NCBI RefSeq assembly: GCF_902713615.1
Contig: NC_052152.1
Span: 51,497,810 to 51,561,809, forward strand
Reading direction: 5' to 3'
DNA length: 64,000 bases
DNA from: Scyliorhinus canicula
Taxonomy: Eukaryota
Shown: in pieces, positions 1 through 64,000 of the stretch
How the letters are laid out: every line of letters begins with the position of its first letter
Numbering within the stretch: position 1 is the stretch's first letter
Notes under the pieces: model-generated
Seen by the model: the letters and a program-made list of their open reading frames with translations, nothing else
The model's database searches: none
What the model was told of the DNA's origin: nothing
Program-made: the position numbers and the translations under genes

Positions 1-1288
1 GAGGGTGCAGTCCGTCAAAATGACGGTGCTTCCGAGGTTCTTGTTCCTCTTTCAGTGCCTGCCCATCTTCATCCCCAGGGCCTTCTTTAGGAGAGTGACT
101 AGCAGTATCTTGAGCTTTGTGTGGGCACATGGGACTCCGAGAGTGAAGAGGGTTTTCCTGGAGCGAGGGAGGGATAGAGGCGGGCTGGCGCTGCCCAACC
201 TTTTGGGATACTATTGGGCGGCCAATGTGTCAATGGTGCGTAAATGGGTGATGGAGGGGGGAGGGGCGGCGTGGAAAGAATGGAGATGGCGTCATGTAGA
301 GGTACGAGCCTGGGTGCCATGGTAACGGCACCATTGCCGCTCTCCCCTAAGAGGTTTACCACGAGCCCAGTGGTGGCGGCGACCCTAAGAATCTGGGGAC
401 AGTGGAGACGGCATAGGGGGGAAACAGGGGGCTCGATGGAGGCTCCATTGGGTGGCAATCATCGGTTCATCCCGGGGAACAAGGATGGGGGATTTAGGGG
501 GTGGCAAAGGGTGGGCATCAGTAAATTGAGGGACCTGTTTATTGGTGGGAGGTTTGCGGGCCTGGGGGAACTGGAAGATAAATTTGGGCTTCCCCAAGGG
601 AACATGTTCAGATACTTGCAGGTAAAGGCATTTGCTAGGCGATAGGTAGAGGGATTCCCTTTGCTGCCCTCGCGGGGGACGATGGACAGAGTGCTTTCGG
701 GGGTGTGGGTCGGAGAGGGGAAGGTGTCTGACATCTATAAGGTAATGCAGGAGGTGGAGGAGTCGTCAATGGAGGAGCTGAAGACTAAATGGGAGGGGGA
801 ACTTGGGGAGCAGATAGAGGACGGGACTTGGGCGGATGCCTTGGAGAGAGTCAACTCTTCCTCTTCATGTGCGAGGCTTAGTCTCATCCAATTTAAGGTG
901 CTGCACCGGGCCCACATGTCCGGGACCAGGATGAGTAGGTTCTTTGGGGGTGAGGACAGGTGCAGCAGATGTTCGGGGAGTCCAGCGAATCATGCCCATA
1001 TGTTCTGGGCATGCCCAGCACTGGAAGAATTCTGGAAGGGGGTGGCGGGGACGGTGTCGAGGGTGGTTGGATCCAGGGTCAAACCAGGGTGGGGACTCGT
1101 GATTTTCGGAGTTGCAGTGGAGCCGGGAGTGCAGGAGGCGAAAGAGGCCGGTGTCCTGGCCTTTGCGTCCCTAGTAGCCCGGCGGAGGATCTTGCTGCAG
1201 TGGAAGGATGTGAGGCCCCCAAGTGTGGAGACCTGGGTCAATGACATGGCGGGATTTATAAAGTTGGAAAGGGTCAAATTTGCCCTGT
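1..1288 (+). mobile_element. L1 ORF2 C-terminal fragment
   Basis: VQSVKMTVLPRFLFLFQCLP, GGLALPNL, and Cys-rich CSRC...HMFWAC; frameshifted; same family as 19256-22403. Confidence 0.9.
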
Positions 1289-1289
1289 G

Positions 1290-1385
1290 GGTGGCGCTCA
1301 TTTGTACAGAAGTCACCGGCAGGCTAGTTCTTTGTGTAATAAAGCCTTCGTTCATATGGTCTCGCTGTGAATTGATGGTATGTCA
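1290..1385 (+). mobile_element. Possible 3' fragment of a related Gypsy LTR
   Basis: aataaagcct...ttcatat...gtgaattgatggtatgtca resembles the 3' end of the element 2 LTR. Confidence 0.35.
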
Positions 1386-2244
1386 GGGTGGCATCCTGCT
1401 TTCCATTGGGGAGTGTGCCCATTTCCGTGGGGAAGGGCCTTAAATTTAACTTTGAGATTGGGGCACCCTGATCCCGGATTCCCAGCATGTTTAGCCTCTA
1501 CCCCTGCATCTGACTGTGTGATCCCCGCCAGAGCTCTGAGTGTCTTTAAATGAGGCAAACGCAAGTGTCTGTGAAGCTAGTGAGTGGCTAGGAGCTTTTC
1601 TTGCCTCATAAAAACATAACATATAGGAGCAGAATTAGGCCATTAGGCCCATCAAGTATTATCCTCCATTAGATCATAACTGATATGTTGCTCATCCCCA
1701 ATCTCCTACCTTCTCCCCATAATCCCTGATGCCCTTGTTAATCAAGGAATCCCCTTTATAACCAAGGACCCCAGATTTGTGCTTGAGGTGCTGTTACATT
1801 CATGGCTATAGACCAAGAGCTGGAAGGTGGCAGTACACAGAATAGTTCCTTCTTAGAGAATAAAAACATAAGAACTAGGAGCAAGAGTGGGCAATTTACC
1901 TTCTCGAGCCTGATCCAACATTCTGCAATTTTGGGAAGATTGCATCTGGTATGTCTGCAAAATCATTCAAGATTCCAGATCTGGAAAAATGAATCCTTTG
2001 TCCAAAACCCACGAAAAGTGGTGGGAGGTATGTTGCATGACCTCTTAAAGTTGCTAGAACCTGTAATATTGCCATGAGAAACTGAACTGAGGCAATCTAT
2101 CATTTTACCACCTAACGGGTAACAACAGGAAGAATAAAGGTAAATTGACTGGCCATTATCTAAACTGTAAAGCTACCATAGTCACAGATGACCATAGACT
2201 GCTTTCCCCTTTGAGGCAGAGAGCTGAGTGGTGGTGATTTAACC

Positions 2245-3376
2245 CAATGTTCTTCAAACTTTTTTTCCGGGGACCCATTTTTACCAACTGACCAACCTTC
2301 AGGACCCAACCCGGCTGCAGGGCCGGCTCAAGGCACCGGCAACTCGGGCAGTCGCCCGGGGCGCCATGTGCTCGGGGGCGCCAGAGACTCGGGTCCCGCT
2401 CATGCGCAGTTGGGCCGGTGCCAACCAGCGCATGCGCGGTGGCCCCTCCGCCGCGGTGGCCGCCGCCCCCTCGGTCCGCTCCCCCCCCCCCCCCCTCGGT
2501 CGCTCCCCCCGCCCGCCCCCCCCCCCCCCCCCCCGCGGGGCCGCCCCCCCCTCGGGTCCTCCGCCCCCCCCCTCTCGGGTCCTCCCCCCGCACCCCCCTC
2601 GGGTCCGCCCGCCCCGCCTCGGCACCGCCCCCCCCTCGGCCCCGCCCCGCCCCCCCTCAGCACCCCCCCCCCCAAGGGCGCCGAAGTTCAGCTTGCCCGG
2701 GGCGCCAGCAACCCTAGGGCCGGCGCTGCCCGGCTGACCTTCGCGACCCATGCCGGCCGACCTGCGCGACCCACGCCGGCCGACCTGCGCGATCCACCAT
2801 TTTCTCTTACCTTGTTTGCTGCTGACAAAATGGAGGAAATGGTTTTATGTCCCTTTGGCTCTCGTACACGCTCCTCCAATGGAACCTGTTGGATGAAGGT
2901 AAAGCCTTCCGGTGTCGGAAAGTATGGAGTCTCCATCTGTCCAAAGTTCTGTATTTTTTTACTGTAAAATTTTTATCAAATGAAACCCTCCTGAACTTGT
3001 AAGAAAAAATGAATAAATTAAATGAAACATATAAAATTAAATGAATAAAATGATTAACCTCACCCCCCCCCCCCCCCCCCCCGAACTTGTAAAACAAAAA
3101 GCTGCGAATATGTTTTTTAAAAGCGGCCACACTGCGCATGCGTACCCGATCATCGGCGCACATGCGCAACCGATGCTCTGGCACGCATGCGCAGTGCAGC
3201 CGCATTTTCGCTGTATTTGCAGCCATTTTGAAGGCTGCTTGCAGCCGGCATTATTAACAGCCGGCTGCTGCAGCTGTTGCGTGCAGATTTGCACGATCGG
3301 GAGCGCCACAATCGACAGCTCCGTGACTCTCCCGACACCCGCCCGTGACCCACGCCCCCGAGTTTGACAGTGCCTT
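2245..3376. mobile_element. Non-autonomous hAT-like DNA transposon inserted in a SINE
   Basis: 8-bp TSD ATTTAACC; degenerate termini sharing TCAAACT at the same offset. Confidence 0.75.
2318..2728 (+). mobile_element. GC-rich hAT-type MITE
   Basis: Termini CAGGGCCGGCTC / CAGCGCCGGCCC; perfect 8-bp TSD CCCGGCTG. Confidence 0.9.
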
Positions 3377-3552
3377 ATTTAACCTGAGGATCACCACACC
3401 TCAGGCAAGGGGCAAGGTTGAGAAGGTGAGGCCTTCATGAATATTCCCGGCTCGTACAGGAATTGAACCCACGCTGTTGGCCTCACTCTGCATCACAAAC
3501 CAGCTGTCCAATCAACTGAGCTAAACCACATACAGTACTACTAAAACATCAG

Positions 3553-3721
3553 GGGCTGATTCTCCACTGGTGGGATGCTCCATTTTGCCGGCAGCCCGGG
3601 GGTTTCTCGTGGCGTGGGGCTGCCCCACAATGGGAAACCCCATTGACCAGCTGGCGTAACGGAGCATCCCGCCGGCGTGCTGAGACAGAAATGCGGCGCG
3701 GCAGGGCAGAGAATCCAGCCC
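3553..3721. mobile_element. PIF/Harbinger-type MITE
   Basis: TIR GGGCTG(G)ATTCTC; 3-bp TSD CAG. Confidence 0.8.
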
Positions 3722-4383
3722 CAGAACTCCTACAGCTGTGCCTTGAAGACTAACCCCTCTCTACAGCTTCTTCCATTGGGGAAGTCATCCCTTCTGGGAA
3801 TTCGGGCCGCCCTGCAACAGTTTCAACATGCTAACCTCTGAAGGAATACACCATTGGACTTTTTACTGTGGATCCTGTACTCGCGTGAAACCAAAGCTCT
3901 TATTTTATCATGGTCTTTGCCCTGTATCGTGTCTCTCAGTTATCCCTTTTATTGTATGAGTTCAAAAGGACAGACATTGTAAACCCCTTTCTGCATTTGT
4001 TTTTGTGTGCGTAAAATAAACCAACCCTCTCATTTTACCTGATCTCATGTTTGCTGAGGGGTTATTAATGGACGATTGGATCACTCAAAACTGAAAGGTT
4101 TTGTAAAATACAACACTATTTTCTGTTTCGGATGAGTAGCAAGAGAAGAAAACAGGGCTGTTTAAATTAATCCCCCTTCTGTTTGTAACGCTCTCCTAAA
4201 CGTCTATCTAATCACCCATCAAGACAAAATCTAGTGTCTGCAATGTCCAGCTTCTGATTTCCAAGACAATTAAATGTGAACTTCAACTGTGCCTAAAGCC
4301 GAGTTTATCCTAATTGGAAGTACTGGGAAATAAAATGTGTCCGGGAGACTACAGAGAGGTGAGAATATAACACAAATTGGGGA

Positions 4384-4648
4384 GGGGCAGCACGGTCGCA
4401 TAATGGTTAGTGTAATTGCTTCACAGCTCCAGGATCCCAAGTTCGATTCCCGGCTTGGGTCACTGACTGTGCGGAGTCTGCACATCCTCCCCGTGTGTGC
4501 GTGGGTTTCCTCCGGGTGTTCTGGTTTCATCCCAGAGTCCAAAGACATGCAGGTTAGGTAGATTGGCTATGCTAAATTGCCCTTAGTGTCCAAAATTGCC
4601 GTCAGTGTTGGGTGTGGTTACTGGGTTGTGGGGATAGGGTGGAGGTGC
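4384..4648 (+). mobile_element. HE1/V-SINE-like SINE
   Basis: tRNA-like head with B box (gttcgattccc) and V-domain core gggtttcctccggg; 3' truncated. Confidence 0.85.
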
Positions 4649-5733
4649 TTTGTTTTCCTTGCAGTAAAAATATCAAAAGTCAACGATACTCATTCCTTTG
4701 TCTCTGGAAAAGTCACGTTTCTTGGGGTAATCACTTAGTCCAACTACTGGCCTACTTCACACATCAGCCTCCACTATATTTGTACTTATCTCGAGGGCAG
4801 CCTAATGCCTTGTGGGAGCCAATATTCTCGGGCTATTTGAAATATTCAAGAATGAAGTCCTCCTGACCCCAGATGCTCTGTTTTCATAACCACTCTGCTG
4901 GTTTTCATATCTGTTAATTTATATGAATGGCGGGGCTTCATTACTTTAATATTTCAGATCACAGACCACCGTTTTAGTGTACCAGTGGCACTATGGTCAC
5001 TGCAGCTTAAATGCCAAATTAATTTTTCTGCTTAAAATGGTGAAGGTTTTAAATATTTTTCCACTAAATATTTCAGAAGTCTCCTATCAGTAAATTTTAA
5101 TTCATAACTAGTATTGTAATTTAGATGAGGGTCAGTGATTACTAATCTATATCAAAAGAGGTCCTCAAACTAAATGATTTTGAGATGTGCTTGGACAATA
5201 GTTTGCAATCTGGGGTCTAGAGACTTGTCCGTCTACAGAGACTTCAGGATATCTGTAAATATTCTTGGAGACAAAGTACAAAAAAATTAAGGAGAGAAGG
5301 CCATCCTATTTGATTAAACGAACAGTAGTGAGTATTGGCCAATTTTAGAACTTTGTTCACTGACAGAACTGCCAATCAAAATGAAATAGCCTCCAGAAAT
5401 CTGCCTTCACCATCCCCACAAATCCGAGATACTCTAGGCCGGTAAACATAGCCCTCTGATTTAGAAACTGGATGCAGAGCTGGTATTAGATGGGATTTTA
5501 GGAAGTTTTTTGTGAATCATTTTTTGATATGTAAATATCTATATACCCTGGGAGAGGAAAGGTCATGAGAGTTGGCAGCAGGTGGCAGTTAGCAGACAAT
5601 CCCTGGCTCATGTCTATGACCTCAATCATATAAAGTTCAGTGCAGATCAAGAAACCCTCCCCCCTGACCCCCACTCCCAGACGACATGCAGCCCGCACAG
5701 ATTAACAAGTCATGCATGTGGGCCCTGGACCTG

Positions 5734-6033
5734 GGAACATAGAACATACAGTGCAGAAGGAGGCCATTCGGTCTATCGAGTCTGCACCGACCCACTTAAG
5801 CCCTCACTTCCTAATCCCCTCCTAACCTTTTTGGACACTCAGGGCAATTTAGCATGGCCAATCCACCGAACCTGCACGTCTTTGGACTGTGGGAGGAAAC
5901 CGGAGCACCCGGAGGAAATCCACGCAGAACGGGGAAAACGTGCAGACTTCGCACAGTGACCAACGGGGCATCGAACCTAGGATCCTGGCGCTATGAAGCC
6001 ACAGTGCAAGCCACTTGTGCTACGGTGCTGCCC
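5734..6033 (-). mobile_element. HE1/V-SINE-like SINE
   Basis: Head, core and CR1-like ttctatg tail. Confidence 0.85.
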
Positions 6034-6864
6034 ATTGTTTGCAGAGGGATGAAAAGGTCCTCAAGAGGTGATTAATTGGCCACATTAAGGGACTCAAGTG
6101 GAGGTGGGGCGGGAAGGTGAACCAGAATGAATTTCTGGAGAAGGCAGGAAGGCGTTGGATATCAGTCCGATGCCAACCTACCAAATTTTGAGGCCCTCCT
6201 ACCTCCTTCCTTACATCCTGTTGGAGCAGGTGATTCTGTCCATAGTTACTGGGAAAAACACAGCTGGATTATGAACCTCACTAATCGCTTTTCATTGTGG
6301 CAAGCGACTAGTGAGGTTCATAATCCAGCTGGCAATCTATATTGGCTTAAGTTTGAAAAACCAGCAACTGAATAATAACAATATTTCCAAATCTCATGAC
6401 TTTTAATAAAGTTTGTCTCCTGATGAGATGGTGATATTGCCATTACTGTTAATGGTCTCTAAAAACTGCAACTCAGGATCTGGAAAACTGAACGGTGTAA
6501 ACGCTGAGAATTTGTACCTGAATGTGGAGCTGGTCCCCAATTACATATTTAAGCAGCCTGACATCCACACATCAATGGATTGAATAAGCTTCCTCGTCCC
6601 CAATTACTGATTTTCCAATGCTAATTCAGGTGCAAAACAGACAAACAAGATTGAATTTCTCCCCCAGTCACTCAGTGAAGTTTCTCCAAAGACAAATGTA
6701 TTCTTCAATTAATCATTGATCTATCACAAGAAACATTACAATTTTTAAATGGATACAGCATGTGCAGGTTATTGTGTGGAAAAACTTTGCAATCCAAAGT
6801 GAGCATTCAAAAAAATTATCCAGCGAAGTTATTTTAGGGCTTCAGTGGTAAGACAGCTTTTGGC

Positions 6865-6914
6865 TTATAAATCCAGACGATTTCCATCATCCAGACGAAT
6901 CAAGGTTGACCCAT
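6865..6914 (-). CDS. Candidate last coding exon (DGSTLIRLDDGNRLDL-stop)
   Basis: Strong acceptor ctttctatttgctttattttcag; phase 1 matches the IgC donor; minus-strand ATTAAA near 6402-6407. No transcript evidence. Confidence 0.4.
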
Positions 6915-7239
6915 CTGAAAATAAAGCAAATAGAAAGATGTGGCATTATTTCTTCAGCTAGTGCTGAGGTAGAGATGTGTAAACCAGTCCAATCACATGA
7001 GAGGTTTACAATTTCAAAGATAACTGTTCAAAATATCGTTAAATGATTTCAAATACTGAAAATACTGGTGTCTATGTAACAATGGACTATTTCATCTTCA
7101 GTTCAAATAGTGTCCATTTTTCCTTCACTGCAGTTTTAACTGGAACAATACGCTTCATCAAAATGTGATTTTATTCACAGGAATATTAAAACAGGACTAT
7201 CAATCCTTGACAACCAATATTAATGATATTTTATAAATA

Positions 7240-7443
7240 TAGAGTACCCAATTTTTTTTCCAATTAAGGGCAATTTAGCGTGGCCAATTGACCTATCTTG
7301 CACATCTTTATGTTGTGGGGGGTGACACAGACATGGGGAGAATGTGCAAACTCCACACAAACAGTGACCCGGGGCAGGGATCGAACCCGAGTCCTCGACG
7401 GTGTGAGACAGCAGTGCTAACCACTGTGCCAACATGCTGCCCG
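7240..7443 (-). mobile_element. V-SINE variant with aattgggtactct tail
   Basis: Same head and core, different tail. Confidence 0.8.
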
Positions 7444-8375
7444 CCAATAACAATCTTTAAATAAAAGAAAAAAAAACTGCAGATGCTGGAGATCTGAATT
7501 GAGAAGAGAAAATGCTGGAAAGGATCAGCATGACTAGCAGCACCTGTGGAGGGAAATAGATTTAACATTTCTAGTCTGCATGACTCTTAGAGCTGAAGAG
7601 GGGCAGAAAAGAACAAAGAACAATACAGGGCAGTAACAGACCCTTCAGCCCTCCAAGCCTGTACTGTCATGATGCCAGCCTTAACCAAAACCCTCAGCAC
7701 GTCCTTGTGCCATATCCCTCTATACCCATCCTATCCATGCATTTGTCAAGATGCCTTTTGAATGCTGTTAATGTATCTGCTTCCACAACCTCCCCAGGCA
7801 ACGCGTTCCAGGCGCTCACCACCCTCTGCGTAAAAAACCTACCTCACACATCTCCTCTAAACTTTGCCCCATGGATCTTAAACCTATGCCCCCTGGTGAT
7901 TATCAATCCTGAGAGAGTGCCTGCCCATCCACTCTATCCATGCCCCTCATAATCCTGAAGGCCTCTATCAAGTCACCCCTCATCCTCAGTCTTTCTAATG
8001 TGATGGATTACGTACTTGGAGAGGGGATGGAGAGTGTGGAGCAAAATAAAATGTCTGGGATAGACGGGAGTTCAGGATAGATTGACAAAGATGTCATGGA
8101 CACAGGGCAAAGGGTGTGTTAATGGTAGTGTTTAAGACTAAAGAAGGTGCTGATGGTGACATAAAGGTAAGAATGTGTTAATAGAAGAAAAGGGTCTGTG
8201 CTCTTTCAAAGCTTCTTATGGCAAATATAAAAGTCCAACGGTTAGATACTTCAGCAGAACAGATTGTAATATTTATGGAAGATTAGATTTTTAAAAGTGA
8301 AAACACTTTGATTTGCCCACAAGGTTCTAAGTATGCTGTGCTGAATAGGAGAGGTTGATACATATATTGGATTTT

Positions 8376-8972
8376 ATATCTGTTGCAGTGTGTTTTTAGG
8401 GACCTGGGTTTAGGTGTATATATCTGTTGCAGTGTGTTTTTAGGGACCTGGGTTTGGGTGTATATATCTGTTGCAGTGTGTTTTTAGGAACCTGGGTTTG
8501 GGTGTATGTATCTGTTGCAGTGTGTTTTTAGGGACCTGGGTTTGGGTGTATATATCTGTTGCAGTGTGTTTTTAGGAACCTGGGTTTGGGTGTATGTATC
8601 TGTTGCAGTGTGTTTTTAGGGACCTGGGTTTGGGTGTATCTGTTGCAGTGTGTTTTTAGGGACCTGGGTTTGGGTGTATATATCTGTTGCAGTGTGTTTT
8701 TAGGAACCTGGGTTTGGGTGTATGTATCTGTTGCAGTGTGTTTTTAGGGACCTGGGTTTGGGTGTATATATCTGTTGCAGTGTGTTTTTAGGGACCTGGG
8801 TTTGGGTGTATATATCTGTTGCAGTGTGTTTTTAGGGACCTGGGTTTGGGTGTATATATCTGTTGCAGTGTGTTTTTAGGGACCTGGGTTTGGGTGCATA
8901 TATTTGTTGCAGTGTGCTTTTAGGGACCTGCGTTTTGGTGTATATATCTGTTGCAGTGTGTTTTTAGGGAAT
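8376..8972. repeat. 44-bp minisatellite, about 13 copies
   Basis: gacctgggtttgggtgtatatatctgttgcagtgtgtttttagg at 8401, 8445, 8489, 8533 and onward; one 40-bp unit. Confidence 0.95.
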
Positions 8973-9129
8973 CTGGTTTAAAATGTCCAGAATCTGTGGC
9001 TGTGGGGGGTGCAGTTGGAATGTTTTGGGGGGTGGGATCCTCATTCATTCCAACCATGTGTGTGTTTGCCTATGTATGGCCTGGTGGAGTTAGGTTTCGA
9101 ATGCTGGAGAGTGGATGATTTGGGACGTT

Positions 9130-9267
9130 GGCCAGGATTCTCCACTGCGATACTACCCTACTACCGTCACTAGTGATGACGGAGAATTTGGCGCTCAGCT
9201 AAATCTCTCATTCGTTGCAGTGGGACGGGAAAATCCCACTGCCGTGAACGGACAGAGAATCCAGCCC
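9130..9267. mobile_element. PIF/Harbinger-type MITE
   Basis: GGCCAGGATTCTC...GAGAATCCAGCCC; TSD GTT. Confidence 0.7.
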
Positions 9268-9882
9268 GTTGTGTCTGGACTTGGGTGGGTGGGTTAGGCG
9301 ATCTGAGTGGGATGGGGATGGGTGCTCCAGTTTCCTCTCAGTCCAACAATGTACAGGTTAGGTGGATTTGTCCTGCTAAATTGCCCCTTAGTGTCCACAG
9401 ATGTACAGGTTAGGTGGGTTATGGGGATATAGGGATAGGGTGAGGGTGTGGATGCTTTTTCAGAGAGTCTGTGGAGAGTCGATGGGCCGAATAGCCTCCT
9501 TCTGCACTGTAGGAATTCTATGTGTTCCTCACTGAAACAAATATGTATCTAGATTGGATTTTGTGTATGTTTCTCACTCAGGCTTCCAACCCGAGGAAAC
9601 TGGCAGATTAAGAAAGGTCACATTCAAAGAAAAGATTCTTCACATTTAGCGACTAATAGCTTTACAAAATTAGAATGTAGGTGAAATTCCTCAATGCATC
9701 ATTCCCAGACTAATACATCTGCTTAATGCATTTAAATTAATAACATTATTTTTTACTTTTATTGATATTTAAACACAAGCGTAATCCAATATTTGATGCC
9801 AAGAATTCTAACATAGCAATTAATTCCTAATATGTGGTAACAATTTTACCCAATTTATCTCTAAAAGTATCGGTGTTTCTTT

Positions 9883-10209
9883 TCATAGAATTTACAGTGC
9901 AGAAGGAGGCAATTTGGCCCATTGACTCTGCACCGGCCCTCTGAAAGAGCACCCTAATCAGGCTCCCACCCGATCCCTGCATCCCCATAACCACATTTAA
10001 CCCACATATTCCTGGACACTAAGGGGCAATTTTGGATGGCCAATTCACCTAACCTGCACATCCTTAGACTGTGGGAGGAAACTGCAGCACCTGGAGGAAA
10101 CCCACGCACACACAGGGAGAATGTGCAAACTCCACACAGTGACTCAAGGCCAGAATTGAACTCAGTTCCCAGGCACTATGAGGCAGCAGTGCTAACCACT
10201 GTGCCACCC
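9883..10209 (-). mobile_element. HE1/V-SINE-like SINE about 40 bp from the IgC donor
   Basis: Full head, core and tail. Confidence 0.85.
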
Positions 10210-10248
10210 TATCTTTAACGTGAGCAGAAATCTCACAAATAAACTCAC

Positions 10249-10536
10249 CTGTAAATGCTGCTCGAGTACGCTCAGGTGCTGCCATCCACTTATGCTTCAC
10301 GGAGCAGATGTACTGATTGCTCGAGTCATGCTGTTGTTTCAGGTCATACTGAACATGGAAAAATCCATTCTCATCTCTGGTCATGGTTGTTTCAGAAACG
10401 CCATTCAAATCATTACCATTTTTATCATTCCAGCTAACTGTGGGTTTTGGGTACCAGCCTGAAGTTTGGCAAGATAGAAAATCACGGCCACTTCCATCCT
10501 GTTTCCATAAGATATGCATATCTTCAGCATTTATTG
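10249..10536 (-). CDS. IgC-domain exon of B7/butyrophilin-like gene
   Basis: tatttttttcttag|CA ATA...ACA G|gtgagt; 288 nt, phase 1-1, in frame with IgV. LSCQTSGWYPKPTVSW and YICSVKH are typical BTN/B7 IgC motifs. Confidence 0.9.
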
Positions 10537-11056
10537 CTAAGAAAAAAATATGAATTATGGTTATTGACCTTCAACATCCCATTAAATAAAGAAGTACATC
10601 GATATGAACGTTCCTGTGACCCATTACAGAACATTACAATTTTCACAACTATGATGAACATGTATTTAAGAGATTCTGTATTCTGTGGCCAGAAATACAA
10701 AAGACCAATTGCAAAAAACCTAAAAAAATATGGAGCTATAAGGAATGAGTTGAATGTTTTATGATGGAATTCTTAGGGGCCCAGGGTTAAATAAAGTATC
10801 ATAGAAAATTACAGAACAGAAGGAGGCCGCTCAGCTAATTACCCTTGTGGGGGATGTTTGGAAGAATCATCATGCTCAGTCCCATATAATCCTGTAGGTT
10901 CACCATCCTCAATAACCTGTCCAACTCCCTTTGAACATGACTTATGGAATCAACAACCACCAGTATTCTAGATCGCAGTAACCGAGTGAAAATAAAATCA
11001 ACAGCTCACCTTCACATACATTGCCAATGATTTTAAATCTATGATTTCAGGTTTGT

Positions 11057-11378
11057 GGGCAGCACGGTAGCACAAGTGGCTAGCACTGTGGTTTCACAGC
11101 GCCAGGATCCCAGGTTTGATTCCCCAGTGGGTCACTGTCTGTGCGGAGTCTGCACGTTCTCCCCGTGTCTGCGTGGGTTTCCTCTGGGTGCTCCACTTAC
11201 CTCCCACAGTCCAAAGACGTGCAGGTTAGGTGGATTGGACATGCTAAATTGTCCTTAGTGTCCAAAAAAGGTTGAGGGGTTATTGGGTTAAGGGGATAGG
11301 GTGGAAGTGAGGGCTTAAGTGGGTCGGTGCAGACTCGTTGGGCTGAATGGCCTCCTTCTGCACTGTATGTTCTATGTT
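11057..11378 (+). mobile_element. HE1/V-SINE-like SINE
   Basis: Full head, core and ttctatg tail. Confidence 0.85.
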
Positions 11379-11384
11379 ATTGAC

Positions 11385-11950
11385 ACCCTCTCTGAAGGGG
11401 CCAGTTTCTCTGACTACCCTATCAAAACCACTGATCATCGTGAAAACCTCGATTAAGTCAGCTCTTTACCTTCCCTGTTCCAAAAAGAATAGCGCAAACT
11501 TTTCCAATCTCTCCTATAATTAAAATCCCTCATCCCTGGTAATATCTGATAAACCTCCACTGTACTCTCTATCCCTTGTAAGGTGTTTACATCGTTCATT
11601 AAGTGCTAAGTCCAGAATTGACCACAATATTCCAGTGAGACCTTATCAGCAATTGATAATTTTCCAACATCATCTGCCTGCTTTTATATTATATTCCTCT
11701 ATTTAAAACCCAAGAAACTGTATGCTTTTTGTAACCACCTTATCGACTTACTGTGCTACCTTTAATGACTTGTTTTTATGGTCACTAAGTTCTCTCTGCT
11801 CATCTGCACTTTTCAAATTCATGTCATTTATAGTATGTGGTTTTTCTACATTGGTCCCCCACAACTTGCACCACTTTATCACAGTGAAGTTTATCTGCCA
11901 TGTTTCTGCCTATTTTACCAACCTTTCTCATGCATCCTGATACCTGATCT
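11385..11950 (-). mobile_element. CR1 3' fragment
   Basis: Reverse complement resembles the CR1 RT C-terminus and 3' UTR seen elsewhere in the window. Confidence 0.6.
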
Positions 11951-12066
11951 ACTGACAAATTTCAAGCGATATTTAAACTTGATAATGCTGTTCCCTACCC
12001 CCAATTTTAAGCGATTTGTAAAAATTAGAATTGGAATGGACTGCGACTTATTGGGTCAGAGTCATG

Positions 12067-12777
12067 GGGCGGGATTCTCCGAGAATCGGCGGGGGGGGGG
12101 GGGGCAGAAACGGTGCAATGGAGTGACAGGAACCACTCCGGCGTTGGGCCACCCCAAAGGTGCGGAGGATTCAGGGGCTAGGCCGGCGCCGGAGTGGTTT
12201 GCGACCCGCCGGCAGGCGTGGAAGACCTTTGGCGCCGCGCCAGCTGGGGCCGAAAGGACTCCGCCGGCCGGCGCGGGTCCGCACATGCGCAGGGATGACG
12301 TCAGCAGCTGCTGGCGCTCCCGCGCATGCGCGGGGAGTGGTTCACCTCCGCGTCGGCCATCGTGGAGGCTTACACGGCGGCGCGTATGAATAGACTGCCC
12401 CCACGGCACAGGCCCGCCCACAGATCGGTGGGCCCCGATCGCGGGCCAGGCCACCGTGGGGGCACCCCCCGGGGCCAGATCGCCCCGCGCCCCCCACCCC
12501 AAGGACCCCGGAGCCCATCCCTGCTGCGAGGTCCCGCCGGTAAGGGACTTGCTCCAATCTACGCGGGACCTGCATAGAACGGGTGGGACTTCAGCCCATC
12601 GCAGGCCGGAGAATCGCCAGTGGGGAGCCCGCTGACCGGCGAGATTCCCGCCCCCGCCAAATCTCTGGCGGCGGAGAATTCGACAGGCGGCGGCGGGGGC
12701 GGGATTCACGCTGCCCCCCCCCCCCCTCTCTCCCCAGTGATTCACCGATCCGGTGGGGGGGTCTGAGAATCCCGCCC
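12067..12777. mobile_element. GC-rich PIF/Harbinger-type MITE
   Basis: Perfect 13-bp TIR GGGCGGGATTCTC; TSD not clean. Confidence 0.8.
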
Positions 12778-12779
12778 AC

Positions 12780-13355
12780 AGAGTACAGAAGAGACCCATC
12801 GGCCCATCGAGACTGCACTGACAAAACTACACTAAATCTACACTGATCCCATTTTCCAGCACTTGACCCTGGCCTTGAATGTTATCACATTTAAGTGCTA
12901 CTTCACGTACTTTTAAAAGGTTGTGAGTTTTCCCATTTCTACTACCCTCACAGGCAGTGCACTCCTGGCTCCCACCACCCTCTGGGTGAAAATCTATTTT
13001 TCTCAAATCCTTTCTAAACCTCCTGCCCTCACATTAAAATTATTGACCTTCTTATTGACCCTTCAAATCAGGGGAACACCTGCGTCCTGACAATCTGTCA
13101 ATACAGCTCATAATCTTATGCACCTCAATCAGGTCCTCTCTCAGCCTTCTCTGCTCTAAAGAAAACAAGTGGAGTCTAACTCGCCTCTCTTCAGAGCTCA
13201 AATAGCCCATCCCAGGCAACATGCTGGTTAACTCCTCTGCATCCTCCATAATCACATCCTTCCTATAAAGAGTCGAACAGAACTGAACACAGTACTCCAG
13301 CCGTGCCTATCCAAAGCTCCAATATAACCTCCATGCTTTAAAAATATATGCCATG
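12780..13355 (-). mobile_element. CR1 3' fragment
   Basis: RLHLFSLEQRRLREDLIEVHKI motif plus tail. Confidence 0.75.
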
Positions 13356-13364
13356 ACTCATAAA

Positions 13365-14490
13365 TGTAACTAGTAGAGTTGACCAGGGAGAACCGATGGA
13401 TGTGGTTTATTTACACTTCAGAAGGATTTCGATAAGGCCTCACATAGCAGAATACTCCGTAAAGTTAAAGCACATGGGATGTGGTAGTGTCCTGAGATGG
13501 ATAGAAAGCTAGTTAGCTCACAGGAAGCAAAAAGTTGGAATAAATTAGTCTTTTTTCGCTTGGTAGGCAGTGACTCATGGGATACCATTGGATCTGTGCT
13601 AGGACCCCAACTGTTCACATTATATATGAATGATTTGGACAAGGAAATTAAATGTATTATGTCCAAATTTGCAGATGAGACAAAGTTGGGTGGGAGGGCA
13701 AGCTGTGAGGATTAAGAGATGCTTCAGCAGGATTTGGATAAGCACAAATAGGAAGGCAGATTATTATTTCAATGGTGTAAATTGACAGAAGTGGATACTC
13801 AGCGAGAACTTGGTGACCTCATGCACCAGTCGCTGCAAGCGTGCACGCACAACAGGCAATAAAGGCGTCAAATGGTATGTTGTCCTTCATAGCGAAAGGA
13901 TTTGAGTATAGGAATAAATATGCTTTACTGCAATTGTATAGGGCATTGGTGAGGCCACACCTGGAGTATTGTGTGCAGTTTTGGTGTCTGTCTGAGGAAG
14001 GATGTTCTTGCCAAGGGGGGAACGCAGCAAAGGTTAACCAGGCTGATTCCTGGAATGGCGGGACTGTCATATGAGGAGAGACTAAATTGGTTAGGATTAT
14101 ATTACTTGGAGTTTAGAAGAGTGAGAGGGATCTCATAGAAACTTGATTAGCCACGGTAGATTCAGACAGAATTTTCTCAATAGTGCGAGAGTCCAGAACT
14201 AGGGGGCATAGTTTGAGGATAAGGGGTAAAACGTTTCAGCATTGAGGTGAGGAGAAATTTTCTTCACCCAGAGAGTGATGAATCTGTGGAATTCACGACA
14301 CAGAAAGTAGTTGAGGCCAAAATGTTGTAATTTCAAGAAGGAATTAGATGTAACTCTTGGGATTAAAGGGATTAAGATATATGGGAGGAAGGCGGGAATC
14401 AGGGTATTGAACTTTATGATCACCCTAATCATAATGAATGGTGGAGCAGGCTCGAAGTATCAATGATCCTCCTGCTTCTATTTTCTAAGT
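13365..14490 (+). mobile_element. CR1 RT and 3' UTR fragment
   Basis: GSVLGPQLFTLYMND, SKFADETKLGG, LYRALVRPHLEYCVQFW. Confidence 0.85.
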
Positions 14491-15329
14491 ATGTTTCTAC
14501 GTATATGGTTTATATGTATCACGAACAATAAGGGTCCTCGCACTGATCCCTGTGGAGCACCACTGAACACCAGGCTCCAGTCACAAACAGCTTCTTCTAC
14601 CACCACCCTGTGTCTCTTCCTACGAAGCAGGTTTTAGATCCAACTGCCAAGTTACCCTGGATCCCATGTCCTTAATCTTTTTTTATCGGTCTGCGATGTG
14701 GAACCTTGTCAAAGGCTATGCTGACATCCATATAAACGACATCAACTGCACTACCCTCATCCACACAGCCAATCATCTCCTCAAAAAATTCAATCAAATT
14801 TGTTAGGTATGACCTCCCTCTATCAAAGGCATGCTGACTATTCCTGATCACACCTTGCCTCTCCAAGTGGAGATTCAATTTCTCAATCAGAATGTTCTCT
14901 AGTTTCCCTACCACTGATATGAAACTCACTGGTCTGTAATCACCTGGTTTATCGCTACCACTCTTCTTGAAAAGTGGAACCACATTAGCTGCCCTTCAGT
15001 CCTCTGGTACCTCCCGTATGGCCAGAGAGGAACTAAGAATTTGGGTCAGAGCACCTGTAATTTCCTCCCTCGTCCCCCATAGCAGCCTTGGATACAACTA
15101 ATTCGCACCTAGGGATTTGTCCACTTTTAGGCCCGCCAAAACATCCTCACTCCCTACATCAATGATCAAGAACATCACAGACCCTCTCCCCGAAGTCTGT
15201 ACCTACAACCCTCCTTCTCCCAAGTGAAGACAGGTGTGAAGTACTTCCTTTAACCACCCTACCAATGTCCTCTGGTTCCACGCACAGATTGCCCCTTGGT
15301 CCCTAATGTACCCTACTCTTTTCCTGGTT

Positions 15330-16038
15330 TTTTTTTTATAAATGTTTTTTTATTGAGTTTCATATTTTATATATGACAATTACAAGTTATTAGAGAGAGA
15401 GAACAAAAAGGAAAAAAAGGAAAACACAAAAATTTAACATGAATATTTACAGGTAAGCATCTTCATAACAATAATTGTGGCCGCCCCCTTTAGCCAGCAA
15501 TACATATTTTACATTCCCCAATATGGCCGAGGCACATGTTTATAGGCATTTATTATAGGTTTGGTTTTGGGCCTTGGCTTGTCATCAAACCCCCATACCG
15601 AGCCCAGTATCTCCCCCCCCCCCCCCCCCCCCCCTCCCCCCGGCTACCTTCCCCCCGATTCCCGTCCATTTTCCCCTGTTCTTGGCCACCCGACTATTCT
15701 TCCTCATGTACGTTGGCCACAAACAGGTCCCGGAACAGTTGCATGAATGTCTCCCACGTATCTGTGGAGCCGTTCGTCCGAACCCTCGGATGGCGAATTT
15801 GATTTTCTCCATTTGGAGAGATTCCGAGAGGTCGGACACCAGTCTGCAGCTCTGTGTTTGCTGCTGACCGCCAGCCAAACAGGATTCTACGGCGGGCAAT
15901 CAGGGAGGCAAGGCCAAGGGCGTCCAGCCCTCCTCCCCAGGAATAGATCTGGCTGGTCTGAAACTCCGAAGACCGCCACTATCGGGCATGGCTCCACCCT
16001 CACCCCCACCACTTTGGACATAGCCTCGAAGAAGGCTG
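15330..16038 (-). mobile_element. Short L1 3' end (different subfamily) inserted in CR1
   Basis: Poly(T); ORF2 terminus similarity; flanking duplication CTCTT(T)TCCTGGTT. Confidence 0.8.
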
Positions 16039-16684
16039 CTCTTTCCTGGTTAACCTCTTCCCTTAATATACTTCTAGAATATTTTGGGATTCTCCCTAAT
16101 CCTACCAGCAGTGCTTATTCATGCCTCCTTTTGTTCACATCATTGCTTTCCTTAAGCTCCCCCCTTGCACATTCTGTATTCCACTAATACCTCCATTAAT
16201 TTGCTTCCTTTGAACCTGCTAAAAACCTCTCTTTTCATTCAGATCCAGTCCTGAATATTCCACAATGTCCAGTATTCTCAGGCTTGTTGTTCCCACATTT
16301 CACCCAATAGGGAATATGTTGGGGTGGTAATCTCCCCATTTCCTTTTGAACGCCACCCCCCTCCCCCCCACCCCACTACTCTGCTGTAGATCTTCCCACG
16401 AGATACTATTCCCTGTCTATCTTGGGAAGATTCTGCCTTATTTAGTAACATCTCCATTCCCCCAATCCGAAGTATTTTTACAGGACCATCGGTCTCCTTT
16501 TCAGTAATAAACTTAAATCGTACTGTAGTCGCTATTACTGAAATGTTGCCCCTCTGCCACCTCTCCATTCACCAGAATTAAATCCAGTACTACGCCTTCC
16601 CTTCTACATGTTGACATAAAAAGCTCTCCTGAATACATTTCAAGAAATCCGCCATCTCTAAACCCTTTTACACTATGACTATAA

Positions 16685-16990
16685 ATAATAATAATCTTTA
16701 TTGTCACAAGTAGGCTTACATTAACACTGCAATGAAGTTATTGTGAAAAGCCCCTCGTCGCACAATTCCGGCGTCTGTTCGGGTACACAGAGAGAATTCA
16801 GCATGTCCAATTCACCTAACAAGCACATCTTTCGGGGCTTGTGGGACGAAACCGGAGCACCCGGAAGAAACCCACGCAGACACAGGGGAATGTGCAGACT
16901 CCGCACAGACAGTGACTCAAGCCGGGAATCATACCTAGGAACCCTGGCGCTGTGAAGCAACAGTGCTGACCACTGTGCTACCATGCCGTC
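16685..16990 (-). mobile_element. V-SINE variant with attattatt tail
   Basis: Tail cagtaacttcattgcagtgttaatgtaagcctacttgtgacaataaagattattatt on the minus strand. Confidence 0.85.
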
Positions 16991-17278
16991 CCGTCCCAAT
17001 TAATGTTGGGGAAGTGGAAATCCCCTATATTATTATCCTATTAATATCATTTTTACACACCTCTGTGAATTGTCTACATATCTGCTCCTCTATTGCTCGC
17101 TGACTGTTTGGGAATCTATAGTACACTCCCAGAAATGGGACTACCCCCTTTGTTATTCCTAAGCTTTGCCCACAAAGGTTCATTTGAAAACCCTTCCAAG
17201 ATATTATCCCTTCTTACTGGAGTAATTGGCTTGTTAATTAATAATGCAGCACTATCTCCTCTTTTACACCTTCCCCTG

Positions 17279-17985
17279 TGTCACGAACCACGCTGATATT
17301 ATCTACCGAGGGTATCCCAACTTGGGACACCAGTTCGTTGGGGTGTATAGTTTTGCTTTTGGAATGGCGTGGGGAGTCAAGTGAAGCCTCAGTGAGAATA
17401 AGCAGCCCAGCCATCATGTAACAATTATTAAATACTATTTATTAAATTAAAGAAGACATATAGACATGAACAGGACTATGCTACGCAAAGATAATTACGT
17501 TTTTGTATTATTAAAACAGAGTTTATGTCAAATGTAGCCCTTCCAAATATATCTACAATTCTTGAATTCCTTAAGACTTCCCATTCCGCAAACAACATCC
17601 AAATTAAATAGATCTATAAGTCAAAACCAACTTATAGTTACCACACAATACAGAGAGATAATCAAGTCTGGGAAACGTTGTGTCCTGATCCAGCGAAGAT
17701 ATGTAACTGCTTTTACAAAGGTTTTCTGCATTGCCTTGGCTCTAAGACTTAAGAGGATGTTCGATATAAAACTGGCCTCCCTGATTCTGAGAGTGCTGGC
17801 AATTATACCATTTCTCTACTTTGATCCTGCATTCTGTGGATTTGGCTGTCAACCTCTATCAAATTCCTTAACACTGGAAATTAGCATGTGTATCTCACAT
17901 TGATCCCCCAATCATCTAGGTCAACTGTTTCTACTAATATGTGATTCACACCTGATTCTATCTAAATGCCTGCTAATCTCGTTAC
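17279..17985. mobile_element. Possible LTR-like insertion
   Basis: Starts TGTCACGA, ends TCGTTAC; follows a CR1 fragment; no clean TSD. Confidence 0.35.
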
Positions 17986-18254
17986 TGGGAAAGACACATC
18001 AACATCCGTCATTTTGAATACTGGCTACCCTGGTCTTTAGGCAGATTTCTACCTACTGCTGGGCCGATGGTATCTTATTTGTCTTGTTAAATTTGTGTTA
18101 CTGCTGTTACCAGGCAAATCCATGACACCCATTTCATATGAAGATCCTATACCCCGGAATGTTGAGTTGCCAGTCCTGACCTCCCTCAACCATCTCAGTG
18201 ATGGCAACAATATTACAATTCCACATATCAATCCATGTTTGAGTACAGAAGCAG

Positions 18255-18665
18255 GGATGTGTTGCTGCAATTATCAGGGCCTTGGTGAGGCCACACCTAA
18301 AATATTGTGTGCAGTTTTGGTCTCTTCTCTGAGGGAGGACGTTCTTGCTCTCAAGGAGTGCAGCGAAGGTTTTCTTGACTGATTCCAGGGACTGTCACAT
18401 GAGGAGAGATTGACTGCGGATTGTTCTCACTGGAGTTCAGAAGAATGAGGGGGGATTTCATAGAGACTTATAAACTTCTAACAGGGCTAGACATAATAGA
18501 TGCAGGGAAGATTTTCCCAATGATGGGGTATCAGAACCAGGTGTCACAGTCTGAGGATTCAGGGTAAACCAGAGATGAGGAGACATTTCTTCACCCAAAG
18601 AGTAGTGAGCCTGTGGAAATTCATTACCACAGGAAGTAGTTGATGCTCAAACATTGAATATATTA
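18255..18665 (+). mobile_element. CR1 3' fragment
   Basis: LVRPHLKYCVQFWS-like coding sequence. Confidence 0.7.
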
Positions 18666-19090
18666 TATTAGGAGGAGAGCTTGTGGGAAGAGATGGAGGA
18701 CGGCTTATGGGCGGACGCGTTGAGCAGAGTCAATGCGACCACTACGTGCGCAAGGCGGTCCACCGGGCCCACGTGGACAGTGGCCCGGATGAGTAGATTC
18801 TTTGGGGTGGAGGACAGATGTGTAAAATGTGCAGGAAGACCAGCGAACCATGTCCATATGTTCTGGGCGTGTCCAAAACTTCAGGGATATTGGCTGGGGT
18901 TTGCAGGCTTTATGTCCACTGTATTCAAAACAACAGTGCAATGAGTTCAGGGGTAGCAATTTTTGGGGGTGTCGGAAGATCGGGAGTCCAGGAGGAGAAA
19001 GAGGCAGATGTTCCAGCCTTTGCCTCCCTTGTAGTCCGGAGACGGATTATTAGCTTGGAAGGACTCAAAGCCCCCAAGGTCGGAGGCCAG

Positions 19091-22000
19091 GGGTGCAATT
19101 CCCCGACCCCCACGCCGGGTGGGAGAATTGTGGGAGTGCCGGGCGATTCCCTCCACGCCGCCCTGGCACCGCACGCGATTCTCCCACGACACCCCCCAAA
19201 ATGGCGTGCTGCGTTTCACGACAGGCCGTTCAGAGAATCGCTGCTCGCCATTTCTTTTTTTTTTTAAATAATTTTTATTGAGAAATTTTGAATTTATACA
19301 ACAATAACGCACCTTAGTAAAATACCGAAAATAACAATAATATTAAACAATCATATACATTCGCCCCATCCCCATGAACAACCCAGCATTTTAACAACAA
19401 CGCAAATTAACACACTATAAAGTACAGAATAAACACTACAATAATGCACCCCCCGGGTTGCTGCTGCTATTGACCCAGTTACCTATCTCTGAGCCAGGAA
19501 GTCCAGAAAAGGCTGCCATCGTTTATAGAACCCTTGTATTGATCCTATCAGGGCAAATTTGACCTTTTCCAATTTTATAAATACCGCCATGTCACTGATC
19601 CAGGTCTCCACGCTTGGGGGCCTTGCATCCTTCCATTGTAACAGAATCCTTCGACGGGCTACTAGGGACGCAAAGGCCAGGACACCGGCCTCTTTCGCCT
19701 CCTGCACTCCCGGCTCCACCCCAACCCCCAAAAATCGCGAGTCGCCACCCTGGTTTGACCCTGGATCCAACCACCCTCGACACCGTCCCCGCCACCCCCT
19801 TCCAGAATTCTTCCAGTGCTGGGCATGCCCAGAACATATGGGCGTGGTTCGCAGGACTCCCCGAACATCTGGTGCACCTGTCCTCACCCCCGAAGAACCT
19901 ACTCATCCTAGGTCCCGGACATATGGGCCCGGTGCAGCACCTTAAATTGGATGAGACCTAAGCCTCGTACATGAGGAGGAGTTGACTCTCTCCAAGGCCT
20001 CCGCCCAAGTCCCGTCCTCTATCTGCTCCCCGAGTTCCTCCTCCCATTTAGCCTTCAGCTCCTCCACTGACGACTCCTCCACCTCCTGTATTACCTTATA
20101 GATGTCAGACACCCTTCCCCTCTCCTACCCCACACCCCCGAAAGCACTCTGTCCATCGTCCCCTGCGAGGGCAGCAAAGGGAATCCCTCTACCTGTCGCC
20201 TAGCAAACGCCTTTACCTGCAGGTATCTGAACATGTTCCCCTGGGGAAGGCCAAATTTATCTTCCAGTTCCCCCAGGCCCGCAAACCTCCCGCCAATAAA
20301 CAGGTCCCTCAATTTGCTGATGCCCGCCCTTTGCCATCCCCTGAATCCCCCATCCGTGTTCCCCGGGATGAACCGATGGTTGCCACCCAGTGGAGCCTCC
20401 ATCGAGCCCCCTGTTTCCCCCCGATGCCGTCTCCACTGTCCCCAGATTCTTAGGGTCGCCGCCACCACCGGGCTCGTGGTAACCCTCTTGGGGGAGAGCG
20501 GCAATGGTGCCGTTACCATGGCACCCAGGCTTGTACCTCTACATGACGCCATCTCCATTCTTTTCCACGCCACCCCTCCCCCCTCCATCACCCATTTACG
20601 CACCATTGACACATTGGCTGCCCAATAGTACCCCAGAAGGTTGGGCAGCGCCAGCCCGCCTCTATCCCTTCCTCGCTCCAGGAATACCCTCCTCACTCTC
20701 GGAGTCCCATGTGCCCACCACAAAGCTCAGAATACTGCCGGTCACTCTCCTAAAGAAGGCCCTGGGGATAAATATGGGCAGGCACTGAAAAAGGAACAAG
20801 AACCTCGGAAGCACTGTCATTTTGACGGACTGCACCCTCCCCGCCAACGACAATGGCAGCATGTCCCACCTCCTGAACTCCTCCTCCATCTGATCTACCA
20901 GTCTGGCAAAGTTATGCTTGTGGAGAGTCCCCAGTCCCTGGCCACTTGCACCCCCAGGTACCATAAAGCTCTCCCCTACCGCCTAAGCGGGAGCCTACCA
21001 ATTCCTTCCTCCTGGTCTCCAGGGTGCACCACAAACACCTCGCTCTTGCCTAAGTTTAATTTATAACCTGAGAAGGTCCCAAACTCGGCTAGTAACTCCA
21101 TCACTCCCGGCATCCCTCCCACCGGGTCCGCCACATACAGTAACAGGTCGTCGGCATACAACGACACCCTATGTTCCTCTCCACCTCGCACCAAGCCTCT
21201 CCACCTCTCTGAATCTCTCAATGCCATCGCCAGCGGCTCGATTGCCAGTGCAAACAACAAGGGGGACAAGGGGCAACCCTGCCTGGTCCCTCGGTAAAGC
21301 CGGAAGTACTCCGACCTTCTCCTATTCGTGGCCACGCACGCCATCGGAGCCTCATATAGCAGCCTTACCCATCTAATGAACCCTTCACCAAATCCAAACC
21401 TCCCCAACACCTCCCATAGGTACCCCCACTCCACTCTATCGAAGGCCTTCTCCGCATCCAGCGCCACCACTATCTCTGCCTCCCCCTCAATCGCCGGCAT
21501 CATAATGACATTCAGCAATCTCCGCACATTCGTGTTCAGCTGCCTTCCCTTCACAAAACCTGTCTGGTCCTCATGCACAACCCCTGGCACACAGTCCTCT
21601 ATCCTGGTGGCCAGGATTTTTGCCAGCACCTTAGCATCCACGTTGAGGAGAGATATGGGCCTGTATGACCCACACTGCTGGGGGTCCTTGTCCTTCTTTA
21701 AAATTAACGAGATCAGCGCCCGTGACATCGTCGGGGGCAAAGTCCCCCCTTCCCACGCTTCGTTGAGTGTCCGCACCAGCAAGGGGCCCACTAGGTCCAC
21801 GAACTTTTTATAAAATTCCACCGGGAACCCATCCGGCCCCGGTGCCTTCCCTGACTGCATCTGCCCGATCCCCTTAACTAGCTCCTCCAGCTCAATCGGC
21901 GCACCCAGCCCCTCCACCTTCTCCTCCTGCACCTTCGGGAAAGAAAGCCTGTCAAGGAACCTCTCCATTCCCCTCCTCTCCCCCGTTGGCTCCGACTGGT

Positions 22001-22985
22001 ACAGTTCCCCGTAAAAGTCCTTGAAGAACTCATTCACCTCTACCCCCTTCCGCACCACATTCCCACTCTTGTCTCTCACTCCAGCAATCTCCTTAGCCGC
22101 ATCCCGCTTACGGAGCTGATGAGCCAGCATCCTACTCGCCTTTTCACCATGTTCGTACACTGCCCCTTGTGCCTTCCTCCACTGTGCCTCAGCCTTTCTA
22201 GTGGTCAGCAAATCAAATTTAGCCTGCAGGCTGCGCCTCTCCCCCAACAGTCCCTCCTCTGGTGCCTCTGCATACCTCCTGTCCACCTCCAGCATCTTCC
22301 CCACCAGTCTTTCCCTCTCGCTCCTCTCCCTGTGTGCCCGGATGGATATCAGCTCCCCACGAATTACTGCCTTCAGGGCTTCCCAGACCATCCCCACCTG
22401 AACCTGCTCGCCATTTCTAACGGTCGAGCGCCGATTCTCCGGCCCGGATGAGCCGAGCGGCCTGCCCAATCCGACGGTTTCACGGCGGTGCCAACCACAC
22501 CTGGTCGCTGGCGGTATGAAAAGCGCGCGAACGCTGAGTGTGCGGCCTGTGTGTGGGGTGGGGGGGGGATCGAGCACCAGAGGGGCGCTCAGTAGGGGTC
22601 TGGCCCGCGATCGGTGCCCACCGATCGGCGGGCCGGCGTCTCTAAAGGACGCACTCTTTTCCTCCACCGCCCCGCAAGATCAAATCCTCTACGTCTTGCA
22701 GGATGCCCGCGGGCGGAGGACGGCAACCGCGCATGCGCGGGTTTGGCGCCGGCCAACCTGCACATGCGCAGGTGACGTCATGTACGCGCCGCCGGACCGC
22801 GTAATTTACGCGGCGCCACTTTGACGTGGCGCCAAGGCCCTGCGGGCGTAATTGACGCGGCGCCACTCCTAGCCCCCTGGGGATGGGAGAATAGGGGACG
22901 AGGAGCGGCCTCCGACGCCGGAGTGAAACACTCCGGTTTTCACTCCGGCGTTGGCACAGTCCTCCCGATGGGAGGAATTCCGCCC
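19091..22985. mobile_element. GC-rich PIF/Harbinger-type MITE split by an L1
   Basis: GGGTGCAATTCC...GGAATTCCGCCC; flanks CAG/CTG. Confidence 0.75.
19256..22403 (-). mobile_element. 5'-truncated L1 containing the RT domain
   Basis: ORF 20976-22667 has KAPGPDG, YRPISLLN, GTRQGCPLSP, LYADD; poly(T) at left; 15-bp TSD CTGCTCGCCATTTCT. Confidence 0.95.
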
Positions 22986-23469
22986 CTGGTTAACCCAACA
23001 TGGCGAGCTTTCTCGGCCTGGAGAAGATTATGTTCACCTTGAGAGGGTCAGTATTAGGGTCGCCCGGAGATGAACATTCATCGACTATTTGCAGAGAATT
23101 AATCATCAGCGCGGGGGGGGGGCTAGTGTAGCATAGAATAGGGGGTTAAATAGGACGAGTCGGTGTTTATTGTTCTTTGTACACTGTTTTATACTGTTGT
23201 TATTTGTAATGCCACAAAGAATATCTCATTAAAATTGTTTTTTTTTATAAAAACATTGAATATATTAAAAGAGGCAGCTAGATATAGCACTTGGGGAAAA
23301 TGGGATCAAAGGCAAGAGGGAGAAAGCAGGATTAGGCTATTGAGTTGGATGATCAGCCATGCTCGTGACGAATGGCGGAGCAGGCTCGAAGGGCCAAAAG
23401 GCCTCCTCTGCTCCTATCTTCTATGTATCTATGCCCATAAACTCATCCGTCTTACTCCAATGCTCCGGG

Positions 23470-23815
23470 CAACAGGGTAGCATTGTGGATAGCACAATCG
23501 CTTCCACAGCTCCAGGGTCCCAGGTTCGATTCCGGCTTGGAGTCAATGTCTGTGCGGAGTCTGCACATCCTCCCCGTGTGCGTGGGTTTCCACCGGGTGC
23601 TCCGGTTTCCTCCCACAGTCCAAAGATGTGCAAGTTAGGTGGATTGGCCATGCTAATTGGCCCTTAGTGTCCAAAATTGCCCTTAGTGTTGGGTGGGGTT
23701 TACTGGGTTATGGGGATAGGGTGGAGGTGTTGACCTTGGGTAGGGTGCTCTTTCCAAGAGCCGGTGCAGACTCGATGGGCCGAATGGCCTCCTTCTGCAC
23801 TGTAAATTCTATGTA
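23470..23815 (+). mobile_element. HE1/V-SINE-like SINE
   Basis: Full length. Confidence 0.85.
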
Positions 23816-24931
23816 AATTAAAGTTGAGGCAATCCAGCCTCACCCGACTCTCTTGGAACTCAACATGGTTGAACTCCCTCTATGTTCCTCTACTATAGTA
23901 TGTGGTTTGCCTATTGTACTAACACGCTCTGTCCCTTTCCACTGCAGGACCAATTTAAATTCCACCCAACAACACTAGCAAATCCAACCTCAAGGATGTT
24001 GGTCCCATTCCGATTCAGATGCACTTCATCCCGTTTGTACAGAAACGGTCACAGCGATCCAGGAATTGAAAACCCTCTCTCCTACTCCTACACCAATTCA
24101 TGAGCCACACATTCATCTGCCTTTCTGTACTTGCTGGTACATGGCATCAGGTGTAATCCAAAGAGTACACCTTTGAAGTCCGCTTTTTAATCTGCTGCCT
24201 AGCACCATGAATTCTTGATGCTAGACTTCATCCTTCGTTCTTTCTATATCATCAGCAACAACATGTCCACAATCTCTGATTTTCCACTCTCCCTATCTAG
24301 TCTATACTGAGACATTGTCAAAACATTCCTGGCGTCAGGTCCCACAATGTCACGCTGGCGGGGTGGACTCATTGCCAGGAACACAATCCCTGAGAGATCA
24401 GGGGACCTTTTGAAAACAATAAAAGAAACACATATAGATCCCCCCACAGACTAAGGGCCTCCCTTCTCCAGACACCACAGTCAACGGGATCCCTCACCCA
24501 CAGACACATAACCCCCCCCCCCCCCCGATCCAACCCCCCACCTTCCGCAGGAAACCTGCCACCCCGATCCTTCCCAATAGAAGCCCCCAGCAGTGCCATG
24601 GTATTACCCCAGCAAGCTCCCCCTGGGGGTTATACTTACCTGTGCGGCTCCGGCAGGGACCATTCGCCAGGTCCCTATTTGTCCAGACCTGCTGTAAAAA
24701 CCCCGCCAACATTCTGTTGGCAGGGGGAGAATTCCTTATGTGGCGGAATAATACAGCAGGGAAGATCGCTAATGATATTTAAATGTATGGTATTGGGTTC
24801 CCAACATTTCATGGCAGGAGTCCCATTACAATATTGGTGGGTGCCAGGTAAATGACAATGGGGAATCCCGCAGGTGTAAAAGCTGCTTGGGCAGTTGGAA
24901 AGGTGAAATATTCTATTCCCTTTCCTAATTC

Positions 24932-25207
24932 ATAGAATTTACAGTGCAGAAGGCCATTCGGCCCTTCAAGTCTGCACCTGCTCTTGGATAGAGCACCCTA
25001 CCCAAGGTCAACACCTCCACCCTATCTCCATAACCCCACCCAACACTTTTTGGACACTAAGGGCAATTTATCATGGCAATCCACCCAACCTGCACATCTT
25101 TGGACTGTGGGACGGAACCGGAGCACCCGGAGGAAACCCACGCACACACGGGGAGGATGTGCAGACTCCGCACAGACAGTGACCCAAGCTGGAATCGAAC
25201 CTGGGAC
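24932..25207 (-). mobile_element. HE1/V-SINE-like SINE, head truncated
   Basis: Core and tail. Confidence 0.8.
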
Positions 25208-25278
25208 CAATTACAGTCCAATTACTTGCTGTGCCTGCATACTAATTTTTTGTGATTCATGCACCAAAACATCCAGAA

Positions 25279-25488
25279 CTGGTTTAGCTCAGTTGGCTGG
25301 ACAGTTGGTTCATGATGCAGCGAGGCCAACAGCGCAGGTTCAATTCCCGTAACGGCTGAGGTTATTCATGAATTATCAATCTTGCCTCTCACCTGAGATG
25401 TGGTGATTCTCAGGTTAAATCACCACCCGTCAGCTCTCGCCCTCAAGGGGAAAGCAGACTATGAATCACCTAGGACTATCGCAACTTT
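25279..25488 (+). mobile_element. Second tRNA-derived SINE family
   Basis: A box tagctcagttgg and B box ggttcaattcc; an antisense copy at about 2165-2244 + 3377-3528 is split by the hAT element. Confidence 0.7.
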
Positions 25489-25509
25489 ACATCTTGTACC
25501 GAGCTGAGG

Positions 25510-26400
25510 TCCAGCAAAGACTCCTGTAGGGAGCATGCCTACTCCCTGCTTCCTATTAGTCACTCAATCTTCTACCCATACCAATATGTTATCTCTATAC
25601 CATGAACGTTTATTTTCTGCAATAACCTTTGATGTGCCACTTTATCAAATGTCTTCTCAAAATCTAACTGCTGTCTGTCCACCAGTTCCCCTTCATCCAC
25701 AGCACATGCTACTTCATCAAAGAACTCCAGTTCATCCTCGGTCAACCATCCTAAGTTGGTTAAGCATGATTTCACTTCCACAAAACCCTGTTAACTCTGC
25801 TTGATTACCTTGAACTTTTCCAAGTGTCCTTTTATAACTTCTTTAATAAGAGCTCATAATATTTTTCCTGGAACAGATGTTAAGCTAACTAGCCTGTAGT
25901 TTCCTGCTTTCTGTCTCCATTCTTTTTGAATATCAGAATTTACTATGTTCTAATCTAATGGAACCGTTCCCTCATCTAGGGAGGATCTGAAATTTAAACC
26001 CACATCAACTATCTATTGTTGGTGGCATGGTAGCACAGTGGTTAGCACTGTTGCATCGCAGCTCCAGGGTCCCAGGTTCGATTCCGGCTTGGGTCACTGT
26101 CTGTGCGCAGTTTGCATGTTCTCCCCGTGTCTGTGTAGGTTTCCTCCGGGCTGCTCGGTTTCCTCCCACAGTCCAAAGATTTGCACGATAGGTGGATTGG
26201 CCATGCTACATTGCCCTTAGTGTCAAAAAGGTTAGGTGTGGTTAATGGGTTACGGGGAGGTGTGGGCTTAAGTAGGGTGCTCTTTCCAAGGGCCGGTGCA
26301 GACTCGATGAGCCAAATGGCCTCTTTCTGCACGGCAGATTCTATGATTCTATCTCACTAGCCACTTCTTTTAAGACCCTAAGATGAACTGTATCAGGACT
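25510..26400 (-). mobile_element. CR1 RT fragment interrupted by SINE
   Basis: KSCLTNL...DFEKTFDKVAH. Confidence 0.7.
26023..26348 (+). mobile_element. HE1/V-SINE-like SINE
   Basis: Full length, inside CR1. Confidence 0.85.
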
Positions 26401-26864
26401 TGAGCACTTATCAGCCCCCAGGCCACAGTGTGGAAAAGAAAATTGACCGAAAGATGGCTAAGTGCCTCGACAGGTTGGTCACCACTCCACCTTCCTCTCC
26501 ATGAAGTATGGGATGATTCAATACAGTTTGGCAGAGGAATAGGATGAACTTCACCAATTAATACCAGCAGACAGGTATCAGTTTAAAATGACAAGTGCTC
26601 AACAACTGAACTATATACTCCCTGCTTTCTATTCTCTAGCTCAATAAAGTGGAGTTCGACAAATTAATTTTCACCTTCCAATTGTTGGATTTCCTGCGAA
26701 AGAAGGTCGACCAACAGTTGAAAATCTAGAATGTGGGGTATTGGACTTGAACCTCATATTGAACATCCAAGACCCAACTGGTTTAGTTTACAAGCTAACC
26801 TGCAAATAGGAACACAGCATGGCTACCTACACAGGAGGTGGTCATTTTACAATCTGGCGATCAG

Positions 26865-27614
26865 GGGCAGTATTCTCCCCTACCGGCGGGGCGGGGGGGT
26901 CCCGGCGTACCAGAGTAGCGCCAACTATTCTGGCGTTGGGCCTCCCCAAAGGTGCAGAATTCTCCGCATCTTTAGGGGCTAGGCCCGCGCCGGAGGGGTT
27001 GGAGCCCCGCCGACCGGCGCGAGCGCCCTTTGGCTCCCCGCCGGCCGCCACGAACGGCCTTTCCGCCCCGGCAGCCGGCTGCGAACGGCTGGCCGAAAGT
27101 CCTTCGCCGGCCGGCGTGAGGCCGCGCATGTGCCAGAGAGTCAGCGGCCGCTGACATCATCCCGGCACATGCGTGGTACGGGGGGTCTCTTCCGCCTCCG
27201 CCATGGTGGAGGCCGTGGCAGCGGCGGAAGAAGAAAAAAAAAAGAGTGCCCGCACGGCACTGGCTCGCCCGCCGACGGTGGGCCCCGATCGCGGGCCAGG
27301 CCACTGTGGGGGCACCCCCCGGGGTCCGGTCGGCCCGCGCCCCCCCCAGGACCCCGGGCCTGCTCGCGCCCACCCGCTCCCGCCGGCACCAGAGGTGGTT
27401 CAAACCACGTCGGCGGGAGAGGCCTGACAGCGGCGGGACTTGGGACCATCGCGGGTTGGAGAATCGCTGCGGGGGGCCCACCGACCGGCGCGGCGTGATT
27501 CCCGCTCCCGCCGATTCCCGGGTGGCGGAGAATTACGGCCACAGATGGGGCAGGATTTACGAAGGCTCCAGGTGATTCCCCCACCCTGCAGGGGGGGTCG
27601 GAGAATTCTGCCCC
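26865..27614. mobile_element. GC-rich PIF/Harbinger-type MITE
   Basis: GGGCAGTATTCTC...GAGAATTCTGCCC; TSD CAG. Confidence 0.85.
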
Positions 27615-39801: not shown

Positions 39802-40860
39802 GGAGAAATGTAAGTTAATTGGTTGGTGTGTCACTGCTGTCGGGAGGGTTATCAAATTACTGAGAATTAGAAAAACGCATTTTTTAAAAAAGGGTCTCCA
39901 TACATTTAAGAAAGAAACACAAGCAATGAGGGCTGGCCAACTGTGAAGAGTGTCCTACAGTCAGTGTCACAGTATGCAGTCTGGAAAACTGCTGATTAGA
40001 AATAGGAACTGGTGAGTATCTATTCTACCATTTGATAGTACAATAAGAATACAGGTACGGACTGAAGTTACAGAATCAGCATCTGGAGTAGAAGTCCTTA
40101 GTGTTATTAATATGAAATGAAATGAAAATCGCTTATTGTCACGAGTAGGCTTCAAATGAAGTTACTGTGAAAAGCCCCTAGTCGCCACATTCCGGCGCCT
40201 GTTCGGGGAGACTGTTACGGGAATATTCTTGAACTAATATTCTTGAACTTGGAAGTATCAAGGGAAGTGATCTCAATGTAAGCCATGGCAAGACAGCTTG
40301 GCGACATGGAATGCCCCTCATGTGCTATGTGGGAAATCAGGGACACTCCCAGGGTCTAGGATGACCATGTGTGCAGGAAGTGTCTCCAGCTGCAGCAACT
40401 GGAAATCCATGCATCGGAGCTAGAATAACTCTGGGGCAGCCATGAGGCTGATATTTTTGCGGATAGCTCATTTACAGAAGTGGTCATTACTTCTCAGGGG
40501 AATGCAATAAAAGCCAAATCCATGACGTCAGGGGTGGCTCAACTGTGCAGACAGGGAGGAAAAGAGGGGTAGAGCTATAGTGATAGAGGATTCAATTGAA
40601 AATGGAACAGATTGCTGCTTCTGTGGCCATAAAATTATTTCCAGGATGTTATGTTGCCTCCAAGGTGTTAGGATCCAGGATGTCACAGAGTGGCTGCAGA
40701 ACATTTTACAGGGGGGGGGGGGGGGGGGGGGGGGGGGAGGAGAGGAGATAGGTGACGGCAAAGACCTAGCGATCTTGGTACACATTGATACAAGTGACAC
40801 AGGTAAAATAGGAATGAGATCCTGGAATGAATACAGGGGGTTAGGTGTTAAATTAAGAAG

Positions 40861-42092
40861 TGTAAAAGTAAAAATGGGAAAATATGTCATTTGAAACATG
40901 GAAGTCTGGCAAACCTGACCCAGGGGTACATGAGAAAATGTAGGGAAAAAAATCCCACGAAGGGTTAACAGCAGCTGCAAAAGAAGGTTTTCAAATGCAG
41001 ATAGCTTTTATCAAAAAGGCTTTAAGAAAACAGCTTGTGACTATTCAAGCTGTAAAACTGATGCACGTCTTTTAAGTCACAGCAGATTGAACTTTTAGTT
41101 ATATGAAAAAAAGCTATATTTTGCACCTTCTTTGAAGTTAATTATTTTAGTAACCAGCTAAAAAAGAATTGCTAGGATCTTCAGTTGAATTGGGTGACAA
41201 TTGTTTAGGTGTGAAATTCTGCTGACACCAGGTGAATATGGGAAGCTGGAGACAACGTGTCCATGTGAACACACATTAGCCCAAATTAGAGTCAGAGTTC
41301 TGACAAGCTAAGGGCACTATTTTGTAATAAAGCAACTTTAGAAGTGATAGAAACCAGATGTAACACCCCTCTGGGATCAAAGCACTTTTGAACATCACAA
41401 GGGAAACAATGTAATCAGAGTTCGATGAGCTGAAGTCATGTTCATGAAGTTGTGTTAGAAATAATTCAGATTAAAGGTACCTTGTACAATCAAGAGTAAA
41501 ATAAAGTTACTTTACAATAATGTAATATAAACTTAATAACTGCTAGAAGGAGAATATAAACCCTAAATCAGGGACAGTCAGCAGAGTCAGCTCTCATAGC
41601 TGCCCTCGGTCATGGGAAGGATAGAGCACAGAAACTGAGCGGAGCAGCGAATCCAGCTGAGGAAGATCAAAAGCTAAAGAAGAGAGACGGTCAAGGTAGA
41701 CCTGAAGGTCTTTTTAACCAACCAGGAGAATCCAGAAGATCTTTTGACTTTTCTGTAAAGTCAGTGATTGCATCTTTTAAAAGAAAAAATATAATAACAA
41801 TGTAACTCAAAAGTTTTAACCTGAAACAGTGTCATTACAAAGTCTACTTTACTTGCTTAGCGACACGGTACCCAGGATCGATGCTACTAAGTGGTAAGTA
41901 GATAAAATTCTTCTATGAAGATATGGGTTGTACCGGGGGATAACTTGAAAATATAGATTGACCCGAACAGCACCCACCTAAGCCTGCATCGGAGTCTGGG
42001 AGTGAGAATCCCTGTTCACCATTTAGAATGTTTTATTGACCCTTTTTGGTATAGGGGGAATTCTAAGAATAGTGGTGAGTTTTTTTACTTCA
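40861..42092. mobile_element. Long (1232 bp) solo LTR-like insertion in CR1 ORF1
   Basis: TG...CA ends, 4-bp TSD GAAG; CR1 ORF1 resumes after it. Confidence 0.7.
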
Positions 42093-42957
42093 GAAGCAGA
42101 AACCTCTGAGGTAGTAATCTCAGGATTACTCCTAGTGCCACGTGCTGGCGAGAGTGGAAATAGGAAGACGGTAAAATGAATGTGTGGCTTGAGGGGTGGT
42201 GTAGGAGGATGGATTTCAGATTCCTGAGGAATTGGGACAGGTTCTGGTGATGATGGGGCATGTACAGACTGGATGGGTTAAACTTCCAACAGGACCGGGA
42301 CCAATATCCTTGCAGAGGCTTTTGCTAGAGCTATTATTGAGGCTTTAATCTAGTTTGGAAGGGGGTGGGTACCAGAGCAGGGAGTAAGGGGAGATGAAAA
42401 CTGGGTTAGAAACAATCGGTAGAAATGTCAAAGCAAAAGAGGAAGTCATTGGGATCAAAGGCAAAAAACTAACAGTGACTCTATTGTCCCTAGAGATGGG
42501 CTTAGTGTAAGGAAACATGGTAGAAAAACAAAATTACGAGTTCTGTATCGTAATGCATGTTGCATAAAAAGTAACATAAATGACCTGCGTCACAAATAAA
42601 ATGATTTGTTAGCCATTATATGGGGTTGTAAGGAGAAAGTCAATATTCAGGGTTATGTCACTTTTGAGGAATGAAAAGCAGGAACAGGTGGTGGGGTAGC
42701 CGAGAGGAAATAAGTACAGTTCTGGGGGATGATCTAGGCCCAGAATGTGGAGTCGATTTGGGTGGAAAGGAAGAGAATAGTCGGAGTATTGTACAGGCCG
42801 CTGAAAAGTAGTCACATTACAGGAAATCAAAAAATAACAAATGCATGCAAGAACAGCACTGCATTAATCATGGGCGACTTTAATCTTCATATTGATTGGG
42901 CTAATCAAATTGGAAATGCCAGCCAAGGGAATTAATTTATAGACTACATTTGCGATG

Positions 42958-45794
42958 TGTGATGATATGATCTGCATACTCATCTGCCATTGGGCCAGAA
43001 TGTCGGCTTACCATTGGCCCTGGTCGGTCATGTGCCTCTCGACCGATTGGCCGAGAGGCTGAGTTAACCACGCCTCTATTAACGAGGTATAAATGCTCAA
43101 ACGCCTGACGATCGTCCCTTTCCACTGTAGACGATCGCAGAGCTGTGTTCTAGTTAATTAAAGCCAGACTTTGGTAAATCACTCGCCTCGCGTGCAATCG
43201 ATGGTACATCAATTTAATTAACTACGACTTTGAAGATGGAGTTCCGCATCAAGCCCGAATGCCTCCGCATCAGCCCGCAAACTCCGAACTCTGCAGAACT
43301 TTTCCAACTCTGGCTGACTTGCCTCGAAGGGTTCCGAGCATCTACAACCACCCCCCCCACCGGGGCACAGAAGCTGCACGTCCTCCACTCCAGCGTGGGT
43401 ATTGACGCTTATGCCATAATCAAAGAGGAAACGGATTTTGATGACGCTATACAAAAGCTAAAAGGACAATTCATCAAACCGATCAACAGGGTATTCGCTC
43501 GACATCTGCTGGCCACCAGAAAGCAGGTCCCCGGTGAGTCTCTAAGCCAATACGCCCGGGCACTCTATGCCCTGGGGAGAGGTTGCGCCTGTGTAGCGAT
43601 GTCCGCTACAGAGCACATGGAGCTACTCATCAGAGACGCTTACGTGGCTGGGATGCTGTCTCCCATGATCCGCCAGCGGATGCTGGAAAGAGACGAACTC
43701 AGTTTAACGGAGACGCTGACTCTCTCCGCCTCCCTGGAGGTCGCAGATCTAAGCGCTCGCACCTATGACCCTGGCCAGGGCGCCTCCTGGCACGCTTCCC
43801 ACCAGCCACCCGCCGCTCCCGGCCTCCCTCAGGCTTGTGCCACGGGGCGCCCCGATAAATCCGCGGTGCCCCGCTGCTACTTTTGCAGGTACGCTAAACA
43901 CCCTCGCTCGCGCTGCCCAGCCTGCTCCGCCCTCTGTAAGAGCTGCGGGAAGAAGGGCCACTACTCCACGGTCTGCCAGGCCAAAACGCTGGCTGCAGCG
44001 CTTCTGGAAGCTGCACAGCACTCTCCCCCCCTCCCCCAGGCCTCTGCAAACGGCCTGTGTGCCTCTCTCTCTCTCCTCCAGGGCCCCTCCAGCCGCTCCC
44101 GACTCGCGCCCCGCCAGCCGACAAGCGCACCTCCCTGACCCCTCCAGGCCTCTGCCAGCCTGCCCTGCACGTTTCTCCGCCGCCCCCGGGCCTCGGCGCC
44201 CGACCGGCTCGCCTCTCCGGGCCCTCCCGGTCCCTGCCTGCCCGCAGCGCGACTCTGCTCCCCCCGCCCCCGGCCCCCCGCACCCGGCCCGCGCGCCTTA
44301 CCTCCTCCCGCAGCTGCTGCACCTAACCGGCGTCCTGGAGCCGGCCTGAGCGTCCCCACAGCTGATGCACCTAACCGGCGTCCTGGAGCCAGCCTGCGCA
44401 TCCCCACAGCTGATGCATGTTACTCACCTCCTGGAGCCGGCCTGCGCGTCCCCACAGCTGCTACACCCGGCTCGCCTCCTGGAGCCGGCCTGCGCGCCTC
44501 ACCTCATCAGCTCACAGCGCCGGCAATGCTAGCTCCGCCACCAGCGGCCACGATGGCTTCCTGGGCGCCGCCATCCTGGGGTGCCGACCCCACGTGCGGG
44601 TCCTGGGCGCCGCCATCTTGGGGCCCCGACCCCACATGCGGATACTGGGCGCCGCCATCTTGGGGAACAGACCTCACATGTGGATCCTGGCCACCGACTT
44701 CCAGATCTGCCACGCAAGGTCCCTCCAGCATCGAATCGGACAGCGACGACGGATTTTCTCCACGGCTCGCGGCCGTTCACCTCACATATGGATCCTGGCC
44801 ACCGACTTCCAGATCTGCCACGCAAGGTCCCTCCAGCATCGACTCGGACGGCGACGACGGATTTTCTCCACGGCTCACGGCCGTTTAACTCGACCAGTCT
44901 CATCCACGCACGCTCGCCAAAACGACTACGCTGATCCACCTCAACGGCCACGAGACGGACTGCCTGCTGGACTCCGGGAGCACGGAAAGCTTTGTTCACC
45001 CCGACACGGTAAGACGCTGCGCGCTCCCTGTCCATCCCGTAACACGCAAAATCGGTTTAGCCTCAGGTTCGCACTCCGTCCACATCACCGGGTGCTGCAT
45101 CGCGGACCTCACGGTCCAAGGGAAGGTTTTTAAAAATTATAAATTCCTTGTCCTCCCTGACCTTTGCGCACCGGCACTCCTAGGACTGGACTTCCAGTGC
45201 AACCTGCAGAGCTTGACCTTTCAATTCGGCGGCCCTATACCCCCCCTCACTGTCTGCAGCCTCGCGTCCCTCAAAGTGGACCCTCCCTCCCTGTTTGCTA
45301 ACCTCACCCCCGATTGCAAACCCGTCGCCACATGGAGCAGACGGTACAGCGCCCAGGACCGATCCTTCATCAGGTCCGAGGTCCAGAGGTTGCTGACGGA
45401 AGGGGTCATCGAGGCCAGCAACAGCCCCTGGCGAGCCCAAGTGCTGGTGGTCCGGACGGGGGAGAAAAACCGGATGGTCATCGATTACAGCCAAACCATC
45501 AATCGGTTTACGCAACTGGACGCGTATCCTCTTCCCTGTATTTCTACCATGGTAAACGAGATCGCGACATACAAGGTCTTCTCAACTGTGGACCTTAAGT
45601 CCGCTTACCACCAGCTCCCCATCGACCGATTGGCCGAGAGGCTGAGTTAACCACGGCTCTATTAACGAGGTATAAATGCTCAAACGCCTGACGATCGTCC
45701 CTTTCCACTGTAGACGATCGCAGAGCTGTGTTCTAGTTAATTAAAGCCAGACTTTGGTAAATCACTCGCCTCGCGTGCAATCGATGGTACATCA
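42958..45794 (+). mobile_element. Internally deleted Gypsy/Ty3 element (element 1)
   Basis: 5' LTR 42958-43211; gag with two CCHC knuckles; protease LLDSGST; RT N-terminus joined directly to a partial 3' LTR (45622-45794). 5-bp flanks CGATG/GGATG. Confidence 0.92.
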
Positions 45795-45815
45795 GGATGT
45801 TTTGTTGGAGCGGAT

Positions 45816-46398
45816 TAGATTCAGAATGCAGCGGGATAGATTCCGAATGCAGCGGGATAGATTCCGAATGCAGCGGCATAGATCAGAATGCAGCGGCATA
45901 GATTCAGAGTGCAGCGGGATAGATTCAGAATGCAGCGGCATAGATTCAGAGTGCAGCGGGATAGATTCCGAATGCAGCGGGATAGATTCAGAGTGCAGCG
46001 GGATAGATTCCGAGTGCAGCGGGATAGATTCAGAGTGCAGCGGGATAGATTCCGAATGCCGCGAGATAGATTCAGAGTGCAGCCGGATAGATTCAGAATG
46101 CAGCGGGATAGATTCAGAATGCAGCGGGATAGATTCAGAGTGCAGCCGGATAGATTCAGAGTGCAGCCGGATAGATTCCGAATGCAGCCGGATAGATTCC
46201 GAATGCAGCCGGATAGATTCCGAATGCAGCCGGATAGATTCCGAATGCAGCCGGATAGATTCCGAATGCAGCCGGATAGATTCCGAATGCAGCGGGATAG
46301 ATTCAGAATGCAGCGGGATAGATTCCGAATGCAGCCGGATACATTCCGAATGCAGCGGGATAGATTCCGAATGCAGCGGGATAGATTCCGAATGCAGC
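45816..46398. repeat. 21-bp minisatellite, about 28 copies
   Basis: tagattc(c/a)gaatgcagc(g/c)gga units. Confidence 0.95.
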
Positions 46399-47608
46399 AA
46401 AGCTGGGCTAAAAAATAATCAGAAAGGAGAAAATAAATTCTAAGGACAAGCTAGCAAGAAATGTAAAAACAAACAATGAGCTTTTTAAAAGTACATTTAA
46501 AGGAAGAGAAAAGTAAAAGAAAACATTGGCCCCTTAGAGAATGAAACTGGGGAATGAAATAGAGTCATACAGTCACCATCACCAAATAATTAGTTTTAGG
46601 CAAACTAATGGGGTTAAAGGCTGAGCAGATCCCTGCACCCCAGGATCTTAAAGGGGTAGCTAGAGAGATTGTGGATGCATCCCGTTGGTAGTCATTTTCC
46701 AAAAATCCTTGGATTCTGGAACTGTGCAAAAGGATTGGAAAACTGCCAATGTGGTACCCTTGTTCAAAAAGGGAAGGAGACAAAGTGGAGAAAACTGCAG
46801 GCCAGTTAGTCTAACTGCAGTTATTGGAAAAATATTAGAATCAATTAATAAGGAGAGAATAGCATTTGGAATGTCATAAGCCAATCAAACAACGTCAGCA
46901 TGCTTTCATGAAGCAGAAATCATGTCTTACAAATTTACTGAAGTTGTTTGAGGCGGTATCAGCTGCAGTAAATAGAGAAGAACCAGTCGGTCTATTTTTG
47001 ATAAAGCATTTGATAAGGTGCCACACAAAAGGCTACAATGCAAGATAGAAACTCATGGTGTTTCTATCATGGTAGAGGAATGACTTACTAATGGGAAGCA
47101 GCAAGTAGCGATAGGGGGGTCTTCCTCAGTTTGGAGGGCAGTACCCAGTGCAGTGACATCAAGATCAGTGCTGGGACCACAGCGCTTCACAGTATATATT
47201 AATGATTTGGGGAAAGGAGCAGAGTGTACTCTGGCAAAATCTGCAGGTGATGCAACGGTGGAGGGAAAGCAGGTTGTCACGAAAATAGGAATAGTTTACA
47301 GTAAGATATTGACAGGTTAAGTAAGTAGGCAGAAAATTGACAAATGGAATTCAAAGCGGGAAAATGTGAGATTGTTCATTTTGGAAGAACTAATGAGAAG
47401 GTAGATTATTATTCAAATGGAGAGAGACTGCAGAAAGCTACAGCACAAGGGGATTTATGAGTCCTTGTTCATGAAACCCAGAAAGCTAGGTGTAGAAAGT
47501 AACATAGAAGGATAAATGGAATGTTGGCTTTTATTTTAAAGGGGCTGGAATATAAAAGTAAAAACCTGCAACTGTACAAGGTACTAGTGAGGCCACATTT
47601 AAGATACT

Positions 47609-48110
47609 GGGCGGGATTCTCCCCGGCCTCCGCACCGCAATCGCGCTTGGCACTGGGGCGGAGAAGAGTGTTGGCGCCAAAATTCGGTGCAATGCCGTTC
47701 CCGCGATTCTCCAGTTAATGTGGCACCGGTCGGGGGCCATTGAAAGAGGCTCCCGCGGCGATTCTCTGCCACCAACTGGCCGAGTTCCCACCGGCGTGGT
47801 TCTAACATGGTTCCACCCAGCGGGCACATAGGCTGGGAGCTGCGGACCCAGTCTGCGGCTGCACTGGTGGGGTGGGGGGGGGGGGGGGGATCAGTCGCCG
47901 GGGGGCCTCCAGGACGGCCAGGCTCGCGATCAGGGGCCACCGATCGGCAGGCGTATACGATCTGGGGGGGTCCCATATTTTGGGGGCTGGTCCGCCATGT
48001 TGCGCAGGGCCGCCGCCATGTTGCGCAGGGCCGCCGCCGCGCGCAGCCGCCGTGTGCATGTGCGGACCCGCGGCCGAAAGCGCAGGGCCCCATATCGGCA
48101 GTCGCCACTC
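47609..48110. mobile_element. Truncated PIF/Harbinger-type MITE
   Basis: Left TIR GGGCGGGATTCTC and internal similarity to 12067-12777; right end missing. Confidence 0.65.
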
Positions 48111-48224
48111 TTGGAAATGGTTCTAATGTGAAACATTTATAGGCAGCCTTCTTGCACAGCCATCTTGAGTTGGCACCAGGCATTGTGCTACTGAAAACAC
48201 CTGGGCACCCTGGCACTTCCACCC

Positions 48225-48510
48225 TGATGTACCATCAATTGAATGCGAGACGAGTTGCTGAACAAAAGTATGGCTTTAATCTACTTGATGTTAGCCCTGC
48301 GGTCGATTACAGTATAAGGACGGCCGCCGGGAGTACTGGGTATTTATACCGCGCCTTGGAGGTGGGGTTAACTCAGCCTCTCGACCAATCAGGGAGCCGT
48401 CACATGACTGGTCTCAACCAACCGGTCGAGAGGCACATGACCGACCAGGGTCAATGGTAAGCCGGTGTTCTGCACCAATGGCAGGCGGCTATGCTAATCA
48501 TCCCACCACA
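48225..48510 (-). mobile_element. Solo LTR related to elements 1 and 2
   Basis: Minus strand TGTGGTG...GATGGTACATCA; perfect 5-bp TSD CACCC; shares blocks with the element 1 LTR. Confidence 0.9.
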
Positions 48511-48699
48511 CACCCTGGCAGTGCTCCTGCCAGCTTGTCAGTACCACTGGGCACCTTTGCATTGACATTTGACTTCCAGTGACAGGGATATGCTGAGCAG
48601 TCACACATCAGGTGGCTCTTCAACGAAAGACAAGATAATAGGTGCTTTTAGTTGAATTTAGCACATAAAAACCGGACTAAAACATCCCCTCACCCTCAC

Positions 48700-50290
48700 C
48701 AACACTAAGAACAATAAAGATACCAGGAAGCAGCAGTTCAAGAGGCCACAGTGACAACAAAAATGACGGCAACGGACAGGAACGGCTGGCAAGCGGGTCA
48801 GCAGACCCATGAGGTGCGAGACCTCCCGGCCACTCCCAGAGAGGGAGACCAGCGACCCGAAAAACGAGCTCCACCCCCTGTCACCACACTGCCCTGCAGA
48901 CCTTGACCAAAAGAACGGACTGGATTACAAGGGAGGCAGTGATATGGTGGACACAGAGGAGGCAGAGAAAACCAATGAACAATTTGCACCGGACTGTATC
49001 ACCTTGTTATGAACAAGGGAACCAGTCTGCAGACAGGGGGCAATTACAGCAGAGCGCAGGAGAGAGTGAGAAGACAGAGGGGAAACGACACAGCAGGTCA
49101 CTGAAGGAGGGTAGGACCCACTAGAGGGGGGGGGGGGGCACCACACTAACAGGAAAGCTAATGCCAGGAGGTATGAGCAAAGGGGGGGGGGGGGGTGCAT
49201 GGCGCATCTCCCAACAAGGAGAGAGCAACTGGCAACGGGGGGGGGGCACGACACCAAGTGGGGTGGAAAGCAGAGGGGCAAACAGGGGGAGAAAGATGGG
49301 GGGCAATGGGGGGACTGGAGGGGGCAGCACAAGGAGGGGGAAACAAATCCGCAGGGGAAACAAAACGGCAGGGAGGTGGGGGAAGGGCTCTAGACTGGCT
49401 TCAACAGATCACTCTTGGAAACATGAAACAAGATGGCACCACAAGCAGTTACTTTGGAGAGTCGCTGATCAAGGCAAACCCCGGGGCTCACCCACATGCG
49501 GACATACAGTTGGTGGCCATGTTGGGTGATCCCTGGACATAGGGAAACCCCGGGGCTCACCCACATGCGTACATACAGTTGGTGGCCATGTTGGGTGATC
49601 CCTGAACAAAGGGATGCCTCAGAGTGCAGGGACACGGCCTCATGGTGAGTCGGTGACCATGGCCATTTTGGATGGCTCCCTAACAAAGGGAAATCCCGGT
49701 ACAACATGGTCAGTGGTGTTCTAAACATGGCAACAGTGTCCAGGTGAACGTGTATCCGTCCAACTGGGATGACACAGAGTTTGTAAAAAAGACCATAGTG
49801 CAAAACTCCAATTGAGGTATGCACTGACTGATCACGTTTGGAGACTTTAACTGTGTACAGGACCCACTGACGGACGGATGGAAACCTAAAATGGGAAAAA
49901 CGGCAGGCATGGTTAGAGAACTAAGGACATTTATGGAGCAGCTCAGGGCAGTGGACTCATGGAGGTTCAGGCAGCCAGGTGAGGAGGAATTCTCATTTTT
50001 TTCACCAGTACACAGGATCTGCACCTGCACCAACTTCTTTGTAGTGGGAAAATCGGTGCTTCCAGAGATATTCAGAGCAGAGTACTCCGCGATTGAAATC
50101 TCCAACCATGCTCTACATTACATGGGACAGAGATGGGAGGGGGTTGTATTACAATAATACAAAAAGGGAGGCAGGTTTGGTAAAGCGGATGGGTTTAGGG
50201 GGAGCCAATACCAAGACTGAGCTCTTGTAACTTGTATCTGATCCACATACCTTTGTTCATTGTCCAAGAGCAATGTATGAAATGAAATGT
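48700..50290 (+). mobile_element. Degraded, internally deleted L1 with endonuclease remnant
   Basis: GDFNCVQDP...DSWRF...EFSFFSPVH APE-like motifs at about 49830-50110, then an L1-like 3' UTR with AATAAA; 69-bp tandem duplication at 49476/49545. Confidence 0.65.
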
Positions 50291-50461
50291 CAATAAAAAT
50301 ATTTTTCAAAAACAAAATGGTAAAATTTTGCAGCTTCCCCCATTCCATAAAACCATTGCCAAATCATGCGTCCTTCTAAATCTGTCCTGCATTGATTGAC
50401 TCCACATAAGGGCCCACATACCACTCTCACCATGATGTCTATTCCCACCGATAACATACAG

Positions 50462-50736
50462 ATTATTATAATAATATTTATTAGTCTCACAAGTAGGCTT
50501 ACATTAACACTGCAATGAAGTTACTGTGAAAATCCCCGAGTCGCCACACTACGATGCCTGTTCGGGTACAATGAGGGAGAATTCAGAATGTCCAATTCAC
50601 CTATCAAGCATGTATTTTGCTTGACATGGGGAGAATGTGCAGACTCCGCATAGACAGTGACCCAAGCCAGGAATCGAACCCTGGTCTCGGAGGCTGTGAA
50701 GCAACAGTGCTAACCACTGTGCTAGCATGCTGCCCC
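50462..50736 (-). mobile_element. V-SINE variant with attattatt tail
   Basis: Same tail as 16685-16990; internal deletion. Confidence 0.8.
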
Positions 50737-50963
50737 CATTGTATAGGATTCATTTCTATAGAAAGATTGAGGGGTGGTGACCTTAAGAGAGCTCTCCAGG
50801 ATAAAGAATGACTTGCACTTAAATTGTGCCATTCACAACCGCCCACCCAGGGCGCACAGCCATTTAAATGTTGCCACTATTATAATGCTGGAAACAAAAG
50901 CTTTTATTACACTGGGGTTTGATACAGCTGCTTAATCTCACTGAGGGTCACTGAAAACAGATT

Positions 50964-51530
50964 GGGCAGCATGGTAGTGCGGTGGTAAGCACTGTGGCTT
51001 CACAGCTTAGAACATAGATAGAACATAGAACAGTACAGCACAGAACAGGCCCTTCGGCCCTCGATGTTGTGCCGAGCAATGATCACCCTACTTAAACCCA
51101 CGTAACCCGTATACCCGTAACCCAACAATCCCCCACATTAACCTTACACTACGGGCAATTTAGCATGGCCAATCCACCTAACCCGCACATTTTTGGACTG
51201 TGGGAGGAAACCGGAGCACCCGGAGGAAACCCACGCACACAGGGGGAGGACGTGCAGACTCCTAGCTCTAGGGACCCAGGTTCGAATCCCGGCTTGGGCC
51301 ACTGTCTGTCCGGAGTCTGCACGTTCTCCCTGTGTCTGCCTGGGTTTCCTCCGGGTGCTCCGGTTTCCTTCCACAAATGTCGAAAGACATGCTTGTTAGG
51401 TGAATTGGACATTCTGAATTCTCCCTCTGACCCCGAACAGGCGCCGGAGTGTGGTGACTAGGGGATTTCACAGTAACTTCATTGCAGTGTTAATCTAAGC
51501 CTACTTGTGACAATAATAAAGATTATTATT
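50964..51530 (+). mobile_element. V-SINE split by an antisense HE1-like SINE (about 51009-51265)
   Basis: Head at 50964-51008; body resumes at 51268. Confidence 0.8.
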
Positions 51531-53945
51531 ACTAAGGCCACCGCCTGCGCAGCATAAATAGCCATGATGTGGACCTGTTGGACTTTAACCTGGTGTTGTA
51601 AGACTTCTTACAGCATAAATAGGCCACCCATCCACCCCGTCCCTAACCTCCCTCCAACACGCACAAGTGGGGCCAAATGGCCTCTTTCCATGTTGTAATC
51701 TCTATCATTGTTCTTTCCACCGCCGTGAAACTTTCTGGGTGGGGGGGATGGGTGGTTATTATAAAATGATTGTTACATTCACAGTTAAATACTTTCTGAA
51801 TAAATATATTCAGGAGCATTTCCGATATCGATTGTTCCACATCTACATATAACGTTACCACTCGCACTCAAATAGTCTGACTGATGGATAAACACAGATC
51901 ACATATATATTCAGTTTGTTATAAATATACACAACTACAAGAAACATTGAATAAAAACATACATTGCCGCTCAATCTTGCTCGATGTTAACGCGGAACAA
52001 TGAAACCTCCAACTCTGCTCAAACAGCGACATAAAAGTGGAAGTTGAGTGCCCAGAATTGAGTGCAACCACCTATGGAAAAGCAGCTTTCCAGCTCGTCA
52101 CTTGTGTCCAGGCAGACGGAGATTTTACAGGTTGCAAACCTTTTGGACCTCCCCTTAAACATGAGTGACAGACCATCCGGCTTTGAACCAGGACCGATAC
52201 AATTTCACTGCGGAAATGGGCAGCTATTGGTGCGTTTCTAACAAAATAGACACTTGAAAATCACAATAACGTGAAGAGTTAAGTATAGTGACGGTTAATT
52301 GTTGGATTTATGATTCGTTTTGTGACATAAATTACTGTACATATAAACATAGCTGAGTGAGTCCAGTTTACTCAATGAGTTTAGAGCGCCAGAAATCAAT
52401 TACATATGTGAAATTATTATTTACATATATTGTGACCCAAGTGGGCGTGTTAAAAACTGAGCAGTTACAGAAAAAGAATCGAAACTGAAAATGGACCGAT
52501 AATATTGGAAATGCCCTGAACTGCGCAGTATTGCCAGCTGTTTCAATTCTGATTTGCAGCATTCTCAATACAGAGCTCCTGCTGAAATTAGAAGACTTAC
52601 ATTTATACATGAAAGGAGAATAGTTAATGTACAGGCTGTACATTACAGCTGTCAGCTACACCCCACCCTCTGCCAATGCCAGGGGACTTCAAGCCAAAAA
52701 TCTGTGCCGAAGCCAATGTTACACATTCGACAACAAGGCTTTGCAAATTTGAAGATTCTACTATGGTAGATTTTCCATTTCATTCACACGAGTTTCTACT
52801 ACATTCCAATCAAGGGAAATATCAAGTAAAAGAATGGAGTTTATTCAAAGGAACAAACTGGAGAATGTGTGTTGGCAGCAATGTAATAAACAGCAGAAAT
52901 ATCCTGAACCTTTTTTGAGGTATTCAGTTGTCAAGAAGACTGTGTAAAGTGATGCAAGGTGGTATGTTCAGATTTCCAAAATGCATTTGACAAAATTCTT
53001 CTATTTATCTCTGAAGGTGAAATGGCTGAGAGTAAAAGGAATGAGCTAGTTAGATTTTCATCAATGTGGGAAAATGTAGTTTTGTTAGAAACAGCTTAAG
53101 GTTTCAGCTTTGAGACAGGGTCACCTGGACTCAAAACTTTAGCTATTTTCTATCCCTACAGATGCTGCCAGACCTGCTAAGATTTTCCAGCATTTTCTCT
53201 TTGGTTTCAGATTCCAGCAGCCACAGTAATTTGTTTTTATATAGCTTAAAGTTTAATTTCTCTAGAAATAAGCCAACAAAATAATGTATCCTTAGGTAAT
53301 GTTAACTATTGCTAGTTGAAAAAGGCTACGATTCCTTCATAATAGTCCAAGCACTGGATAGACACTAAAAACAAATAACCATATCGCACAGTATTGTCGT
53401 TGTATTGAGCCTTGTTCAATACTCCAAGAGACAACAGGATAGACATTATGAACAGCTCACTAACAGCCCTTAGCAAAAAGCTTTAGACATAAATAGCTGA
53501 TAACCAACTAAAGACATGATTTTATTGCTTGAAGGCCAGAAATTAGATGTGAGGGAGTTATAAAATCAGTCATGGGAAACAGCCTATTTATGGCGCATTG
53601 CATGGAATGTACAATATAGTCCAGGCCATTCTCCCAACAGTCCATGCCAGCGTCCATGCTCCACTTGGGCCTCCTTGCATCTTTACACAGCTATACCCAC
53701 CATTCTAACTATCTATTAACTTCACCCTCGTCTACTGTCTAGTTTTTCCTTAAACTAATCAATCACTTCAACCACTCCCTGTGGGAGCAGGTTCCAAACT
53801 CTTCGCACTTTTGTCTGATGATCTTTCTTTTGAATTCACGATTGGTTGTCTTAATGATTATCTGACATTGATGGCCTCCAGGCTGAGGAAATGTGATGTA
53901 AAAGCCTGGTTGATCAAGGCTAGAAGGTATTTCTGGAAGTTCAAG
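51268..53945. repeat. Local segmental duplication, unit A
   Basis: Colinear with 54936-56193 + 60738-61838 + 63390-63477, including the same SINE copy with shared diagnostic bases (ccttccacaaatgtcgaaagacatgc). Confidence 0.9.
51957..52516 (-). promoter_or_regulatory. Candidate promoter and first exon, copy A
   Basis: GAGCGGCAAT|gtatgt (exon ends 51963) completes ATG with the leader exon. Upstream: CCAAT (52226-52230), IRF-type GAAACTGAAA (52481-52490), kB-like GGAAATGCCC (52507-52516). Confidence 0.45.
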
Positions 53946-53950
53946 TCGCT

Positions 53951-54331
53951 AAAAACATACATTGCCGCTCAATCTTGTCGGATATTAATGCGGAACAATG
54001 AAAGCTCCAACTCTGCTCAAACAGCCACACAAAACTGGGAGTTGAGTGAAACCACCTATGGAAAAACAGCTTTCGAGCCTCGTCACTTGTGTCAAGGCAG
54101 ACGGAGATTTTACAGGTTATAAACCTACTGTGTTGGACACCCCCTTAAACATGAGTGAAGACGGTTTTAAAACAGAACGAGTACAATATTTCACTGCGGA
54201 AATTAATTATGTATAGTGACAGGATGGTTCATTATTGGATTTGTGACATAAATTACTGTACATATAAATATAGCTGAGTCCAGTTTATTTCACATATGTG
54301 GAATTATTATTACTTTACATTGTGTGTTTAT
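53951..54331 (-). promoter_or_regulatory. Diverged promoter/first-exon copy C
   Basis: Visibly homologous to about 51950-52430; keeps GCGGCAAT|gtatgt (exon ends 53961), lacks the CCAAT segment, truncated by a hAT MITE. Confidence 0.35.
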
Positions 54332-54564
54332 CAGCGCCGGCCCTAGGGTTGCTGGCGCCCCGGGCAAGCTGAACTTCGGCGCCCTTGGGGGGGGGGCCGG
54401 GTGGGGGGCCGAGGGGGGGGGCCGAGGGAGGGGGGGCGGGGCCGAGGGAGGGGGGGCCGAGGGAGGGGGGGCCGAGGGAGGGGGGGCCGAGGGAGGGGGG
54501 GCCGAGGGAGGGGGGGCGGGGCCGAGGGAGGGCCAAGGGGGGGGCGGGGCCGAGGGAGGGGGGG

Positions 54565-54607
<43 letters not shown>

Positions 54608-54794
54608 CGGGGGGGGACCGAGGCGGGGGGAGCGGACCGAGCGGGGGGGGCCGCCCTGGGGGAGGGCGGCCACCGCGCATGCGCTGGTTGGCACCGGCCC
54701 AACTGCGCATGCGCGAGACCCAAGTCTCTGGCGCCCCCTAGCACATGGCGCCCTGGGCGACTGCCCGAGTTGCCGGTGCCTTGAGCCGGCCCTG
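54332..54794 (-). mobile_element. Second copy of the same hAT-type MITE
   Basis: Reverse orientation of 2318-2728; perfect 8-bp TSD GTGTTTAT; internal gccgagggaggggg repeats and a long poly(G) run. Confidence 0.9.
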
Positions 54795-55490
54795 GTGTTT
54801 ATTGTATGTCCTACCTTTCTCATGTATAGAACAATCTGCCTGGTCTGTATACAGGCCAACACTTTTCACTGCGTCTCAGTACACGTGACAATAAATCTAA
54901 ATCTACATATATTACAAATGGATTTCAATCCAGATACAGCTCCAGGGACCCAGGTTCGATTCCCGGCTTGGGCCACTGTCTGTGCGGAGTCTGCTCGTTC
55001 TCCCTGTGTTTGCCTGGGTTTCCTCCAGGTTTTCCGGTTTCCTTCCACAAATGTCGAAAGACATGCTTATTAGGTGTATTGGAGATTCTGAATTCTCCCT
55101 CTGTGTACCCGATCAGGAGCCGGATAGTGACTAGGGGATTTCACTAGGGGATTAAACAGGCCACCCATCCACCCAGTCCCGAACCTCCCTCCAACACGCA
55201 CAAGTGGGGCCGAATGGCCTCTTTCCATGTTGTAATCTCTATCATTGTTCTTTCCACCGCCGTGAAACTTTCTGGGTGGGGGGGGGGGGTTATTATAAAA
55301 TGATTGTTACATTCACAGTTAAATACTTTCTGAATAAATATACCCAGGAGAATTTCCGATATCGATTGTTCCACATCTACATATAACGTTACCACTCGCA
55401 ATCAAATAGTCTGACTGATGGATAAACACAGATCACATATATATTCAGTTTGTTATAAATATACACATCTACAAGAAACATTGAATAAAA

Positions 55491-56046
55491 ACATACATTG
55501 CCGCTCAATCTTGCTCGATGTTAACGCGAAACAATGAAACCTCCAACTCTGCTCAAACAGCGACATAAAAGTGGAAGTTGAGTGCCCAGAATTGAGTTAA
55601 ACCACCTATGGAAAAGCAGCTTTCCAGCTCGTCACTTGTGTCCAGGCAGACGGAGATTTTACAGGTTGCAAACCTTTTGGACCGCCCCTTAAACATGAGT
55701 GACAGACCATCCGGCTTTGAACCAGGACCGATACAATTTCACTGCGGAAATGGGCAGCTATTGGTGTGTTTCTAACAAAATAAACACTTGAAAATCACAA
55801 TAACGTGAAGAGTTAAGTATAGTGACGGTTAATTGTTGGATTTATGATTCGTTTTGTGACATAAATTACTGTACATATAAACATAGCTGAGTGAGTCCAG
55901 TTTACTCAATGAATAAGTTTAGAGCGCCAGGAATCAATTACCTATGTGAAATAATTATTTACATACATTGTGACCCAAGTGGGCGAGTTAAAAACTGAGC
56001 AGTTACAGAAAAAGAAACGAAACTGATAATGGACCGATTATATTGG
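55491..56046 (-). promoter_or_regulatory. Promoter/first-exon copy B
   Basis: Near-identical to copy A; donor after 55497; IRF-like tract altered to GAAACGAAACTGATA. Confidence 0.4.
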
Positions 56047-56193
56047 AAATGCCCTGAACTGCGCAGTATTGGCAGCTGTTTCAATTCTGATTTACAGCAT
56101 TCTCAATACAGAGCTCCTGCTGAAATTAGAAGACTTACATTTATACATGAAAGGAGAATAGTTAATGTACAGGCTGTAAATTTGAGCTGTCCC

Positions 56194-59100
56194 TGTGGTG
56201 AATGTAATATGATAATTCACACTGTCTTTGTAAGCGCAGTAGCGTTATCTGACCACTAGGGGGAGTAGCTCTGGGAATGCTCGAGATTGTACAGGGCTCC
56301 ACCCTTGGCTCCGCCCATGACTCCTCCCCCTAGTGCTGCTGTATAAATACCCTTGTCCAGAGTCAGCCTGCAGTTCACTGAGAGTTCATCAACGGGTAAC
56401 AGGCTGGCTCTGTAATAAGTCGATTAAAGCCTATATTCATATCGGAAACACGTGTCTGGTGACTTGATGGTTCCATCAATTTAATCGACTTAAGAACAGC
56501 AAGATCAATCATGGAATCAGCCCTCAAGCCTGGACGCCTGGAACTCGACTCGCAGGATGCAGAGGCTAAAGAAATCTTCTCCCACTGGCTGCGGTGCATC
56601 AAGGCCTACCTGGCAGAAGCGAGCACAGCCGAAACGACAGAGGAACAGAAGTTGAGTCTATTGCACGCGAGGGTGAGCCACAGAATCTCTACACAACTAA
56701 ACTCGGCCGGTTCATATACTGCGGCGCTAGCAGTACTCGATAAGATATATGTGAGGCCCATTAACGAAGCTTACGCACGCCATGTGTTCACGACTCGCCG
56801 CCAACGGCCTACAGAATCACTCGCCGAATTTCTAAGGGAATTCAATAATTTGTTAAATGACTGTAATTATGAAGCTGTTACCGTGGCTGATCACCGAGAA
56901 CTTGCTGTACGCGATGTTTTTGTAGCGGGCCTCAGGTCTAATTATGTGCGCCAACAATTGTTGGAGAAGGGGGCCAAAGACTTAGGAATGACTGTGGAAG
57001 CTGCTACCACGATGGAGGTCTCCTTGCGCAGCCTTAACTCGTTCCCCGCGGACCCCGCGACCCAATCATGGGCCCGACCAGACGACTCCCCCAGGCCTGT
57101 GCTACCGCCGGTCGCATGCACACCATGCTGCCTCAGCAGGCCACTATGCTGCTTCCGGCCAGACCAGCACCCGCGTCAGCACTGCCCGGCCGCCAAACGG
57201 CACCTGCAGCAGCAGCAGCTGCGGCGGAAAGGCCAGTACGCTAAGAGTGGTGCCTCGCAAAAAGGGCCCCAGCTTCCAACTCCCCAGCGGCACGAAGTAT
57301 CGCTCCCCAGGTCCCGCGGGCCCAAAAACGCTGCACCTATGCCCCGATCTCCGCCCCATCCAGCCACCTGCAATCCATGGGAGGCCGCCATCTGGACGCA
57401 AACACTCCACCACGTGGCCGGGGCCACGTGCGACTCATGGGGGCCGCCATCTTGGACGCCACCTTCCTCTGCCGCCCGCACTACGTGCAATCCACGGGCC
57501 CGACCTGCATCTCCCGCGCTCGGACCACTCATCGGAAGAATACGACTATGAACTCAGAGGGCAGTCATCATGGGGCCACTCCGGCACAGCTGATCGAGCC
57601 GCCGACTACCCGCAACTCAGCGCAGTCACTCTGGACCAATCACGCCTGAAGCATCTGCGAAATTCGATGGCAGAGGTCCAAATCAACGGGTACAAAACGC
57701 CATGCCTCTTCGACTCCGGGAGCACTGAGAGCTTCATACATCCAGACCTGGTAAGACGCTGTTCGCTCCCCGTTTTCCCCGTGCAGCAAACTATCTCGCT
57801 TGCTTCAGGCTCCCATTCGGTCCAAATCCAGGGGCGCACCGCCGCGGCACTCACAATCCGAGGCGCTAGCTACTCAAAATTCAAACTCTACGTTTTGCCC
57901 GAACTCTGCGCGCCACTCTTATTAGGCCGAGAGTTCCAATGTAACCTCAAGAGCCTCACCCTCAGCTTCGGCGGGTCCCTGCCCCCACTCACTATCTGCA
58001 GCCTCGCTACGCTGCGAATCCCCCCCCCCCTCCTCTCTTCGCCAATCTCACAAAGGACTGTAAACCCGTAGCCACTCATAGCAGGCGGTATAGCCTGCAG
58101 GATAGGGTATTTATCAGAGCAGAGGTCCGAAGGCTTCTCAGTGAGGGGATTATAGAGGCCAGCAATAGTCCCTGGAGAGCTCAGGTGGTGGTCGTTAAGA
58201 CCGGGGGAAAATTCCGCATGGTTGTCGACTATAGTCAGACCATAAATAGATTTACGCTCCTCGACGCATATCCCCTCCCCAGGATTGCAGACATGGTAAA
58301 CCAGATCGGCCAGTACCGGCTCTTTTCCACGGCGGATCTGAAGTCTGCATACCACCAGCTCCCAATCCGCCCGGAGGACCGCCACTACACGGCATTCGAG
58401 GCCAATGGCCGCCTCTTCCATTTCCTCTGGGTCCGTTTCGGCGTCACTAATGGGGACTCGGTGTTCCAACGAGCAATGGACCGAATGGTGGACCAGTACG
58501 GGCTGCTGGCCACGTTTCTGTACTTGGACAATGTCACCATCTGCGGCTATGACCAGCAGGACCACGACGCCAACCTCCACCGATTTCTCCAGACGGCACA
58601 GAAACTGAATCTCACGTATAACAAGGAGAAATGAGTTTTCCGCACAACCAGACTAGCCATCCTTGGCTATGTCGTGGAAAACGGAGTCCTGGGCCCAGAC
58701 CCGGACCGTATGCGCCCCCTCTTAGATCTCCCCCTCCCCCATTGCCCTCAAACAGTGCTTGGGTTTCTTTTCCTACTACGCCCAATGGGTCCCTCAATAT
58801 GCGGACAAAGCCCGCCCACTCTTTAGGGCCACGCGATTTCCCCTGTCAGCCGAGGCACGCCAGGCCTTTGACGGCATCAAGGAAGACATCGCCAAAGCGG
58901 TCATGCGGGCGGTGGATGAATCCACTCCATTTCAGGTAGAGAGCGATGCCTCAGAGGTAGCTCTTGCAGCCACATTAAATCAGGCAGGGAGACCAGTCGC
59001 ATTCTTCTCCCGTACACTCTCCGCTTCAGAACTCCGACACTCCTCAGTCGGGAAAGAAGCACAAGCCATTGTGGAGGCTATCCGTTACTGGAGGCACTAC

Positions 59101-60737
59101 CTACCAGGTAGGAGGTTCACCCTCATCACCGACCAAAGATCGGTTGCCTTCATGTTCGACAACTCGCAAAGGGGCAAAATTAAAAACGACAAAATTCTGA
59201 GGTGGAGGATCGAACTCTCCACCTACAATTACGACATTAAGTATCGACCCGGGAAGCTCAACGAGCCTCCGGATGCCCTATCCCGCGGGACATGCGCCAG
59301 CGCACAGATTGACCGATTGAAAATCATCCACAATGACCTCTGCCACCCGGGGGGTCACCCGGCTTGCCCACTACATCAGGGCCCGAAACCTGCCTTTCTC
59401 CAACGAGGAGGTAAAAGCGGTCACCAGGGACTGCCCGATCTCTGAAGAGTGCAAACCGCACTTCTATAGACCAGACAGGGCCCACCTGGTCAAGGCTTCT
59501 AGGCCCTTTGAACGCCTTGTGATTGATTTCAAAGGGCCACTCCCCTCAACTAACAAGAACGTTTACTTTTTAAACGTCGTAGATGAGTTCTCCCATTTCC
59601 CATTCGCTATCCCGTGCTACGACATGACCTCCCACACAGTCATTAGGGCCCTGCATAGCATCTTCACCCTGTTTGGTTTCCCCAGCTACGTACACAGCGA
59701 CCGGGGTTCGTCCTTCATGAGCGACGCGCTGCGTCAGTACCTGCTCGACAAGGGCATTGCCTCGAGCAGGACTACCAGCTACAACCCCAGGGGGAACGGG
59801 CAGGTGGAGAGGGAGAACACGACGGTCTGGAAGACCGTCCTACTGACTCTCCGGTCGAGAGAGCTCCAAGTCTCCCAGTGGCATGAAGTCCTCCCAGACG
59901 CGCTCCACGCTATTAGGTCCCTTTTGTGCACAGCGACCAATCAGACCCCTCACGAGAGGCTCTTCATTTTTTCCAGGGGCACTACCACGGGGGTCTCACT
60001 TCCGGCATGGCTGAGGACACCGGGCCCCGTACTTCTGAGGAAACACATCAGGGCACACAAAACCGACCCCCTTGTTGAAAAGGTGCGCCTGCTCCACTCC
60101 AACCCCCAGTACGCATTCGGCGAGTTCCCTAACGGCCGTCAGGACACGGTATCCCTCCGGGATCTGGCACCCACCGGATCCAGCGCCCCCTCTACCCCCA
60201 CAGAAGGACCTCTCACCCTACACCCCATGCTGCCGCCCCCTCCAGTCCCCGGTTGAGAGTATGAAGCTCAGATACAACCCTCCCTGGAGTCCGCCATCGT
60301 ACCCCAGCACACAAGACCCATCCAGCCACCGCAAGAGGCTGCAACCCCGGTGCTCTGCAGATCACAGCGGACAATTCGACCACCGGACAGACTGAAGTTG
60401 TAGACCACCACCCCCGCCGGACTTGATTTTTTTTTTGCAGGGGGTGAATGTGGTGAATGTAACATGATAATTCACACTATGTCTTTGTAAGCACAGTAGT
60501 GTTATCTGACCACTAGGGGGAGTAACTCTGGGAATGCTCAGGAGATTGTACAGGACTCCACCCTTGGCTCCGCCCACGACTCCTCTCCCTCGTGCTGATG
60601 TATAAATACCCTTGTCCAGAGTCAGCCTGCAGTTCACTGAGAGTTCATCAACGGGTAACAGGCTGGCTCTGTAGTAAGTCGATTAAAGCCTATATTCATA
60701 TCGGAAACACGTGTCTGGTGAATTGATGGTTCCATCA
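56194..60737 (+). mobile_element. Full-length but defective Gypsy/Ty3 LTR retrotransposon (element 2)
   Basis: LTRs 56194-56478 and 60449-60737 (TG...CA). gag from 56511, protease LFDSGST, RT, RNase H ESDAS...DALSR, integrase IDFKGP/HSDRG/QVERE. PPT-like gcagggggtgaa; several frameshifts and a stop. The empty site is visible in unit A. Confidence 0.95.
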
Positions 60738-61838
60738 GTCAGCTACACCCCATCCTCTGCCAATGCCAGGTGACTTCAAGCCAAAAATCTGTGCCGAACT
60801 CAATGTTACACATTCGACAGCAAGGTTTTGCAAATTTGAAGATTCTAATATGATAGATTTTCCATTTCATTCACACAAGTTTCTGCCACATTCCAATCAA
60901 GGGAAATATTAAGAAAAATAATGGAGTTTATTCAAAGGAACAAACTGGAGGATTTGTGTTGGTTGCAATGTAATAAACAGCAGGAATATCCTGATCCACC
61001 AGTATCCTTAACCTTTTTTGAGGTATTCATTTGTCAAGAAGACTATGTAAAGTGATACAAGGTGGTACTTTCAGATTGCCAAAATGCATTTGACAAAATT
61101 CTTCTATTTATCTCTGAAGGTTAAATGGCTGAGGGTAAAAAGAATGAGCTGGCTGGAGTTTTATCAATTTGGGGAAGTTTAGTTTTATTAGAAACAGCTT
61201 AAAGTTTCATTTCTCTAGAAACAAGCCAACAAAATAATTATTCTTGGGTGATGTCAACTGTTGCTGGTTGGAAAAGGCTACGATTCCTTCATAATAGTCC
61301 AAGCACTGGATAGACACTGAAAACAAATAACCATACCGCACAGCATTGTCGGTGTTTTTAATTTTGTCCAATAGAGAATGAGCCCACTTCAACAGGATAG
61401 ACATTATGAACAGCTCGTTAACAGCCCTTAGTGAAGAGCTTTAGACATAAATAGCTAATAACCCAAACAATAAAATTGTGTCTATTAGTTAAAGGCCAGA
61501 AATGAGGTGTGAGGGAGTTGTAAAATCAGTCAAAGGATCAGCCGACAGATGTTGAGTTACTTGGAATATACAAAAGAGAAACAGGTCATTCGCCCCAGCA
61601 GTCCATGGCAGTGTCCATGCTCCACTTGGGCTTCTTCGCAACTTTACACAGCTATACCCACCATTCTAACCATCGATTAACTTCATCCTCGTCTGCTGTA
61701 GTTTTGCCTTAAATGAATCAATCCTATTCGCTTCAACCATTCCCTGATGAGAGCAGGTTCCAAACTCTTCGCACTTTTGTCTGATGATCTTTTTTCTGAA
61801 TTCCTGACTGGTTATACTGCTGAATATCTGGCATTGAT

Positions 61839-63389
61839 TTTTAAAAAAAAATAATTTTTATTGAAATTTTTTGAAAAATGTATAGTAACAGAATAATAAC
61901 AATAATAAACACCCCCCGGCACCCGTAACAAAGCATTTAACAAACCCCCCCCCCACCCCCCCACCCCCAACCCAATAAACAACAAAATAAATTAACAATA
62001 ATGAAATTAACATAAACAATACCCCCCTGAAACCTCCCCCCCCCCCCCCCCCCCCCGGGTTCCTGCTGCTGCTGACCTAGTTCCCTATCATTGAGCCAGA
62101 AAGTCGAGGAAAGGCTGCCACCGCCTAAAGAACCCTTGTACCGACCCCCTCAGGGCAAATTTGACCTTCTCCAGCTTAATGAATCCCGCCATGTCATTGA
62201 TCCAGGTCTCCACGCTCGGAGGTCTCGCATCTTTCCATTGCAACAAGATCCTCCGCCGGGCTACTAGGGACGCAAAGGCCAAAACACCGGCCTCTTTCGC
62301 CTCCTGCACTCCCGGCTCCACCACAATCCCAAATATCGCGAGTCCCCAGCCTGGTTTGACCCTGGATCCTACCACCCTCGACACCGTCCTTGTTACCCCC
62401 TTCCAGAATTTCTCCAGTGCCGGGCATGCCCAAAACATATGGGCATGGTTCGCTGGGCTCCCCGAACACCTGATGCGCCTGTCCTCACCCCCAAAAAACC
62501 TGCTCATCCTCATCCCGGACCGTATATAAGCCCTGTGCAGTACCTTGAACTGGATGAGGCCAAGCCTCGCACATGAAGAGGAGGAGTTCACCCTCTCCAG
62601 GGCGTCCGCCCATGTCCCCTTCCTCAATCTGCTCCCCCAGCTCCACTTCCCACGTAGCCTTCAGCTCCTCTACCGACGCCTCCTCCACCTCCTGCATCAC
62701 CTGGTAGATGTCAGACACCTTCCCATCCCCGACCCACACCCCCGAAAGCACCCTATCCCTTACCCCTCCCCCCCCCCCGGGGGCAGCAAAGATAACCCCT
62801 CCACCTGCCGCCTAGCAAACGCCTTGACCTGAAGGTACCTGAACATATTCCCTGGGAGGAGCTCAAACTTCTCCTCTAGCTCACCCAGGCTCGCAAACCT
62901 ACCGTCAATGAACAGGTCTCACAACTTCCTTATGCCCGCCCTGTGCCACCCCAGGAACCCGCCATCAATGTTCCCTGGGACAAACCGGTGGTTACCCCGC
63001 AGCGGGGCCTCCACCGAGCCCCCCACTTCCCCCCTGTGTCGCCTCCACTGCCCCCAAATCTTGAGGGTAGCCGCCACCACCAGGCTCATGGTGTACCTTG
63101 TTGGAGGGAGCGTCAATGGCGCTGTTACCAGTGCCTTCAGGCTCGTGCTTCCACAGGATACCATCTCCATCCGTTTCCATGCTGCCGCCTCACCATCCAT
63201 TACCCACTTGCGTACCATCGAGACGTTAGCCGCCCAATAGTACCAAGAGAGGTTGGGCAGTGCCAGCCCCCCTCTATCCCTGCCCCGCTCCAAAAAGACC
63301 CTCCTCACCCTCGGAGTCCCGTGCGCCCAAACAAATCCCGTGATGCTGCTGTTCACCCTCCTAAAAAAGGCCCTCGGAATGAAAATGGC
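61839..63389 (-). mobile_element. 5'-truncated L1 in duplication unit B
   Basis: ORF2 C-terminal homology; TSD ATATCTG(G/A)CATTGAT; empty site present in unit A near 53860. Confidence 0.93.
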
Positions 63390-63828
63390 ATATCTGACAT
63401 TGATGGCCTCCAGGATGAGGAAAGGTGATGTAAAGGCCTGGCTGATCAAGGCTAGAAGATATTTCTGGAAGTTCAAGAAGCTAATGGGAGGAGGCAAAGA
63501 TTTAGGCACACTATTATTACCCAATGGTTTAGAACAAAGAACTAAATACGATATTGGACATTTTGTATGTAAATAAATCTAAAAGTTGCAATAGGGAGAG
63601 GTAATCGTATAATCCTATTGTCACTGGACAGTATCCAGAGATGTAGGGTAAGGCACTGGGGACCTGGATCTGGATTCCACTATAGTAGATGGTGAAATTC
63701 AATAAGAGTCTGGAATTAAACGTTTAGTGTTGTCAATTATTGTAAAAACCATCTGCCATCTGGTTCACTCATTTATTTTTGGGAGTGAAATCTGCCATTC
63801 TGGTCTGGCCGACATTTGAATCATAGAT

Positions 63829-64000
63829 CATCATAGAATTTACAGTGCAGAAGGAGGCCATTTGGCCCATCGAGTCTGCACCAGCCCTTGAAATAGCACC
63901 CCACTTAAGCCCACACCTGCACCCAATCCCTGTAAGCCCACCTAACCTCTTTGGACACTAAGGGCAATTTAGCATGGCCAATCCACTTAACCTGCACATC
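63829..64000 (-). mobile_element. HE1-like SINE 3' part
   Basis: Tail and core running off the window end. Confidence 0.8.

What the first reader, a model, noticed from the sequence alone, without database searches (positions are those of the whole stretch)
56416..56492. Gypsy elements with no tRNA PBS: a co-varying self-complementary segment sits in its place
Seen in sequence: neither Gypsy element has a TGG-type PBS after the 5' LTR. In element 2, one base after the LTR-terminal CA, TTTAATCGACTTA (56480-56492) is the perfect 13-nt reverse complement of TAAGTCGATTAAA (56416-56428) in its own LTR. In element 1, TTTAATTAACTA (43213-43224) is the perfect 12-nt reverse complement of TAGTTAATTAAA (43151-43162). 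The two families differ here, yet the pairing is kept (TCGA vs TTAA compensated). Both duplexes end exactly at the last A of the ATTAAA poly(A) signal. That signal lies 49-50 nt from the LTR end in both elements and in the solo LTR at 48225-48510. A small hairpin (TTGATGG-TT-CCATCAA) spans the LTR boundary. Established: Tf1 and sushi-group chromoviruses self-prime with the first about 11 nt of their RNA, cut by RNase H. Inference: these twin-CCHC, non-chromodomain elements fold back and prime from an internal R segment about 35-45 nt downstream of the TATA-predicted start. The stem can form only at the 5' end of the RNA, so it would also hide the 5' poly(A) signal while leaving the 3' one free. 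I do not recall this being described for this lineage, but I cannot search the literature.
Basis: partly seen in the sequence, partly recalled or inferred. Interest (0 to 1): 0.88.

Follow-up and report, generated by a model that had tools for sequence, protein, structure and literature searches.

The report
Self-priming Gypsy retrotransposons in sharks
Two decayed shark retrotransposons have no tRNA primer site; the bases just after their terminal repeat pair perfectly with the repeat's own poly(A)-signal segment, and 24 related families from other animals show the same layout, so this lineage most likely primes its own reverse transcription, as yeast Tf1-type elements do.

Summary
In both elements the LTR ends in CA. 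One spacer base later, 12-13 nt are the perfect reverse complement of an LTR segment 49-50 nt upstream that ends at ATTAAA. No TGG-type tRNA site follows either LTR.

I collected relatives through gag and pol searches: sea cucumber, mussel, aphid, Trichinella and marine metagenomes. All 26 distinct families carry the same layout with a family-specific perfect duplex of 9-19 bp. Cross-family matches average 5 nt (maximum 10). Close family pairs differ by compensatory changes. Reads of the shark family show a paired polymorphism, 56421 C>A with 56487 G>T.

The best explanation is self-primed reverse transcription of the Tf1 kind. The host lineage is not a chromovirus: twin CCHC knuckles, no chromodomain, Mag-like.

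Two points stay open. RNA reads gave no transcript start or poly(A) site, so I cannot say whether the primer arm is internal to the RNA (TATA and Inr motifs suggest so in vertebrates) or is its 5' end. Poly(A)-signal hiding is untested and cannot be universal, because a canonical signal ends at the arm end in only 12 of 26 families.

I found no description of this for the lineage in the searchable literature. The scan noted the same thing earlier on other pieces of this genome (for example s1-195922).

The parts
56194..56478 (+). Element 2, 5' LTR (285 nt, TG..CA)
   Evidence: About 95% identical to the 3' LTR. Start and end fixed.
56342..56349 (+). Element 2 TATA box (TATAAATA). An Inr-like GCAGTTC has its A at 56372.
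   Evidence: Read from the sequence. Function is inferred.
56416..56428 (+). Element 2 5' arm (proposed self-primer). Its last six bases, 56423-56428, are ATTAAA.
   Evidence: Perfect 13-nt reverse complement of 56480-56492. Pairs in the minimum-energy fold.
56464..56479 (+). Small hairpin TTGATGG-TT-CCATCAA across the LTR end, next to the primer site
   Evidence: Weaker versions exist in E1 and L008.
56480..56492 (+). Element 2 primer-binding position: the 3' arm, one spacer base (56479) after the LTR
   Evidence: Family reads show 56487 G>T paired with 56421 C>A.
56511..57551 (+). Element 2 gag ORF (346 aa; zinc knuckles decayed)
   Evidence: Weak Pfam Retrotrans_gag match. HMMER found 1502 relatives.
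57247..60256 (+). Element 2 pol, broken by frameshifts, in the order protease, RT, RNase H, integrase; no chromodomain
   Evidence: Pfam, three-frame reading. The integrase is 55% identical to P0058.
60427..60448 (+). Element 2 polypurine tract region, ending GGGGGTGAA
   Evidence: The same junction occurs in distant relatives.
60449..60737 (+). Element 2 3' LTR, with its copy of the arm at 60675-60687
   Evidence: It is followed by flank that matches the empty-site paralog.
42958..43211 (+). Element 1 5' LTR (TATA at 43088-43094)
43151..43162 (+). Element 1 5' arm, ending in ATTAAA
   Evidence: Perfect 12-nt reverse complement of 43213-43224
43213..43224 (+). Element 1 primer-binding position (3' arm), one spacer base after the LTR
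43236..44138 (+). Element 1 gag with intact twin CCHC knuckles (43875, 43935); 32% identical to E2 gag
45622..45794 (+). Element 1 partial 3' LTR (arm copy at 45734-45745). RT coding sequence runs straight into it, so the element is internally deleted.
48225..48510 (-). Solo LTR of a third family. Its arm-equivalent AAGTAGATTAAA is at 48275-48286, with TATA 62 nt upstream.
52643..52653 (+). Uninterrupted paralog of element 2's insertion site
   Evidence: Repeat families D4 and D6 and the sequence

Best explanation
These are members of a widespread animal lineage of Ty3/Gypsy retrotransposons. The lineage is not a chromovirus: it has twin CCHC knuckles and is Mag-like. It starts minus-strand DNA synthesis without a tRNA.

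Proposed mechanism (inferred by analogy with Tf1):
1. In the element's RNA, a 9-19 nt segment of the 5' LTR pairs with its exact complement, which begins one or two bases after the LTR's terminal CA. The segment almost always ends in TAAA and is often the poly(A) hexamer itself.
2. The RNA is cut at the 3' end of that segment, after ...AAA and usually before GC or AC.
3. The new 3'-OH is extended through the spacer and U5.
4. The short strong-stop DNA jumps to the 3' R.
5. The plus strand then copies the primer, so the primer site is rewritten from the arm in every cycle. This keeps the duplex perfect while it drifts between families.

Shown here: the anatomy, its conservation and the co-variation. 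Inferred: the cut, the priming and the copy-back step. Whether the arm is the RNA's 5' end or lies 30-45 nt inside it is not resolved.
For: - Perfect duplexes in both elements, improbable by chance.
- The same layout in all 26 distinct families. Sources are shark, a close metagenomic relative of the shark gag (L008), Apostichopus, Mytilus, Macrosiphum, Trichinella, and TARA, JGI and ENA contigs.
- Self matches are 9-19 nt (median 13). The 646 cross-family comparisons average 5.2 nt, with a maximum of 10.
- Pair positions 4-13 each carry 2-4 different Watson-Crick pair types.
- Close family pairs L014/L026 and L016/L017 differ by one change in the arm and the matching change in the primer site.
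- In reads of the E2 family, the only common variant in each arm is 56421 C>A and 56487 G>T. These are the two sides of one base pair.
- The arms pair in the minimum-energy fold in all 23 families folded.
- LTR ends are verified by 3' LTRs and target-site duplications.
- No TGG follows any of these LTRs.
- The mechanism itself is established for Tf1 and inferred for relatives from the same kind of complementarity (PMC4600332, PMC10085805).
Against: - There is no direct evidence of priming.
- RNA reads show no LTR-driven start or poly(A) site. They lie on both strands and run on into varied flanks.
- Whole-leader fold energies do not differ from shuffles (z -1.8 to +0.5), because the stems are AU-rich.
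- If the RNA starts at the TATA-predicted site, the primer would be 45-57 nt long. Copying all of it would leave a non-homologous tail, so a second cut or trimming would be needed. No such step is known for Tf1.
- Both window copies are decayed.
Confidence: 0.8

Rival explanations
1. The primer arm is internal to R, 30-45 nt downstream of the RNA start. The 5'-only stem also hides the promoter-proximal poly(A) signal while leaving the 3' copy free. This refines the best explanation rather than excluding it.
For: - A consensus TATA lies 62-74 nt upstream of the arm, with Inr-like motifs about 31-36 nt after the TATA, in E1, E2, the solo LTR and L008.
- The arm ends exactly at AATAAA or ATTAAA in 12 of 26 families, and at a one-base variant in 9 more.
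- The 3' arm exists only after the 5' LTR.
- An earlier scan note (s1-198237), which I did not check, reports a 46-bp fold-back that could be a run-on copy of a long primer.
Against: - No start site or poly(A) site could be read from RNA.
- Families L002, L009 and L010 have only 57-65 nt of LTR ahead of the arm. L002 has TATTTAA 27 nt upstream and a TCAGT whose A is the arm's first base.
- Most invertebrate LTRs have no TATA.
- Pairing beyond the arm falls to chance after 2-3 bases.
- Four families have no hexamer-like arm end, and several carry the canonical signal 4-11 nt downstream.
Confidence: 0.35
2. The stem is only a structural or regulatory RNA element (poly(A) control, packaging, dimerisation or translation). 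Reverse transcription is primed by something else that has not been recognised.
For: - The stem overlaps the poly(A) hexamer in about half of the families.
- Skipper elements show that unexplained non-tRNA priming exists (PMC5006619).
Against: - The 3' arm always begins 1-2 nt after the LTR's CA, exactly where a primer site must lie.
- Nothing else between the LTR and the gag ATG (14-37 nt in most families) could serve as a primer site.
- No TGG is present.
- Family-specific perfect complementarity is what primer copy-back predicts.
Confidence: 0.1
3. Conventional priming by a tRNA, a half-tRNA or a tRNA fragment.
For: - Mosquito Mag elements use tRNA-Leu or tRNA-Ser sites (PMC3286476).
- Half-tRNA priming exists in copia-type elements (PMC6317226).
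Against: - None of the 26 families has TGG after the LTR.
- The post-LTR bases share only T(T)TA. Otherwise they differ completely between families while matching their own LTR.
- A primer ending in AAA-3' is not a tRNA 3' end.
- No tRNA gene or Rfam match lies in or near the region.
Confidence: 0.03
4. Chance matches of AT-rich, partly palindromic sequence, or an assembly artefact.
For: The arms are AT-rich, and TTAATTAA in E1 is self-complementary.
Against: - Shuffle tests.
- The same layout in 26 families from independent assemblies and metagenomes.
- The arm is present in both LTRs.
- Reads from four runs cover it.
Confidence: 0.01

Closest known systems
Tf1, Tf2 and Tj1 of fission yeasts (self-primed reverse transcription)
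   Same: - No tRNA site.
- An LTR-derived RNA segment pairs with the site just after the 5' LTR's CA.
- The duplex is about 11-13 bp.
- Extra small helices lie next to the duplex (the 'pretzel').
- The primer is copied into the cDNA end (PMC4600332, PMC10085805, PMC11042837).
   Different: - Tf1-type elements are chromoviruses with a chromodomain. In them the primer is the first bases of the mRNA.
- Here there is no chromodomain and there are twin CCHC knuckles.
- The arm ends in TAAA and often is the poly(A) hexamer.
- In vertebrate families the arm probably lies 30-45 nt inside the RNA, though this is unproven.
- Cleavage and priming have been demonstrated for Tf1 only.
Vertebrate Tf1/sushi group (sushi-ichi and relatives; Butler et al. 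2001, cited in PMC6317226 and PMC10085805)
   Same: Vertebrate Gypsy elements predicted to self-prime from complementarity between the LTR and the post-LTR site.
   Different: A different lineage: chromoviruses, usually with one CCHC (PMC2577118). I could not read the original paper to compare arm positions.
Plant Tcn1 (Gypsy) and TAR (Copia) lineages with predicted self-priming
   Same: Self-priming inferred from sequence in whole lineages (PMC6317226).
   Different: These are plant lineages. Tcn1 is related to Tf1/sushi, and TAR belongs to another superfamily.
Mag clade of Ty3/Gypsy (Mag, SURL, Jule)
   Same: - Animal-wide distribution, including vertebrates.
- About 4-5 kb in length.
- Two CCHC knuckles (PMC2577118, PMC4131045).
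- LTR termini TGTNAT...AYANAACA (PMC3601003, Table 3) fit the LTRs seen here.
   Different: The mosquito Mag elements described in the literature have tRNA-Leu, tRNA-Ser or tRNA-Arg sites (PMC3286476). The families here have none. Clade placement was not tested with reference sequences.
Dictyostelium Skipper
   Same: A Gypsy element without a TGG primer site.
   Different: Skipper has a polypyrimidine stretch and no complementary LTR segment (PMC5006619).

Membership tests
Ty3/Gypsy (Metaviridae) | gag, then protease, RT, RNase H and integrase in that order, between LTRs | tested here: met
   Pfam domains in order. Relatives have a single ORF of about 1200-1270 aa. The best solved relative is the Ty3 Gag-Pol (E 5e-57).
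Self-priming LTR retrotransposons (mechanistic class) | No tRNA-type site; the bases just after the 5' LTR are complementary to a segment of the same LTR | tested here: met
   26 of 26 families, 9-19 bp perfect.
Self-priming LTR retrotransposons (mechanistic class) | RNase H cut of the RNA duplex and extension of the released 3' end | not testable with these tools
   Needs biochemistry or cDNA end mapping.
Tf1/sushi group | Chromodomain at the integrase C-terminus (a chromovirus sublineage) | tested here: not met
   No chromo domain in E2. None appears in the precomputed Pfam lists of the 120 listed relatives, nor in the C-terminal tails inspected.
Tf1/sushi group | Self-primer is the very 5' end of the mRNA | tested here: inconclusive
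   RNA reads gave no start site. TATA and Inr motifs place the start 30-45 nt upstream in vertebrate families. Short-LTR families fit a start at the arm.
Tf1/sushi group | Three-duplex 'pretzel' around the primer duplex | tested here: inconclusive
   The arm duplex plus a hairpin stacked after the 5' arm appears in about 16 of 23 folds. A hairpin before the primer site is seen in the shark families. The geometry differs from the published description (PMC10085805).
Tf1/sushi group | Placement by RT/RNase H/integrase phylogeny | not tested
   No reference sequences (Tf1, sushi, GyDB set) were available in the tools.
Mag clade | Two CCHC knuckles in the nucleocapsid | tested here: met
   E1. P0058, P0168, P0173, P0205, P0044, P0001, P0005, P0285 and P0289 also have two. 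A few relatives have one.
Mag clade | Small element (about 4-5 kb), short LTRs, termini TGTNAT...AYANAACA | tested here: met
   LTRs are 112-302 nt. Starts include TGTGATGA, TGTGGTGT and TGTTATAT. Ends include ACAACA, AGAACA and ACTACA, compared with PMC3601003 Table 3. The shark LTRs end in CATCA.
Mag clade | tRNA-Leu or tRNA-Ser primer site, as in the mosquito Mag elements described | tested here: not met
   No TGG site in any family, compared with PMC3286476.
Mag clade | Placement by phylogeny with Mag, SURL and Jule references | not tested
Assignment rests on features and on excluding chromovirus, Gmr1 (different domain order) and Cer (about 7 kb) (PMC4131045).

The most novel reading that the evidence does not exclude
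A pan-metazoan Gypsy lineage that is not a chromovirus replicates without any tRNA. Its primer is the LTR segment that carries the poly(A) signal. In vertebrate families this primer is cut out of the inside of the RNA leader, which needs two cuts or trimming. One stem would then both start reverse transcription and silence the 5' poly(A) signal.
Probability: 0.3. Interest if true: 0.8.

Novelty: new variant of a known kind. Interest (0 to 1): 0.62.

Why it matters
Self-priming is treated as the hallmark of the Tf1/sushi chromoviruses. The only other lineage for which the papers I read predict it is the plant TAR (Copia) lineage.

- If a second, animal-wide Gypsy lineage uses it, then tRNA-independent priming either arose more than once or is older than thought.
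- LTR-annotation tools that require a tRNA site would systematically miss or misjudge these elements.
- These elements would also escape host defences that target tRNA primer sites, such as 3' tRNA fragments.
- The tie between the primer and the poly(A) signal, and the question of an internal primer, give concrete and testable questions about how RNase H selects its cut.

Tried and rejected
- RNA reads laid on all of element 2 and then on 56300-56560. Coverage is low, lies on both strands, is continuous across U3 and R, and drops 3-4 fold at the LTR end into varied flanks. No transcript start or poly(A) tail could be read. No conclusion about expression is drawn.
- The first word-indexed search with E2 gag found a single shark protein. 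DNA for shark, ray and one ENA contig could not be fetched because the files are too large. No elasmobranch copies outside the window were examined, apart from L008, a contig of unknown host.
- Whole-leader fold energies are not better than shuffles. The evidence is the specific complementarity, not the energy.
- The TATA census ahead of the arm is informative only for the four vertebrate-type LTRs. Most invertebrate LTRs have no TATA.
- Pairing beyond the arms is raised only at the second and third outward positions and then falls to chance. There is no long extended helix.
- There are no tRNA genes in the window and no Rfam family at the site.
- The original Tf1 papers, Springer 1991 (SURL) and Volff 2001 (Jule) are not held. 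I could not check whether those papers mention this layout.
- Clade placement by phylogeny was not possible without reference sequences.
Full report
**What is in the window**

Element 2 spans 56194-60737. Its LTRs are about 95% identical. The 3' end of the LTR is fixed independently. The sequence on both sides of the element is a copy of a repeat whose uninterrupted version lies at about 52643-52653.

Between the LTRs lie a gag ORF and a frameshifted pol in the order protease, RT, RNase H, integrase. There is no chromodomain.

Element 1 spans 42958-45794. It has an intact gag with two CCHC knuckles but is internally deleted, because RT coding sequence runs straight into the middle of the 3' LTR. 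The two gag proteins are 32% identical, so these are two well-separated families. A solo LTR of a third family lies at 48225-48510 on the minus strand.

- In element 2 the LTR ends ...CCATCA at 56478. After one spacer base, 56480-56492 is the perfect reverse complement of 56416-56428.
- In element 1, 43213-43224 is the perfect reverse complement of 43151-43162.
- LTR shuffles give such matches about once in 10,000 for each element.
- Both 5' arms end at the last A of ATTAAA, 49-50 nt from the LTR end. The solo LTR has the same spacing.
- The hairpin at 56464-56479 is real.
- No TGG lies between the LTR end and the gag ATG.

**Relatives**

An exhaustive HMMER search with the N-terminal 211 residues of E2 gag found 1502 relatives. 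The closest are catshark, ray and hound-shark proteins. More distant ones come from Apostichopus, Trichinella, a mantis shrimp and many marine metagenome contigs.

A pol search with one full-length relative (P0058, 1246 aa) gave over 1000 proteins, mostly of about 800-1350 aa and many of them full-length gag-pol ORFs. They share 51-73% pol identity and include hits from Mnemiopsis, Mytilus, Trichuris and an aphid. None of the 120 listed proteins has a chromodomain. E2's integrase is 55% identical to P0058, and a hound-shark protein is 47% identical over pol. All of this is one lineage.

I fetched DNA for 12 loci by exact protein look-up. A degenerate-pattern scan of metagenome contigs gave 80 more.

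**The layout is lineage-wide and co-varies**

- Of 40 usable loci, 33 show a perfect duplex at the LTR junction. A 34th hit (L049) is probably spurious because its gag start was misplaced. Six decayed copies carry the same layout with one or two mismatches.
- In each, the LTR ends in CA, 1-2 spacer bases follow, and then comes a stretch starting T(T)TA. That stretch is the perfect reverse complement of a segment of the same LTR; 20-66 nt separate the end of that segment from the start of the stretch.
- There are 26 distinct arm sequences, 9-19 nt long (median 13). Each matches only its own LTR. The longest match of one family's site to another family's LTR averages 5.2 nt and never exceeds 10, over 646 comparisons.
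- The three pairs nearest the LTR are nearly invariant A-T pairs. Positions 4-13 each carry two to four different Watson-Crick pair types.
- Two pairs of close families (L014/L026 and L016/L017) differ by one base in the arm and by the matching base in the site.
- Reads from four RNA runs that represent many copies of the E2 family show exactly one common variant in each arm: 56421 C>A and 56487 G>T. These are the two partners of one base pair, and their frequencies rise and fall together across runs.
- The arms pair in the minimum-energy fold in all 23 families folded.

This rules out chance. It also rules out a shared host tRNA, because the sites share only T(T)TA.

**Most likely mechanism**

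The anatomy is that of Tf1-type self-priming. An LTR-derived RNA segment anneals to the site just after the 5' LTR, RNase H cuts at the end of the duplex, and the new 3' end primes minus-strand DNA (PMC4600332, PMC10085805).

Here the cut would fall after ...AAA. The next bases are GCC, GCT, GCG or ACC in 21 of 26 families. In about 16 of 23 folds they begin a small co-varying hairpin stacked on the arm duplex, which may mark the cut site.

From general knowledge of retroviral replication, plus-strand strong-stop DNA copies the primer. A self-primer would therefore rewrite the primer site from the arm in each cycle. This explains why the duplex is perfect in every family yet differs between families. 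It also explains the paired polymorphism. These steps are inference; nothing here shows priming directly.

**Where the RNA starts**

This remains unresolved. E1, E2, the solo LTR and L008 have a consensus TATA 62-74 nt upstream of the arm and an Inr-like motif about 31-36 nt after the TATA.

Three observations point the other way:
- Three families have only 57-65 nt of LTR ahead of the arm.
- One has TATTTAA 27 nt upstream and a TCAGT whose A is the arm's first base.
- Pairing stops sharply 2-3 bases beyond the arm. Under the copy-back idea this argues for a primer no longer than the arm.

RNA reads did not help.

**Poly(A) link**

A canonical AATAAA or ATTAAA ends exactly at the arm end in 12 of 26 families, and one base earlier in one more. 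One-base variants (GTTAAA, TTTAAA, GATAAA) occupy that place in nine. Four families have nothing hexamer-like there, and four carry a canonical hexamer 4-11 nt downstream.

The overlap is therefore frequent but not universal. Hiding the 5' signal is a possible secondary role at best, and it is untested.

**Lineage**

- Two CCHC knuckles.
- No chromodomain.
- Elements of 4-5 kb, mostly with a single ORF.
- LTRs of 112-302 nt.
- LTR termini that fit the published Mag motifs (PMC3601003 Table 3; PMC2577118; PMC4131045).

These features point to the Mag group and away from chromoviruses, Gmr1 and Cer. This was not tested by phylogeny. The mosquito Mag elements described in the literature use tRNA sites (PMC3286476), so the self-complementary site marks at least a distinct part of that group.

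**Novelty**

Seven full-text searches found self-priming described only for the Tf1/sushi chromoviruses, plant Tcn1 and plant TAR. None concerned Mag-like or other non-chromoviral animal Gypsy elements. Older subscription papers on SURL, Jule and Mag could not be read.

Earlier notes of this scan report the same layout on other pieces of this genome. Two follow-ups reached the same reading (s1-195922 and s1-243447). I tested the claim independently here, and it held.

**Verdict**

The feature is real and lineage-wide. It is best explained as self-primed reverse transcription in a Gypsy lineage outside the group known for it. That makes it a new variant of a known mechanism. The position of the primer in the RNA and any role in poly(A) control remain open.

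Noticed in passing
43163-43175 (E1); L006, L014, L018, L019, L026, L031, L072, L076 just after the 5' arm: A small hairpin begins directly after the 5' arm and co-varies between families (ACCT..AGGT, GCCT..AGGC, GCCA..TGGT, ACCA..TGGT). It appears in about 16 of 23 folds. E2 lacks it. It may mark the cut site or act in polyadenylation.
   Followed up: partly
51264-53738 compared with 54938-56191 plus 60730-61699: Element 2 is inserted in one copy of a repeated unit of about 2.4 kb, and the other copy is uninterrupted. The 5' junction has two extra C bases (..GCTGTC CC|TGTGG), so the target-site duplication is not clean.
   Followed up: partly
45809-46398 and 54387-54616: A 21-nt tandem array (28 copies, 92% matches) starts 15 nt after element 1's 3' LTR. 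A G-rich 15-nt array lies upstream of element 2.
   Followed up: no
60440-60451; L002, L006, L007, L010, L012 at the PPT-LTR junction: The junction GGGG(G)TGAA|TGT between the polypurine tract and the 3' LTR recurs in shark, sea cucumber, mussel, Trichinella and metagenomic relatives; the aphid element (L011) has the variant GGGAGAA|TGT.
   Followed up: no
56283, 56332, 56347 (loose ends of reads): Many RNA reads match E2's LTR only downstream of these points and then continue with other sequence. LTR subfamilies with different U3 parts therefore exist in this genome.
   Followed up: no
56164-60755: RNA-seq reads cover the decayed element on both strands at low depth and run from the LTR into varied flanks. 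This looks like read-through of many copies rather than LTR-driven transcription.
   Followed up: partly
38309-38796 compared with 61951-62467: Another dispersed repeat, 70-77% identical, lies upstream of element 1 and downstream of element 2. It was not identified.
   Followed up: no
L006, L011, L012 (sea cucumber, aphid, mussel loci): The LTR pairs of these relatives are 100% identical and have clean 5-bp target-site duplications, so these insertions are recent. The shark copies are 95% (E2) and 99% (E1, partial) identical.
   Followed up: partly
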